Source of the DNA: Gammaproteobacteria bacterium
GTDB taxonomy: Bacteria > Pseudomonadota > Gammaproteobacteria > UBA4575
Assembly: GCA_965222615.1 (NCBI GenBank)
Contig: CBDCUI010000007.1
Span: forward strand, 384,001-448,000
Direction of reading: 5' to 3'
DNA: 64,000 nt
The notes under the pieces were generated by a model, which saw nothing but the letters and a program-made list of their open reading frames with translations, did not search any database and had not been told where the DNA came from. Below, in pieces: positions 1 through 64,000 of the stretch (position 1 is the first letter of the stretch; each line of letters opens with the position of its first letter). The translations under genes were made by a program, and so were the position numbers.

Positions 1-2
1 AA

Positions 3-974
3 GCGGCACAAGCTGCCAATATTGGTAGTACTGCTTTAATACGCGGCTATGGTCGCAACCATGAATTAGAGGCGGATCGTCTTGGTGCAGAATACCTCGC
101 TAATGTTGGCTATGATCCAGAAGAAATGATCAATGTGGTCGAAATCCTCAAAGATCAGGAAGATTTCGATAAACAATTAGCTCAAGAAGAAGGCCGCGAA
201 CCGCGTGCTTATCATGGTACTTTCTCTACTCACCCGGCCAATGACAAACGTCTACAAGAAGTGGTGCGTGCTGCAAATAAAATTCAAACTGCAGCCACGC
301 GTGAAGCAAATCGAGAAAAGTTCTTAAAGTATATGGATGGAGCCGTGTTAGGCACTTCTGAACAAGATGGAGTATTGCGCAGGAATAAATTTTATCATAA
401 TGCTTTAAATTTATATGTTGAGTTCCCACCAGGCTGGAAAGTGCACAACTTGCCTGATCGCTTAATCGCACAGCCCAAGACCGGTGATGCACAATTACAA
501 ATCACTATCGATGATTTAAATAAACGACAGACGCCTAAACAATATTTAACCGAGCAGTTTAAAGGCCAAATCAGTAAAGGCCAGCCTGTGCATACTGCCA
601 GCTTTCAAGGCTATACTGGTTATACCGCTCTAAACACAAAAAGTGGGAAAGTGCCTAGTCGCGTCGCTGCTGTTTTTCAAGGCAAACGTATTTACCAAGT
701 GCTTTTAGCAGGAAAAGATGTTAATGCCTTAAATGCTCATGACGGTGTCGGACTCAATACCATCAAAAGCATGCGTCAACTCAAAAGTAGTGAAGTAAAA
801 CTTGCCAAACCGAAACATATTAAGCTGATTCGTGCCAGACCAGGTGATACTTTTGCATCCTTAGCTAGAAAATCGGATCTTTCAAATCATCCGGTTGAAC
901 AGTTGCGTTTACTCAATGGCATGTATCCCGATGGCGAACCCAAACCAGGGCAACTGATTAAAATCGTTCGATAA
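3..974 (+). CDS. M48 family zinc metalloprotease with C-terminal LysM-like region (5'-truncated by window edge)
   Basis: Frame is open from base 3: GYGRNHELEADRLGAEYL...GYDP and FSTHP motifs of M48 peptidases; C-terminal RPGDTFASLA...LRLLNG LysM-like segment. Confidence 0.85.
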   Translation, partial: AAQAANIGSTALIRGYGRNHELEADRLGAEYLANVGYDPEEMINVVEILKDQEDFDKQLAQEEGREPRAYHGTFSTHPANDKRLQEVVRAANKIQTAATREANREKFLKYMDGAVLGTSEQDGVLRRNKFYHNALNLYVEFPPGWKVHNLPDRLIAQPKTGDAQLQITIDDLNKRQTPKQYLTEQFKGQISKGQPVHTASFQGYTGYTALNTKSGKVPSRVAAVFQGKRIYQVLLAGKDVNALNAHDGVGLNTIKSMRQLKSSEVKLAKPKHIKLIRARPGDTFASLARKSDLSNHPVEQLRLLNGMYPDGEPKPGQLIKIVR

Positions 975-986
975 ATCAGAACTTCC
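971..986 (+). repeat. Right-end remnant of the palindromic repeat family
   Basis: ATAAATCAGAACTTCC is identical to the last 16 nt of the 7361-7507 element and overlaps the M48 stop codon. Confidence 0.6.
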
Positions 987-993
987 ATGACAC

Positions 994-1026
994 AAAAGCG
1001 ACTTTCTAGTAAAGTCGCTTTTTTTT
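994..1026 (+). terminator. Intrinsic terminator
   Basis: AAAAGCGACTTT-ctagt-AAAGTCGCTTTT hairpin followed by a T run. Confidence 0.8.
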
Positions 1027-1041
1027 ATCTCATTAAAAACT

Positions 1042-1932
1042 GTGTCGAATAATGTCTATTTAGTAGATTCCAGTATTTATGTGTTTCGTGCATGGTTCAC
1101 TATACCCGATCATGTCGTGAACAAAGATAACGAGCCTGTCAATGCGGTATATGGTTTTGCCGATTTCGTATTTCAATTTTTACAACAAGCTAAACCTCAA
1201 TATGTAGGTTTTGCATTCGATGAAAGTCTAAGCTCATCGTTTCGCAATGAGTTATATCCTGAATACAAAGCCAATCGCGAACCAGCACCAGAAGAATTAA
1301 AACGACAATTTAAATATTGCCGAGAATTTATCGTAGCACTTGGAATTTGTGAAATTGGCAGCCCGCATTATGAAGCTGATGACTTAATTGGCACACTTGC
1401 TGAACGCATGCGCGGCAAAGGACATAACATAACCATCCTTACCTCGGACAAAGATCTTGCTCAACTAATCAAGGAAGATGACGTGTTTTGGAATTTCGCT
1501 AAAGGCGAGCGACACTCCATTCCGCAAATCAAAAAACAATTTGGGGTATATCCAAACCAAATAGCAGATCAACTCGCAATTGCCGGTGATAGTGTAGACA
1601 ACATTCCTGGTGTACCAGGCATAGGCATGGCCACTGCCGCCAAACTACTAAATAAATTTTCTAGTCTGGATGAGTTATTAAACAACATACATAAAATTAG
1701 CGAAATGAAAATTCGAGGCGCAAAACGCATTCAAGGATTGATTGATAATTACCAAGAAGAACTACTCTTATACAGAAAGCTTACAGGGATTGAATGTGAA
1801 GCCAAGCTATCCGATAGCGTTAAGTTAAAAAGAAAGCAGCCTGACTTTACAATGTTGAATCAGCTATTTGAACAATTGGATTTTGGTAATTTTCGTAAAG
1901 AAAAATGGATGAGATTTTTAAAAACCGCCTAA
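1042..1932 (+). CDS. Stand-alone 5'-3' exonuclease / flap endonuclease (Xni/PolA N-terminal-like)
   Basis: LVDSSIYVFRA, YKANR, YEADDLIGTL, SDKDLAQL and GDSVDNIPGVPGIG motifs; no polymerase domain. Confidence 0.9.
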   Translation: MSNNVYLVDSSIYVFRAWFTIPDHVVNKDNEPVNAVYGFADFVFQFLQQAKPQYVGFAFDESLSSSFRNELYPEYKANREPAPEELKRQFKYCREFIVALGICEIGSPHYEADDLIGTLAERMRGKGHNITILTSDKDLAQLIKEDDVFWNFAKGERHSIPQIKKQFGVYPNQIADQLAIAGDSVDNIPGVPGIGMATAAKLLNKFSSLDELLNNIHKISEMKIRGAKRIQGLIDNYQEELLLYRKLTGIECEAKLSDSVKLKRKQPDFTMLNQLFEQLDFGNFRKEKWMRFLKTA

Positions 1933-2490
1933 ATGGCAAAGCTAATTCTATTTAACAAACCTTTTGGTGTACTCAGTCAATTCACGGATAGCCAAAATCA
2001 TGGCGAAAACCGTCGGCAAACTCTGGCAAATTATATCGATATTCCTAATGTTTACGCGGCTGGGCGATTAGACAAAGATAGCGAGGGTTTATTACTGCTT
2101 ACCGATGACGGCAAATTACAACAACGCATTAGTGATCCAAAATTTAAACTCACTAAACACTATTGGGTGCAGGTGGAAGGTAAGCCCGGCAATGAAACCT
2201 TACAAGCATTGCAAACAGGTGTAATACTAAAAGATGCTATGACTCTCCCAGCAGAAGTAAAGCTTATAGATGAACCCAATAATTTATGGGAGCGCAATCC
2301 ACCTATACGGTTTCGAAAGACAGTCTCTACCCAGTGGTTGAAGATCGTCATTCGCGAGGGTCGTAATCGTCAGGTACGTCGCATGACTGCCGCAGTAAAC
2401 TACCCTACACTGCGTTTAATACGTTATCGAATTGGCCAGTGGAAAATAAATGACTTGCTACCAGGTCAACACAAAATTATTCACGTATAA
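1933..2490 (+). CDS. rluE: 23S rRNA pseudouridine synthase E
   Basis: LFNKPFGVLSQFTD, GRLDKDSEGLLLLT and EGRNRQVRRMTAAV; short form without S4 domain. Confidence 0.85.
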   Translation: MAKLILFNKPFGVLSQFTDSQNHGENRRQTLANYIDIPNVYAAGRLDKDSEGLLLLTDDGKLQQRISDPKFKLTKHYWVQVEGKPGNETLQALQTGVILKDAMTLPAEVKLIDEPNNLWERNPPIRFRKTVSTQWLKIVIREGRNRQVRRMTAAVNYPTLRLIRYRIGQWKINDLLPGQHKIIHV

Positions 2491-2502
2491 ATTGTTACTA
2501 GT

Positions 2503-3375
2503 ATGGATCTGCATGATTTAGAAATTAATCTAAACAAAAACTCAAATCACAATATCAAGGTACGTAACATTACTCCTGTAGCAGGCGGTGATATTTGCAG
2601 CGCTTATGAGATTGAAAGTCAATCGACATTCTATTTTTTGAAAACACATCAACCTCATATGTACGATATGCTGCAATGCGAAGCTACAAACCTTTCGGCT
2701 ATTGCAGAAACTAAAGAAATAAAGACGCCTCAAGTTATTTCCTGCGGGAAAACTACAAGCTATAGTTTTTTATTACTTGAATATCTAGAACTCATCCCTA
2801 CGGGTTCACACGCAGCATTGGGAATTGGATTGGCTAAATTACACCAACATTGTGCAGATTTTTTTGGTTGGCAACAAAATAATTGGATTGGGGCAAGCAC
2901 ACAACCCAATAAAAAAAATGATAACTGGATTTCGTTTTGGCGTGATATGCGTTTAGGACACCAGCTTGAGTTAGCGAAGTCAAATCATGCTCCACATACT
3001 TTAATACAAAACTGTGAAAAATTATTGCATAACTTTGCTTTATTATTTACAAACTATCAACCAAAGCCCAGTTTACTGCATGGTGATTTATGGTCCGGCA
3101 ACTTTGCCTTTATTAAAGAAGGCGTTCCGGTTATTTATGACCCGGCAAGTTATTATGGTGATCATGAAGCAGATTTAGCAATGACTGAATTATTTGGCGG
3201 TTTTGATCAAGATTTTTACAGCGCCTACAATGAGCACTTTGCTATCGATGAGGACTATAGTGTGCGTAAAGATTTTTACAATCTTTATCATATTTTAAAT
3301 CACTTCAATTTGTTCGGCAGCGGCTATGCTGCTCAAGCTGAAAGGCTTTGCCTAAAAGTATTAAGCGAAATTTAA
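2503..3375 (+). CDS. Fructosamine kinase family protein
   Basis: GGDIC, FGWQQNNWIG, LLHGDLWSGN and DPASYYGDHEADLAM. Confidence 0.9.
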   Translation: MDLHDLEINLNKNSNHNIKVRNITPVAGGDICSAYEIESQSTFYFLKTHQPHMYDMLQCEATNLSAIAETKEIKTPQVISCGKTTSYSFLLLEYLELIPTGSHAALGIGLAKLHQHCADFFGWQQNNWIGASTQPNKKNDNWISFWRDMRLGHQLELAKSNHAPHTLIQNCEKLLHNFALLFTNYQPKPSLLHGDLWSGNFAFIKEGVPVIYDPASYYGDHEADLAMTELFGGFDQDFYSAYNEHFAIDEDYSVRKDFYNLYHILNHFNLFGSGYAAQAERLCLKVLSEI

Positions 3376-4040
3376 GTTGTCACTTGTTCTACAGGTAATC
3401 CCTCTAATTTCCATTCAGGAAATCCATCTTCCAAACGACGTGCCTTGTAGCCTTTAGAGCGTAATTGCTGAACGGCTTCAAACGCTAAAATACAATGTGG
3501 TCCACGACAATATGCAACGATTTCTTTCTTTCGAGGTAATTTCTTAAGTTCTTTTTTTAATTCTGATAATTGGATGTTGATTGCACGTGGAAGATGACCA
3601 GATTCAAATTCTTGTTCGGGTCGCACATCTAGAACGGTCACGGTTCCTTTGCGTGCGCGCTTAAGTAATTCTTCTCTTGATACGGGCTCTAAATCATCTT
3701 TTGATGATAAAAATTTTGAAGTTAATACCTGAATTTCAGCTAAGTTCTCTTCGGCAATTTTTCGTAGTAATGCCAATAGCGCAACTACAGAATAATCACT
3801 TAAACGGTAATAAGACCTTTGCCCTTCGGCCCTAGACTTGACCAGTCCCGAACGTCGCAAACCCTGTAGGTGCTGAGAGGTATTGGCAACAGTAAGCCCG
3901 GTGACCTTGGCAAGCTCCTCAACACTGCGCTCCCCTTGAGCTAAAAATTCCAGCAATTCCAAGCGGTTACCATTACTGAGTGATTTACCCACCAGGGCAA
4001 AATGGGCAAATAATTCCTTCTTGAATGTATTCGGTAGCAT
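3372..4040 (-). CDS. ArsR/SmtB regulator fused to a rhodanese domain
   Basis: N-terminal RLELLEFLAQGERSVEELA...SQHLQ HTH; C-terminal LDVRP..EFESGHLP and YCRGPHC rhodanese. Confidence 0.9.
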   Translation of the reverse strand: MLPNTFKKELFAHFALVGKSLSNGNRLELLEFLAQGERSVEELAKVTGLTVANTSQHLQGLRRSGLVKSRAEGQRSYYRLSDYSVVALLALLRKIAEENLAEIQVLTSKFLSSKDDLEPVSREELLKRARKGTVTVLDVRPEQEFESGHLPRAINIQLSELKKELKKLPRKKEIVAYCRGPHCILAFEAVQQLRSKGYKARRLEDGFPEWKLEGLPVEQVTT

Positions 4041-4052
4041 ACTATATAATAT

Positions 4053-4074
4053 TATTCAATTGATCTATTGAATA
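4053..4074. promoter_or_regulatory. Palindromic operator, probably for the ArsR-rhodanese regulator
   Basis: Perfect TATTCAAT-N6-ATTGAATA inverted repeat in the divergent intergenic region. Confidence 0.65.
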
Positions 4075-4162
4075 TTTTAAAATATTTTGAGCCCGAATAC
4101 AAATCGTTATCAAAACTTGTCACAAAGTTAACAGGGAATAACTCAACTAAGAGCAATTAGCA

Positions 4163-5029
4163 GTGCAGGTAACCGAATTTATTACTCATTATGAAACGGG
4201 CATTCGCCTTGCCTTCTTCTTTGGTATGTTTGGAATTATGGCGGTGTGGGAAATAATTACACCGCGGCGGGCGCTTAGCGTTTCAAAAAGTATACGTTGG
4301 CTAAATAATCTCGGCATTATAGTTCTTAATACTGTAATTTTGCGTTTACTATTTCCAGCGGCCGCTGTGGGTATGGCTGCATTAGCTGAAACTCAGAGTT
4401 GGGGCCTGTTGAATTATTTTCAAATTCCATATTGGATTGCTGTAATTGCTTCGGTAATCATTATGGATGCGGTAATTTATTTCCAACATGTATTAGTACA
4501 TGCAGTCCCTATTTTATGGCGCTTGCATCGAGTACATCATGCCGATCTCGATTTTGATGTGACCACTGGATTACGCTTCCACCCGATTGAAATAATCATT
4601 TCCATGCTGATTAAGTTTGCAACAATCATTCTACTTGGCGCACCGATTATTGCGGTTGTTATTTTTGAAGTGCTGTTAAATGCTACCAGTATGTTCAATC
4701 ATGGAAACGTACGTATCCCTCAAGGTGTAGACCGTCTACTTCGCTGGTTTGTAGTGACACCAGATATGCACCGTGTCCACCACTCGGTTGAAGACGATGA
4801 AACAAATAGTAATTTCGGTTTTAACTTACCGTGGTGGGACCGATTGTTTGGCACTTATCGCGATCAACCTCGTACAGAACACAAACTAATGGCTATCGGT
4901 ATTAACACTTTTCGTGATCGTCAACACTGCACTTGGTTACCCGGTATGTTGGCGTTACCGTTTATAGGAAAAATTACCAACTACACAATTAATCGTCGTC
5001 AGTGGCTTGCTTCCAATAAACAAAACTAA
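4163..5029 (+). CDS. Sterol desaturase / fatty acid hydroxylase family membrane protein
   Basis: Histidine boxes HVLVH, HRVHH, NHGN, HRVHH; SNFGFNLPWWDRLFGT. Confidence 0.9.
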   Translation: MQVTEFITHYETGIRLAFFFGMFGIMAVWEIITPRRALSVSKSIRWLNNLGIIVLNTVILRLLFPAAAVGMAALAETQSWGLLNYFQIPYWIAVIASVIIMDAVIYFQHVLVHAVPILWRLHRVHHADLDFDVTTGLRFHPIEIIISMLIKFATIILLGAPIIAVVIFEVLLNATSMFNHGNVRIPQGVDRLLRWFVVTPDMHRVHHSVEDDETNSNFGFNLPWWDRLFGTYRDQPRTEHKLMAIGINTFRDRQHCTWLPGMLALPFIGKITNYTINRRQWLASNKQN

Positions 5030-5073
5030 ATTTTTTCATGCCAACTAAATAATAAAAATTAAGGAATAAAATT

Positions 5074-5436
5074 ATGGCAAATATATTTATGAAATCTTCA
5101 TGGGGCAGCGATAACCCAACCAATGCTGAAATGGTGTTTGGGCACGGTAACGCCCTAGCGAATGCTGGTCACGAAGTGCGAATATTTCTGCTTGGTGAGG
5201 CAGTAACCCTGGTGCGACCTGCTGTACGCGAAAATCTAATTCCTGTTGGATGGCCTTCTGTAGCAACGCAGTGGAACGAAAGCATTGAACTCGGGGTGCG
5301 GATCGAATGTTGTGGAGCCTGTTCTCGAGCCCGTGGTCTAACCGAACAAAATATTGCAAATGCGGGTGCTTTTATTGGAACTCCTGAATCGTTCGTTGAA
5401 GACATTGAGTGGTCAGATAAAATCATCACTGAATAA
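5074..5436 (+). CDS. DsrE family sulfur-relay protein
   Basis: GHEVRIFLLGEAV and CGACSRARGL; about 120 aa. Confidence 0.8.
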   Translation: MANIFMKSSWGSDNPTNAEMVFGHGNALANAGHEVRIFLLGEAVTLVRPAVRENLIPVGWPSVATQWNESIELGVRIECCGACSRARGLTEQNIANAGAFIGTPESFVEDIEWSDKIITE

Positions 5437-5574
5437 ACTGCATCTTTGTCAGTAAGCTGATGAGCAGTCAAGTTATTGCTCACAATATTTATTAGATTTT
5501 AAGCGCAACTCACTAGCGTTAGCTTAAAAGCATATCCGCAATCACTCAACAGTGATCGTTGTATCAACTATTAT

Positions 5575-6003
5575 TCACTGAAAAGCATGCCTTACATCAA
5601 TTAGTAAAGATGTCATTAAAAAAGAACTGCCTTGAATTTGAAAACTTCCATCTTTGATTGGATATTTTTTTTCTAATAAGTCTCGTGTGTTGCTATCGAG
5701 ATCATCTAAATCTACTACCTTCATGCTCCAATCGATAAACTCAGGTTTTATAATATCTTTATAATCAATCAACTCAACATCATGGTGTCGATCATCCTGA
5801 ATAATTTTGGAGTAGATTCGATTAACAAACTTTGGAATACCCTCTAGAACTTGAAGAAATCGACCATCTGATACAATTAACAACCCGCATATACCGTAGC
5901 GTCTATTATTGTTTGCTGATTGATTTTCTAAATATGCAAGGGAATCAGAATTTAGTACTTTAGCTTCTGCGATGCTTCGGTAAATTAAACGACATGGGTT
6001 CAT
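5575..6003 (-). CDS. Stand-alone BLUF blue-light photoreceptor
   Basis: LIYRS, NN..GICGLL, FLQVLEG, DDRH and F.DWSM; conserved Tyr/Gln/Trp-Met; ATG at 6003 preferred over TTG at 6015. Confidence 0.9.
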   Translation of the reverse strand: MNPCRLIYRSIAEAKVLNSDSLAYLENQSANNNRRYGICGLLIVSDGRFLQVLEGIPKFVNRIYSKIIQDDRHHDVELIDYKDIIKPEFIDWSMKVVDLDDLDSNTRDLLEKKYPIKDGSFQIQGSSFLMTSLLIDVRHAFQ

Positions 6004-6121
6004 AAAAAGATCCAACCATAATTTTACTCATTTTCTCATGATTTATATCAATTTTAAATGACAATTTGATTGTGATTTTATTGATTAGAATAAGTATAAA
6101 CCATAGCTTATGAACATCCTT

Positions 6122-7225
6122 TCACTGCTTAGCTCCTAGATCTATTGCGCGCTTTTTAATTGCTTCTTTGTCACTTAAGTCCTTAGTTTCTACAGAGCTT
6201 TCCGGCCAGCCTTGTATGTGCTGCAATATAATATTTGCTAGGGCTTCGATGTGCGCCGGTTCGACATTTAATGCAGGAATATAGTTAAACGATTCACCAC
6301 CACTTTGTAAGAAGACATCACGGTTTTCTATACTTATTTCTTCAAGCGTCTCTATGCAGTCCGCTGAAAAACCGGGACAAAATACATCTATGGACTTAAT
6401 GCCTTCACTGGGCAGTTTTGCCATAGTTTTAATGGTGTAGGGCTGCAACCATTCTGCTTTACCAAAGCGTGACTGAAAAGTAAGTTGCCACTCTTCATTT
6501 TTTAAGTTTAATTTTTTTGCAATCAATCGTGCGGTTTGATGGCATTCACAATGATATGGGTCTCCTTGCAATAAGTTTCGTTTTGGCAAACCATGAAAAG
6601 AAAAAATTAATCTTTGGCTACGTTCGTGTTGCTGCCAATGGTTTTGTATTTGCATTGCACAAGCATTGATATAGCCTTCATCTGCACCATAATTATTTAT
6701 CATACGCAACTCAGGCGTCCAACGCTGTTGCATGAGTTCTTTAGCCACTGCATCAAACGTTGAAGCCGTGGTACTTGCAGAATATTGTGGATACAGTGGT
6801 AGCACTAGTATCCGTCTCGCATTAACTTTTTTCAGTCTATTTAGTCCTGACTGGATTGAAGGCTTGCCATAACGCATTGCTAACTCTACTTGTATAGGTC
6901 CTGGAACTACTTTATCTAAGGCTAGTTGCAATGCAGCTCGCTGCTGCTTACTGATGACTAATAAAGGTGATCCTTGTTCAGTCCAAATCTTTTTATAGTC
7001 TTCTGCTTTCTTACTAGGCCGTGTTCGTAAAACAATTCCATGTAGAATCAACCACCATAATGGTCTTGGAATTTCAACAACTCGTGGATCCCATAAAAAC
7101 TCAGCTAAATATTTTCTTATCGCTTGAGTGCTGGCTTCCTCAGGTGTACCTAGATTGGTAATTAGCACGCCAAGACAGGTATCACTAGCATGGATATAAT
7201 CTGATTGGCCCTGAAATTTAGGCAT
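6122..7225 (-). CDS. hemH: Ferrochelatase
   Basis: NLGTP, LPLYPQYS, FSFHGLP, FQSRFG..EWLQPYT and DCIETLEEI. Confidence 0.97.
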   Translation of the reverse strand: MPKFQGQSDYIHASDTCLGVLITNLGTPEEASTQAIRKYLAEFLWDPRVVEIPRPLWWLILHGIVLRTRPSKKAEDYKKIWTEQGSPLLVISKQQRAALQLALDKVVPGPIQVELAMRYGKPSIQSGLNRLKKVNARRILVLPLYPQYSASTTASTFDAVAKELMQQRWTPELRMINNYGADEGYINACAMQIQNHWQQHERSQRLIFSFHGLPKRNLLQGDPYHCECHQTARLIAKKLNLKNEEWQLTFQSRFGKAEWLQPYTIKTMAKLPSEGIKSIDVFCPGFSADCIETLEEISIENRDVFLQSGGESFNYIPALNVEPAHIEALANIILQHIQGWPESSVETKDLSDKEAIKKRAIDLGAKQ

Positions 7226-7360
7226 ATGAACAGATAAAACTTTTAAGGCTAGATATTCAAGTCAAAGACAGTCTAATGTAAAGCGTTAGTTGGGTAACGT
7301 ATTCAACTAGAGAGTAACCCAAACCGCTTTAAAATGCGATCTAAGAGTCTAAGTACTACA

Positions 7361-7507
7361 GGAAGTTCTGATTTATTAATGGAATGGCTGAGATTAGGCA
7401 AAATGATTTCGAAAAAGCGGAGTGTATAAGGTACATACATGAGCATTTTGAGAAATCATTACTAATTCATCTTTTTTTGGGACATATCAGAATAAATCAG
7501 AACTTCC
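7361..7507 (+). repeat. Full-length ERIC/RPE-like palindromic element (MITE-like)
   Basis: Perfect 17-bp terminal inverted repeat GGAAGTTCTGATTTATT / AATAAATCAGAACTTCC; internal AGGC..GCGGAGTGTA..TACATGAGC core. Confidence 0.85.
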
Positions 7508-7527
7508 CACACAAAACGGATGCGATC

Positions 7528-8118
7528 TTACATCAACTTACTTAAGCGTTCATGCAATGGGCTAGTACGCGGGAAATGCGCCAATAAAAACTTCATTTGA
7601 TCCGCCAATACTCGTCGACCTTGCAGATAAATATATTCGGCATGTGTGGGTGTAAAGGGTATGGCTAGTAATTGCATACCGGACTGTTCGGGTGTTCTGC
7701 CAGCCTTATGATTATTGCAACGTTTGCACGCCGTAACGACGTTATTCCATTCATCTGTACCGCCGAGGCTCAAGGGTCGAATATGATCACGCGATAAATC
7801 ACGTCGGTCAAAACGTTCGCCACAATACAGACAGAGATTCGCATCACGTTTAAACAGTGCACGATTATTTAAAGGTGGAACATAGCTCTCGCGTAGAGAT
7901 CGGTTGCTACCATAGGTAGCGATAATGGAGTGCACGGCAATCTCACTGCGGATACCACTTAGCGCATTGATACCTCCATGTATTACGTATAACGGCTCAC
8001 CGCATGTATAAGCAACTTGTTCACCATGATATAACTTAGCGGCATCTTGATAATTTACCCACTCCATCGGCATCCCCGATACATCTGTACGCAGTACTTG
8101 TAGGCTTAAATCACTCAC
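7528..8118 (-). CDS. HNH endonuclease (McrA-like, stand-alone)
   Basis: RD..CLYCG, SRDHIRP..GG.DEWNNVVTACKRCNNHKA. Confidence 0.9.
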   Translation of the reverse strand: MSDLSLQVLRTDVSGMPMEWVNYQDAAKLYHGEQVAYTCGEPLYVIHGGINALSGIRSEIAVHSIIATYGSNRSLRESYVPPLNNRALFKRDANLCLYCGERFDRRDLSRDHIRPLSLGGTDEWNNVVTACKRCNNHKAGRTPEQSGMQLLAIPFTPTHAEYIYLQGRRVLADQMKFLLAHFPRTSPLHERLSKLM

Positions 8119-8294
8119 TAAGTTCTCCAGCTAACCCTATATTCAACTGTATCGGTAAATGATAGTTGAATGCAATTATAGATTTGACCACAGAATTGCT
8201 GCAGAATTCTTAAAACCTTGATATATATGAGGATGCATAGGTTAATCTGTATACGCGGTCTTATTATGGATACGAGTTGCATTGATAAATGCTC

Positions 8295-9248
8295 TTATTG
8301 GCTAGTTTGATTACCACCTTCACTACTAGCGCGAGCAAGTGCAGCCTGGGTACGAGCAATAAGAAGGTCAGCATAATCTTCCGCAGCCATTTCAGCTACT
8401 CCAATTGACACCGTGAACTTTTCACTAATCCTTTCATCATTTAATACAATTTGTTTAACTGCATTATGTAAGCGGTTTGATACATTCAACGCCTGACTTT
8501 CATCCGTACCAATCAATATCAAAGCCATACAGCCTTCATCAATTTTAACTGCCATATCCATGCCTCGTAATTCGATTTGTACAGCATTGGCAATGGCTTG
8601 AAAAATTTTATTGGCAGTGTACTGGCCATAAGTATTTGCTAAATTTTGAAATCGATCAACTTCTAGCATTAGCATGGTAAGTGTACGATTTCGCATGGAG
8701 CAACGTGTCATCTCATAGGGTAATGTTTCCTTCAGCCATTGCTTAGTGTACATCCCTGTGAATTCATCTTTATCCGCTTTAATACTATTGCGTTCTTCTT
8801 CACGTAATTGCTGATACACAAGCCGATTGAGATCAAGCATGCGTTTGACAAAAAGCTTCATTAGGTTACGCGCAAAATTTATATCGGTTGATATAAATTC
8901 CCATAAAAGTTTTTCCGGGATCTCTAGGACTTTGCAATCGTTTTGTGCTTTGACAAACGCGCTCACAGGTTGCCCACCAATGACTGACATCTCACCTACA
9001 GTATCGCCCGGATTAAGTGTTACTACTGCAGGCGCTTCTTCGTGTAGATGTAAGCCTAGATGGCCATCTACAATTACGAACATGGAATGGTTATTTTGAT
9101 CTTTATAGAGCAGCAACTCACCAGCTTTGAGAATTTTGCTATTGCAATTGGCAAGTAGCCCCGCACACTGCTCCAAATCTACCGCACCAAAAAGACCCAA
9201 ACGTGACAGGGTCGATAAACTTCGAGTATCTCCACGCGCAATAGTCAC
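8295..9248 (-). CDS. Cyclic-nucleotide-binding domain plus degenerate GGDEF domain
   Basis: cNMP motifs GELL, GDTVGEMS, SAFVKA; GGDEF scaffold DEFTG, EVDRF and TVSIGVA, but the active site reads DEGCM. Confidence 0.85.
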   Translation of the reverse strand: MTIARGDTRSLSTLSRLGLFGAVDLEQCAGLLANCNSKILKAGELLLYKDQNNHSMFVIVDGHLGLHLHEEAPAVVTLNPGDTVGEMSVIGGQPVSAFVKAQNDCKVLEIPEKLLWEFISTDINFARNLMKLFVKRMLDLNRLVYQQLREEERNSIKADKDEFTGMYTKQWLKETLPYEMTRCSMRNRTLTMLMLEVDRFQNLANTYGQYTANKIFQAIANAVQIELRGMDMAVKIDEGCMALILIGTDESQALNVSNRLHNAVKQIVLNDERISEKFTVSIGVAEMAAEDYADLLIARTQAALARASSEGGNQTSQ

Positions 9249-9379
9249 AGATAAGAAGGCATCTACTTATAGCAATACTGTACTTTAGCTGAATGGCTAT
9301 TCAATAGGAAATTCTTCTAGGATAGCGAGTATTACAGCACTGATAACTGTTAATGTCAGCTTTTGTCTTTATCTATGTT

Positions 9380-9895
9380 TCAATTACTGGGCTTCTTATC
9401 ACGGCTTTTTTTATATGGTCGGTCTTTAGCAATATCTCGTTGCTGAGCCCGCTGCTTCCATTTTTTTCTGGCTTGTTTTCGTTGCTCAGGAGTCATATTT
9501 TTCCATCGCTGACGTAATCTTTGTCTTTGCTCAGGTGTCAGGCTTTGAAACCATTTATAGCGTTCACGAATTTTTTTACGTTGCTCAGGGGGTAATTGCT
9601 CAAATCGCTTAAAACGATCGCGAACCTGCTGTTTTTGCTGTGGATTAAGAGATTTCCATTTTCGCATTTTATGCTTGGCACGAGCACGCTGTTCTGGTGT
9701 CATTGACAACCATCGTTTAGCCCCACGTGCAAGTTTGTGTTGCTTTTCCACTGACAATTCTGACCAGCGCCCTTCAAAGCGTTTTAATATTTTTTGCTGC
9801 TCACTGCTGAGATCGTTCCATTGAATTACATCACCTTGTGCATAGCTCAATGCACAAAATAACAACAGCAATAAGCAAGTAAAAATTTTATTCAT
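9380..9895 (-). CDS. DUF3106-like exported protein with W..L.PEQ repeats
   Basis: Signal peptide from ATG 9895 (MNKIFTCLLL); repeated WNDLSSEQ / WLSMTPEQ / WKNMTPEQ. Confidence 0.8.
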   Translation of the reverse strand: MNKIFTCLLLLLFCALSYAQGDVIQWNDLSSEQQKILKRFEGRWSELSVEKQHKLARGAKRWLSMTPEQRARAKHKMRKWKSLNPQQKQQVRDRFKRFEQLPPEQRKKIRERYKWFQSLTPEQRQRLRQRWKNMTPEQRKQARKKWKQRAQQRDIAKDRPYKKSRDKKPSN

Positions 9896-10100
9896 TTTCC
9901 ACATTTTGTATTTCAGGTTGCTCGGCTTCATCAAGTGTCGACCAAAAGAAGTCATACCAATCCTCTTCTTCCGCTTCAAATGATCCCAGCATTTCTAAAA
10001 ATTCCTCATCAAGTTCTTCCGTATCATCTACAGTCTCGGCCCAAACTGACTGAAAAATATAAATAACACATAGCACCAAAACATAATTAAGTCGTAACAT
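9888..10100 (-). CDS. Small acidic exported protein of the ECF sigma cluster
   Basis: Hydrophobic N-terminus, LDEEFLEMLGSFE motif; overlaps both neighbours. Confidence 0.65.
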   Translation of the reverse strand: MLRLNYVLVLCVIYIFQSVWAETVDDTEELDEEFLEMLGSFEAEEEDWYDFFWSTLDEAEQPEIQNVENE

Positions 10101-10461
10101 CTTCGTCTGCTAGCCAAGTATAAAATTCCAACTCTTCGTACAAATCTAACGCATCTTGAGCGGCCATGAGTTCCATAGCTTCAAAGCTCTCTTCTTCAAT
10201 TACCCCTTGTTCATTTATGAGAGGCCATTGTGGCTTTACAACTAACACTGCAATAAACACCGTAAATGCAGTAGCTAAAATTGCCTTATTCCAATTTGAA
10301 GTAAAAAACGTTTTACGCTTTTGTTGTGCCAAAGCACGTTGACGTGCTGCATTGAGTTTATGACAGGTTTCTGCATCGAGGCGATCCACCGAATCATCTA
10401 AGGCTTTACTAATACGTGTAAGCAGTTCGCGCTCACTTGAATTTTGTTTGTCATTACTCAC
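10087..10461 (-). CDS. Putative anti-sigma factor (DUF3619-like)
   Basis: ALDDS...L..ARQRAL, single TM segment, C-terminal DLYEELEFYTWL; follows the ECF sigma gene. Confidence 0.8.
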   Translation of the reverse strand: MSNDKQNSSERELLTRISKALDDSVDRLDAETCHKLNAARQRALAQQKRKTFFTSNWNKAILATAFTVFIAVLVVKPQWPLINEQGVIEEESFEAMELMAAQDALDLYEELEFYTWLADEDVTT

Positions 10462-11021
10462 AATCGACCTTCTAAATGTTTGCGTAGATATTGAATTGCA
10501 CGAGAATAGTGAGTCTTAACACTGCCTTCAGAACATTGCATGACATGCGCAGTTTCTGCCACATCCATACCTTCCCAGGCACGCAATAAAAATGCCTGTC
10601 GTTGGCGCAATGAAAGCTGTTGTATTGCATCATTCACTTGTTCCACCGAGTCTTGTAAGTTTGACATGTCGACAGGATCCATATCATCGCCTGATAATTC
10701 CTGAATTGGGTCATTCCCCTCATCTGCTTCATTAACATTTGATAACCACACTCGCCAACGACTTTGCGTGGTATTTCTCCTATGCAAATCCATAATGCGA
10801 TTATTCAAAATTCGATAAAATAATGGTGCCCATTGCTCTGCTGGCTTATGTGCATATTTCTTTACTAATTGCATCATTGCATCCTGTACAACATCTAAAG
10901 CGTCCTCACGGTTCCTCGTCGACATTTCAGCGATGCGAAATGCACGACGCTCGATATTTACGAGAAACTCCTCAAGTTGCTGAGAATATGTTGTAGCCAA
11001 TCTGTCCTCACTGTGTAGCAA
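10458..11021 (-). CDS. ECF RNA polymerase sigma factor
   Basis: DALDVVQDAM region 2; LSLRQRQAFLLRAWEG..VAETA..M.CSEGSVKTHYSRA region 4. Confidence 0.93.
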   Translation of the reverse strand: MLHSEDRLATTYSQQLEEFLVNIERRAFRIAEMSTRNREDALDVVQDAMMQLVKKYAHKPAEQWAPLFYRILNNRIMDLHRRNTTQSRWRVWLSNVNEADEGNDPIQELSGDDMDPVDMSNLQDSVEQVNDAIQQLSLRQRQAFLLRAWEGMDVAETAHVMQCSEGSVKTHYSRAIQYLRKHLEGRL

Positions 11022-11399
11022 CTATAGAGTTTCATCCATTGCGCAGCCCAATATTAGACCTTAATGATTAGCGGCACTGATCCTTACAGCATATCTACCA
11101 ATCTTGGTAGTTGGGCGCACGCTATTTACGGCTTAAAATGCCTGCATACTCTAGATAGCGTTGCAGGTGAAATTTCGTTGACATATTTCTTTAAAATTTA
11201 AACGGTGATAGATACTTAATAAATTTAAGGTGATTTATTCACATTATTGGTTAAATTAACTTATTTTCTATGGGAATTGTTAGTTTGAATAAATATGACC
11301 CATTATTTCATTTATTTTCAATAGTTTAGTTTGGCAGCAATCAACCATTCATATGTTGGCACGAGTCTCGATTGTAAATATAAAGATGTACATGGCAGT

Positions 11400-11443
11400 T
11401 TATCCACAAAGTTATCCACAACTACTACCAGTTTTTATCCATA
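11400..11443 (+). promoter_or_regulatory. Cluster of DnaA boxes upstream of priA
   Basis: TTATCCACA at 11400-11408 and 11412-11420; near-match TTATCCATA at 11435-11443. Confidence 0.75.
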
Positions 11444-11512
11444 TATCATAGCCATACTTTGCCCCAGCTTATTTAAAACTATCCATTGTGTGCAATCACA
11501 AACTATTCTCGT

Positions 11513-13720
11513 ATGAATCCTACCGCTGTTCTCCATCTTGCCTTACCTATCCCACTGTATCAAAACTTTGAATACCTAGCCCCCAGCGGTCTAAACATAG
11601 GTGAAATCAAAATCGGTGTACGTGCTCGAGTTCAATTTGGTAAGCGTAAACTAATTGGTATTGTGGTGAATACACACCACTCCAGTAATTTACCTAAAGG
11701 CAAATTAAAAACGGTTATTGAAATACTCGATACCGAACCAGTTTTTGATACAAACTTGATCGAGTTGTTATTTTGGGCCGCTAACTATTATCAACAACCA
11801 CTTGGAGAAGTCCTCAGTACAGCCTTACCGAGTTCACTACGTAAAGGCAAATTCATTTCATTTGCAAACAAAACAATCTATCTGGTTTCAAACGATGCAA
11901 TCCCTCAAGATTCTTTAGCGCGCGCACCAAAACAAAAACTTGTAATCAAATTGCTACAGTCACATCGAAAAGGTCTAAGCAGCGACGAGCTAGCACAACA
12001 TATCTCTAACTGGAGGCCTACAGTTAATGCTTTAATAAAAAAAGGACTTGTCAAGAAAATTAAAAGAGAAACCCAATATATAGAAAAAAAATCTTGTCCA
12101 TCTATAGCAGACATCCAGCTTAATAAAGAGCAACAGCATGTATACACACAGTTACAAGATAAATTAAGTGAATTCAATACTCACTTACTTGCGGGAGTTA
12201 CTGGTAGTGGCAAGACCGAAGTTTATATCGCCTTAGCCAAAAAAATTATTTCTAACAACAAACAAGTTCTAATTTTAGTGCCAGAAATAGGGCTGACTCA
12301 GCAACTTGTTAAACGTATAGAAGCACGACTCAATACTCATGTTGCCTTAGTGCATTCTGGGTTAAATGAATCTGAACGCGCTCAAGCATGGTTGTCCGCA
12401 AAAACTGGTAAAGCGAAAATTATAGTAGGTACACGTTCTGCGATTTTCTTAGCCTTTTACAATCTCGGTTTTATCGTTGTCGATGAAGAACACGATTTAT
12501 CGTTCAAACAACAAGAAGGTTTTTTGTATCATGCTCGTGATATCGCCATCTACAGAGCCAAACAGCTTGGGATTCCTATTGTACTTGGTACCGCTACTCC
12601 GTCATTTGAAACGCAGCTCAATGTCAAACTTGGACGCTATAAAAAGCATGTACTGAGTAAACGCGCAAAGGAAATGCAGATCCCGCAGATTAAGCTGATT
12701 GACCTGCGCACGAACCCAATAAGTGACGGCTTATCAAATGAACTTATTAATGCTATGCAAGTGGAACTTGACCATCAGCATCAAGTATTGCTGTTTTTGA
12801 ATCGACGCGGGTATGCACCCACCATACTTTGCCAAGGTTGTGGATGGGTAGCCAAGTGTTCGCGTTGTGACGCGCGCATGACATTCTATAAAAAAAGCAA
12901 TTCTATGAAATGTCATTATTGTCAAAAAGAAAAGAGCGCACCAAACACCTGCCCAGAATGCGATGCCGATAAGCTTATTTGCTTAGGAGAAGGTACACAA
13001 CGGATCGAAAAAAAATTACAAGAAATTTTTCCTGAAACTGCTATCACTCGATTAGACCGTGATAGCACTCGCAAGAAAAATGAGCTGCAAAACAAATTGC
13101 ATGCAATTCACAGTGGTAAATACCAAATCATTATAGGCACCCAAATGCTCTCTAAAGGACACGATTTTCCCGGTGTTACTTTAGTTGGAATTCTGAATGT
13201 CGATCAAGGTTTACATAGTACGGATTTTCGTGCCACAGAAAGACTTGCACAATTAATTACTCAAGTTGCAGGTCGTGCCGGTCGTAGTAAAAATCAAGGC
13301 AAAGTACTGCTGCAGACCTATCACCCTGAACACCCGTTACTCAATTGTTTATTATCGCGTGGTTATGAGGCTTTTTCTGATGAAGCGTTAAAAATTCGCA
13401 AACGCTGCATATTACCGCCCTATGCCCATATGGTATTAGTACGTGCGCGTGCTCATAAACAAGAATCGGCACAGCGATTTTTACAGACTATAAAAAATTC
13501 TATACTCTCAAAAACGGCTTCAAAATTGAATATATTAGGCCCTATCCCAGCCCTGATTGAACGTAAGGCAGGTATGTATCAAAGTCAGCTGATCATAATT
13601 TCAAGAAATCGTAAAGCTATTCAGCAACATTTAGATAAATGGACTCAGCAAATTCAACAATTGATGCTTGCCAAACGCGTACGTTGGAATATTGAAGTAG
13701 ATCCACTTGAGATGGAATGA
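11513..13720 (+). CDS. priA: Primosomal protein N' (replication restart helicase)
   Basis: GVTGSGKTEVY, VDEEHD, Cys-rich Zn region, QVAGRAGR; ATG 11513 preferred. Confidence 0.97.
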   Translation: MNPTAVLHLALPIPLYQNFEYLAPSGLNIGEIKIGVRARVQFGKRKLIGIVVNTHHSSNLPKGKLKTVIEILDTEPVFDTNLIELLFWAANYYQQPLGEVLSTALPSSLRKGKFISFANKTIYLVSNDAIPQDSLARAPKQKLVIKLLQSHRKGLSSDELAQHISNWRPTVNALIKKGLVKKIKRETQYIEKKSCPSIADIQLNKEQQHVYTQLQDKLSEFNTHLLAGVTGSGKTEVYIALAKKIISNNKQVLILVPEIGLTQQLVKRIEARLNTHVALVHSGLNESERAQAWLSAKTGKAKIIVGTRSAIFLAFYNLGFIVVDEEHDLSFKQQEGFLYHARDIAIYRAKQLGIPIVLGTATPSFETQLNVKLGRYKKHVLSKRAKEMQIPQIKLIDLRTNPISDGLSNELINAMQVELDHQHQVLLFLNRRGYAPTILCQGCGWVAKCSRCDARMTFYKKSNSMKCHYCQKEKSAPNTCPECDADKLICLGEGTQRIEKKLQEIFPETAITRLDRDSTRKKNELQNKLHAIHSGKYQIIIGTQMLSKGHDFPGVTLVGILNVDQGLHSTDFRATERLAQLITQVAGRAGRSKNQGKVLLQTYHPEHPLLNCLLSRGYEAFSDEALKIRKRCILPPYAHMVLVRARAHKQESAQRFLQTIKNSILSKTASKLNILGPIPALIERKAGMYQSQLIIISRNRKAIQQHLDKWTQQIQQLMLAKRVRWNIEVDPLEME

Positions 13721-13822
13721 CGGCATTCTGTATAAACCCAATGCTTATATTTATTTAATTAAACTCTGACAGAGCAGAACTTTCTCAAGTACAATGCAAC
13801 GCCTTTGTACACGACAAAACTT

Positions 13823-15577
13823 ATGCAATCACTAATCTCCAAACTGCTAAGCGACGCGATATCTAGTTTACAAACTACTAGTGATCTACCTAAAGATATC
13901 GATGTAAATATTCAAGTAACTCGCAGCAAAAACAATGTACATGGAGATTTTGCCAGTAATATTGCTTTGCTACTTGCTAAACCGACAAAAATACCGGCTC
14001 GTGAACTCGCGAAAAAAATCCTGCAACAGATCCCTGAAGAAGACACAGTAGATAAAATTGAAATAGCCGGACCAGGATTTCTTAATTTTTATTTACGTTC
14101 AGAGCATCAGTCAGAGGTGCTAAATGAGATCCTCGAAAAACAAGATAAATTTGGACACTCTGAAAAATATAGCGGCAAAAAAGTACAGCTTGAATTTGTG
14201 TCTGCCAACCCTACCGGACCTCTACATGTAGGTCATGGCCGCGGCGCTGCTTACGGAGCAACCATCGCCAATTTACTGCAAGCGGTGGGATACGAGGTTT
14301 ACCGTGAATACTATGTAAACGATGCAGGGCGCCAAATGGATATCCTTACGACATCGGTATGGTTACGTTATTTAGAGCTATGTGGTGAAGAATTCGATTT
14401 TCCAAGCAATGCCTATCAAGGTGATTATATTTGGGATATCGCGGCTTCTTTACATCGGGAACATGCTAATAAATACGCTCATGCCACACAGGATTGGATC
14501 TTTGACCTGCCTCCTGATGAGCCGCAGGGTGGTGATAAAGAAACTTATATAGATGAAGTTATTAAAAAAACAAAAACATTACTTGAAACAGAAGGCTATG
14601 AGATTTTTTCCAAACGCGCGTTGGATACAATTAAGGAAGACATCAAAGATGACCTAGAACTCTTTGGAGTCCAATATGATAACTGGTTCTCTGAGCAGTC
14701 ACTAATAACAAAGCATAAACATCAAGAAGCATTAACCATGCTTAGAAAAAATGGTTACGTAGAAATAAAAGATGGTGCTCATTGGTTTCTCAGCACACAA
14801 TTTGGTGATGAAAAAGATCGTGTATTAGTGCGCGAAAATGGTACGCATACTTACTTTCTCGCTGACATTGCTTATCACCTTGATAAATACGAGCGCGGCT
14901 TTGATCGCTTGATTAACATTTGGGGTGCGGACCATCATGGTTACGTAACACGTGTAAAAGCAGCCGTTGAGGCACTTAGTAAAGATCCGAATCGTTTGCA
15001 TATATTGCTGGTACAATTTGCAAACTTATATGAAGGTGGTAAAAAACTCGCGATGTCTACGCGTTCGGGCGAATTTGTCACGTTACGGCAATTACGTAAA
15101 CAAGTAGGCAAAGATGCGGCACGCTTTTTTTATGTAATGCGTAAATGTGAACAACATTTAGATTTTGACTTGGACTTAGCGGCCTCACAGTCACAAGATA
15201 ACCCTGTCTATTATCTGCAATATGCACATGCAAGGATATGCAGTATATTTGAAAAATCAAGAATGGATTGTCAACAAAGTGAAATTATCGATGCAGATTC
15301 TGCATTACTCGTTCAAGAGCAAGAAAAGGATTTGACCAAACTTCTAGATCAATTTCCTGAAAAAGTTATATTGGCTGCTGAGCAGCTGTCTCCTCATATT
15401 GTAGTGAATTATCTACGTGATGTTGCAAATTCCTTTCATAGTTTTTATAACGCTCATCAGGTGCTCGTTGATAATTCTGCGTTAAAATATGCGCGCTTGA
15501 AATTAATTCGAGCAACGCAGATCGTGTTAAAGAATGGCTTAGCTTTACTTGACGTGAGTGCACCTCAACACATGTAG
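13823..15577 (+). CDS. argS: Arginyl-tRNA synthetase
   Basis: HGDFASN, AGPGFLNF, EFVSANPTGPLHVGHGRG, MSTRSG and YLQYAHAR. Confidence 0.97.
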   Translation: MQSLISKLLSDAISSLQTTSDLPKDIDVNIQVTRSKNNVHGDFASNIALLLAKPTKIPARELAKKILQQIPEEDTVDKIEIAGPGFLNFYLRSEHQSEVLNEILEKQDKFGHSEKYSGKKVQLEFVSANPTGPLHVGHGRGAAYGATIANLLQAVGYEVYREYYVNDAGRQMDILTTSVWLRYLELCGEEFDFPSNAYQGDYIWDIAASLHREHANKYAHATQDWIFDLPPDEPQGGDKETYIDEVIKKTKTLLETEGYEIFSKRALDTIKEDIKDDLELFGVQYDNWFSEQSLITKHKHQEALTMLRKNGYVEIKDGAHWFLSTQFGDEKDRVLVRENGTHTYFLADIAYHLDKYERGFDRLINIWGADHHGYVTRVKAAVEALSKDPNRLHILLVQFANLYEGGKKLAMSTRSGEFVTLRQLRKQVGKDAARFFYVMRKCEQHLDFDLDLAASQSQDNPVYYLQYAHARICSIFEKSRMDCQQSEIIDADSALLVQEQEKDLTKLLDQFPEKVILAAEQLSPHIVVNYLRDVANSFHSFYNAHQVLVDNSALKYARLKLIRATQIVLKNGLALLDVSAPQHM

Positions 15578-15631
15578 AAGTTCAATGTACCAGGGATATA
15601 CAAACTTTAACTATGGTTTAATTAAATAAAT

Positions 15632-16171
15632 ATGGCACGTAGAAAAAGAAGATCTTCCTCTAAACCTTCAAGCATCCTACCCGCTTGGATTTGGTTAACA
15701 TTTGGAATTCTAATTGGCCTCGGAATTGCTATGTTGACACGTATAAACGGCCGGTATATTGATACTGTGCAACCTGATACTACACAACAACAAGCTACAA
15801 CACAGAATACAGAGCAAACTAAAAAACCCAAATTTGACTTTTATACCCTGTTACCTGAACTAGAGGTTGTAATACCTGATGATGAAAAACAACCTTTACA
15901 AAAAAAGCCTCCTGCGAATAAACCAGCAGATTACAAAGGTGGCTTCTTGCTACAAGCAGGCTCTTTTCAACAATTTAACGAAGCCGATAGTTTAAAGGCT
16001 CGCTTAGCTTTACTTGGTGTTGAAGCCCATATCCAATCAGTGGAAGTCAACAATTCAAAATGGCATAGAGTGCGAATTGGCCCTTCAAATGATCGACAAG
16101 CCTTAGAACAACTGCGCAATCGACTACGCCAAAACCACATTGATACTTTGTTGATGCAAGCTAAGGAGTAG
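15632..16171 (+). CDS. SPOR-domain cell division protein (FtsN-like)
   Basis: TM segment, KFDFYTLLPE, LQAGSF...WHRVRIGP; follows argS. Confidence 0.85.
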   Translation: MARRKRRSSSKPSSILPAWIWLTFGILIGLGIAMLTRINGRYIDTVQPDTTQQQATTQNTEQTKKPKFDFYTLLPELEVVIPDDEKQPLQKKPPANKPADYKGGFLLQAGSFQQFNEADSLKARLALLGVEAHIQSVEVNNSKWHRVRIGPSNDRQALEQLRNRLRQNHIDTLLMQAKE

Positions 16172-16211
16172 CTATGTTATTGCTTAGCTTACCAGCCAAT
16201 TAGCAAGGAAT

Positions 16212-18026
16212 TTAAACAGATAAAGATTCATACATCGCATCGATATCTGCTGCAAACTGCTTTAAAAGTTGTGGTCGTTTAGTTTTCAGTGTTGGCGTCA
16301 ATAAACCATTTTCGATGGACCAAGGCTCTAAATACAAAGCTGCTCGTCTAATTTGCGCATAACCAGGAAACTCTTTCAAGCAACCTGCTAAACGTTTTAA
16401 AACCGTTTTATGTGCTTTTGAAGACGTGAGACTCTCTGGATTTTTAGTATCTAGATTCAAATCTTGAGCAAGACCTCGCCACTCTACCTCATTTAATACT
16501 AATAATGCCGATAAAAATGGTTTACCTTCACCTAACACCATGGCTTGATCAAATAATGGATCTGCACAAATCGCTGTTTCCATGTCTTGCGGCGGGACTT
16601 TTTCAGCGCTTGCTAAAACGATAATGTCTTTGATACGCCCTGTTATATATAGATAACCCTCTTTGCTTATTTCGGCAATATCTCCAGTATGCAGCCAACC
16701 ATCAGTATCTAAAATTTCTTCCGTGGCTTGCACATTTTTATAATACCCCATCATTACGCTATCGCTGCGAGTACAAAGCTCGCCTTGCTCAGTAATTTTC
16801 ACTTCTACACCAGGCAAAGATTTTCCAATACTAAAAGGATCATTATCCTCAGGACGACCGACACTAATGACCGGGCTACATTCCGTCATTCCATAGCCTT
16901 GATATAGCGGCACGCCAAGGCTGATAAAAAATTTTGCAATGGTTTTACTTAGTGCTGCACCTCCAGCGATCGCATAGCGCAACCTCCCACCTAACTTTTG
17001 CATAATTTTTTTGGCCACTAATTGATTAAACAACGACCAACTCAGTATGCTCCAATGCCAACCAACCAACCCTTTTGAATATTCAAATCGACGCCAGCCA
17101 ACTTTCAGAGCTAATGAAAATATTTTTTGCTTAACCGCAGATTGTTGCTGCAACGAGCTAAGTACCTTTGCATAGATCATTTCGTAAATTCGTGGCACGG
17201 ATACAAATATTGTTGGACGAACTATTTGAATATCATCTGCTAATTGCTGTATTGAACGAGAGTAAAAGACTTGTGCATTGGCCATTATTGGTAAAAAGCA
17301 GCCCGCGGTTCTTTCCAAGGTGTGTGAAAGCGGTAAAAAAGATAAAAATACATCCTGTTCATAGAATTCTCCACACTGCAATGCCGCATAGGCGTTGCTG
17401 AGAATATTTTTGTGGCTAAGCATTACTCCTTTGGGACGACCCGTTGTCCCTGAAGTATAGACAATAGTGGCAAGTTCATTGGTATCCGTTGAAGTGATTT
17501 GAAAGTCATTAGGCTTATCATCGTTAAGCCAATTTTGCATAGAAACAACCTGCTTATCTGATTCGCCTTTTTGGTCTATTTCCTCAACACTTATAATACG
17601 TTGCAGTGAGTTTTTAATAGACTCGACTTCTGACAATTGCCGCCATTGTCGTTGATTCTGCAGCAACAGAAATTTAACACCGGCATCTTTTATAACAAAA
17701 GCTACATTGTCGGCTCTATCATTGGTGTAAAGTGGTACAGTAACTAGGCCTAAACCTAAAGCCGCAATATCAAATATGACCCACTCGGGACAATTGCGCA
17801 GCATAATGGCAACACGATCTCCTTTTTCAATTTGCTCATTTTGTAATGCAGCTTGTATATGTGCCACTTGCTGTAATACTTGTTGCCAGGTTAATTCTTG
17901 CCAATTTTTTTTTTCATCGTCATAGTAACCGTATGCTTTGGATGCAGGAGAACGTGCTGCACGTTCTTTAAACAAACCTGGCAAAGTTTGTGCAGTTTCT
18001 GGTGTAATGTAATCCGTAACGCCCAT
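16212..18026 (-). CDS. Long-chain fatty acid-CoA ligase
   Basis: YTSGTTGRPKGVMLSH, QGYGMTE, GWLHTGD and LTPTLK. Confidence 0.93.
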   Translation of the reverse strand: MGVTDYITPETAQTLPGLFKERAARSPASKAYGYYDDEKKNWQELTWQQVLQQVAHIQAALQNEQIEKGDRVAIMLRNCPEWVIFDIAALGLGLVTVPLYTNDRADNVAFVIKDAGVKFLLLQNQRQWRQLSEVESIKNSLQRIISVEEIDQKGESDKQVVSMQNWLNDDKPNDFQITSTDTNELATIVYTSGTTGRPKGVMLSHKNILSNAYAALQCGEFYEQDVFLSFLPLSHTLERTAGCFLPIMANAQVFYSRSIQQLADDIQIVRPTIFVSVPRIYEMIYAKVLSSLQQQSAVKQKIFSLALKVGWRRFEYSKGLVGWHWSILSWSLFNQLVAKKIMQKLGGRLRYAIAGGAALSKTIAKFFISLGVPLYQGYGMTECSPVISVGRPEDNDPFSIGKSLPGVEVKITEQGELCTRSDSVMMGYYKNVQATEEILDTDGWLHTGDIAEISKEGYLYITGRIKDIIVLASAEKVPPQDMETAICADPLFDQAMVLGEGKPFLSALLVLNEVEWRGLAQDLNLDTKNPESLTSSKAHKTVLKRLAGCLKEFPGYAQIRRAALYLEPWSIENGLLTPTLKTKRPQLLKQFAADIDAMYESLSV

Positions 18027-18194
18027 TGTTTATCAATATAGACCTATTAAACCCATATCAATACGATATTATTTTTATTTATACTCCTCTAGAGACATAC
18101 TGTAAATTAATCAAATCCTTTATGTTTTGGGGTTGATTTAAACCTATTTCGCCCTTATATATAAAAGATAAGCACATTATTATCACAATTTAAC

Positions 18195-19256
18195 ATGTCA
18201 GATACTTCTTCAGAATTTGCAGTCCCCCTAAAAGGCATTCCGGAAACTGCGGTTATTCAATCGAGCCTGCCAGTTTTTACTGCACAACAGAGAGAAGAAA
18301 AAATTGCGAATATTAAACGTCTACTAAAACAAGAAGACGCAGTATTAGTCGCCCATTATTATACTAATGAAGATTTACAAATGATTGCTGAAGAAACTGG
18401 AGGATATGTTTCTGATTCCTTGGAAATGGCACGTTTTGGTAATCGTCATCCTGCTACGACTCTAATTGTCGCGGGTGTGCGTTTCATGGGAGAAACAGCA
18501 AAAATATTAAACCCTGAAAAACGCGTTTTAATGCCAACTTTAGAAGCTACCTGTTCCCTTGACTTGGGTTGCCCAGCAAAAGAGTTCAGTGAATTTTGTG
18601 ATCAATACCCTGATCACGAAGTAGTTGTGTATGCGAATACAAGTGCCGAAGTCAAAGCGCGTGCAGATTGGGTTGTCACCTCAAGTATTGCAGTCAAAGT
18701 TGTTTCCCATTTAATGGATCAGGATAAAAAAGTGCTTTGGGCACCGGATAAACACTTGGGTCGGTATATCGAAAAAGTTATTGGTGCAGACATGGTGTTA
18801 TGGCAAGGCGCCTGTATTGTGCATGAAGAATTTAAGGCACGTGCACTAGGTGATTTAATGGAACAACATCCTGATGCCGGGATTCTTGTTCACCCAGAAT
18901 CTCCCGCTGCGGTGATCGATGTTGCCGACGTCGTAGGATCAACTACTGCACTTATTAATGCTGCTAAAGAACTACCACATAAAAAGTTTATTGTAGCAAC
19001 CGATAACCGTATTTTTTATAAAATGAAAAAAGAAGCGCCTGACAAAGAATTCATTGAAGCACCTACTGCAGGAGAAGGCGCTACTTGTAAAAGTTGTGCC
19101 CACTGCCCCTGGATGGCCATGAATGGTTTACATAATCTGGAGGCGGTACTGATGTCCGCTCCTGAATCAAGCAAAAATGAGATATTTGTAGACGAAGAAA
19201 TCCGTAAAAAAGCCTTTCGCTCGACCAGTCGAATGCTTGACTTTGTCGCCCATTAA
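18195..19256 (+). CDS. nadA: Quinolinate synthase A
   Basis: [27 protein letters not shown] and [10 protein letters not shown]. Confidence 0.97.
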
Positions 19257-19335
19257 TCCTGTAACCTAGCCTTTTAACGACTGAACCTATAGTTTCGTCG
19301 CCCCTTCGTGCCTTTTGTGCACTAGACCCTAAACT

Positions 19336-19355
19336 TTCACGCAAAATTCACGCAA
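19336..19355. promoter_or_regulatory. Direct repeat with 11-bp period, possible response-regulator site
   Basis: TTCACGCAA-aa-TTCACGCAA about 60 bp upstream of the 19413 ORF. Confidence 0.35.
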
Positions 19356-19412
19356 GATCAGGGATTAAGAGTGGGTATAAAGCTGGAGTACCCCTTGCCT
19401 GCATAATAAATT

Positions 19413-20609
19413 ATGAGCACACAAGTAAATACTGATATTCAAGCACCTTTGTCATTGCAGCAGTTTTTAAAACTACTGCAGACACTGCCGCCTGCCCGTA
19501 TTTCTGAATTACCAATTGAACAACTACCGAATAATATTCCTGCTGATATCAGTGAAAAAATACCGATTGCATCACGCAGTGCTGTTGATGACTTAATCAT
19601 GGCGGCCAATTCTTTTCACCTCAAACGTCGCATGCGCGACCAAGAAACTTATGGTGACCAAATTGTTGCAGCCTTAGACAAAGCCAAAGTAACAACAGGA
19701 TCCGCAAATTTACGAGTATTTAAAAATAAAATTCTTCTGCTTGTGGAGATGCTACAAGCTGCTCAGCGCGGTACAAAAAAGATTGGCAACAATACATTTG
19801 TGAAGCATATTGGAGCGATTAATAACTTATTAATTGATGTAAGAAGCGAAATGATTAATCTGCACGAAAGCCTACATGCGCTTGAAAGTGTTAAAACCAT
19901 AAATGATGAAGACAAAAAGCGCTTTGAATCATCAATATCTTTATTGCGAAAACAAACAATTTCAATAAATAAAATACTAAGTGAATACTATATTTTACGC
20001 TTAAAAGTGCTTGCACGTGCTATCCACCAAAAACGCAAGCTTATAGAAACGCGCGAGGAAACTATTCAAACAAAACAACAACAACTAGATATGCTACGTG
20101 CCGACCTACAAGAAGCACAGTCTTTATGGAAGCGTACGATGAAACGCAAACAAACTAAGGACGAAACCAAGGAAGTTCAGCAACGCATTTATGACCTAGT
20201 TAATGAAATCAAAGCAAGTGAAGTAGTAATTGCTGAAAGCGATCTAATTCTGTGGTTAGACGCTATTGTAGAGGCGAGCTTGAATGAAGAATCAAAGCAG
20301 CGTGTAGCAAAGTCTTTACGACAAGCACGCATATCATTATATTATTTATTAAACAAATTCTGTGCTTCCCAAGAAGCTTCGGCTTTGCAAATTGCACAAA
20401 ATCCCTTTATACAAGTTGACCCAGAGAAGGCGATTAAATTTGTTCTAATGTCAGAACAGTTCATTTTAAATTACTTTACTAAGAAGAAAAATACTGCTAC
20501 TGCTTGGTTGAGTGGTGCAGCAGAAACTAAAATAGCAGAACTCGATCAGCTGCAAAAAGATATATTGGTGGAGTTGCGACGTGCTAGCAAGTCCATGTTC
20601 AAACTCTAA
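19413..20609 (+). CDS. Hypothetical cytoplasmic alpha-helical / coiled-coil protein
   Basis: 398-aa open frame, heptad-rich middle, no recognisable motif. Confidence 0.75.
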   Translation: MSTQVNTDIQAPLSLQQFLKLLQTLPPARISELPIEQLPNNIPADISEKIPIASRSAVDDLIMAANSFHLKRRMRDQETYGDQIVAALDKAKVTTGSANLRVFKNKILLLVEMLQAAQRGTKKIGNNTFVKHIGAINNLLIDVRSEMINLHESLHALESVKTINDEDKKRFESSISLLRKQTISINKILSEYYILRLKVLARAIHQKRKLIETREETIQTKQQQLDMLRADLQEAQSLWKRTMKRKQTKDETKEVQQRIYDLVNEIKASEVVIAESDLILWLDAIVEASLNEESKQRVAKSLRQARISLYYLLNKFCASQEASALQIAQNPFIQVDPEKAIKFVLMSEQFILNYFTKKKNTATAWLSGAAETKIAELDQLQKDILVELRRASKSMFKL

Positions 20610-20610
20610 A

Positions 20611-20656
20611 AAGCTCTGATTTATTCTAACCTATCGCTAAGCAAGCAGAACTTCCC
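20611..20656 (-). repeat. Internally deleted copy of the palindromic repeat family
   Basis: AAGCTCTGATTTATTCT ... AAGCAGAACTTCCC between convergent genes. Confidence 0.6.
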
Positions 20657-20667
20657 TATACTGTTTT

Positions 20668-21114
20668 TTATGGTGAAGCATCTATAGTTTCATCTGCTTG
20701 TTCTAACTCCATCGTTTCCTGATCTAATCCATCTTGCTCTAATAGCCCTGGATCTATTGCATCTGGTCCAATTGCATCTAGCCCTGGCATTTCGGGTTCT
20801 TGAATTTGCTCAAGCGCTTTTTGGCGTTGCTGTTCATGGTCTTGCGAAATGATCAGTAATGCAGCTGTGGATACGACGGCAATAAGCGCTGCAATTATTA
20901 GTGCAATCACCCAAGCCTTCACTGAACGTCGATGCAATATCCAATAAAATATCCAGCTAAAGAGTATAAATATCAGTATTCCAAACCAATAGCTAGCTAC
21001 CTGTATCGACGAGACCGAATAATTACTATTCACACTTAATTGCTGGTACAACCACCATCCTGCAATCGCAAGCAATACGCAAAGACTTATATGTAGTACG
21101 AAACGTAGTGACAT
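20668..21114 (-). CDS. Hypothetical membrane protein (3 TM plus acidic tail)
   Basis: Three hydrophobic segments then a D/E-rich low-complexity tail. Confidence 0.7.
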   Translation of the reverse strand: MSLRFVLHISLCVLLAIAGWWLYQQLSVNSNYSVSSIQVASYWFGILIFILFSWIFYWILHRRSVKAWVIALIIAALIAVVSTAALLIISQDHEQQRQKALEQIQEPEMPGLDAIGPDAIDPGLLEQDGLDQETMELEQADETIDASP

Positions 21115-21138
21115 AGTTATAAATGGTTATGTTAATAC

Positions 21139-21384
21139 TTATGCTGGAAAATTATTCTGCGGCGGAATTTGTAAATAATATCCTTGTTCTTCAATATTAG
21201 CGAATACTTGCTTGGCATCGGCAATTGCAAGTTTTCGTTCTTGAGTTAGATCAAATTCCAAAACAAACTCGGGTTTACCAAATAACTTTAACAACTGACT
21301 TGGAATTTTATTAAAGTCATCTTTTTGATCTATATAAATGTAAGTATCAACTTTACTTAAGCTTTTGTAAACGTAGCACTTCAT
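21139..21384 (-). CDS. ycgL: YcgL domain protein
   Basis: CYVYKS...TYIYI...P..L...FGKP...GYYLQIPP. Confidence 0.85.
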   Translation of the reverse strand: MKCYVYKSLSKVDTYIYIDQKDDFNKIPSQLLKLFGKPEFVLEFDLTQERKLAIADAKQVFANIEEQGYYLQIPPQNNFPA

Positions 21385-21471
21385 TAGCTTATTCTGACTA
21401 AGAAAATAGTAACATTACCATATAATATAGTAACTGGGAGGAAATCATCCTATTTAGTAACGTCTAGAAAA

Positions 21472-22362
21472 CTATTGTATCGGTGGTGATACCAGGCTTT
21501 TATTTTGTTGAGGAGCTGACGTTACAGCTGTTTCTGAATCAACTGTCGTTGTAGATGGTAAGCTAGACTTATTTTCAGCTGTTACATCATCTTTGGAATC
21601 AGATTTTGGCGCCGGCCTTACTAAGTCTTTTTTAACCTCGACGGGTGAGTCTTGTTTTTTCACTACAGGCGGCGGCGGTGGTGCACTTGGATCGATTAAT
21701 AGTAAAATTGATTTGATTTTCTCCAACTTGTATTCAAATGAAACTATTCCTCCACTAATTTGTTCCTCGACAGATATAGAGTCTTCTGCACTTGCGATCA
21801 AGCGCCCACGCTTGGATGTACTATCCATAAAGACCACCTCGACATTTTTACCAATTGATGAATTGATATCTGTTTTGTCTATAGCGACTTTGCGTATTTT
21901 TGCACGAGATATTGTTTTTACGGTTTTATCTTCTTTTGGTGCCAACGGTTCAATTTCTTTACTAGAAAATTTATCTTTATTGGTACTCAGAATAGGGTCA
22001 TATTCTTCTTCGTCTTCAATAACTACTTTTGCTGCAGCCTCTTCGTTTGGTAATGGCTCTGCTGGAGGCAGAGCACTAGGTAGATTTTTTACGACCTCAT
22101 GATCTGCCAAACCCGGAATTGCATGTATACCCCCGCCATAGATACCGGCAGCGGCCATCACTATGCCAACTAAACTCATTGCAAATCCATTACGTGCTTG
22201 ATCGTGGTTCCATTTTATAAAACAGTACACCGGCACTAGGAGAGGAATGATTAAAACCAACAAGCCCCAAAAAAAGTTTTCTGAAAAGGCGTCTAGTAAC
22301 ACCATGATCATGCCGACTAAAACTAATAGTAAAGCAAGAATTAAAACAATTTGAGCTAACAT
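21472..22362 (-). CDS. Hypothetical membrane protein with soluble beta-rich domain and Pro-rich tail
   Basis: N-terminal AFSENFFWGLL TM bundle; C-terminal GKNVEVVF..GRL..DSISVE domain. Confidence 0.75.
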   Translation of the reverse strand: MLAQIVLILALLLVLVGMIMVLLDAFSENFFWGLLVLIIPLLVPVYCFIKWNHDQARNGFAMSLVGIVMAAAGIYGGGIHAIPGLADHEVVKNLPSALPPAEPLPNEEAAAKVVIEDEEEYDPILSTNKDKFSSKEIEPLAPKEDKTVKTISRAKIRKVAIDKTDINSSIGKNVEVVFMDSTSKRGRLIASAEDSISVEEQISGGIVSFEYKLEKIKSILLLIDPSAPPPPPVVKKQDSPVEVKKDLVRPAPKSDSKDDVTAENKSSLPSTTTVDSETAVTSAPQQNKSLVSPPIQ

Positions 22363-22381
22363 ATGCGTAAAAATATCTAGG

Positions 22382-24274
22382 TTAACACCTATCTGTTAGA
22401 TAACTGCTAGCTTGCAAGGAAATTTCAAGTTCTTGCAATATCAGATTTTTCATTTTTCCAGAAATTTTCATATGTTCCACTTTTCCCAACCAGTTCTGGC
22501 GCATTTTTTTGACATCGATATGTACGTAAGATAGTACCTCTTCAACTGTATCACCAGGCTCTTCCTCACAAATTTGATAACCCCCATCGGATTTCAGCTC
22601 GATATTGACTGCATTGGTATCTCCAAAGAGATTATGCAGATCACCAAGAATCTCCTGATAGGCGCCTACTAGAAACAAACCCAAGACATAATCTTCCTGA
22701 GGCCGGTACTCATGTAGTGACAAGTATGAACATATCCCTTCTGCCTCAACATATCGATCTATCTGTCCATCGGAATCACAAGTCAAATCATGTAAACGTA
22801 CTTTTTGTTGTGGCATTTCATTGAGACGATGCAATGGCAAAATAGGAAAAATTTGATCTAGGCCCCATACATCTGGGGTTGACTGGAATAAAGAAAAATT
22901 ACAGAAATATTTATCAATAAATATTGTTTCTAACTTACTACTATTATTTTCTGATAATGCCTTTTCATGACTTAATAGTTGTTGGCAGATAAAATTGTAT
23001 AGTTTTTCCGATTGCGCTTTTTTTATTAAGGAAATATCTCCACAAGAAAACTTTCCACCCAAATCATGCATAATTTCAACTAGCTGGTCATAGTATGTTT
23101 CAATGTCTTTTTTGCCATGGGCATTTGCAGTAATACTTTTACTTAAATTAATAAGTGGCTTTAAATACGGATCAGTTGAACATCCGCCTTCAACCTTGAC
23201 ATTCATTTGTTGATATTCAGCATCGATTACATTTGTTAATAAGACCGCATGATATGCAGTCATAACCCTTCCATTCTCACTGAAAATTACAGGTGCCTGT
23301 ATATCTTTTTCTTGGCAAATGCCATTTACTACTTCAATTATGGTGTTGGCATAATCTTCGATTGAATAATTGATGGAAAAATACGAACTTGAATTATTAC
23401 CTTCATAATCGACTCCTAAACCACCACCAATATTTAATTGACTTAGTCCCACACCGAGCTCATTCAATTCTGCAAAATACCTCATCCCTTCAACAACGCC
23501 AGCGCGGATATGTTGCAAAGCCGGAATCTGCGAGCCCATATGGAAATGCAACATCTGCATCCATGCCGTTACGTGATGGTGTTTAAGTTCTTGTACCAGC
23601 TCTAGAACTTTGTTTGAAGTTAAGCCAAATTTTGAACGCTTCCCGCCTGTATTTTGCCAGTTACCTTCGGCAATAGCAGACAAGCGTATTCGCATACCCA
23701 ACGTCGGTGTGGCCTTAAGTTCATCGGCTAGCCTTAAAACATGTTGAAACTCAAGCAGACTTTCTAAAACAATGACAACTTCATGACCGAGCAACCCACC
23801 AATTAATGCCAAACGAATATAGGCCTCATCTTTATAGCCGTTACAAATTATTTGCCGTTGACTTTGTGTAATACCCAAACATGCAAGCAACTCTGCTTTA
23901 CTGCCCACTTCAAATGCAATCGGCCATTGAGCTTGTTGCTGGAAATGCTCGATCACTGTTGCCTGTTGATTTACTTTAATTGGATAGGCAGCGATATAAT
24001 TACCTTGATAGTCATAATGCTTAATTGCATCTGAAAATGCTTGAGATAAGGTTGATAATAGCTCTTGTAAAATATGCGGAAACCGAACGAGTACAGGCAA
24101 ACTTATGCCGTGCTCTCTAAGTGCTAAAGTCAATTGATATAAATCTATTTCGCCTGCATGCGCCTTAATCGCTACGTTCCCTGCGGCATTGATATCAACT
24201 AAACCTAAACCCCAATTCTTGACACGATAATGTCTTATTGCATGTTCTACAGTCCAGTTATTTTTTTTATACAT
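22382..24274 (-). CDS. speA: Biosynthetic arginine decarboxylase
   Basis: YPIKVNQ, EVGSKAEL, HFHMGSQI, DLTCDSDG and GAYQEILGDLHNLFG. Confidence 0.95.
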   Translation of the reverse strand: MYKKNNWTVEHAIRHYRVKNWGLGLVDINAAGNVAIKAHAGEIDLYQLTLALREHGISLPVLVRFPHILQELLSTLSQAFSDAIKHYDYQGNYIAAYPIKVNQQATVIEHFQQQAQWPIAFEVGSKAELLACLGITQSQRQIICNGYKDEAYIRLALIGGLLGHEVVIVLESLLEFQHVLRLADELKATPTLGMRIRLSAIAEGNWQNTGGKRSKFGLTSNKVLELVQELKHHHVTAWMQMLHFHMGSQIPALQHIRAGVVEGMRYFAELNELGVGLSQLNIGGGLGVDYEGNNSSSYFSINYSIEDYANTIIEVVNGICQEKDIQAPVIFSENGRVMTAYHAVLLTNVIDAEYQQMNVKVEGGCSTDPYLKPLINLSKSITANAHGKKDIETYYDQLVEIMHDLGGKFSCGDISLIKKAQSEKLYNFICQQLLSHEKALSENNSSKLETIFIDKYFCNFSLFQSTPDVWGLDQIFPILPLHRLNEMPQQKVRLHDLTCDSDGQIDRYVEAEGICSYLSLHEYRPQEDYVLGLFLVGAYQEILGDLHNLFGDTNAVNIELKSDGGYQICEEEPGDTVEEVLSYVHIDVKKMRQNWLGKVEHMKISGKMKNLILQELEISLQASSYLTDRC

Positions 24275-24343
24275 AGGTATTTATTATTATGACTTTTACT
24301 TAAAATTTACACTAAACAGAAACTTACGGTATTGGGAATTTGA

Positions 24344-25210
24344 ATGATTAACACTAATAAAAAATGGTTTACTGAAGAATGTACAGAATGTGGTACTGCA
24401 TTTTCACTTGAAATTAATAAAAAACTTCATGAAGAGCAAACTGCATTTCAAAAAATTGAAGTTTACTCAACCAAAAGTTTTGGAAACTTGATGGTTATTG
24501 ATGGGTTTGTAATGTTAACGGAACGCGATAATTTTATATACCATGAAATGATGACTCACCCAGCACTATTTAGCCATCCAAACCCGCAGCATGTGGTTAT
24601 TGTCGGTGGTGGAGATTGTGGCACACTGCGTGAAACTGCCAAACACATTTGTATTGACAAAATAACTCAGGTAGAAATTGACCAGCGCATTACAAGTATT
24701 GCTGAACAGTATTTCCCTGACTTATGCGCAGCGAATAATGATCCTCGAGTTGAATTTGTTTTCGAAGATGCAATTGAGTGGATAAAACAAAATAATGAAA
24801 ACTCGATAGATGTCATCATCGTCGACAGTACTGATCCTATTGGACCAGCAAAAGGTCTTTTTTCAACTCCATTCTATGAGAACTGTTTACGCGCATTAAA
24901 ACACGATGGCTTATTGGTGCAACAAAGTGAATCTCCATTTGTACACTTTGACAGCATTATCAAACCCATGCATCGCTGTATGCGAGATGCGGGATTTATC
25001 ACTGTGGAATTAATTCATTTTCCCCAGCCAAGTTATCCTACTGGTTGGTGGAGCGCTACCATCGCCAGTCAAGCAAATCAATTACCATTTGCTCGACAAC
25101 ACCAAGCCCAATCTCTTACTTTTGCTACTAAGTATTACAATCATGCAATACATGTTGCCAGTCTATGCACTCCACAATTTATAAAAAATAAGGAGACCCT
25201 GATTTATTAA
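24344..25210 (+). CDS. speE: Spermidine synthase / polyamine aminopropyltransferase
   Basis: YHEMMTHP, IVGGGDCG, EID and IIVDSTDPIGPA. Confidence 0.95.
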   Translation: MINTNKKWFTEECTECGTAFSLEINKKLHEEQTAFQKIEVYSTKSFGNLMVIDGFVMLTERDNFIYHEMMTHPALFSHPNPQHVVIVGGGDCGTLRETAKHICIDKITQVEIDQRITSIAEQYFPDLCAANNDPRVEFVFEDAIEWIKQNNENSIDVIIVDSTDPIGPAKGLFSTPFYENCLRALKHDGLLVQQSESPFVHFDSIIKPMHRCMRDAGFITVELIHFPQPSYPTGWWSATIASQANQLPFARQHQAQSLTFATKYYNHAIHVASLCTPQFIKNKETLIY

Positions 25211-25238
25211 TGAAATATCAGAATAAATCAGGGCTTCC
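25192..25238 (+). repeat. Minimal (internally deleted) copy of the palindromic repeat family
   Basis: GGAGACCCTGATTTATTAATG fused to ATATCAGAATAAATCAGGGCTTCC; contains the speE stop codon. Confidence 0.8.
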
Positions 25239-25244
25239 CAAACA

Positions 25245-26510
25245 TTATTCAGCTACGAATTCCGGATAAGCTTCCAAACCACATTCAGAAATATCCGCAC
25301 CCTCCATTTCTTCTTCTTCTGACATACGAATTCCCATAATAGCTTTGAGTATGCTCCAGGCAATGAAACTGGTTACAAATACCCAGATAAATATGGTAGC
25401 CGCACCTAATAGCTGCCCGCTGAAACTAACCTCACTGTTAGTTAACGGCACTGCAAGTAAGCCCCACAAACCTACTGTTCCATGCACTGAAATGGCGCCT
25501 ACGGGGTCATCGATCTTAATCTTATCTAACAATACGATGGACAATACGACGATCACTCCACCAACCGCACCAATTACAGTAGCTGCTAAAGCCGATGGGG
25601 TGGAGGGCTCAGCGGTAATAGCAACCAGCCCTGCTAGTGCGCCATTAAGCGCCATGGTTAAGTCTGCCTTTCCGAACCACAAACGTGCCAGTATTAAAGC
25701 GGCAACTAAACCCCCTGCTGCTGCAGTATTGGTGTTTAAAAACACCATGGCCACTGAATTAGCACTGCTGATATCACCCAGCTTCAATACCGAGCCACCG
25801 TTAAATCCAAACCATCCCATCCACAAAATAAAAGTACCGAGTGTGGCAAGCGGTAAATTCGCACCTGGCAAAGCATGCACTTTCCCGTCAGAAGTATATT
25901 TACCTTTACGCGGACCAAGTAGCATCACACCGGCTAAAGCCGCCGCTGCCCCAGCCATGTGGACAATTCCTGAGCCGGCAAAATCGGAAAACCCAGCCTC
26001 ACCAAGATTGAACATACCGAATACATCCGCACCGTTCCAAGTCCAGCTTCCTTCCATAGGATAAATAAAGCCAGTCATGACCAGCGCAAACAATAAAAAT
26101 GCCCACAGCTTCATGCGTTCAGCCACCGCACCAGAAACTATAGACATGGCAGTGGCAACAAATACGACTTGGAAAAAGAAGTCTGAAGAATCTGCGTAGA
26201 CTGAATCCCCATCGAAGCCATTTTCTGCAGACGCAGCCAATGCATCTTTTACCAAACTTTCACCACCCGCGATACCAGATAAAAACCAAGTGCCGTCATA
26301 CATAATCATATATCCACAGACCATATACATGATGCAAGAAATTGAATACAAGGCGACATTTTTAGTAAGAATTTCTGCTGTGTTTTTACTTCTTACTAAA
26401 CCTGATTCAAGCATGGAAAAGCCTGCAGCCATCCACATTACTAATGCGCCGCACACCAAAAAATAAAAAGTGTCCATTGCATATTGCAATTCAAAAATTT
26501 GGTTTTCCAC
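25245..26510 (-). CDS. amtB: Ammonium transporter
   Basis: FFFQVVF, SGAVAER, DFAGSGIVH, WMGWFGFNGGS and DDPVGAISVHG. Confidence 0.95.
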   Translation of the reverse strand: MENQIFELQYAMDTFYFLVCGALVMWMAAGFSMLESGLVRSKNTAEILTKNVALYSISCIMYMVCGYMIMYDGTWFLSGIAGGESLVKDALAASAENGFDGDSVYADSSDFFFQVVFVATAMSIVSGAVAERMKLWAFLLFALVMTGFIYPMEGSWTWNGADVFGMFNLGEAGFSDFAGSGIVHMAGAAAALAGVMLLGPRKGKYTSDGKVHALPGANLPLATLGTFILWMGWFGFNGGSVLKLGDISSANSVAMVFLNTNTAAAGGLVAALILARLWFGKADLTMALNGALAGLVAITAEPSTPSALAATVIGAVGGVIVVLSIVLLDKIKIDDPVGAISVHGTVGLWGLLAVPLTNSEVSFSGQLLGAATIFIWVFVTSFIAWSILKAIMGIRMSEEEEMEGADISECGLEAYPEFVAE

Positions 26511-26538
26511 AATTCCCTCCTAGCGAGAATAATTATTA

Positions 26539-26913
<375 letters not shown>

Positions 26914-27022
26914 TTAAAAAGGAATTGATTACCATTTTTTAAACTCATCTCTATGTTCATAGTTACTAGAACACTATATTAATAATCAGATATGGTGTTT
27001 TAGGTCACTGGATTAATCGTTA

Positions 27023-27739
27023 TCAGCTACCCCATTTCATGATGTCGAAAGTTCGATGAATCCCGATATATGCTTCGGTCTCATCATCATCATCTCCACC
27101 ACTATTGATAATATTGGCATCAGTGGAGACGATGGCCGCGGTTACATCAAACCCAGCTACTTCAAACCCATAGCCAAACTCCCAATAACTACCTAAATCA
27201 TCTTCAGCATCATCATCGAACTGACCGTAGGTGAGATAAACGCCATTCCATCCTGCAGTGGCTGCATAGAAAACATAGTTATCACCTTCGGTATTTCCAG
27301 CATCATCTAGAAATACACCGTTGTATTCGCCATCGGTGTATTCGAGATCAAAAGACCAAATATCATCAGACCAGCCTGCATAAAGATTGACTTCGTTATA
27401 TTCGCGATCGAAGTTGTCTGAGTATTGGAACGTGGTATATCCCGCCCCTAAATACATGCCATTTGTAAATTCATGTACATAACCACCGTACACGTCATAT
27501 TCAATACCTTCGTCTTCTACATCAGCAATCCATGTGCCTACATAGAAACCTCCTATTTCTAAATCGACTCCTCCATTAGCGGTACCCGATGATTGTGGAA
27601 TGCCACGAAATATATAGTCGGATAAAATTCCCGCATTGCCGGAAAGAGTTGCTTCTGCCGCTAATGTGGTGTGAGTAAGCACCGTACAACTACTCACGAC
27701 CATCATCGCTAGTACCAAGCGTTGTAGTTTCATATTCAT
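27023..27739 (-). CDS. TorF/Gcw_chp family putative outer-membrane porin
   Basis: Signal peptide, SDYIFRGIPQS, GFYVGTW, EYDVYGGY; conserved position upstream of glnK. Confidence 0.85.
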   Translation of the reverse strand: MNMKLQRLVLAMMVVSSCTVLTHTTLAAEATLSGNAGILSDYIFRGIPQSSGTANGGVDLEIGGFYVGTWIADVEDEGIEYDVYGGYVHEFTNGMYLGAGYTTFQYSDNFDREYNEVNLYAGWSDDIWSFDLEYTDGEYNGVFLDDAGNTEGDNYVFYAATAGWNGVYLTYGQFDDDAEDDLGSYWEFGYGFEVAGFDVTAAIVSTDANIINSGGDDDDETEAYIGIHRTFDIMKWGS

Positions 27740-27789
27740 TCAAAGTCCTCCCTTACTAAAAGGCGTTGTTTATAATTCGATTTTGTTAA

Positions 27790-27806
27790 TGCATAGGTTG
27801 TGCCAA
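27790..27806 (-). promoter_or_regulatory. sigma54 (-24/-12) promoter of the porin-glnK-amtB operon
   Basis: Minus strand TTGGCAC-AACCT-ATGCA. Confidence 0.8.
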
Positions 27807-27866
27807 AATACACTTACCTTGGAATAACAATAAGTTAGGTGGGAATTCGATGATGTCGATCACTCA

Positions 27867-27917
27867 CGCATTAAAATAATGCATTTATTTCAAACATGTG
27901 TGCACAAATACGGTGCG
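27867..27917. promoter_or_regulatory. Two NtrC-type enhancer sites
   Basis: CGCATTAAAATAATGCA (27867-27883) and TGCACAAATACGGTGCG (27901-27917), similar to TGCAC-N7-GTGCA. Confidence 0.75.
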
Positions 27918-27972
27918 GGGAAACTTATAATAGTTTGGCTACACTATTAAGAATATAAGTTGGGAGTAGTCA

Positions 27973-28233
27973 ATGAAATTAGATTCACAAACACTCGATG
28001 AAATTGTACGCAAACTCAGTGCTGCAATTCCCGATGACTTAAAGGCAACAAAACAAAATTTGGAAAAAAATGCACGCAGTGCTGCTGAAGGTGTTTTTCA
28101 ACGCCTAGATTTAGTGACACGAGAAGAATTTGATGTGCAAGCAAAAATGCTATCAAAAAGTCAACAACGTGTTAAAGAATTAGAACAGCGCATACAAGAG
28201 CTTGAGCAAGTTATATTGAAATCTAATAATTAA
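27973..28233 (+). CDS. ubiK: Ubiquinone biosynthesis accessory factor UbiK (YqiC/BMFP)
   Basis: RLDLVTREEFDVQ motif and C-terminal coiled coil. Confidence 0.88.
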   Translation: MKLDSQTLDEIVRKLSAAIPDDLKATKQNLEKNARSAAEGVFQRLDLVTREEFDVQAKMLSKSQQRVKELEQRIQELEQVILKSNN

Positions 28234-28243
28234 CCTAGCTTGC

Positions 28244-29752
28244 ATGAATCTAGCTACTGTTTTCTCGCGTGCACAAACGGGGATGGAAGCACCGTTAGTA
28301 GTTGTTGAAGTACATATTGCAAACGGCTTACCTGGATTATCGATTGTTGGATTACCAGAAGCTGCAGTAAAAGAAAGTAAAGACCGTGTACGTGCAGCTT
28401 TAATCAACTCAGGTTATGATTTCCCTACGCGTCGCATCACCATAAACCTAGCACCTGCAGATTTGCCTAAAGAAGGTGGCAGATTTGACTTACCAATTGC
28501 ACTAGGCATTTTGGCTGCCTCCAAACAGATTCCTCTTGCACAACTGCATGAATTTGAGTTTCTGGGTGAACTGAGCTTAAGTGGGGAACTGCGTAGTGTG
28601 CATGGGATTTTACCTGCTGCCATAGCTGCGAAGACTCAATCTCGTGCAATTGTTGTACCCGTAACCAATGGCAGCGAAGCATTACTAGCCAAAAAGACGA
28701 CTGTATTTGCTGCAGCTAGTTTATTAGAGATCTGTGGGCACTTAACTCAGCAGGAATGTTTAAGCCCTTACTCGCAAACTCTATCTATTAATCAAAGTGT
28801 AGAATTTATAGATTTAAGTGATGTACGCGGTCAACCTCGTGCCAAACGTGCCTTAGAAGTGGCCGCGGCTGGCGCACATAATATGTTGATGGTTGGTTCA
28901 CCTGGCAGTGGTAAAACCATGCTTGCCAGTCGCCTCGGTGGCATATTACCGAAACTTAGTGAAACCGAAGCAATCGAGTCAGCAAGTATCCACTCCATCA
29001 GTCATGGTGGTTTTGATCATCATCAATGGGGTATACGCCCATTTCGAGCCCCACACCATACTGCCTCAGGTGTGGCCTTAGTCGGGGGTGGCTCCAATCC
29101 CATGCCGGGAGAAATTTCACTTGCTCATCATGGCGTACTTTTTTTAGATGAATTAACAGAGTTTGATCGTCATGTATTAGAAGTTTTACGTGAACCATTA
29201 GAGACTGGGCATATAGCAATTTCTCGTGCTGCTAGACAAGTACAATTTCCAGCTCGCTTTCAACTTATTGCGGCCATGAATCCTTGTCCACAAGGCTGTG
29301 ATATTGAAGCAGACGGGTCTTGTGCTTGTACACCGGAACAGATACGACGTTATCGCGCACGTATCTCTGCACCATTATTAGATCGAATCGATATTCATAT
29401 TGATGTGCCGCGTGTTCCAAGAGAACAACTACGTCAACAAGCTGCAAAGAATGGGGAATCAAGTAAAGATGTTCAACAACGCGTGATTGATGCACGTGAA
29501 CTTCAACTTGCAAGACAACAAAAACCCAATGCATTTATGAGTAATAAAGAAATTGAACAATGCTGCCAACTGAATCAAGAATGTGAAAAATTGATGGATA
29601 GTGCTTATGAACAATTAAATCTATCTGCACGTGGTTATCATCGAACACTTAAATTAGCACGCACCATTGCTGATTTAGCAGATGAAGACAATATTCAGAC
29701 CCAGCACCTCAGCGAGGCGATTGGTTACCGACAATATGATCGGCTACTATAA
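28244..29752 (+). CDS. comM: YifB/ComM Mg-chelatase-related AAA ATPase
   Basis: GLPEAAVKESKDRVR, GSPGSGKTML, RPFRAPHH and GVLFLDE. Confidence 0.93.
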   Translation: MNLATVFSRAQTGMEAPLVVVEVHIANGLPGLSIVGLPEAAVKESKDRVRAALINSGYDFPTRRITINLAPADLPKEGGRFDLPIALGILAASKQIPLAQLHEFEFLGELSLSGELRSVHGILPAAIAAKTQSRAIVVPVTNGSEALLAKKTTVFAAASLLEICGHLTQQECLSPYSQTLSINQSVEFIDLSDVRGQPRAKRALEVAAAGAHNMLMVGSPGSGKTMLASRLGGILPKLSETEAIESASIHSISHGGFDHHQWGIRPFRAPHHTASGVALVGGGSNPMPGEISLAHHGVLFLDELTEFDRHVLEVLREPLETGHIAISRAARQVQFPARFQLIAAMNPCPQGCDIEADGSCACTPEQIRRYRARISAPLLDRIDIHIDVPRVPREQLRQQAAKNGESSKDVQQRVIDARELQLARQQKPNAFMSNKEIEQCCQLNQECEKLMDSAYEQLNLSARGYHRTLKLARTIADLADEDNIQTQHLSEAIGYRQYDRLL

Positions 29753-29787
29753 AACTAGAAATTTAATACGGTAACAATATTGACTAC

Positions 29788-30297
29788 TTATTGAACAGAT
29801 TCCAACATATAGTCAACTATTTTCTTGATATCATCATCAGAATAATCCACACGCCCACCTTTTGGAGGCATAGTGCCGATTCCATTAATGGCACTGGCAT
29901 AAAGTTGGTCAACACCTTTTGCAAGACGTGTCTCCCAGCTCGCTTTATCCGCAAACTTAGGGGCATTCAACACACCGGTGGCATGACATGCGGCACAAGG
30001 CTCATAGAGCTTCTCTACAGATACACTAGCATCAGCAACTTGAGTATCACCGCTGCTATCGCTAGAGTCACTGGTATCGGTTGAATCCTGAGAGGTATCG
30101 GCAACTGCGCTTTCGCCAGCAACGCTAACATCACCCACTGGGTGGGTGCGTTCCTCAATATTGCCTTGAATCACTGCATCATGCGAATAATCTGCATCCG
30201 AAATGAGCACATTAGCCAGAGCTAATATCCCTATAGTAGATCCTACTAGTACACCTATGATGACCATTAAGGTCGTTGTAAACTGCTTGTCGTTCAC
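29788..30297 (-). CDS. Cytochrome c5 family protein
   Basis: N-terminal TM, single CAACH, GVLNAPK and MPPKGG. Confidence 0.9.
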   Translation of the reverse strand: MNDKQFTTTLMVIIGVLVGSTIGILALANVLISDADYSHDAVIQGNIEERTHPVGDVSVAGESAVADTSQDSTDTSDSSDSSGDTQVADASVSVEKLYEPCAACHATGVLNAPKFADKASWETRLAKGVDQLYASAINGIGTMPPKGGRVDYSDDDIKKIVDYMLESVQ

Positions 30298-30452
30298 ACA
30301 AACTCCTATTTTTCTATTGGCACTCTAACTAATTATATGCGCAGCGGATTATAGTGAATAATGAGTATGAATCCAAATAATCCGAGCATGGTATCCACAG
30401 GTTTTCCGATGAGTGTAATTACAAACTTAAAGCACTGGTAGCAAGTATTAAT

Positions 30453-32282
30453 ATGGCTTTTCCTTCAGCCCCGAACGCCCATGCAATTGCTATTTTGGTA
30501 CTTACCATTATCGCATTAATACTTTTTACTCGCGATCGTATCCCTTTAGAAACATCCAGTTTATTCGTCATTGCTGTCTTAGCAGTAGGTTTTGAAATCT
30601 TTCCCTATGTGCATGATGGGCATGTATTACACTCGATCGAGTTGTTTTCAGGATTTGGGCACGAGGCATTGATTGCTGTTTGCGCATTAATGATCGCAGG
30701 CCAAGGTCTAGTGCGCACCGGTGCCCTTGAACCGATCGGCCGTTCGCTTGCCAAGCTATGGCGAATTAGCCCACTTATTTCCTTGTTATTAACCCTCTTG
30801 ATCGGCGCTGCGTTAAGTGCATTTATCAACAATACACCAGTAGTCGTTTTACTGTTACCAATTTTAATTAGTGTTTCACTACGCACTAACCGTTCTCCCT
30901 CAGAAGTATTAATGCCAATGGGCTTTGCCACATTAGTGGGAGGTATGTGCACAACAATTGGCACTTCTACAAACTTATTAGTGGTTTCTGTAGCAGCAGA
31001 TTTAGGTGTAGAAAAATTTTCTATGTTTGATTTCTTATTGCCTGCAAGTATTGCATCAATTATTGGTATCGCTTACCTATGGTTAATTGCACCACGCATC
31101 GTATCTGAGCGAAACACATTGCTCGCCGATAGTTCTCCACGTGTTTTCCTCGCTCAACTACACATACCGGAAGAAAGCCGTTGCGTGAAAAAAACTTTAG
31201 CTGAGGTCATTGGTTTAACCAGTAGTGCCATGAAAGTTGAACGCATCCAACGTGGTGAAGACACTTATTTGTCTTTATTGCCGGATGTAACCATACAAGC
31301 CGGAGATCGATTATTTGTACGTGATACTCCAAAGGCTTTAAAAGAATTCGAAGAAGTCTTAGAAGCCACCTTGTATTCCAATAATGAACCCATTAGTGAA
31401 CAGGATTTACGTACCACTTCAAAACAACAACTCGCTGAAATTGTAGTTTCGCAAGGATCGCCGCTGGATAACACAACTCTGTCACGCTTACGATTTCGTG
31501 ATCGTTATAATCTTATCCCCCTAGCATTACATCATGCCGGTGAAACCATAGAAAATCTTTACTCCGGTGTGCGTGAGGTTTGGTTACGTACAGGCGATAT
31601 TATTTTAGTACAAGGCAGATCCGAGGCGATAGCACAACTAAAAAAGAGTGGCGAGCTATTGGTATTAGACTCAACAGAAGACTTACCACACACATCTAAA
31701 GCACCATTAGCTTTATGGATCATGATTGGAATCGTGGTAGCCGCTGCATTAGGAATACTGCCCATTGCAATTAGTGCAGTCTGTGGAGTGCTGCTGATGA
31801 TAGTTAGTGGATGTTTGAATTGGCGTGAAGCAACGCAGGCACTAAGTGCGCCCATTGTTTTAATCGTAGTAGCTAGTCTTGCAATGGGCTCAGCTTTAGT
31901 GATTACTGGCGGAACAGATTACTTAGCTAAAGTATTTTTATATTTAACTGCCGGCGCAAAACCTGCAGTAATTTTAAGTGGACTGATGTTGCTGATGGCA
32001 TTGCTAACAAATGTAGTATCTAACAACGCCGCCGCCGTGATAGGAACACCAGTAGCAGTCAGCATTGCTCAGCAACTCGATCAACCTGCTGTACCGTTTA
32101 TACTTGCAGTTTTATTTGGTGCAAATATGAGTTATATCACTCCAATGGCCTACAAAACTAACTTGCTGGTAATGAACGCAGGTGGTTACAAGTTCATTGA
32201 CTTTGTAAAGGTAGGCACACCGCTTACCATAATAATGTGGCTTACTTATTCATGGTTATTGCCACTTATCTATAAGCTTTAA
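30453..32282 (+). CDS. SLC13/CitT-type permease with TrkA-C domains
   Basis: SAFINNTP, TTIGTSTNL, two TrkA-C repeats and TNVVSNNA. Confidence 0.88.
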   Translation: MAFPSAPNAHAIAILVLTIIALILFTRDRIPLETSSLFVIAVLAVGFEIFPYVHDGHVLHSIELFSGFGHEALIAVCALMIAGQGLVRTGALEPIGRSLAKLWRISPLISLLLTLLIGAALSAFINNTPVVVLLLPILISVSLRTNRSPSEVLMPMGFATLVGGMCTTIGTSTNLLVVSVAADLGVEKFSMFDFLLPASIASIIGIAYLWLIAPRIVSERNTLLADSSPRVFLAQLHIPEESRCVKKTLAEVIGLTSSAMKVERIQRGEDTYLSLLPDVTIQAGDRLFVRDTPKALKEFEEVLEATLYSNNEPISEQDLRTTSKQQLAEIVVSQGSPLDNTTLSRLRFRDRYNLIPLALHHAGETIENLYSGVREVWLRTGDIILVQGRSEAIAQLKKSGELLVLDSTEDLPHTSKAPLALWIMIGIVVAAALGILPIAISAVCGVLLMIVSGCLNWREATQALSAPIVLIVVASLAMGSALVITGGTDYLAKVFLYLTAGAKPAVILSGLMLLMALLTNVVSNNAAAVIGTPVAVSIAQQLDQPAVPFILAVLFGANMSYITPMAYKTNLLVMNAGGYKFIDFVKVGTPLTIIMWLTYSWLLPLIYKL

Positions 32283-32367
32283 TATTTGAGCACACTAATA
32301 ATAATAAGAACCGCTAGCTTCAGTTATAGTAAAACTTTAGTAGTTCTATGGGCTTACGGCTTTTAGC

Positions 32368-32865
32368 ATGAATAAACGCATATTTGTAATTATTTTATTT
32401 TCACTCCTTTTACCAATGCTATTCGCATGTTCACATGCACCTAAACAAACTGAAAATAATTCTAGCAAATCAACGTATATCAAAAATGAGCCACCATCTC
32501 TCGGACAGCAAATAGCAAATTTAGCAAAATTACAAGTTGGTAAACCGTATCGATATGGTGGAGCTTCACCAAATGGCTTTGACTGTAGTGGTTTAGTGTA
32601 TTACACCCATGGAAAGTTTGGCATTAACACACCAAGGACATCATCTGCTCTTTTTAATTACGCCCGCCCGATTAAATTAAATCAACTTAATTTAGGTGAC
32701 GTGGTGTTTTTTAAAATTGACAGAAAAAAAATTTCTCACGTAGGTATTTATATTGGCAAAGGTCAATTTGTACATGCACCGAGTTCTGGCAAAAAGGTTG
32801 CCACTAATTACTTAAATGATCCCTATTGGAAAACACGTATCGTGAGTGCCGGTCGGTTGTATTAA
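32368..32865 (+). CDS. NlpC/P60 (C40) peptidase lipoprotein
   Basis: Lipobox LFAC; GKPYRYGG, FDCSGL and HVGIYIG..FVHAPS. Confidence 0.93.
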   Translation: MNKRIFVIILFSLLLPMLFACSHAPKQTENNSSKSTYIKNEPPSLGQQIANLAKLQVGKPYRYGGASPNGFDCSGLVYYTHGKFGINTPRTSSALFNYARPIKLNQLNLGDVVFFKIDRKKISHVGIYIGKGQFVHAPSSGKKVATNYLNDPYWKTRIVSAGRLY

Positions 32866-32997
32866 CTATCATTAAGCTGGTTGTGATCCACTTCAAGCTC
32901 TGCTTTATGCTATCCCCACTAATCACTGTTCAAACACCATTAATCGAGATCGCTTATTCGACATCCAGCCTGTCACCTATGATAAATGGGCCCTAAC

Positions 32998-33008
32998 TAC
33001 AAGGATGT
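32998..33008 (+). promoter_or_regulatory. CsrA/RsmA-binding-site match overlapping an RBS
   Basis: TACAAGGATGT matches the CsrA consensus RUACARGGAUGU. Confidence 0.5.
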
Positions 33009-33010
33009 GA

Positions 33011-33175
33011 ATGGGAAGTATGGAAACGGATGTCAGACAGACGGTGAGAAAAATATTTGAAGATTTGAGAAAACGTCAACCCAAAACGCGATCTAGAAAA
33101 AGTGACCGTGTAAACGTGGACCAGATCTTAAACGAATTTAATCAAAGACACCCCCACCAAGAAGATATCGATTAG
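33011..33175 (+). CDS. Small hypothetical protein (54 aa; 51 aa from ATG 33020), absent from the ORF track
   Basis: AAGGA RBS; MGSMETDVRQTVRKIFEDLRKRQPKTRSRKSDRVNVDQILNEFNQRHPHQEDID; ends just before the dsbA stop. Confidence 0.55.
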   Translation: MGSMETDVRQTVRKIFEDLRKRQPKTRSRKSDRVNVDQILNEFNQRHPHQEDID

Positions 33176-33184
33176 ATAGATTCT

Positions 33185-33895
33185 CTATTCTGCGTTATCT
33201 GCTTTTGTAGCTATCTTTGCTTCTTTCTCAGCCAAATAATTTATTAACTGCAATAAACGATCATAGCCACCTGCGTCTCCTGCTGTACTCCTATATTTAC
33301 CATCAATAATAACTGTCGGTACTGCACTTGACCCATATTGCCGTACCAATTGATTCGAGCGCTTTATTTTTGTCTCTACATAAAATGAGTCGTATGCCTT
33401 TTTAAACTCATCGGCATCAATACCATGCTGAGATAAAAAACGTGCCATTGAGTCCATGTCTCTCAGTCTTCTACCCTGTGTATGTATAGCTTCAAATATT
33501 ACAGAATGCATTTTATCGATCTCGCCCATGGTTTCTAATGCATAGTAAGCTCGCGCATGTGGAATCCAACCACGATTTAATACCGCAGGCATGCGTACAA
33601 ACTCGATATTTTCGGCTTTATTCTGCTTCCAATCCTTTAAAAATTTTTCAAATTCAAAACAATGTGGGCAGCCATACCAAAACAACTCTAAGACCTCAAC
33701 TTTGTCAGGACTGACGTCAGTAGACACAGGTGGAGAAATCTCATGGTAATGTTGACCGACTCGAAAATCATTGTGGTTGACATGGGTGTGAGAAGTCTGT
33801 TCTCCCCCATCGGCAATTGCTATTTGCAAAACCATTACCATCACAAAAACCAATGAAAGTACGGATAAAACACGAATGCGATTTGAAATAGCCAT
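33185..33895 (-). CDS. dsbA: Thiol:disulfide interchange protein DsbA
   Basis: EVLELFWYGCPHC and AVPTVIIDGKY; signal peptide. Confidence 0.93.
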   Translation of the reverse strand: MAISNRIRVLSVLSLVFVMVMVLQIAIADGGEQTSHTHVNHNDFRVGQHYHEISPPVSTDVSPDKVEVLELFWYGCPHCFEFEKFLKDWKQNKAENIEFVRMPAVLNRGWIPHARAYYALETMGEIDKMHSVIFEAIHTQGRRLRDMDSMARFLSQHGIDADEFKKAYDSFYVETKIKRSNQLVRQYGSSAVPTVIIDGKYRSTAGDAGGYDRLLQLINYLAEKEAKIATKADNAE

Positions 33896-33926
33896 AGATT
33901 TTAGGGAAGGAATTTTGGTTACTTAT

Positions 33927-33953
33927 TAAGACTATAAACGACCTATTTAGTTC
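33927..33953 (-). promoter_or_regulatory. sigmaE/AlgU-like promoter of dsbA
   Basis: Minus strand GAACTA-N16-TCTTA. Confidence 0.5.
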
Positions 33954-34008
33954 TACTTTACCGTGCCTATAGACTAGTCACATAGACACCATTTATCTGG
34001 AATTCGGC

Positions 34009-34638
34009 CTAGTGCAACCCGGCAATATATTCTGCCACCGCTTCAATTTCCTGTTCAGTCATATAACTAGCAATATCTTTCATCATATTCAAATTATCAT
34101 CGATTTGATAACGTGCCCCACTTCGATACGCACGTATTTGTGCAGCGGTATATAGCGCATGTTGACCAGCTAGACGAGGAAATTTAGCAGGAGAATTACC
34201 AACCCCGTTGGGGGCGTGACAAGACATGCATGCCGGAACCCCTGTTTCAGGATTACCCCCTCTATATATACGCTCACCGATAACATATATTTGTTCACCC
34301 TGGAATTCTTTCTCTGGATCAGCAGCACCTTTACTTGGGGCTTGACTAGAATAAAATGCCGCTAAATCCAGCATATCCTGCTCAGATAAGTTTTCGGCCT
34401 GTGGATTCATCAAAGTATTGATGCGAATTTTTTCTTTAAACAGTTGCAACTGATCAACAAGATATTTCTCACCTTGACCAGCCAGCTTCGGCCATGCGGG
34501 GTTAACGCTATTGCCATCTACACCATGACAGGCTGCACATGGAGCTGACTTTTGTTGACCAACTTTGGGATCACCTGCGGCAATAGCAGAATTCATACCC
34601 AGAAAGAAAATAACGATCAAACAACACAGCTTTTTCAT
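34009..34638 (-). CDS. Di-haem cytochrome c4
   Basis: CAACH and CMSCH, each followed by P.LAGQ; divergent from engB. Confidence 0.93.
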   Translation of the reverse strand: MKKLCCLIVIFFLGMNSAIAAGDPKVGQQKSAPCAACHGVDGNSVNPAWPKLAGQGEKYLVDQLQLFKEKIRINTLMNPQAENLSEQDMLDLAAFYSSQAPSKGAADPEKEFQGEQIYVIGERIYRGGNPETGVPACMSCHAPNGVGNSPAKFPRLAGQHALYTAAQIRAYRSGARYQIDDNLNMMKDIASYMTEQEIEAVAEYIAGLH

Positions 34639-34869
34639 GTAATAAATTCCTTACTATAAATAATATATTTTGTGTTCTATCCTAGTCTTAATTTGCTAAT
34701 GACCACAGCAAAAGCGGCTGTTTGTATACCATAAAGAACTTGTCGCCGCAAAAAATCACCTATGCCATAACTAAAGCTGAGCATTCTTGACTAAATCCCT
34801 ATAGTCTTGGAAGTTCATGAATAGCAAGAGTTGCACAATTTTAGAGAATTTTGTATTTCCATCTACATC

Positions 34870-35484
34870 ATGAGCATCTCATTTACCCAAGCACGTTTTT
34901 TAAAAAGCGCGTCATCAAAACAAGACTTTCCACAAGATAGTGGTGCTGAAATCGCTTTTTGTGGTCGCTCTAACGCAGGCAAATCGAGTGCCATTAATGC
35001 CATATGCCGCCAAAAAAACCTTGCGCGCACCAGTAAAACACCAGGACGTACGCAGTTAATCAACTTTTTTAAATTAGATGGTGATGCCTATTTAGTCGAC
35101 CTACCTGGTTATGGCTATGCCAAAGCCCCTCGTCATATTCAACAGCATTGGCATAAATTGATGGAAATTTATTTGATGAATCGCCAAGTTTTATGTGGCT
35201 TAGTTTTATCCATGGATATTCGACATCCGTTGACGGATATTGATTGGGCCATGATTCACTGGAGCAAATATTATCAATTACCCTTATATATCCTGCTAAC
35301 CAAAATTGACAAAGTGAAAAAAAATCAAATGACGAAAACCATCACTAAGGTATCTTCTGAGCTAGAACTAAACGATTTTGAATTTGGAATTCAACTGTTT
35401 TCAGCTACCAAGCATATTGGCATTCACCAGGCACAGGAAAAAATTTCTGCGTGGTTTATGCGGGCCTTAATTGATCAACATTAA
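34870..35484 (+). CDS. engB: GTP-binding protein EngB/YihA
   Basis: GRSNAGKSS, SKTPGRTQ, DLPGYG and TKID; ATG 34870 preferred. Confidence 0.96.
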   Translation: MSISFTQARFLKSASSKQDFPQDSGAEIAFCGRSNAGKSSAINAICRQKNLARTSKTPGRTQLINFFKLDGDAYLVDLPGYGYAKAPRHIQQHWHKLMEIYLMNRQVLCGLVLSMDIRHPLTDIDWAMIHWSKYYQLPLYILLTKIDKVKKNQMTKTITKVSSELELNDFEFGIQLFSATKHIGIHQAQEKISAWFMRALIDQH

Positions 35485-35491
35485 ATCAGCT

Positions 35492-35605
35492 AAAAAAGCG
35501 CCCCGGTTAAATGGGAAAAAAAACCGGGGCCAAGTAGGACTCGGTTGGGGAGCCCGAGCCTAAAACGCCCGCTAAGGGAGGGAAGCGGGTAGCGCTGTTG
35601 CGCTA
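35492..35605 (-). ncRNA. Candidate small RNA with C-rich hairpin loops (sX13/ErsA/Spot42 genomic slot)
   Basis: Four consecutive hairpins; minus-strand loops UCCCUCCCUU, CUCCCC and UUUCCCAU; last hairpin followed by U6; sigmaE promoter upstream. Confidence 0.75.
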
Positions 35606-35609
35606 TGTA

Positions 35610-35636
35610 TTAGAGGGTACTAAAGCTTAAAAGTTC
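35610..35636 (-). promoter_or_regulatory. sigmaE/AlgU promoter of the candidate sRNA
   Basis: Minus strand GAACTT-N16-TCTAA, ending about 5 nt before the first hairpin. Confidence 0.75.
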
Positions 35637-35668
35637 GCGATTTGCCTAAATAACGTGAGGTGATGCTA

Positions 35669-36034
35669 TTAAAATCGCTGCTTTACAGATACTCCATAGG
35701 CCTCCACATCTTCCTCGGGTAACTTCACACCGTGATATCTGTGCGGATCCTTGCGCAAATCATCTAGGCCATCACCTCTGTAGATCTGTAATGAAAACTT
35801 TCTTTGTTCAGAACTAGACGAATTCGCGGGACTGTCGCTGCCATACCTTGGAGAGGTATTCAAACTATAGCCCGATGGTGGTGTTATGACCGGAGTCCAA
35901 ATATATGGATGGTAAGGGTCAGTTAACGATAAATTCCCCAAATTTAAATCCAATGCCATTGCTACCTGAGCAATCGAACCCATCGAAATGACAATGGTAA
36001 ACAATAGGGCTGATTTAATGATGTTCCTTATCAT
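35669..36034 (-). CDS. Hypothetical exported protein
   Basis: ATG 36034 with AGGGA RBS, signal peptide, C-terminal beta-strand-like YGVSVKQRF. Confidence 0.65.
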   Translation of the reverse strand: MIRNIIKSALLFTIVISMGSIAQVAMALDLNLGNLSLTDPYHPYIWTPVITPPSGYSLNTSPRYGSDSPANSSSSEQRKFSLQIYRGDGLDDLRKDPHRYHGVKLPEEDVEAYGVSVKQRF

Positions 36035-36272
36035 TTTAAAATCCCTGTGTAGTGAGCCCATTGATACTAGGCTCACATTGTTCCAACTCAAAATCCTATT
36101 GACGAATGATTATATTTACCCGTCGTGAACCGGCGTATGAAGGTTGATAAAAGGCTATGGCTGATAGATGAAGCGTAGCTTTGCACTAGCAGCAAACTTC
36201 AGACTTGCGAACTCAATCACATAATATTTGCTGCTTTACCAGCTATTGAGCTTAGCTCAAATCTGGCATAGA

Positions 36273-38558
36273 TCAACTATCTTCGTAACTAATAATTTGT
36301 ATTTTATCTATTTGTTGTTTGATATCTGCATCACTAAATGGAATGGATTGAGCCTGTTTGTATAAGAACGATGAAGTGTTGTAATTTTTATTTTGAGACT
36401 CGAGGTCTGCCCAATTAAGGTAATAGCTTTTAATAATTAATAAACCCGCCTTTGCAGCTTCACTATAAGGATATCTCTTTAGTATTTTCTGATAAGCCAT
36501 TTGTGCATCAAGAAATATTTGATAGTCACGATTATTTGAAGCTAAGCCAGTTTCAATTTGTTGCAATTTTTCATTAGCTTTGGCTAAAACTATTTGAACC
36601 TCAGTTGGTTCATTTTGTGTCAGTAGCAAAAGATTTTTTCTATTAACAAAATCACTTTTTAATTTTTCTAGACCCTTTAAAGCACTCAAGGTTTTCTCAT
36701 TTTGCGGTTCAAGCATAAGTGCTTTGTTGAGAAAGCCTTTCGCACGATTTGTTTCGTCATTTTGGATATAGTAATTAGCCCAACTTATATACTTGTCGTG
36801 AATCTTTTTTATGCCTTTGAGCGCAGCAGGATGCTTGGGGGCAGTAAATAAAATAAATTGATAAGTTTCATAGGCATTATCTCCCGCTGGCGTAGTTAAT
36901 TTTTTGGCTTTGAACTGCTGGGCAGCTAGAACAAGCAATCTATCAAGCTCTTGTTCTTTACTTATAGAATCAGATTGCACTGGTATATCAGTATTATCAA
37001 CTGATAATTCATCTTCTAAAGACACCATATCAACAATGCTTTCAACTGTAGTATTTGGTTTATCTGTTTTTTCTAATGATAGCACTTTGCTTTCTTTAGT
37101 TACTGTCGCAATATCTGTAGGAATAATATTTGAATTTTTTTCTACAAGTTGTTGCTGATTGTCGATTTTCGGTTCAATATTTCCATCCTGCATACGATAA
37201 GATACTAAAAACACCGCTGTGACCACTAACGCCATCAGCGCAGAACTTATATTCCAACTTGATGATCCTTTTTTAGCAAAAAGCAACTCATGAGTTTGCT
37301 TAATCTTATTACTAAAAGTGACAATAGTTTGACGCAAAAACTTTATGATTGCATCGACCATTAAATCGTAATGTTTAAGAATCGATGCCAGCACACCTCG
37401 AGTTTTGCTGATAAGTACTTCAATCTTTGATTTAACTCTAGAGTTACTATTACGTGTCGATTCACATAGCTGTCGCGCATAATTTTTTCGCTCTATAACA
37501 AATCTTTTAACCGTATTGAATAACTTGAGCTTTTTCGCAAACAGGAAATTAGCTAGTGTAGCCGAACCAGCTGAGAATAAATTGACTGTCTGATATAGTG
37601 GTTTTTTAATTCCGTCTTTAGCCTTAATTAGTACTTGTTTAAAATTAAAGCTGTTTACATTTGGTTTAGTCTTTTGCTTCTTAGCACTTATTGATTTCGT
37701 GGATTTGAAAAAGCGATTGAAAAATGTAGTTAAAACTTGTAAAGATTTATGTTCAAAATCAGCTCTGACTTCAAATAAATTTTGATTATATGCGAGATCG
37801 CTTATATCTGATTTAGTTCTTCGCATTTTCATGCGTGTTTGTTTCGTGGGCCTAACGAAACGATTTAAAAATGTTCTTAAAGTTTGTAATGGTTTATATT
37901 CAAAATCAGCTCTGACTTCAAATAAATCCTGATTAAATTCAGATTCATTTTTATCTGATATTACTGCTTGCTGCCTATTCGAAGATATGGAACCAATGGT
38001 TTTTTTGTTCGGCACATCAATTGAAGAATGCATAATATTTTGTGCTGTAAAGTAATCTATACTTTGCAGCTTTTTTTGCAGTCCTGGTGAGCCTACCAGA
38101 ATAAACTGTACAGTATGATTCTCTGCTATATCATGCGCATTAATTTTGAACAAAGACGTAAGTTTCTCTGCAATTAAACTATCTGCATCATCGATCATCA
38201 CTACTAATTTTTTGTTCGACTTGATCGACTGAATAATATGATCAATTAATAAGCTGAAATTATGGATATAAGATTTTCTATCTCTGTTTCTTTGCAAATC
38301 AATTTTGAACTTTATCGTTTGTGTAGAGAACGATAAGTCTTTTCCTCTAACAAATATTAAATGACTATTCGTTGTAATATTTTGAGCTAATGTCGATAGC
38401 AGTCTATTTCTGCTACTTCGTTTTTTTCCTATCAGAACAATATATTTAGTCTCGCTATGCAAGGCACGCATAATTTCCATCTGTCCACTTTGTAATCGCG
38501 CAGCATCTGTTTCCGCGATAAGCGGCTTTTTGTCATAGGCTGGAAATATGGTGCTCAT
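36273..38558 (-). CDS. Degenerate ExeA-like P-loop domain, internal repeats, TM and TPR-like C-terminal helical repeats
   Basis: Walker-B-like VVMIDDAD and QFILVGSP.L, broken Walker A (IGKKRSSRN); LTTPAGDNAYETY helical module; start uncertain (38558 or 38648). Confidence 0.7.
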   Translation of the reverse strand: MSTIFPAYDKKPLIAETDAARLQSGQMEIMRALHSETKYIVLIGKKRSSRNRLLSTLAQNITTNSHLIFVRGKDLSFSTQTIKFKIDLQRNRDRKSYIHNFSLLIDHIIQSIKSNKKLVVMIDDADSLIAEKLTSLFKINAHDIAENHTVQFILVGSPGLQKKLQSIDYFTAQNIMHSSIDVPNKKTIGSISSNRQQAVISDKNESEFNQDLFEVRADFEYKPLQTLRTFLNRFVRPTKQTRMKMRRTKSDISDLAYNQNLFEVRADFEHKSLQVLTTFFNRFFKSTKSISAKKQKTKPNVNSFNFKQVLIKAKDGIKKPLYQTVNLFSAGSATLANFLFAKKLKLFNTVKRFVIERKNYARQLCESTRNSNSRVKSKIEVLISKTRGVLASILKHYDLMVDAIIKFLRQTIVTFSNKIKQTHELLFAKKGSSSWNISSALMALVVTAVFLVSYRMQDGNIEPKIDNQQQLVEKNSNIIPTDIATVTKESKVLSLEKTDKPNTTVESIVDMVSLEDELSVDNTDIPVQSDSISKEQELDRLLVLAAQQFKAKKLTTPAGDNAYETYQFILFTAPKHPAALKGIKKIHDKYISWANYYIQNDETNRAKGFLNKALMLEPQNEKTLSALKGLEKLKSDFVNRKNLLLLTQNEPTEVQIVLAKANEKLQQIETGLASNNRDYQIFLDAQMAYQKILKRYPYSEAAKAGLLIIKSYYLNWADLESQNKNYNTSSFLYKQAQSIPFSDADIKQQIDKIQIISYEDS
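37752..37927. repeat. Intragenic direct repeat, 147-bp period
   Basis: TTCAAAATCAGCTCTGACTTCAAATAAAT at 37752-37780 and 37899-37927 (LFEVRADFE twice). Confidence 0.85.
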
Positions 38559-38912
38559 ATCATCTTGATCAAAAATACTATTATCAGTATTCAATGATAT
38601 AGGAAATTGCAAAAAAATAATCAGATTACTGATTGTATAAATTTGCAAAAACTATGAAAAAATGTTTAAAAAGTGAATTGGCCTAAAAAATTATATGGAA
38701 ATAAATTCCCCTTCAAAAATTCTGGGTAATCGTTTTACGATTTGTTTAAATTTATTTTATCTGGCTCTATTTGGTATTTAATGAAGCAAGTAACATTTTC
38801 GAATATTAGTAATCATAAAAATCAAGTTTTTTGTTAAGAATAAAAGTAGAAATAGAAAGCGATGCTAACTGACAACTTTACATTCGCGTATCAGATAGAT
38901 TTATAACAAGAT

Positions 38913-41648
38913 TTAATGGGCTTCATCCCAATTGCTACCATACGCAGCATCTACAACTAATGGCACAGACAGTTCTGCTGCGTTTACCATATATTCAATA
39001 ATGGTGTCTTTTATTTTTTCGTCACACTTTTCGGGCACTTCAAAAACTAATTCATCATGTACTTGCATAATCATTTTACAATCTGAATGCTTTTGTTGTA
39101 GCCAATCATCAATTTGAATCATGGCGCGCTTAATGATATCAGCTGCTGTACCCTGCATCGGCGCATTTATTGCAGTGCGTTCGGCGTATTGCCGTCGCTG
39201 TACATTTTTATTATTGATATCGGGCAGATAGAGTCTTCTGCCAAACAATGTTTCAACATAACCCTGTTCACGTGCCTGCTCGCGAATATTATCCATATAC
39301 TTTTTAACCCCTGGATAACGTTCAAAATATAAACTTACATATTGTTGTGCTTCGGTACGTGTAATGCCTAATTGGCGTGCCAATCCAAACGCCGACATAC
39401 CGTAAATCAAACCAAAGTTTATCGCCTTTGCGGCACGACGCTGTTCTGCTTCAACCTTGTTCAGTGCAATACCAAAAACTTCTGCAGCAGTAGACCGATG
39501 TATGTCTTCTCCCTTTGCAAAGGCTTCACCTAATCTTTCATCTTGGGATAAATGAGCCATGATTCTCAATTCAATTTGAGAATAGTCAGCTGCTAAAATC
39601 TGCTGGTCTGTTGGAGCAATAAATGCCTGCCTAATACGTCTACCTTCTTCTGTACGTATTGGAATGTTTTGTAAATTTGGATCGGAAGAAGATAGCCTAC
39701 CCGTTGAAGCTACCGCTTGATGATAAGAAGTGTGGATGCGATTAGTAGAGGTGTTAATTAATGTTGTAAGCTTATCTGTATAGGTTGATTTAAGTTTACT
39801 TAAAGTGCGATGCTCAAGTAATAATTTTGGTAACGGATAATTCTCTGCAAGTTCTTGTAATACATCTTCTGCAGTAGAGGGCTGACCCTTTGGTGTCTTA
39901 CGTATAACCGGCAGGCCTTGTTTCTCAAACAATATTTCTTGAATTTGTTTTGGCGAGCCTAAATTAAATTTTTGTCCAGCGAGTTCAAACGCTTGTTTTT
40001 CTGTATCTTCTATTATTTTTTGAAACTCTTTGCTAAGCCGTTGTAACTGCTTGGCATCTAACAAAACTCCATTACGCTCCATATTCGAAAGAACTTTAAG
40101 CATGGGTAGCTCGATGCTTAAGTATAGGCTTTTTTGTTTGGATTTTTGCTTTTGTTCTAGCTCAGACCAGAAGATTTGATGTAGCTGCAATACCATATCC
40201 GCATCTTCTGCCGCATATTCGACAGCCTTATCTAACTCTACTTGATCGAAAGTAATTTGCTTACTGCCTTTGCCTGCTACATCTTCAAAATGAATATTGG
40301 CATGGCCCAGATGCTTCTCACACAAGGAATCAAGATCATGTCGACTGGCGACCGAGTTACAAACATAAGACTGCAGCATGGTGTCATGCTGTATGCCATC
40401 TAATTGAATATCATGATTTAGCAAAACACTGCGATCATATTTTAAATTATGGCCAATAATCTTGCTGGGATCAGCATTTAAAATTGGCTCAAGCTTTTGA
40501 AGGATCTCTTCTCTATCTAACTGTTTAGGTGCGCCAGGATAATCATGCTTAAAAGGAACGTATGCGGCTTCACCCGGTGTAACGGCGAAGGAAAGGCCAA
40601 CAACATTGGCCTGCATATAATCAAGATTGTCTGTTTCCGTGTCAAAGGCGACCAAATCTGCCTGCTGAAGTCGATTTAACCAACGATTCAAATCTTTTTT
40701 AGTAAGAATACATTCATAATTCCGTTGCTTAGTTTCTGCACTGGGTTTTGGCGCAACTTCTTCCTCAATTATTTCATTTGCTTCAGACTCAAGTTTTTTT
40801 AACCAGCTTTTAAATTCAAGCTCTGTGTAGAGCTGCTTTAATAGTTTTAAATCTGCTGTTTGAATTTTTAAATCTTCGATACCGATATCTAAATCCAAAT
40901 CACAACGTATAGTGGTTAGTTCATATGACAGAGGAAGTTGTTTGATATGTGCGCGCAGCTTTTCACCTACCTTGCCTTTAATCGTGTCTGAGTTTTCGAT
41001 TACTCCGTCCAGCGATTCATGTTCATTCAGCCATTTGGCCGCAGTCTTTGGGCCGACACTAGGTACCCCAGGTATATTGTCGGACTTATCGCCCGTTAGC
41101 GTTAGATAGTCGATAATTTGACTGGGTGTGACCCCGAACTTTTTCTTAACCCCTGAAGCATCCATTTTGGTATTTGTCATGGTGTTAACTAACGTGACAT
41201 GGTCATTGACTAATTGAGCCATATCTTTATCACCTGTAGACACCAATACCTGTCGTCCTTGCTCGGCTGCACGTTTGGCTAAGGTGCCGATCACATCATC
41301 TGCTTCTACACCAGGCTCTAAAATAAGTGGTAAACCCAATGCTTGCACAATGTTATGTAACGGCTCGATTTGCTGCTGCAGCTCCTCCGGCATCGGTGGT
41401 CGATTGGCTTTATAGTCTTTATACATATCATGTCTAAAGGTCTTGCCTTTGGCATCAAATACAACAGCCATATGCTTTGGTCGTTCATCGTTGAGCAATT
41501 TATTAAGCATATTGACCACACCATATATTGCGCCTGTGGGCTGGCCTGATGATGTGCTTAAATGTTGTAAATTCGGTACATGAAAAGCCCGATACAAATA
41601 AGAGGAGCCATCAACCAATATCAGCGGAGGTGTATTATTTTTAGCCAT
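38913..41648 (-). CDS. polA: DNA polymerase I
   Basis: 5'-3' exo LVDGSSYLYRA, 3'-5' exo FDTET, polymerase ADYSQIELR, KAINFGLIYG and QVHDEL. Confidence 0.98.
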   Translation of the reverse strand: MAKNNTPPLILVDGSSYLYRAFHVPNLQHLSTSSGQPTGAIYGVVNMLNKLLNDERPKHMAVVFDAKGKTFRHDMYKDYKANRPPMPEELQQQIEPLHNIVQALGLPLILEPGVEADDVIGTLAKRAAEQGRQVLVSTGDKDMAQLVNDHVTLVNTMTNTKMDASGVKKKFGVTPSQIIDYLTLTGDKSDNIPGVPSVGPKTAAKWLNEHESLDGVIENSDTIKGKVGEKLRAHIKQLPLSYELTTIRCDLDLDIGIEDLKIQTADLKLLKQLYTELEFKSWLKKLESEANEIIEEEVAPKPSAETKQRNYECILTKKDLNRWLNRLQQADLVAFDTETDNLDYMQANVVGLSFAVTPGEAAYVPFKHDYPGAPKQLDREEILQKLEPILNADPSKIIGHNLKYDRSVLLNHDIQLDGIQHDTMLQSYVCNSVASRHDLDSLCEKHLGHANIHFEDVAGKGSKQITFDQVELDKAVEYAAEDADMVLQLHQIFWSELEQKQKSKQKSLYLSIELPMLKVLSNMERNGVLLDAKQLQRLSKEFQKIIEDTEKQAFELAGQKFNLGSPKQIQEILFEKQGLPVIRKTPKGQPSTAEDVLQELAENYPLPKLLLEHRTLSKLKSTYTDKLTTLINTSTNRIHTSYHQAVASTGRLSSSDPNLQNIPIRTEEGRRIRQAFIAPTDQQILAADYSQIELRIMAHLSQDERLGEAFAKGEDIHRSTAAEVFGIALNKVEAEQRRAAKAINFGLIYGMSAFGLARQLGITRTEAQQYVSLYFERYPGVKKYMDNIREQAREQGYVETLFGRRLYLPDINNKNVQRRQYAERTAINAPMQGTAADIIKRAMIQIDDWLQQKHSDCKMIMQVHDELVFEVPEKCDEKIKDTIIEYMVNAAELSVPLVVDAAYGSNWDEAH

Positions 41649-41811
41649 ATTTTATTTAACTAAGGGCACACTAGTGGTCACTCTAGTAGAACGTTATCAT
41701 GTCACTAAAAATTGCAGCATGAAAGATTGCAAATATATTCCACATCTTGAGTCAGGTATCTTATGTGGATTATGTTGGTCCAGTTTTTATGCAAAATTAT
41801 TATCCTCTTAT

Positions 41812-41941
41812 GAAAGCTCTGATTTATTAATGAACATGGCTGAGACGAGGCAAAGATATTTTTCAGAAGCGGAGTTTACAAGTTTGTAAATGAACATTAA
41901 AAAATATCTTTAACAAAGTATCAGAGTAAACCAGAGTTTTC
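41812..41941 (+). repeat. Full-length palindromic repeat element
   Basis: GAAAGCTCTGATTTATT ... AGTAAACCAGAGTTTTC; core GCGGAGTTTACA-agtt-TGTAAATGA. Confidence 0.85.
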
Positions 41942-41976
41942 TCAATAGTTAAAATAAGAACCACACTTAATAAAGT

Positions 41977-42918
41977 ATGTCTGTCTATACAAACATCGAG
42001 CGCGATGAGCTTGAAACTTTTCTTAAAAACTATTCTCTCGGTGCCTTAATCAGCTTCGCAGGAATTAATGCCGGCATTGAGAATACCAATTACTTTGTGT
42101 CTACAGAAAATGGTGAATTTGTATTAACAATTTTTGAAGAGATCGGTTTTGATACTTTGCCCTATTATTTAAATTTAATGGCGCATTTATCAGATCACGG
42201 CATGCCAACTGCTCACCCCATTGCTGATCTGGATGGCAATTATTTACGCACGTTGAAAAATAAGCCTGCAGCAATTGTGCGACGCTTGGAAGGTCATAAC
42301 ATACTTGAACCTACACCGATACATTGTGCATGTGTAGGACATGCCTTAGCACAAATGCACATGGTTGGTGAATCTTTCAATGCAAAATTAGAGAATCCGC
42401 GCGGTATCGCTTGGGCTGAACATACTGCAAGTCGACTGGAAAATAAAATATCGAGAAATGAATTAAAGTTACTGCAAAATGAAGTTAACTATCGAAAACA
42501 AAATTTACCAACCGATTTGCCTAAAGGTGTGATTCATGCAGACTTATTTCGTGACAATGTCATGTTTAAAGACCACACATTAACTGGAATTATCGATTTT
42601 TATTATGCATGCAATGACTACTTACTTTACGACCTAGCGATAACGGTAAACGATTGGTGCAGCCTTGACAATGGTGAACTTAATGAAGAGTTATACAGTG
42701 CTTTAGTTAGCTCTTATCGTACAGAGCGTGCATTTCAGCTACGAGAAATTGATGCCTGGGAGTATATGCTGCGTGCAGCAACGCTTAGATTTTGGCTATC
42801 TCGTTTACAAGATAAACACTTTCCGAAAGACGGCCATATAACTCATATTAAAAATCCAGATGCCTTTAAAAACATTTTGTTATCGCGTATTAACAATGTG
42901 CCTAGTTTAAATATTTAA
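41977..42918 (+). CDS. thrB: Homoserine kinase type II
   Basis: MSVYT, GIENTNY, GVIHADLFRDNV, IIDFYYAC and LRFWLSRL. Confidence 0.93.
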   Translation: MSVYTNIERDELETFLKNYSLGALISFAGINAGIENTNYFVSTENGEFVLTIFEEIGFDTLPYYLNLMAHLSDHGMPTAHPIADLDGNYLRTLKNKPAAIVRRLEGHNILEPTPIHCACVGHALAQMHMVGESFNAKLENPRGIAWAEHTASRLENKISRNELKLLQNEVNYRKQNLPTDLPKGVIHADLFRDNVMFKDHTLTGIIDFYYACNDYLLYDLAITVNDWCSLDNGELNEELYSALVSSYRTERAFQLREIDAWEYMLRAATLRFWLSRLQDKHFPKDGHITHIKNPDAFKNILLSRINNVPSLNI

Positions 42919-42938
42919 TTTCATCTTCATTAAACTAC

Positions 42939-43451
42939 TTGAAAATTAAATTAAAAAATTTATGCGATGCAATTGATGCGTTTAATGAACGTATTGGTCG
43001 AATTACCGCATGGGCACTGTTGTTGATGGTCGGCGTTACGTTTTTGGTCGTCGTTTTGCGCTATGGATTTAACTTTGGACGCATTGCCCTACAAGAGTCG
43101 ACAACCTATCTACACGCTTTTGTATTTATGATCGCTGGTGCTTACACATTAAAGCACAATGAACATGTGCGTGTTGATATTTTTTATCAGGATATGTCAC
43201 CAAGAAACAAAGCAAAGGTTGATTTATTCGGCAGTGTTTTTTTACTACTTCCTTTTACTTTGTTTATCCTATGGGTAAGTTTCGATTATGTTTTAAAGTC
43301 TTGGCAACTATTGGAACAATCTCGCGAAGCGGGTGGCTTACCTTTCGTATATATATTAAAAAGCTTTATACCGGTAATGGCAGGGCTTTTGTTCTTGCAG
43401 GCGCTTTCATTATGTGGACACGCATGGCTTTCACTGACTAAAGCAAAGTAA
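42939..43451 (+). CDS. TRAP transporter small permease (DctQ)
   Basis: VVVLRYGF, AYTLKHNEHVRVDIFY; 4 TM. Confidence 0.92.
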   Translation: MKIKLKNLCDAIDAFNERIGRITAWALLLMVGVTFLVVVLRYGFNFGRIALQESTTYLHAFVFMIAGAYTLKHNEHVRVDIFYQDMSPRNKAKVDLFGSVFLLLPFTLFILWVSFDYVLKSWQLLEQSREAGGLPFVYILKSFIPVMAGLLFLQALSLCGHAWLSLTKAK

Positions 43452-43458
43452 AACTATT

Positions 43459-44838
43459 ATGGAAGTTATTGCGTTTATATTATTTCTAGCAGTGATTTTT
43501 GTATTACTGTTTGGTTATCCGGTCGCTTTTACACTAGGCGGTGTTTCCTTATTATTTGCTTTGCTTGGAGTACTGACTGGTACATTCGAGCCGGCCTTGC
43601 TACAAGCATTTCCTAGTCGCCTGTTTGGCATTATGACGAATGAAACGCTGATTGCTGTACCCTTATTTGTTTTCATGGGTGTAATGTTAAAGCAATCCAA
43701 TATTGCCGATGAGCTATTGGAAACCATGGCCTCGTTATTTGGGTCTTTACGCGGTGGACTAGGCGTATCGGTCATTTTAGTTGGAATGTTGCTTGCGGCA
43801 AGTACCGGGATTGTCGGCGCGACGGTAGTCACCATGGGCTTGCTATCACTTCCCACCATGCTGAAACGTGGCTATCAAGCAGAAGTTTCCACTGGGGTAA
43901 TTTGTGCCTCCGGTACGTTAGGTCAAATCATTCCACCATCCATTATTTTAGTCCTTCTTGGTGATGTGTTGTCATCGGCCTATCAGCAATCTCAACTTAG
44001 CCAAGGTAATTTTTCACCTGATACCGTTTCAGTGGGGGACTTATTTGTCGGTGCAATTATTCCAGGCTTGCTACTGGTATTCCTTTATCTTGTTTACTTA
44101 ATCTTTGTCGCCTGGTTTAAGCCTGAATATATGCCAGCGATTCCACAACAAAAAAGCATTAGTTTATCCGCATGGGTGAAACGCATTTCGCATGCGTTAC
44201 TACCACCCATTTTACTGATTGTTGCCGTATTAGGTTCAATAATTAAAGGTGTGGCGACGCCAACGGAAGCAGCATCTGTCGGTGCAGTCGGTGCAATATT
44301 ATTAGCACTATTTAATCGTAGACTGGATCTAAATTGCCTACGAGAAGTCATGCGAAGATCTATTCGTATCACGTGTATGGTGTTTATGATCTTTATCGGT
44401 GCTTCAATATTTTCATTGGTGTTTCGTGGCTATGGGGGAGACGAAGCAGTACATGCATTGTTAACCCAGTTACCTGGTGGGGCATTTGGCGCAATATTAG
44501 TGGTGATGGCATTAATGTTTGTGCTGGGCTTTATTTTAGATTTTATTGAAATTACGTTTGTAGTAGTTCCTATCGTAGGACCCGTGCTATTAACTTTAGG
44601 GGTTGACCCCGTTTGGTTAGGCATCATGATTGCAATAAATCTACAAACTTCTTTTTTAACGCCACCATTTGGATTTGCATTATTTTATTTGCGCGGAGTC
44701 GCACCCAAAGAAGTACAAACTAAACAAATCTACCGAGGCGTTGCACCTTTTATTGCAATACAAGTGTTTGCATTAGCAATGATCGCTACTTTTCCAGAAT
44801 TGGCTACCTGGCTTCCAGATAAAATTTATTCAAACTAA
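43459..44838 (+). CDS. TRAP transporter large permease (DctM)
   Basis: AVPLFVFMG, SGTLGQIIPPS, ATPTEAA and FLTPPFG. Confidence 0.93.
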   Translation: MEVIAFILFLAVIFVLLFGYPVAFTLGGVSLLFALLGVLTGTFEPALLQAFPSRLFGIMTNETLIAVPLFVFMGVMLKQSNIADELLETMASLFGSLRGGLGVSVILVGMLLAASTGIVGATVVTMGLLSLPTMLKRGYQAEVSTGVICASGTLGQIIPPSIILVLLGDVLSSAYQQSQLSQGNFSPDTVSVGDLFVGAIIPGLLLVFLYLVYLIFVAWFKPEYMPAIPQQKSISLSAWVKRISHALLPPILLIVAVLGSIIKGVATPTEAASVGAVGAILLALFNRRLDLNCLREVMRRSIRITCMVFMIFIGASIFSLVFRGYGGDEAVHALLTQLPGGAFGAILVVMALMFVLGFILDFIEITFVVVPIVGPVLLTLGVDPVWLGIMIAINLQTSFLTPPFGFALFYLRGVAPKEVQTKQIYRGVAPFIAIQVFALAMIATFPELATWLPDKIYSN

Positions 44839-44880
44839 ACAGAGTCCAGCCATTAACTTACTATGTAACTCAATAGCTGG

Positions 44881-44947
44881 ATGAGTATTTCGAGACATTT
44901 TTTAACGCCCTAAAAAAATTAATTAAGGCAGAATAAATCAGCGTTTC
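44881..44947 (+). repeat. Right half of the palindromic repeat element
   Basis: ATGAGTATTTCGAGACATTTTTTAACGCC...GGCAGAATAAATCAGCGTTTC, matching the corresponding arm of the 58477 copy. Confidence 0.7.
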
Positions 44948-44955
44948 TAGTATTT

Positions 44956-45195
44956 TTATTCGTATGGAGAGAAAGTCGGCACTAACTGTAAATACGCAAC
45001 CACGGTTAGCACTGCATAGCCAAGCCCAAATGCAATCATAATTCCACGATTCATGGCGGTAATGTCTTTACCTGAAGAACGAAATGGCAGCCATGTCACG
45101 TAAATTGCAAAAAGCAAATTAAAAAGAAAAAATATCTGCGTGGTATATTCTTTGGCATCCCACATGGTGCGCCATTTGACAAATAACTCTTCCAC
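44956..45195 (-). CDS. Small hypothetical membrane protein (2 TM)
   Basis: AGGAGG RBS before GTG start; two hydrophobic helices. Confidence 0.7.
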   Translation of the reverse strand: MEELFVKWRTMWDAKEYTTQIFFLFNLLFAIYVTWLPFRSSGKDITAMNRGIMIAFGLGYAVLTVVAYLQLVPTFSPYE

Positions 45196-45258
45196 TATAC
45201 TGCCTCCTTTCCTGTACTTTTTTTATGGTTATTATTCTATATTAACTATAGTTGTATT

Positions 45259-46368
45259 CTATCCTGTGCGTAAGTTCAAGTAGGCGCGTTCTGAAATATC
45301 TAGCCATGCACGTGATTTTTTAAAGAAATTGCTATACGAATCAAAGATCTTGCGTGCTAATGGATCGGTATATCCTAATTCTGCAGTGACTTCTGTAGAT
45401 AGTTCCGCTAGTTTTTTGATCACTTCTGCAGGTAATTCACGTAACTCGACATTATGTTCATTGACCAAAGTCTCTAACGCATCATTATTGCGCGCTATAT
45501 ATTCAGATAGCATATCTTGATTCGCGACACGACACGCATTAAGCACGATGCTCTGTAAATCGACAGGCAGCTCTTCAAAGGCTTTTTTATTGATAAAACA
45601 CTCTAGCGTCGTGCCGGGTTCATGCCAACCCGGGTAGTAATAATATTTGGCAATTTTATGAAATCCAAAGGCCAAATCATTATAAGGTCCTACCCATTCC
45701 GTAGCATCGATATTGCCGGATTGTAAAGAAGTAAATAATTCTCCACCGGGTAAATTTACCGGTGTTCCACCTGCTCGCTTTAATACTTCGCCTGCTAAAC
45801 CAGGAATACGCATCTTGAGGCCCTCTAGATCCTCTAATGTATTAATCTCTTTATTAAACCAGCCTGCCATTTGTACACCGGTGTTACCGGATGCTGCAGG
45901 CACCAAGCCAAACTGACCATAGGCTTCTTTCCAAAGCTCCATGCCACCACCGTGATATAACCAACTATTCATCTCCATTGCCGTCATACCAAATGGAGTG
46001 GTTGAAAAAAATTGCAAGGCAGAATACTTACCTTTCCAATAATAAGCCGAACCATGTCCCATCTGCGCAGAACCATTCGCCACCGCATCAAATATTTCAA
46101 ATGCAGGCACAAGTTCACCTGCCCCATATACCTTTACATTGATACGCCCATTGGACATAGCATTGATTTGCTCGGCCAAAAATTCAGCACCGGTTCCCAA
46201 ACCTGGAAAATTTTTCGGCCATGTAGTAACCATTTTCCAATCCCAAGTTTTACTAACTATGGCAGGCGCTTGTGTAGAGGTTGGCGAGCTTTCTTCTTTA
46301 CATGCCGTCAAACCTGCACCTAAGGCGGCACTTGCCCCTGCATACTGTAAAAATTTTCTTCTTTGCAT
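45259..46368 (-). CDS. TRAP substrate-binding protein (TakP-like, Tat lipoprotein)
   Basis: MQRRKFL Tat motif, LTAC lipobox, WKMVTTWP, GLKMRIPG and YYYPGWHEP. Confidence 0.92.
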   Translation of the reverse strand: MQRRKFLQYAGASAALGAGLTACKEESSPTSTQAPAIVSKTWDWKMVTTWPKNFPGLGTGAEFLAEQINAMSNGRINVKVYGAGELVPAFEIFDAVANGSAQMGHGSAYYWKGKYSALQFFSTTPFGMTAMEMNSWLYHGGGMELWKEAYGQFGLVPAASGNTGVQMAGWFNKEINTLEDLEGLKMRIPGLAGEVLKRAGGTPVNLPGGELFTSLQSGNIDATEWVGPYNDLAFGFHKIAKYYYYPGWHEPGTTLECFINKKAFEELPVDLQSIVLNACRVANQDMLSEYIARNNDALETLVNEHNVELRELPAEVIKKLAELSTEVTAELGYTDPLARKIFDSYSNFFKKSRAWLDISERAYLNLRTG

Positions 46369-46414
46369 AATTACTTTGCCTATTACTAAATTAGTTACTA
46401 TCCATCCATGTTAA

Positions 46415-48583
46415 TCAAGCTAATACATCAAGATTAGCATAAGCGAGCACTAACCACTTACTTCCAACTTCTTCAAAATGTATTTGCACACGTGCACTAC
46501 TGCCTTTGCCTTCACAGTCTAATACTACACCTGCTCCAAATTTTGCATGTGCAACTCTTGCACCAATTTTAATCCCAGTTTCTTCTTCAAATGAATTGGT
46601 CTGCGTGACGTTACGCACGGGTTGAGTAACCATGGCACGAGGCCGTACCTCGGCAATTAACTCTGCTGGAATTTCACTGATAAAGCGTGATGGTGGGTTG
46701 TAATTATCGGACCCATATTGTCGTCTTGACTCAGCATAAGTAAGTACTAATTGTTGTCGTGCTCGCGTGATCCCCACATAACACAAACGCCGTTCTTCTT
46801 CTAAGCGTCCGGGTTCTTCCATCGACATACTGGAGGGAAACAATCCTTCTTCCAAGCCTACGATAAACACCAAAGGAAACTCTAGACCCTTGGCGGCATG
46901 TACAGTCATCAACTGTACACAATCATCCCACTGTGTACCCTGACCTTCACCCGCCTCTAGTGCTGCATGTGTCAAAAAGGCATCTAACGGCTGCATGTCT
47001 GCATATAATTCATCGTCGATATGAAAACCTCTAGCAGCTACCACCAGTTCCTCTAAGTTTTCCACACGTGATTTTGCCTTTTCACTGCTATCTTTGCCAT
47101 GAAAGGCCACTAAACCCGAAGCTTTAATAATATGATCGACTTGCTCGGATAATTCTAAGCTTTCCAAATCTTGGCTCAACTTAACTATGAGTTGTATAAA
47201 TGATTGCAATGCGTTGGATGCGCGTGCTGCCAATAAACTTGACTGCAATATTTTTTCAGCAGCTTGCCAAAGTGTTAATTGATGTTGTTTGGCAAAATCA
47301 CGCAACGTGGCAACCGTGCGTTGACCAATGCCGCGGGTAGGAACATTTATAATACGTTCAAATGACGGGGCATCAGCTGAATTTTTTGCTAGACGCAGAT
47401 AGGCAAGTGCATCTTTAATTTCTGCACGTTCAAAAAAGCGTAACCCACCATAAACACGATAGGGAATACTTTGCGAAATAAACACTTCTTCAAACACACG
47501 TGACTGTGCATTCGATCGATATAAAATGGCGATTTCATCACGCCTACCATTACATGTTTCTATCCAGTGTTTAATTTTATCTGCAACAAAACGCGCCTCA
47601 TCTTGCTCATTAAAGGCTGCATAGAGATAAATAGGCTCGCCATCATCACCATCCGTCCAAAGTTTTTTCCCCATGCGACTTTGATTATTATCGATTAAGG
47701 AATTTGCCGCAGACAATATGGTATTAGTAGAACGATAGTTTTGTTCTAACCGAAACACTTGTGTTTTTTTATAATCTTTTTCAAAGCTGTGAATGTTTTC
47801 TATGCGTGCACCACGCCAGCCATAAATGGATTGATCATCATCGCCTACCGCGAAAATAGGATTATGCTCACCTGCAAATGTTTTTAACCATTGGTATTGA
47901 ATCGAGTTAGTGTCTTGAAACTCATCTACTAAAATATGACGAAATTTTGTTTGGTAATGATTCAATATTTCAGCTTTTTGGGTTAATAATTCCAAACTGC
48001 GCAACAGTAATTCCGCAAAATCGACTAATCCGGTCTGTTCACAAGTTTCTTCATAAGTGCTATAGATGCGTATTAGCTGCCGATCTGTAACATCTCCATG
48101 ATCTTGCAAATCTTTGGGGCGCAAACCTTCTTCTTTACGACTGTTGATATACCAGCGCGCTTGTTTTGGTGGCCACTTGGCATCATCTAAACCTAAGCCA
48201 GTAATAATTCGCTTGACTAAGCGTAGTTGATCATCGCTATCCAATATCTGAAAATTTTGTTTAAGTCCGGCCTCTTGCCAATGAGCTCGCAACAAGCGGT
48301 GAGAAAGCCCATGAAAAGTGCCGATCCACATACCTGCAAGGCTTGAGTTCAAAAGACTTTCTACTCTTGCGCGCATCTCGGCCGCCGCTTTATTGGTAAA
48401 GGTAACTGCAAGAATGCTATACGGTGAGACCGATTCAACTTCACACAACCAGGCAATGCGATGCACTAACACACGTGTCTTGCCGCTGCCTGCTCCGGCA
48501 ATCACCAAGGCCGGTAACATTTCTGAAGCCACGGCTTCACGCTGTGCTTCGTTTAAAGGGTCAAGAATTGGCGATACATCCAT
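46415..48583 (-). CDS. uvrD: DNA helicase II
   Basis: AGAGSGKTRVL, VDEFQDTN, GDDDQSIYGWRGA, EEERRLCYVGITRA and C-terminal GSKWLV. Confidence 0.96.
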   Translation of the reverse strand: MDVSPILDPLNEAQREAVASEMLPALVIAGAGSGKTRVLVHRIAWLCEVESVSPYSILAVTFTNKAAAEMRARVESLLNSSLAGMWIGTFHGLSHRLLRAHWQEAGLKQNFQILDSDDQLRLVKRIITGLGLDDAKWPPKQARWYINSRKEEGLRPKDLQDHGDVTDRQLIRIYSTYEETCEQTGLVDFAELLLRSLELLTQKAEILNHYQTKFRHILVDEFQDTNSIQYQWLKTFAGEHNPIFAVGDDDQSIYGWRGARIENIHSFEKDYKKTQVFRLEQNYRSTNTILSAANSLIDNNQSRMGKKLWTDGDDGEPIYLYAAFNEQDEARFVADKIKHWIETCNGRRDEIAILYRSNAQSRVFEEVFISQSIPYRVYGGLRFFERAEIKDALAYLRLAKNSADAPSFERIINVPTRGIGQRTVATLRDFAKQHQLTLWQAAEKILQSSLLAARASNALQSFIQLIVKLSQDLESLELSEQVDHIIKASGLVAFHGKDSSEKAKSRVENLEELVVAARGFHIDDELYADMQPLDAFLTHAALEAGEGQGTQWDDCVQLMTVHAAKGLEFPLVFIVGLEEGLFPSSMSMEEPGRLEEERRLCYVGITRARQQLVLTYAESRRQYGSDNYNPPSRFISEIPAELIAEVRPRAMVTQPVRNVTQTNSFEEETGIKIGARVAHAKFGAGVVLDCEGKGSSARVQIHFEEVGSKWLVLAYANLDVLA

Positions 48584-48594
48584 AATTAATTCAT

Positions 48595-48723
48595 GAAACT
48601 TTGATTTATCCTGATACGTCGTTAAAAAATGATCTCGAAATGCTCATGTATGTCCCATATACACTGCGCGTTCTCGACATTTTTTGCCTCGTCTCAGTCA
48701 TTGCATTAATAAATCAAAGTTTC
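48595..48723 (-). repeat. Full-length palindromic repeat element (reverse orientation)
   Basis: Perfect 15-bp GAAACTTTGATTTAT / ATAAATCAAAGTTTC; internal sequence aligns with the 7361 and 41812 copies. Confidence 0.88.
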
Positions 48724-48743
48724 CTTAAGTACTGACAGAATTA

Positions 48744-50306
48744 CTAGAAATACCAGAGGGCAAATAAGATTACTGCACCTGTAAGAACCCATACGTAAAT
48801 TAAATTGCGGTTTGATTTTTTAATTTCTTTTCTAATTTCTTCAAGTTCTTGACTATGCCATGCAAGCTTGGCTTCTCCTTGCTCAAATTTTTTCATAGCC
48901 GAATAAATCAAATCGGGCATTTCAGGTAAACGCTCTGCCATACGTGGTAATTGTTTACGTAAACTAGATGCCAATGCACGTAATCCGACTTGTTCACTCA
49001 TCCAGCGGTCTAGAAACGGTTTTGCGGTTACCCAAAGATCTAGATCAGGATCTAACTGTCGGCCCAGACCTTCAATATTCAATAATGTCTTTTGTAACAA
49101 AACTAATTGCGGTTGTACTTCCATATTGAAACGTCGTGCCGTTTGAAATAGACGCAATAATAAATTGCCAAATGAAATTTCACTCAAAGGTCGTTGGAAA
49201 ATAGGTTCACATACGGTACGAATTGCAGACTCAAACTGATCAACACGTGTATCAGAAGGCACCCAGCCAGATTCTAAATGTAATTCAGCAACTCGACGAT
49301 AATCACGATTTAAAAATGCCAATAGATTTTCTGCCAGGTAACGCTGATCCGAAGGTGACAATGTCCCCATGATGCCAAAATCGACTCCCACATATTTTGG
49401 ATCTTCGGGATTATCGTAAGAAACAAAAATATTACCCGGATGCATATCGGCATGGAAAAAATTATGGCTGAAAACTTGAGTAAAAAAGATATGACTACCA
49501 CGATCGGATAATTTTTTAAGATTTACTCCATGTGCACGCAAAGCTTCGATGTCGTTAACCGGTATTCCCTTTATACGTTCCAGTACCATGACATTTCTAC
49601 GGCATAAATTGAAATAAACTTCTGGCACATAAAGATCGTTTGAATTTTCAAAATTCCTACGCAGTTGGTTGGCATTTGCCGCCTCGCGCATTAAATCCAG
49701 CTCATCCATAATGATTTGTTCATATTCTTTTACGACTTCTTTGGGTCGAAGCCGACGCCCATCTTCCCAATAGCGATGCGCAATTGATGCTAATGCATGC
49801 ATTAGCTCTAAATCTTTACGGACGCGTTTCTCAATTTCTGGGCGCAACACTTTTACAACTACCTTAGTGCCGTCATGAAGTGTTGCGGCATGCACTTGGG
49901 CGATCGAAGCCGATGCCATGGGTTCCACACTAAATTCTGCAAAAGCGGTCTGTACTGACTGTTTTAGTGCCTTTTCAATAAGGTCTTTGGCGATCTCACC
50001 TGAAAAAGGCGGAACTTGATCTTGCAATTTTGCCAGTTCATTGGCGATGTCTTCGGATAGCAAATCGCGGCGTGTTGACAGCGCTTGACCAAACTTTACA
50101 AAGATAGGGCCAAGGTCTTCCAGTGCACGTCGGATGCGTGCACCATGGCTAATTTCCAGCTTACGAAACCAATGCCAAGGCAAAAGAAATAGCAAAAAAC
50201 GGATGGGGCGGAAAAAAGGCACTGCTAGCAGCACCTCTTCCAATCCATGACGTACTAAAACGACATTAATATGCAGAATGCGGAATAGTAGGCGAATATA
50301 GCGCAT
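48744..50306 (-). CDS. ubiB: Ubiquinone biosynthesis regulatory kinase-like protein
   Basis: LGPIFVKFGQ, ASASIAQVH and FFHADMHPGN. Confidence 0.96.
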   Translation of the reverse strand: MRYIRLLFRILHINVVLVRHGLEEVLLAVPFFRPIRFLLFLLPWHWFRKLEISHGARIRRALEDLGPIFVKFGQALSTRRDLLSEDIANELAKLQDQVPPFSGEIAKDLIEKALKQSVQTAFAEFSVEPMASASIAQVHAATLHDGTKVVVKVLRPEIEKRVRKDLELMHALASIAHRYWEDGRRLRPKEVVKEYEQIIMDELDLMREAANANQLRRNFENSNDLYVPEVYFNLCRRNVMVLERIKGIPVNDIEALRAHGVNLKKLSDRGSHIFFTQVFSHNFFHADMHPGNIFVSYDNPEDPKYVGVDFGIMGTLSPSDQRYLAENLLAFLNRDYRRVAELHLESGWVPSDTRVDQFESAIRTVCEPIFQRPLSEISFGNLLLRLFQTARRFNMEVQPQLVLLQKTLLNIEGLGRQLDPDLDLWVTAKPFLDRWMSEQVGLRALASSLRKQLPRMAERLPEMPDLIYSAMKKFEQGEAKLAWHSQELEEIRKEIKKSNRNLIYVWVLTGAVILFALWYF

Positions 50307-50311
50307 TGATG

Positions 50312-50920
50312 TTATTGGTTGATCGTTTGTAAGAGTCGCTGAGTACGAGCCTCAAGTCGATCGAGATCGGCTTGTAATTGATCCACGTCTTTTAAAAACT
50401 TATCTATCTCAATTTTTGTAGGCATAAGGCGCGATTCTTCTTGTAAATACTCACCAACATCTAACTTGAAATTTTCTACCGAACGTTGTTTATAGTCTTT
50501 TATGCGTCTTGAAAAATTGCCTAACTGATAGGCAAAGGCATCGCCTACATATTTTGACGCAACTTCTTCCCAGTCGATATCAATATTCATAAATACTTCT
50601 CTCACTTGAGTAGCAAACTCTATATCGCCATCAACCTTTAACAATTCATTATTTAACATAGACTGATAATCTGCACCGAAAGCCAAACGCAATAGTGAAA
50701 TTGCATCAGTAGAAATCGTTGTGTTTATATTATTTTCTTCCTCATCTGAATACGAAGATACGACTAATGTTGATTGAGCAATTTTAATAAGAAATTTTTG
50801 CTTAATATCCGTTAATGAAAGCAATAAATACTGGCCATCAAATGCTTTTAGCGAAGCGGAAATTTCTGGATCAGTATCGAGATACTTTTGAATCGCATTA
50901 TTGATAAATTTGAGCAACAT
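50312..50920 (-). CDS. ubiJ: Ubiquinone biosynthesis accessory factor (SCP2 domain)
   Basis: DIDWEE...GD and EYLQEE; lies between ubiE and ubiB. Confidence 0.88.
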   Translation of the reverse strand: MLLKFINNAIQKYLDTDPEISASLKAFDGQYLLLSLTDIKQKFLIKIAQSTLVVSSYSDEEENNINTTISTDAISLLRLAFGADYQSMLNNELLKVDGDIEFATQVREVFMNIDIDWEEVASKYVGDAFAYQLGNFSRRIKDYKQRSVENFKLDVGEYLQEESRLMPTKIEIDKFLKDVDQLQADLDRLEARTQRLLQTINQ

Positions 50921-50927
50921 ATTACTT

Positions 50928-51677
50928 TCAGGCACAAAGTTTATAACCACGATGAATACAAACGAGTCCGCCAGATAAATTTATAAAATCACATTGTTCA
51001 AACCCTACATCTTCTAACATAGTTTGCAAAGTTTGTTGATCAGGGTGTTTACGAATAGACTCTGCTAAATATTTATAACTTTCTTCATCTTTGGCAATGA
51101 TTTTCCCCATACGCGGTAAAAGATTAAACGAGTAGTTATCATATAAAGCCTGCATCCACTTTTGCGGTTTGGAAAATTCCAGAATTAGTAATTGCCCACC
51201 TGGTTTAATTACACGAAAGATTGAACATAATGCTTGATCTTTGTCAGTAAAGTTACGTAATCCAAACGCAAGGGTTACCCGATCAAAATGATTTTCAGGG
51301 TAAGGCAAGTTCTCTGCATAACTTTGTACATAGAAAATATTTTTTAGCAAGCCTCGATCAATAAGACGATGCCGACCTTCTTCTAACATCGCGGCATTTG
51401 CATCACACATGATGACCATACCTCTATCATTCAACTTAGGTGCGAATGCTGCAGTAATGTCGCCAGTGCCCGCGGCTAAATCTAGAACTTGGTGGTCCGG
51501 CCGAATATTTGCAATATGGGTAAAATAACGCTTCCACATACGATGCATACCGAGTGACATGACATCATTCATGACATCGTATTTACCCGCCACCGAATCA
51601 AAAACCGCGCCTACCTTTTGCGTCTTTTCTTCAGGGCTTACGTCTTGATAGCCAAAGTGTGTGGTTTTATCAGGCAT
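50928..51677 (-). CDS. ubiE: Ubiquinone/menaquinone C-methyltransferase
   Basis: THFGY, YDVMNDVMSLG.HRMWK, LDLAAGTGD and YLAESIR. Confidence 0.97.
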   Translation of the reverse strand: MPDKTTHFGYQDVSPEEKTQKVGAVFDSVAGKYDVMNDVMSLGMHRMWKRYFTHIANIRPDHQVLDLAAGTGDITAAFAPKLNDRGMVIMCDANAAMLEEGRHRLIDRGLLKNIFYVQSYAENLPYPENHFDRVTLAFGLRNFTDKDQALCSIFRVIKPGGQLLILEFSKPQKWMQALYDNYSFNLLPRMGKIIAKDEESYKYLAESIRKHPDQQTLQTMLEDVGFEQCDFINLSGGLVCIHRGYKLCA

Positions 51678-51884
51678 CTTAATCTAATGTCTTATTCTTC
51701 TAGTACTTACAGTTTAAACAAAATTAGCCTGTAATAGTGAATAAGATTTAATACTGCTAGGATTAGATTGTATTACGTCCTGTGAGGTTAAATTATATGA
51801 GGGATTTAACCCTTTATGATGCTTTCAACTAAAAGCGCACAATCAATATTAGGCTAAATAATTCATTCAAATAGAGTTTCTGAA

Positions 51885-52433
51885 ATGGGCAAAGTTTACG
51901 ACCAAATAGATTCTGACATGGCTAGTTGGATAAGGCAGCAGAAAGTATTTTTTGTTGCCACTGCCCCGTTGTCAGCGGACGGCCACATTAATTGTTCTCC
52001 TAAGGGTGGTGACACTTTCTACATAATTGATCCGCATACAATCGCTTACTTAGATTTTACAGGAAGTGGAATAGAAACAGTTGCTCACATCAAAGAAAAT
52101 AAACGAATACTTGTTATGTTTTGCGCTTTCGAAGGAGCACCAAAAATCTTACGTCTGCATGGCGAGGGAGAAGTTATTTTACCTGGTGATGTAGAGTATA
52201 AGAAATTAATTGAAAACTTCTCGCCATATAATGGCTCAAGATCAATCATTAAAGTTAATGTCAAACGCATTAGTGATGCATGTGGATTTGGCGTGCCGAT
52301 TATGCAATTCAAATCTCACAGAGATGACCTAAAACGTTGGGCCGAAACTAGAAGTACAGATGAACTTGCACAATTTCGTACTGATAAAAACATGATAAGT
52401 ATCGATGGACTACCAGGTCTTAACGAGAATTAA
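51885..52433 (+). CDS. Pyridoxamine 5'-phosphate oxidase family FMN-binding protein
   Basis: FFVATAP..GHINCSPKG, YLDFTGSG.ET.AH and MFCAFEG.P.ILRL. Confidence 0.85.
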   Translation: MGKVYDQIDSDMASWIRQQKVFFVATAPLSADGHINCSPKGGDTFYIIDPHTIAYLDFTGSGIETVAHIKENKRILVMFCAFEGAPKILRLHGEGEVILPGDVEYKKLIENFSPYNGSRSIIKVNVKRISDACGFGVPIMQFKSHRDDLKRWAETRSTDELAQFRTDKNMISIDGLPGLNEN

Positions 52434-52499
52434 TGTATCGAATAACCCATATTAGGAAAAAGTCAGAATAATCATAAAAGTGCATTCTATATAAAAAAT

Positions 52500-53024
52500 A
52501 TGAACAATTTATACAGCTCACCTGAAAGTGATGTGGCGTTAAATAAAGATGATGGCAAGTCATCTATGCTAGGTAATACCTTGGGTGAAACAATTAGTAA
52601 AGCACTTTTAATCTTAGAATTATTTTTTATAGTGCTACCTTTAAGCCTATTACTGATTATAGGTAGTAAAATAATTATTTTTGATATGTTTACATTTTAT
52701 TCTGAAGAAATTTATTATGAATTGCTCACAGCCTTTGTAATTTACTGTGCATTGGTTGCTGTACCTATTGGTTGGTATTTTGCTATTAAATTTTTAATTA
52801 AAGGCAGAAAGTCTTTAAAAAAGGATTCTATTATATTGTTCAGCATTCCAGTTATCGGCATGTTAACCCCCTTGCTACCTATATTTCATTCTTTAATTAA
52901 ACAATATTTTAATGCTCAACACGAAAACTATATGGATACGGTAGCTGATATAGCTCCCTTTGGTATATTCTTTGTTATACCATTTATTCACTTAGTTTTA
53001 GAATTTATATTTTCAAGACGTTAA
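52500..53024 (+). CDS. Hypothetical membrane protein
   Basis: MNNLYSSPES N-terminus, about 4 TM segments. Confidence 0.7.
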   Translation: MNNLYSSPESDVALNKDDGKSSMLGNTLGETISKALLILELFFIVLPLSLLLIIGSKIIIFDMFTFYSEEIYYELLTAFVIYCALVAVPIGWYFAIKFLIKGRKSLKKDSIILFSIPVIGMLTPLLPIFHSLIKQYFNAQHENYMDTVADIAPFGIFFVIPFIHLVLEFIFSRR

Positions 53025-53321
53025 TAGTAGCTAACCCAGGTGATATTGAGAAAAATGTCAGCTTTGCGACTCAAGCTAACATACAATTAAAACTATGTGC
53101 TATTTTCTGTCCTTAATTGCTACTCTCAATCTATAGCAGTAATTCAGTAGATACCATTGATTCAGTAAATTAGTCCTTATAGAGGCTATCTGCCTGAAAT
53201 GGCTTTATTCATCAGTATGATTTTTATCGGTTGGCTTAGATATTCATCAATTTATACCATAAGTAACTCGAATCTCTAGCTCATATGGAAATAGTTAAAA
53301 ACGATCAAGGAAGGTATCAAA

Positions 53322-53804
53322 ATGGGAAATATATTTAAAATTATCACATTCGTGTTGATTTTGTTGTCTCTTGCAGCTTGTAGTTTTGTTAAAGGAAAGG
53401 CGGAAGCCGAAAAACTCGCAGAAACTACATTTCAAGAAAGAATAAATCGTGGGGGCTTTGCTCATGATCGCTACTACTCAAAACTGTTTTGGGAAAATAC
53501 AGATGAGGCTGACTGGTCAAATATTAAAAAATTAGTAGCGAATGCTATGGGGGATCTTAAAAGCTATACACTCTCAACTTGGAATATTGAATCAAATATT
53601 AATACTAGTGATATTTCAGGAACGATCGTAATTTTACAATACGAAACAGAATATGAAAAAGGCAAAGGAATAGAGATCCTTACGCTTCACAAACCCCTCT
53701 CAGGCAAAAAGTTTACAATACTCGGACATAATTTTAATTCTGATAATATTCAAAAATATATTCAGAAAGGTATTGAGCAAGCTGCCTTAATTGAAAATTC
53801 TTAA
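53322..53804 (+). CDS. Hypothetical lipoprotein
   Basis: AAGGAAGG RBS; lipobox LAAC. Confidence 0.75.
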   Translation: MGNIFKIITFVLILLSLAACSFVKGKAEAEKLAETTFQERINRGGFAHDRYYSKLFWENTDEADWSNIKKLVANAMGDLKSYTLSTWNIESNINTSDISGTIVILQYETEYEKGKGIEILTLHKPLSGKKFTILGHNFNSDNIQKYIQKGIEQAALIENS

Positions 53805-53897
53805 AGTACACAAGAAATAGAAGCTGATATTGAAACATTGCTTTTAATCAGAAACAGCTAATCGGTGAAAATTACTTACTCAATTTTTGAGGAGCCC

Positions 53898-54293
53898 ATG
53901 AAAACTTTAATCCCTACCCTACTCGTTATTTTCCTTACATCAGCTTTAGCTTTTGATGATGACCAAATCTTATTTGATAAAATTACAGGGATATGGCTTT
54001 TTGAAGCCTCTAATGGTGATATGTATATTAAAGCTACTGAAAATTATAAAAGTGATGGGACAATTGATACACATGGGAAAATTTACATAAAAGGTGAGCT
54101 GGTTGAAGAATATAAAGTAAAATCAAAATGGAATGTCATGGATGGTTACTCACATGTAGAAGTACTTGAATCAAATAATGATTATTTAAAACCAGGCCTT
54201 AAAATTACAGATAAAATTATCTCAGTGAATGACAAAGAATTTACATTTGAATCTGATGATGGAAAACAAACAACTATAATTCGAATTAAATGA
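53898..54293 (+). CDS. Hypothetical exported beta-rich (lipocalin-like) protein
   Basis: GAGGAG RBS before ATG 53898, signal peptide, ITGIW...Y.SDG strand pattern. Confidence 0.7.
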   Translation: MKTLIPTLLVIFLTSALAFDDDQILFDKITGIWLFEASNGDMYIKATENYKSDGTIDTHGKIYIKGELVEEYKVKSKWNVMDGYSHVEVLESNNDYLKPGLKITDKIISVNDKEFTFESDDGKQTTIIRIK

Positions 54294-54345
54294 TTTATCC
54301 GCTAACGAACCAAAGCAAGCATTCAATTCTAATTTCTAAATCAAA

Positions 54346-54753
54346 ATGGAAAACCCATATTCCTCACCTAAAAGTGAATTAGCTGGAAAGAGCATAAGTA
54401 AAAAAAAGAAGAAACCTATAGCTATATGGTTAACGTCAATTGTAGCAATTATCACCTCTCTGGCTATAGTATGGCGGGCTTACGAAACACAATGGTTGGC
54501 AGCTATCACATTTGCTTTACCATATTTGGTAGCTGGAATTGCCTTGATTATGAATAAAAGCTGGTCTCAATATATTTTTTATACTATGGCAGTAATAGGG
54601 ATAGGCGTATGGTTGTATGCTATCTACGGGTATCAAATATTAGAAAATCTAAATCAACTCAATGTCATGATAAGTTTAATTCCTGGGGTGTTATTTGTTA
54701 TTGTAAATATTGGAATAGTGTCTGTTGTTTATAGACATTTTCATGAGTCTTAA
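54346..54753 (+). CDS. Hypothetical membrane protein
   Basis: MENPYSSPKSEL N-terminus, 4 TM segments. Confidence 0.7.
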   Translation: MENPYSSPKSELAGKSISKKKKKPIAIWLTSIVAIITSLAIVWRAYETQWLAAITFALPYLVAGIALIMNKSWSQYIFYTMAVIGIGVWLYAIYGYQILENLNQLNVMISLIPGVLFVIVNIGIVSVVYRHFHES

Positions 54754-54804
54754 ATGACCACTTATGACTGCCGATCACAGCCGAAAGCGGCCACTTTAAA
54801 TACA

Positions 54805-55170
54805 CTAATCTATACCTTTTCTTTCGTACCCTGCTTCTTTCAATCTTTCTAAATATTTAAGCCAGTTGGTTTCTTTATTTATTCCCAAATTATATAGATG
54901 ATCCCAGGAATAAATGCCTGAATCGTGATTATCATCAAATACGAGTTGTACGGCATAGTTGCCAACTGGATTAATGGCCGTGATGTTTACATCTTCCTTG
55001 CCTACTTGAAGTACTTCTTGTCCGGGACCATGACCTTGTACTTCTGCAGAGGGTGAATGCGTGCGCAAATATTCGCAAGTGAGTTCAAAATGTTGCCCAT
55101 CATCAAATTCTATTTCCAAAATTTTGGATTTTTGATGTAGCTCAATCTTTGTCGGAGTTGCAATTGCCAT
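54805..55170 (-). CDS. DUF971 / gamma-butyrobetaine-hydroxylase-like N-terminal domain protein
   Basis: EYLRTHSPSAEVQGHG, VGNYAV..FDDNHDSGIYSW; follows hslU. Confidence 0.9.
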   Translation of the reverse strand: MAIATPTKIELHQKSKILEIEFDDGQHFELTCEYLRTHSPSAEVQGHGPGQEVLQVGKEDVNITAINPVGNYAVQLVFDDNHDSGIYSWDHLYNLGINKETNWLKYLERLKEAGYERKGID

Positions 55171-55210
55171 TTTTATAATCCTGAAATTTTAGCCTCTCTC
55201 CTAACGAAAT

Positions 55211-55340
55211 GGGGCTTTGATATGTTTTTAGATAAGGCAACAAAATTTATGAAAAGCGGAGCTTACATTTAGTTTGCGTTTTCAGCGCCCCGCATTTTAA
55301 GAAATTTTATTAACGAAATACAAAGACATATCAAAGCTCC
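55211..55340 (+). repeat. Diverged palindromic repeat element (related subfamily)
   Basis: GGGGCTTTGATATGT / ACATATCAAAGCTCC termini; internal AAGGCAA..AAGCGGAGCTTACA..GCATTTT..TTAACGAA. Confidence 0.75.
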
Positions 55341-55344
55341 CTGC

Positions 55345-56673
55345 TTACAGAATGTAGCGGCTTAGGTCTTCGTCTTTAATGAGTTCACCAATATTTTCAT
55401 CTACATAACCTGCATCCACGGTAACTGATTTACCGCTTTCATCGGGCGCAGAAAAGGAAATATTCTCTAATAATCGTTCCATTACGGTATGTAATCTGCG
55501 TGCACCAATATTCTCAGTAGACTCATTAACATCATGCGCAATTTGTGCAACTTTGCGTACACCATCTTCAGCAAAGCTTAACGTTACACCTTCGGTCGCC
55601 AGTAAAGCGGTATATTGTTCTGTTAACGATGCATCTGGTTCAGTCAAGATGCGTACAAAATCATCTGCCGACAAAGCCTTAAGTTCAACGCGAATCGGTA
55701 ACCGCCCTTGCAGCTCGGGTATTAGATCAGAGGGTTTGGAAACATGAAATGCACCCGAAGCAATAAAAAGAATGTGGTCAGTCTTCACCATGCCATATTT
55801 AGTATTAATGGTGCAGCCTTCTACCAAAGGCAACAAATCTCGTTGCACACCTTCGCGCGATACATCCGCACCACTGGTTTCTCCACGCTTGGCGACTTTA
55901 TCGATTTCATCTAGAAATACGATGCCATTTTGTTCAACATTTTCAAGTGCACTTGCTTTTAGTTCTTCTTCATTAACTAATTTATGCGCCTCTTCATCGG
56001 TAATGATTTTCATCGCATCTTCAATGCGCATTTTTCTGGTCTTCTTTTTGCCAGTGCTTAAGTTTTGAAACATACCTTGTAATTGACTGGCCATTTCTTC
56101 CATACCGGGTGGAGTCATGATCTCTACACCAAGTGGTGCGGCAGCGACATCAATTTCAATTTCAGTGTCGTTTAGATCACCTTCACGTAACTTTTTTCGA
56201 AACTTTTGACGCGTCTCACTAGCAAATTCGCTTTTATCATCCGCCAATGGATCCATTCTTGGCGGTACCAGCACATCTAAAATGCGTTCTTCTGCAGCTT
56301 CTTCGGCACGAAAACGCACTTTTTCCATTTCGATTTCACGCGTCATTTTGACTGAGGTATCGACCAAGTCTCGAATAATGGAGTCCACTTCTTTGCCGAC
56401 ATATCCGACTTCGGTAAATTTCGTGGCTTCAACTTTAATAAAAGGGGCATTGGCAAGCCGGGCAAGACGTCTGGCAATTTCTGTTTTACCTACACCTGTT
56501 GGCCCCATCATTAAAATATTTTTTGGAGTCACTTCGACACGCAGCTCTTCTGTCAATTGTTGCCTGCGCCACCGATTACGCAAAGCAATGGCAACTGCAC
56601 GTTTGGCCTCATCTTGACCAATTATATGCTTATCGAGCTCTTGAACGATCTCTCGCGGTGTCATGTTTGACAT
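55345..56673 (-). CDS. hslU: ATP-dependent protease ATPase subunit
   Basis: [30 protein letters not shown] and ENIGARRL. Confidence 0.98.
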
Positions 56674-56719
56674 GGAAAACTTACTACCTTACAAATGTTT
56701 TTGTTCTACAACTCTTCTT

Positions 56720-57253
56720 CTATAATTCTTCTAGGGCAATATTTGTATTGGTGTAAATACAAATGCTGGCTGCAATATTTAAAGCCTTTTTGACAATTAC
56801 ATTAGCATCCAATTCGGTATTATCTAACATCGCTCTAGCGGCGGCTTGGGCATACGGTCCACCAGAACCGATCGCGACTAATGAGTCTTCTGGTTCAATT
56901 ACATCTCCATTGCCAGAAATGATAAGCGAGGTTTTAGCATCTGCTACTGCCAGTAACGCTTCGAGTCTACGCAACATGCGATCAGTGCGCCAATCTTTAG
57001 CAAGTTCCACTGCAGCACGTGCTAGTTGACCATTATGTTGTTCAAGCTTGCCTTCAAAGCGCTCAAACAAGGTAAAGGCATCTGCGGTGCCTCCTGCAAA
57101 ACCAGCGATTACTTGGTCTTCATAGAGACGTCGAATTTTTCGTGCATTGCCCTTCATGATGGTATTGCCAAGTGAAACTTGACCATCTCCACCGAGTGCA
57201 ACTTTTCCATTTCTGCGTACAGAAACGATCGTAGTACCTTTGAATTGTTCCAT
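56720..57253 (-). CDS. hslV: ATP-dependent protease peptidase subunit
   Basis: [17 protein letters not shown] and IGSGG. Confidence 0.98.
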
Positions 57254-57295
57254 GGATGGTTTGGTGTGTTAATTCGAGTTTTTCTTGCACATTAT

Positions 57296-57324
57296 ATATG
57301 AAGACACCGTCGATCTTTTTCAAG
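57296..57324 (-). promoter_or_regulatory. sigma32 heat-shock promoter of hslVU
   Basis: Minus strand CTTGAA-N15-CTTCATAT. Confidence 0.7.
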
Positions 57325-57374
57325 ATCAGACTAAAAAATAATTAAAGGCTAATTAACTAGATTAATTATGTGGC

Positions 57375-58328
57375 TTATTCGTCGTTTGACTTGGGATCGT
57401 CTGCTTGGTGCGCCTTTTTAGCGCGAGGGTGAGTACTATCATAAACCTGAGCAAGATGTTGAAAATCTAAGTGAGTATAGATTTGTGTAGTGCTAATGTC
57501 GGCGTGGCCAAGCATTTCCTGTACTGCTCGAAGATCACCACTGGACTCTAATAAATGACTAGCAAAGGAATGACGTAACATGTGTGGGTGTACATGTTTC
57601 TCTAAGCCTTGTTCTCTACCAAGCTGTGCCATACGTTGTTGTACGGCACGTGGTGATAAGCGTTTACCGCGGTTATTGACGAATACGGCAATTTCATCTT
57701 CCGCCGCAATATTCGGGCGCGCATCCAGCCAACGTCTTAATGCCTTACAAGCTTCTGTACCAATGGGCAAATAACGTGATTTATTGCCTTTACCGTGTAC
57801 ATGTACTTGGCCATGCGCTAAATCAACCATGTCAAGATTTAGATCAACTAATTCCGCCAATCGCAAACCTGATGAATACATTAACTCCATCATGGCGTAA
57901 TCACGTAATTTAAGCGGATTTTGCGGGCCTTCAGTTAACAAGCGATTAATTTCATCTACATCCAGTAGATCGGGTAATTTTTTCTCGATACTTGGCGCAC
58001 TTACATCCGCAACGGGATTGTTCTCCACCAAGTCTTCACGTTGCAAAAAATTATAAAATCTCCTGATCGCACTCAAACAACGATGTAGGCTACGTGCCGA
58101 TACGCCACGACGGCGCCGGGAACCGGCAAAGTTCCTTACATGCAAGCTATCTACCTCACAACAATCAGTAACATTGATGGCTTGTAGAAATTCTGCAAAT
58201 TGCAATATATCGTGCTGATAAGCTTCTATAGTTGCAATGGAGTATCTACGCTCATCACGCAGATAACGCAAATAACGATCGAGGAGTTCTTGAGTGGTTG
58301 CTGGACTCGTAACTATTGCCATAAACAC
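57375..58328 (-). CDS. xerC: Tyrosine recombinase XerC
   Basis: ELMYSSGLR, GKGNK.R, HPHMLRHSFASH and LGHADISTTQIYTH; dapF-DUF484-xerC context. Confidence 0.95.
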   Translation of the reverse strand: MFMAIVTSPATTQELLDRYLRYLRDERRYSIATIEAYQHDILQFAEFLQAINVTDCCEVDSLHVRNFAGSRRRRGVSARSLHRCLSAIRRFYNFLQREDLVENNPVADVSAPSIEKKLPDLLDVDEINRLLTEGPQNPLKLRDYAMMELMYSSGLRLAELVDLNLDMVDLAHGQVHVHGKGNKSRYLPIGTEACKALRRWLDARPNIAAEDEIAVFVNNRGKRLSPRAVQQRMAQLGREQGLEKHVHPHMLRHSFASHLLESSGDLRAVQEMLGHADISTTQIYTHLDFQHLAQVYDSTHPRAKKAHQADDPKSNDE

Positions 58329-58476
58329 ACTTACAGAGGTTTGAGTAATAACTACGTTATCACTAATTCTTTGCAGATGGAAATTTAAGCCTTAAGGATT
58401 ACGATAAAGCTCTGTTCTCGCGGGTTAAACGGGGTAATTGTTTTTAAATTTAAACTAGTAAAGAATTTTATTGTTT

Positions 58477-58693
58477 AAAGAAGCCCTGGTTTATTCTGCC
58501 CTACAAATGTTTCATGGCGTTAAAAAAATTTCTCAAAATACTCATATATTCCCATATACACTCTGTTTTGACTCGCATCTTCCTGGTGCTCGGCCTACGG
58601 CTAGCAAAGCTTTCCAAATCTGCTTCTGGCAGATTTGTCTCGAAATCTTTTTGCCTCATCTCAGTCATTTCATTAATAAATCAAGGCTTCTTT
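58477..58693 (-). repeat. Palindromic repeat element (reverse) carrying a nested 70-bp insert
   Basis: AAAGAAGCCCTGGTTTATT / AATAAATCAAGGCTTCTTT termini; aligns to other copies apart from 58570-58639. Confidence 0.85.
58570..58639. mobile_element. Nested multi-hairpin insertion (second miniature element)
   Basis: GAC...GTC ends, hairpin CAAATCTGC-ttctg-GCAGATTTG; absent from the sister copies. Confidence 0.6.
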
Positions 58694-58697
58694 TGGG

Positions 58698-59432
58698 TTA
58701 AGTCGTGACAAATTGATGCAATTTAGCACCTAGTATTTCGCCCAAATTACCTAAAAATAAGGTGCCCATGCCGCTTTGAAACCGATTCGCATCAGTACTA
58801 CCTAAAAATAATACTCCAAGTTGTTGCCGATTTTTCTTTAACGCCACTGCTGCTGCAGATCGTATAGGTTTTTTATCTTGTTCCTGGGCAAAAACACTCT
58901 CAATCTGGCGTTTAGTCAGAAAGGCTACCCCACGCCGGCGGCTAGAAAACAAGTCTTGAACCAGCTTAGATTTCGATAAGCTTGTTTTCATATAACCACA
59001 TTCCTTTACTTTTGTATTTGGCATTATTTCAAATAATCGCATATACACTTTAGTCCCTGGGAAGTCCGCATGTAGTAATTCTTGTATGCCACTTAAAGTC
59101 GATTCAAAACCCTTGATTGAAACAATAGATAAGGCCATGGTGTGTAAGCGTCGACTGACCCGCTCATTATCTTTCGCTACCGTGATCAGTTGTTGGAGTT
59201 TGCGTTCTAGCTCTTTATTTTTGCTACGCAACAACTCCACTTGGCGTTCAACCAAGGAAACGGCTTCTCCTGTTTCATGTGGGATGGCGAGTGTCTCAAT
59301 CAATTCAGAATGGTGCATAAAGAAATCGCTGTGTGTACGCAAATAACGTGCTACATCTTCACGATTCAGTTTAGATTTAGAAACTGCTACTTGACTACTG
59401 CTCGTTAAATCAGGCTTGGTCTGTATGGTCAT
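58698..59432 (-). CDS. DUF484 (YigA) family protein
   Basis: VARYL..H.DFF, AVSLVERQ..LR and RF..GMGTLFL. Confidence 0.9.
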   Translation of the reverse strand: MTIQTKPDLTSSSQVAVSKSKLNREDVARYLRTHSDFFMHHSELIETLAIPHETGEAVSLVERQVELLRSKNKELERKLQQLITVAKDNERVSRRLHTMALSIVSIKGFESTLSGIQELLHADFPGTKVYMRLFEIMPNTKVKECGYMKTSLSKSKLVQDLFSSRRRGVAFLTKRQIESVFAQEQDKKPIRSAAAVALKKNRQQLGVLFLGSTDANRFQSGMGTLFLGNLGEILGAKLHQFVTT

Positions 59433-60259
59433 AGAGTTAGGCTCCCCTCAAAACTTAATTCCGCCGGTCCAGTCATAAGTACTGGCCCGCTTGGATGATT
59501 ACACTCTATTTGCAAAATACCGCCTGGCAACTCTACAGCTACTTCACTTTCAAGGAGACCCTGGGCTTGTCCTACTGCAACGGCAGCACAAGCTCCGCTG
59601 CCACATGCACTGGTTTCGCCAACATCCCTCTCAAAAACACGCAACTTTATATGTTGTGTGTCTAATAACTGCATAAAGCCAACATTTACTTTATTCGGAA
59701 ACATAGAGTGTGTTTCGATTTTGGGGCCTAAGGTGGTGACGGGCGCATTATCGATATTATCAACTTGTATAACTGCATGTGGGTTACCCATAGAAACCGC
59801 ACCTATTTCAATTTGCTGCCCTTCGACGTCAAGCGTGTAACTTGGTGAAGTTGTAGCATATGTAAATGGGATTTTCTTTGGTTCAAAAATTGGCACACCC
59901 ATATCGACAGTAACAAAATCATCGTCACGAAGATAAATACGATATACACCACTAATTGTTTTAATATTAATCGAACTTTTGTTGGTTAATCCATTGAGCG
60001 ATAGAAATTTTCCTACACATCGAGCTCCATTTCCACACTGCTCAACTTCTTCTCCATTGCTGTTATAGATATGATAATTAAAGTCGACTTCACTGTCATT
60101 AGCTGATTTGACGACTAAGATCTGATCACATCCAATACCTCGTCTTCGATCTGCAATCCAACGTAACTGCTTTTTAGAAAGATGCACATCCTGATTCACA
60201 GCATCAAAGACTGCGAAATCATTACCTAATCCGTGCATTTTTGCAAATTGTAATTGCAT
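59429..60259 (-). CDS. dapF: Diaminopimelate epimerase
   Basis: KMHGLGNDF, EQCGNGARC, SMGNPH and ETSACGSGACA. Confidence 0.97.
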   Translation of the reverse strand: MQLQFAKMHGLGNDFAVFDAVNQDVHLSKKQLRWIADRRRGIGCDQILVVKSANDSEVDFNYHIYNSNGEEVEQCGNGARCVGKFLSLNGLTNKSSINIKTISGVYRIYLRDDDFVTVDMGVPIFEPKKIPFTYATTSPSYTLDVEGQQIEIGAVSMGNPHAVIQVDNIDNAPVTTLGPKIETHSMFPNKVNVGFMQLLDTQHIKLRVFERDVGETSACGSGACAAVAVGQAQGLLESEVAVELPGGILQIECNHPSGPVLMTGPAELSFEGSLTL

Positions 60260-60332
60260 AACAACTATAAGCTTGTGGAAAGTTGAAAATTAAACCCTCA
60301 AATTAAGAATACCTTTCAGAATATTGCTAATG

Positions 60333-60749
60333 TTACTTCATTAAACGCATATACTCTTTATAAATACACTTATCCATTACGGTTAAAACATTTTCATTGC
60401 TAGCTTTAATCGCACTATCCGCATCTTTAACCCCTTCCTGTAACCACATTACCTTAACTTTCTTGTCGATACATTGATCAGCAATCTCTGCTACATACTT
60501 CGATGCACGAAATACATTGACTAAATCAACTTTAAAAGGAATATCTTGCAAAGACCGATAAGCTTTTTGTCCTAATATCTTTGTAACTGCTGGACGTACC
60601 GGAATAATATCGTAACCAAACTCTTGCATATGCTTGGCCACATGATGACTGGGGCGATCTGATTTGGGTGACAACCCTATTACAGCAATGCTTTTAATAG
60701 ACTCAAATAGCTCAATAAGCGCCGTATCACCCGGGGTTTCATAGTGCAT
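60333..60749 (-). CDS. CoA-binding protein (YccU-like)
   Basis: IAVIGLSPKSDRPS, VDLVNVFR, WLQEG and MDKC. Confidence 0.9.
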   Translation of the reverse strand: MHYETPGDTALIELFESIKSIAVIGLSPKSDRPSHHVAKHMQEFGYDIIPVRPAVTKILGQKAYRSLQDIPFKVDLVNVFRASKYVAEIADQCIDKKVKVMWLQEGVKDADSAIKASNENVLTVMDKCIYKEYMRLMK

Positions 60750-60752
60750 ATT

Positions 60753-61415
60753 CTATATATATCCAAAGATTAATATATGTCTGTCACTAATTTTTTTCAC
60801 ATTCAAACTATTTAAACTTGCAGTCTTTAATTGATCCTGTACTTCATCAATTGTAAATGCCGCTAATAAAGAGTTATAAAAGTCACGGCGCAGGATGTCT
60901 GGTTCATTCTTTGTATACTCCGTAACAAGCCGTTTTGCAGAAATTTCAGATTCAGGCCGAATCAAGTCACAAACAAATACTGCGGTGCCTGACGTTGCAT
61001 ATTGTCGTACACAGGACCATAAATGCTGTGGCTCATGCAGATGATGTAATAAGCTATTCGATACAATCACATCATAGTGTTGATTAGGTAATTCACAATC
61101 TGGTATACGATATAAATGTAGTGTGATGCGATGCTGCAAAGACTCCGATTCAATCCTATGTTGTGCCTGAATTAACATTTCTTTCGCACCGTCTACGGCA
61201 TCGACTTTGCAGTTAGGGAATTTGTGTGCAAATCGAATTGCCATGTCGGCAGGACCACATCCCAGATCTAATAGCGTGGCTATATCAACTAGATCAGGAA
61301 AGACTTCATCAAAGTGATTGACAATGTTGCTATGGGCATCGTCGAAATTTGCTTGGCTATAGGCGATCACTTGTTGTGCATCGTCCATCAACTCTGGCTC
61401 GACTATTCTTTGCAT
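60753..61415 (-). CDS. Class I SAM-dependent methyltransferase
   Basis: R..EPELMDD, LDLGCGPAD, SNSLLHH and SLLAAFT. Confidence 0.88.
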   Translation of the reverse strand: MQRIVEPELMDDAQQVIAYSQANFDDAHSNIVNHFDEVFPDLVDIATLLDLGCGPADMAIRFAHKFPNCKVDAVDGAKEMLIQAQHRIESESLQHRITLHLYRIPDCELPNQHYDVIVSNSLLHHLHEPQHLWSCVRQYATSGTAVFVCDLIRPESEISAKRLVTEYTKNEPDILRRDFYNSLLAAFTIDEVQDQLKTASLNSLNVKKISDRHILIFGYI

Positions 61416-61460
61416 TTTATTTGGGTTTCATTTACTTGATTTACATTGACCCGCTTTGTA

Positions 61461-62708
61461 TCAATCAGGAATAATTTCGTTTTCAAATAATTGATTTATC
61501 GTCTCGCGTCGGCGAATCAAATAGGCTTGCTCACCATCCACTAAAATTTCGGCTGCACGTACACGTGAATTGTAATTACTTGCCATAACAAACCCATAAG
61601 CACCTACGGCATGGACTACCAATAAGTCACCCTCTTGAGCTTTTATTAAACGATCTTTGGCAAAAAAATCTCCAGTTTCACAAACTGGTCCGACTACATC
61701 ACAAAGTATTTCGTTGCCACTATTTTGTTTAATATTATTTATGTCGTGCCAAGCTGAATATAATGACGGACGTAAAAAATCATTCATGGCTGCATCAACC
61801 AAGACAAACTTTTTATCGATATTGTCCTTAATGTGTTCTACTCGAGTGAGCAATATTCCTGCCTCACCCACAATTGCGCGTCCGGGTTCAACTAACAGCT
61901 CCAGCTTTCTATCTTGCATGAAGCTTGCTACCAGTTGCGCATAATCGTTTATGGACGGTGCCTGGTCATGGTCTTCGTAACGAATTCCAAGCCCGCCGCC
62001 TAAATCAATATGCTGGAGGTGAATTCCGGTATCACTTAATTCATCAATTAGTTTGAAAACTCGTTCAAAGCAAGTTTCAAATGGCACCAAATCTAATAAT
62101 TGTGAACCAATGTGGCAATCCACACCAATAGCATGCAGATGACTACATGCTGTAATCTGCTTATAGATGTCTACAGCTTGCTTGATATCAACACCAAATT
62201 TATTTTCCTTCAACCCAGTAGAAATATAGGGGTGGGTTGTGGAATCGACATCAGGATTTACACGTAACGACACCTTTGCATGCACATCCATTTCACGTGT
62301 AATAGCATCTAAACGCACTAACTCAGGTATAGACTCTATATTGAAACAATAAATTCCTGTTAATAAGGCGCGATGAATTTCATCTGCACGCTTAGCCACT
62401 CCTGAAAACACTACTTTAATAGGATCGCCCCCTGCGCGAACCACACGCTCAAGTTCACCAATAGAAACAATGTCGAAGCCTGCACCAAGTTTGGCTAGCA
62501 AATTTAAGATTGCCAGATTTGAATTGGCTTTTACTGCATAACAAATGCGAGTCGGTAAATTCTGAAATGCTTGAGCAAAAGCTTGGTAATTGCTTTCAAT
62601 TGTAGCTTTTGAATAGACGTAACAAGGCGTGCCATAGGCATTGGCAAGTTCCAAGAGATTTACATCTTCAGCAAATAACAAATTGTTGCGATAGTGACAG
62701 GACTTCAT
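61461..62708 (-). CDS. lysA: Diaminopimelate decarboxylase
   Basis: YAVKANSN, HIGSQ, EPGR, GPVCETGD and GAYG..MASNYN. Confidence 0.97.
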   Translation of the reverse strand: MKSCHYRNNLLFAEDVNLLELANAYGTPCYVYSKATIESNYQAFAQAFQNLPTRICYAVKANSNLAILNLLAKLGAGFDIVSIGELERVVRAGGDPIKVVFSGVAKRADEIHRALLTGIYCFNIESIPELVRLDAITREMDVHAKVSLRVNPDVDSTTHPYISTGLKENKFGVDIKQAVDIYKQITACSHLHAIGVDCHIGSQLLDLVPFETCFERVFKLIDELSDTGIHLQHIDLGGGLGIRYEDHDQAPSINDYAQLVASFMQDRKLELLVEPGRAIVGEAGILLTRVEHIKDNIDKKFVLVDAAMNDFLRPSLYSAWHDINNIKQNSGNEILCDVVGPVCETGDFFAKDRLIKAQEGDLLVVHAVGAYGFVMASNYNSRVRAAEILVDGEQAYLIRRRETINQLFENEIIPD

Positions 62709-62771
62709 AAAGTGTTTAACAGCTATAACAATTGAATTTTGAGCATACTACATGCTCATTCGATTTTGAGT

Positions 62772-62921
62772 TCAATTCTTGGATTGATCTTTAGACTTTT
62801 GTTTAGAATTGTCTTCTGCAGGGTCTTCTGGTAGATATAAATCACCAGTCTGGCCACAGCCAATAATGCTCGCCAGTAATAAAATCACAGGAATAACAAT
62901 AAACAACTTGAACTTGGACAT
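62772..62921 (-). CDS. lptM: Small lipoprotein LptM/YifL
   Basis: GCGQTGDLYLP motif directly upstream of lysA; ATG 62921. Confidence 0.85.
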   Translation of the reverse strand: MSKFKLFIVIPVILLLASIIGCGQTGDLYLPEDPAEDNSKQKSKDQSKN

Positions 62922-62983
62922 CGTAATACGCTTTCTTTCAACTCTATTGTATAGAGCTCGAGCTTGACAGGGAACCACTCAAC

Positions 62984-63661
62984 ATGACGCTTTCCACCAT
63001 ACAAATGGATACTCAAGCTAATCCTGATTGCGCGGTCATTTGGCTTCATGGTCTTGGCGCCAGTGGCCATGACTTTGAACCGATTGTTGAACAGTTGAAT
63101 CTACCCAAAACTTTACGGGTGCGTTTCATCTTTCCACATGCCCCCGTTCAACCAGTAAGCCTTAACCATGGCATACCAATGCCCGCCTGGTACGACATTT
63201 ATGGACTGGAAATTGAAAGTAAAGAAGATGCTGAGGGAATCAAACGAATAAAAACTGATATCGATGCATTGATCGCGACGCAGAAGAATGACGGAATTCC
63301 CGTAGAGCGTATTGTGCTAGCAGGTTTTTCACAGGGTGGAGCATTAACTTTGTTTGTCGGTTTAAGTCATACACAAAAGTTGGCAGGACTCATTGTCCTG
63401 TCTGCTTATCTACCGCTACGTCATGAGCTAGAAGACTATGCAGCACATACGGATCGCAGCTTACCATTATTTTTAGCACACGGAAGTTATGACGATGTTG
63501 TGCCTTTAGAGTTTGCCCAAATTGCTCAACAAAAGCTTGAACAACAGGGCTTTAATATTGATTTAAAGTTATACCCCTGTGCACACAACGTTTGTGCAGA
63601 AGAAATCAGTGATATTCGAGCTTGGCTACTCAAAACATTCAAAAACCATCTAGCACGCTGA
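62984..63661 (+). CDS. Carboxylesterase / phospholipase (alpha/beta hydrolase)
   Basis: IWLHGLG, MPAWYDI, GFSQGG and HG..D.VVP. Confidence 0.92.
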   Translation: MTLSTIQMDTQANPDCAVIWLHGLGASGHDFEPIVEQLNLPKTLRVRFIFPHAPVQPVSLNHGIPMPAWYDIYGLEIESKEDAEGIKRIKTDIDALIATQKNDGIPVERIVLAGFSQGGALTLFVGLSHTQKLAGLIVLSAYLPLRHELEDYAAHTDRSLPLFLAHGSYDDVVPLEFAQIAQQKLEQQGFNIDLKLYPCAHNVCAEEISDIRAWLLKTFKNHLAR

Positions 63662-63724
63662 TCCTGCGTTGTCTAAGCCTGCTATCTACTATTTTGAAAT
63701 ATGGTTTACTTCTATTAAGTTTTC

Positions 63725-64000
63725 TTAAGCTTTGAACTTTTGCAGACGTTGTTGTGCTAGTTTTATTTGTTCGGACACTCGTGCGGGCGAAGTTCCTCCA
63801 TAGGTATTCTTCGAGTTAACTGATCCCTCTAATGAAAGAATATCAAAAACATCTTTGCCAATGGAGGGACTAAATTTTTGTAGCTCATGCAACCCAAGCT
63901 GATGTAACTGTTTATTTTCGGAAATAGCATACTTAACGGCTTTTCCTACTACTTCATGCGCATCTCGAAACGGTACTTTCTTTTTTACTAAATAATCTGC
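63725..64000 (-). CDS. argH: Argininosuccinate lyase, 3' end (gene runs off the window; absent from the ORF track)
   Basis: Manual translation ADYLVKKKVPFRDAHEVVGKAV...GGTSPARV. Confidence 0.9.
   Translation of the reverse strand, partial: ADYLVKKKVPFRDAHEVVGKAVKYAISENKQLHQLGLHELQKFSPSIGKDVFDILSLEGSVNSKNTYGGTSPARVSEQIKLAQQRLQKFKA

Follow-up and report, generated by a model that had tools for sequence, protein, structure and literature searches.

A predicted small RNA with an RpoE-type promoter at the engB 3' end of an uncultured gammaproteobacterial lineage, and its probable kinship with anti-hemB/ncS04

The described RNA that most resembles the element analysed here is the anti-hemB motif, which was defined in Betaproteobacteria with its strand left ambiguous (Weinberg 2007, PMC1950547). 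In B. cenocepacia the motif corresponds to ncS04 (Sass 2015, 2017), an RNA of 105 nt with a 3' end confirmed by RACE and dRNA-seq (PMC5688073, Table 1). It is encoded between hemB (BCAL0264) and EngB (BCAL0265) in the layout '<- -> <-' (PMC5688073, Table S2), so that it converges on engB. ncS04 is drawn with four hairpins, and in the second a CCCGC/GCGGG stem closes a UUCUCCUCCCUGA loop (PMC5688073, supplementary file 1), and its terminator carries U7 (PMC5688073). It was co-purified with Hfq (PMC4603805, Table 4; PMC5688073), and its level was unchanged in seven qPCR conditions, osmotic stress and low pH included (PMC5688073). The authors mark a -10 motif, GTATATGAT, which appears to be sigma70-like, a few nucleotides ahead of the mapped start (PMC4603805, supplementary file 8). 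Inspected by eye, the 59 nt printed upstream of that start contain no RpoE-type box pair in register, and the GGAAC that is present lies too far off to serve it (PMC4603805). A 2026 preprint reads anti-hemB as an antisense regulator of hemB, and its main text mentions neither engB nor Gammaproteobacteria. Our literature search, which most subscription journals lay outside, returned no paper linking anti-hemB/ncS04 to sigmaE or to the engB slot.

Small RNAs have also been described beside polA. sX13, which is 115 nt long and encoded downstream of polA, is reported to be restricted to Xanthomonadaceae and independent of Hfq; its stable stem-loops present 4C/5C motifs, through which it pairs with G-rich sites on mRNAs, and these C-rich loops are reported to be needed for its activity (PMC3771888). 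The authors of that study raised the relatedness of polA-locus sRNAs (PMC3771888), and a 2026 preprint used polA/yihA synteny to find spf homologues. Here we compare these systems with an element on the minus strand of a 64,000-nt stretch of contig CBDCUI010000007.1 (hereafter the window). We consider it probable, with appreciable room for doubt, that positions 35492–35636 encode a trans-acting sRNA of about 112–114 nt, a divergent and sub-threshold member of the Rfam family RF02837 (anti-hemB) that is driven by an RpoE-type promoter in an uncultured, marine-type gammaproteobacterial lineage.

Layout of the element and its neighbourhood

The element reads as a compact unit composed of a promoter, four hairpins and a U tract, and it faces the 3' end of engB (Table 1). 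A preliminary description of this stretch had set out the letters and coordinates of the promoter, stems, loops and U6, and we find them as described there. No ORF of at least 40 aa lies between engB, which ends at 35484, and the next gene, which ends at 35669, and AUG is absent from the RNA. The P3 stem requires a correction: the hairpin itself stands, but the perfect TAGGCTCGG/CCGAGCCTA pairing proposed for it does not, since the 3' arm reads CCGAGUCCUA. An alternative P3 stem has a 7-bp GGCUCGG/CCGAGUC core with one G-U pair. The element forms a GC island (0.58, against about 0.38 in the surroundings). A scan for sigma70 promoters and terminators reported no terminator at the element, because the 13-nt loop of P4 exceeds the 8-nt loop limit of the scan.

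Table 1 Positions of the RNA element, its parts and genes of the window that are discussed in the text
Feature	Positions	Strand	Remarks
ECF sigma factor gene	10458-11021	-	PRK09047 type, 233 bits
amtB	25245-26510	-	
Gcw_chp protein gene	27023-27739	-	Shine-Dalgarno AAGGGAGG
dsbA-like gene	33185-33895	-	
RpoE-type motif upstream of dsbA	33953-33927	-	GAACTA-N16-TCTTA
Cytochrome c4 gene	34009-34638	-	
engB/yihA GTPase gene	34831-35484	+	convergent with the RNA; NCBIfam TIGR03598, 237 bits
RNA element including promoter	35492-35636	-	
-35 box GAACTT	35636-35631	-	RpoE/AlgU-type (ECF); identical in 5/5 sequences
Spacer between the boxes	35630-35615	-	16 nt
-10 box TCTAA	35614-35610	-	16 nt past the -35 box; identical in 5/5 sequences
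Predicted transcription start	35603-35604	-	G35603 or adjoining A35604, by the E. coli rybB/micA rule
P1, 5' hairpin	35605-35590	-	UAGCGC-AACA-GCGCUA; MFE fold
P2 hairpin	35589-35568	-	stem CCCGCU/AGCGGG; loop UCCCUCCCUU (35583-35574); MFE fold
P3 hairpin	35562-35535	-	loop GCUCCCCAA; one bulged U on the 3' arm
P4 intrinsic terminator hairpin	35530-35500	-	stem GCCCCGGUU/AACCGGGGC; loop UUUUUUCCCAUUU; MFE fold
U6 tail	35497-35492	-	preceded by GC; U tract in 5/5 sequences
Small exported protein gene	35669-36091	-	140 aa, no known family; likely start ATG 36034
AAA_22 protein gene	36273-38648	-	791 aa
polA	38913-41648	-	

On its upstream side the element follows a small exported-protein ORF, whose stop codon lies 33 nt ahead of the -35 box. 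The scan found no terminator between the two, so read-through would place the RNA in the 3' UTR of that ORF, and in the window and in the related locus L001 the RNA may double as the 3' end of the upstream mRNA. hemB is not adjacent to the RNA, and none of the 60 window ORFs scanned matched the ALAD family.

Conservation, fold and functional strand

A genome scan with EngB as the query gave 49 pattern matches, of which four were confirmed as relatives. These loci (L001–L004) come from metagenome-assembled genomes titled Gammaproteobacteria, Proteobacteria or Thiotrichales, L001 from the complete chromosome OZ244982.1, and their EngB proteins are 70–80% identical to that of the window. The element is present in all four, directly after engB and convergent with it, as in the window. 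L002–L004 are close to one another, so the five sequences amount to about three independent lineages. The gene order of L001 is that of the window minus the AAA_22 gene, and its homologue of the small exported protein is 53% identical; in L002–L004 this gene is absent and a DHOR di-haem peroxidase is the upstream neighbour. The slot had been characterised as polA/engB, which holds for the window and L001, where polA is one or two genes away; in L002–L004 polA is not nearby and only engB remains. Since engB adjoins the element in all five loci, we take engB, not polA, to be the constant neighbour.

The pattern of substitution was examined in an alignment (A1) over the three between-lineage pairs, window/L001, window/L002 and L001/L002. 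In each pair the -35 box is identical at 6/6 positions and the -10 box at 5/5, and the P2 hairpin is identical at 21–22 of 22–23 positions (91–100%), while the spacer matches at only 5–8 of 16 positions, the upstream flank at 5–9 of 25 and the downstream flank at 3–6 of 12–14. Identity at four-fold degenerate sites of engB is 55%, 31% and 35% in the three pairs. The 16-nt spacing of the boxes is the same in all five sequences. These comparisons indicate that selection maintains the two boxes, the distance between them and P2 against a background of nearly saturated neutral sites.

The loops have fared differently from one another. The P2 hairpin, with its loop UCCCUCCCU, is almost invariant and is also the best-matched part of the alignment to RF02837. 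P3 keeps its stem in all five sequences, but its loop varies: the window and L001 share GCUCCCCAA, L002 and L003 have AUUUCCAA, and L004 has AUUUCAA. Of the P4 loop only UCC is retained across the sequences, and the P1 loop is 7 nt longer in L002–L004. C-rich loop motifs (CCC, CCCC and CCC) occur in series in the window and L001, and in P2 only in L002–L004. The earlier picture of tandem C-rich loops as the hallmark of the RNA thus fails outside P2, the one loop conserved as C-rich. The proposed discrete, minus-strand non-coding gene fares better, being conserved in all four relatives fetched. Conservation of promoter, stems and loops had been singled out as decisive for that proposal, and the promoter and stems are kept in all five sequences, but among the loops only that of P2 is. 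Further copies were sought in two ways: a plasmid blastn search gave no match to the element, and a model built here from the RNA copies (R1) matched only its five input copies in 104,652 bases and, with filters off, gave no further match in the window above 10.9 bits.

The same comparisons bear on whether the element encodes no regulatory RNA at all and is merely a group of terminator hairpins separating convergent genes. Convergent genes do flank it in the window and L001. The upstream ORF could plausibly use P4 as its terminator. However, terminators do not hold loop letters and a promoter invariant when four-fold sites are saturated, the upstream gene of L002–L004 ends about 170 nt ahead of the RNA promoter, and the homologue ncS04 is an abundant, Hfq-associated transcript (PMC5688073, PMC4603805). 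We regard a terminator cluster as scarcely credible.

The minimum free energy fold of the RNA consists of exactly the four hairpins, at -51.3 kcal/mol with a z-score of -4.92, and none of 200 dinucleotide shuffles was as stable; the folds of the relatives have z-scores from -4.67 to -5.77. Across the alignment 97.8% of pair cells are paired, against 26–42% when the partners are slid by 1–3 columns. Covariation is limited to one compensatory pair, a C-G to U-A change in P1, and the observed score was reached by 57 of 500 shuffles, which is not significant. As the stems are mostly invariant, covariation carries little information here, and it supports the structure without proving it.

These folds also speak to the functional strand. 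It could be supposed that the plus strand is the functional one, as a 3' UTR or terminator of engB in the 'hemB motif' orientation, perhaps displaying GGA loops that a CsrA/RsmA-type protein would bind. No terminator belonging to engB precedes the element, whose U tail begins 8 nt past the engB stop codon (35482–35484), and the plus-strand loops AAGGGAGGGA, UUGGGGAGC and AAAUGGGAAAAAA each contain GGA; the two orientations are, moreover, described as hard to distinguish in Weinberg 2007 (PMC1950547). Against this, five pair positions (nine cells) carry G-U pairs, which the plus strand would turn into A-C mismatches, with no case of the reverse; the plus-strand fold is weaker (z-score -2.57, against -4.92 for the minus strand) and is followed by no U tract after its hairpin; the P3 loop of L004 lacks GGA/UCC; the conserved promoter faces the opposite way; and mapping of the Burkholderia transcript placed it in the anti-hemB orientation (PMC5688073, PMC4603805). 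A functional plus strand is in our view very unlikely. Taken together, the G-U pairs, the weaker plus-strand fold, the U tract found on the minus strand only and the direction of the promoter point to the minus strand as the functional one.

The promoter

The promoter motif of the RNA, GAACTT-N16-TCTAA, is letter for letter that found upstream of E. coli rpoE, and it is close to those of two E. coli sigmaE-dependent small RNAs, rybB (GAACTT-N16-TCTTA) and micA (GAACTC-N16-TCTGA). In the latter two the annotated +1 is the seventh nucleotide after the -10 box. Applied here, this rule predicts a start near 35603/35604 and an RNA of 112–113 nt, in place of the roughly 114 nt put forward at first. 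The weight of the motif comes from conservation and not from rarity: two matches to GAACTT-N15-17-TCNNA are present in the window where 1.79 are expected, two or more appear in 55 of 100 shuffles, and by itself the motif is not beyond chance. The strict form GAACTT-N16-TCTAA occurs once per related locus, only at the RNA, and is absent from two E. coli loci, L005 and L006. The reading of the boxes as RpoE/AlgU-type has thus held up, in that they are invariant while the spacer drifts and their letters are those of the E. coli rpoE promoter.

A second motif of this kind lies about 30 nt upstream of dsbA, both in the window and in L001, where it reads GAACTT-N16-TCTTA with a spacer that differs from that of the window; no RpoE-type motif precedes dsbA in L004. 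The dsbA motifs lend modest independent support to a putative RpoE-type regulon in the lineage.

An alternative would keep the RNA and its relation to anti-hemB, with the boxes serving another ECF sigma factor or another role, and expression not tied to envelope stress. Many ECF groups have GAAC-containing -35 boxes, and the window encodes an ECF sigma factor that is not of the RpoE type. ncS04, as noted above, was flat in all seven conditions. On the other side, the letters and spacing are those of the autoregulated E. coli rpoE promoter and the layout matches rybB and micA; in two lineages the second such motif stands ahead of the envelope gene dsbA; and no GAACTT lies upstream of the window's own ECF sigma gene. 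We rejected that sigma factor as the regulator of the RNA, both for its non-RpoE type and because its upstream region lacks the motif. We consider control by another ECF sigma factor, or another role of the boxes, unlikely. Given the sigma70-like box of ncS04 and its flat qPCR profile, stress control is not a trait of the family.

Family membership, mode of action and evolution

At the gathering threshold, Rfam gives no match in the window (gathering scores are 49.5 bits for RF02837, 50 for sX13, 50 for ErsA and 80 for Spot 42). Below threshold, RF02837 is the top match in all five copies, each aligning to the full model (1–81 of 81), with 35.2 bits in the window, 40.7 in L001, 34.7 in L002, 33.1 in L003 and 35.2 in L004; E-values range from 1e-8 to 4e-4, and from 1.6e-8 to 7.9e-7 on 221-nt stretches. 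RF02837 leads the next family by 14–22 bits. sX13 (RF02232) scores 18.4 bits in the window and 16.1 in L001 with no match in L002 (E up to 10), ErsA (RF01719) 17.7 in the window (model positions 34–108 only) and 15.2 in L001 with none in L002, and Spot 42 (RF00021) 14.1 in the window and 15.5 in L002 with none in L001. The unrelated C-rich-loop RNAs LhrC, ar14 and mmgR/suhB reach 14–21 bits, about level with these three. The possibility of a new family, raised at the outset, does not stand, as the sole reproducible Rfam match is RF02837, at full length in 5/5 copies though below its gathering score. Nor does the proposed sX13-type or ErsA-type kinship: together with that to Spot 42 these matches stand at noise level, 14–18 bits where the gathering scores are 50–80, and those to sX13 and ErsA disappear in L002. 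For sX13, ErsA, Spot 42, LhrC, ar14 and mmgR alike, we rejected kinship on scores of 11–21 bits that are not reproducible across the three lineages.

The likeness to ncS04 extends beyond the score. Both RNAs have the same order of hairpins (a 5' hairpin, a CCUCCCU-loop hairpin on CCCGC/GCGGG, a third hairpin, and a terminator followed by U residues), both face the engB 3' end in convergent orientation, and their lengths are similar (105 nt, and about 112 nt here). They differ in that the scores here, 33–41 bits, fall under the gathering score of 49.5, that the host is labelled Gammaproteobacteria or Thiotrichales and not Betaproteobacteria, that ncS04 adjoins hemB while no hemB stands beside the RNA here, that the promoter is RpoE-type here against a sigma70-like -10 box at ncS04, and that P3 carries a C-rich loop in the window and L001 but a U-rich one in ncS04. 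As the architecture, P2 letters, length and position agree, we file the RNA as a divergent, sub-threshold member of RF02837. An independent family could have come to resemble anti-hemB by convergence, since C-rich-loop hairpins and GC-rich terminators are common in sRNAs; the sub-threshold scores, the 14–21 bits attained by unrelated RNAs and the low similarity to the printed ncS04 outside P2 (by eye) would fit this. Convergence would, however, have to account for anti-hemB ranking first in 5/5 copies over its full model, 14–22 bits ahead, and for a P2 stem, a loop core, a hairpin order and an engB-convergent position that are those of ncS04, and we think it distinctly improbable. Judged from its sequence, then, the element appears to be a real, conserved sRNA gene, a divergent member of a known family in which the type of promoter has changed.

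Its relation to the other RNAs of the polA–engB slot is looser. ErsA of P. aeruginosa shares the slot (with the window and L001) and a stress-type promoter, being sigma22-dependent (PMC8575079), and a partial covariance-model alignment matches the two RNAs over P3, an ACUUG linker and a terminator that has a CCCCGG/CCGGGG stem and a loop containing CCCAU. The part of ErsA that binds targets is an unstructured, U-rich stretch lying between SL1 and SL2 (PMC8575079), and such a region is absent here. With sX13 the RNA shares a loop: in the window and L001, P3 carries CUCCCCAA, which is the consensus loop 2 of sX13 in the covariance-model alignment, but many pairs in that alignment are mismatched, and the RNA lacks a CCCC/CCCCC motif in each of three loops. 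Spot 42 has identical geometry, polA being followed in E. coli by spf, which faces yihA. Model R1 ranks spf first in a 6.5-kb E. coli locus with 16.4 bits over its full length. By comparison, a terminator region in a 49-kb control stretch of E. coli reaches 14.3 bits and the background of the 64-kb window 10.9 bits; we treat this link as suggestive and not above the E. coli terminator control. The Rfam match to Spot 42 falls mostly within the terminator. C-rich loops are absent from Spot 42, which is repressed by cAMP-CRP (from the title of a reference in PMC3771888). The sigmaE-dependent RybB and MicA of E. coli resemble the RNA in promoter layout and as short RNAs ending in an intrinsic terminator, with no similarity to it in sequence or structure. 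RybB and MicA use 5'-end seeds, not an apical C-rich loop.

If the assignment to RF02837 with RpoE-type control holds, the conserved boxes suggest that an RpoE/AlgU-type ECF sigma factor would start the RNA near 35603/35604 and that the RNA would rise under envelope stress. Transcription would end at the P4–U6 terminator, in line with the RACE-supported 3' end of the homologue. The P2 apical loop, which is invariant and complementary to AGGGAGG, would pair with Shine-Dalgarno sequences of that type and so block initiation of translation, as suggested by sX13 and other C-rich-loop sRNAs; by the same analogy, the UCC(C) loops of P3 and P4 may help in some lineages. Hfq probably binds the U tail, to judge from its co-purification with ncS04, and by analogy with RybB, MicA and ErsA the targets would be envelope or transport proteins. 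Within the window, the P2 loop forms its best duplexes with amtB, a DUF484 gene and the gene of a Gcw_chp protein, a family that we take to be outer-membrane-like, with energies between -16 and -21 kcal/mol, the mean for the 60–62 translation-initiation regions being -7. We do not claim these three as targets, as they are simply the strongest Shine-Dalgarno sites of the window. The neighbouring exported-protein ORF was rejected as a conserved target, because AGGGA is all that its Shine-Dalgarno has in common, and L002–L004 lack the gene.

A broader reading, which we hold tentatively and think possible but doubtful, is that anti-hemB/ncS04, the RNA described here, ErsA, sX13 and perhaps Spot 42 are diverged orthologues of one ancient sRNA gene that has stood at the 3' end of engB, downstream of polA, since before the split of the beta and gamma classes. 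On the same uncertain footing, the terminator and the position would have been kept while seed loops and promoters (sigma70, sigmaE/sigma22, CRP-controlled) were repeatedly rewired. The RNA here would then be a bridging form, with the P2 of anti-hemB, the CUCCCCAA loop of sX13, and an ErsA-like 3' half and stress promoter.

The assignment to RF02837 would extend anti-hemB/ncS04, a family that is structurally defined yet functionally uncharacterised, past the reach of the Rfam threshold. The conserved anchor of the family would be engB rather than hemB, which weakens the idea, repeated in the 2026 preprint, of an antisense regulator of heme synthesis. The family would also provide a clean case of promoter rewiring, sigma70-like in Burkholderia and RpoE-type here. 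Should the deep orthology prove true, a single lineage would unite four model sRNAs that now carry separate names, and there would be a rare chance to trace how the seed, regulator and regulon of an sRNA change over long evolution.

Genes flanking the sRNA

The small exported-protein gene next to the anti-hemB/ncS04-like sRNA has a homologue in L001, a related MAG locus, and its product in the window matches no family in Pfam, NCBIfam or PADLOC. Upstream of the gene, a TAAATATAAT box is kept in both the window and L001, as is a 5'-UTR block consisting of GAGTTGGAACAATGT followed by a hairpin (both at window ~36050–36115). The neighboring AAA_22 gene, which is low in GC (0.30–0.35) and returned zero matches in PADLOC, is probably an insertion in the window, as judged from gene order, because it is missing from the otherwise syntenic L001. 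On the other side of engB, the other lineages carry dsbA and cytochrome c4 genes upstream, whereas L002, a second related locus, carries an IS1595-family transposase and a fused DNA methylase-HNH gene in their place.

Features of the window and related loci
Feature	Locus	Position	Strand	Remark
hemH (ferrochelatase)	window	6122–7225	-	BLUF sensor gene next
GAACTT-N16-TCTTA	window	7342–7368	-	117 nt upstream of hemH
Three-gene cluster	window	9380–11021	-	ECF sigma factor first
glnK-amtB pair	window	25245–26877	-	
Second RpoE-type motif, GAACTA-N16-TCTTA	window	33927–33953	-	motif letters
Second RpoE-type motif, GAACTT-N16-TCTTA	L001	4071–4097	-	motif letters
Small protein gene	window	35669–36091	-	signal-peptide-like N-terminus
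Small protein gene, homologue	L001	5796–6164	-	53% identical to window protein
AAA_22 ATPase gene, 791 aa	window	36273–38648	-	between small ORF and polA
IS1595-family transposase and fused DNA methylase-HNH gene	L002	1433–4083		

RpoE-type motifs and an ECF sigma cluster

In both the window and L001, an RpoE-type motif precedes the dsbA-like gene by ~30 nt, with spacers unlike each other; L004 lacks the motif. The motif near hemH could be due to chance. The ECF sigma cluster runs from a PRK09047-type sigma factor through a 124-aa ORF, which belongs to no known family, to a DUF3106 protein.

Predicted pairing with amtB

Among the duplexes predicted in the window for the C-rich apical loop of the second sRNA hairpin, the strongest involves UAGGAGGGAA, which is the Shine-Dalgarno region of amtB, and has an energy of -17.7 to -21.5 kcal/mol.
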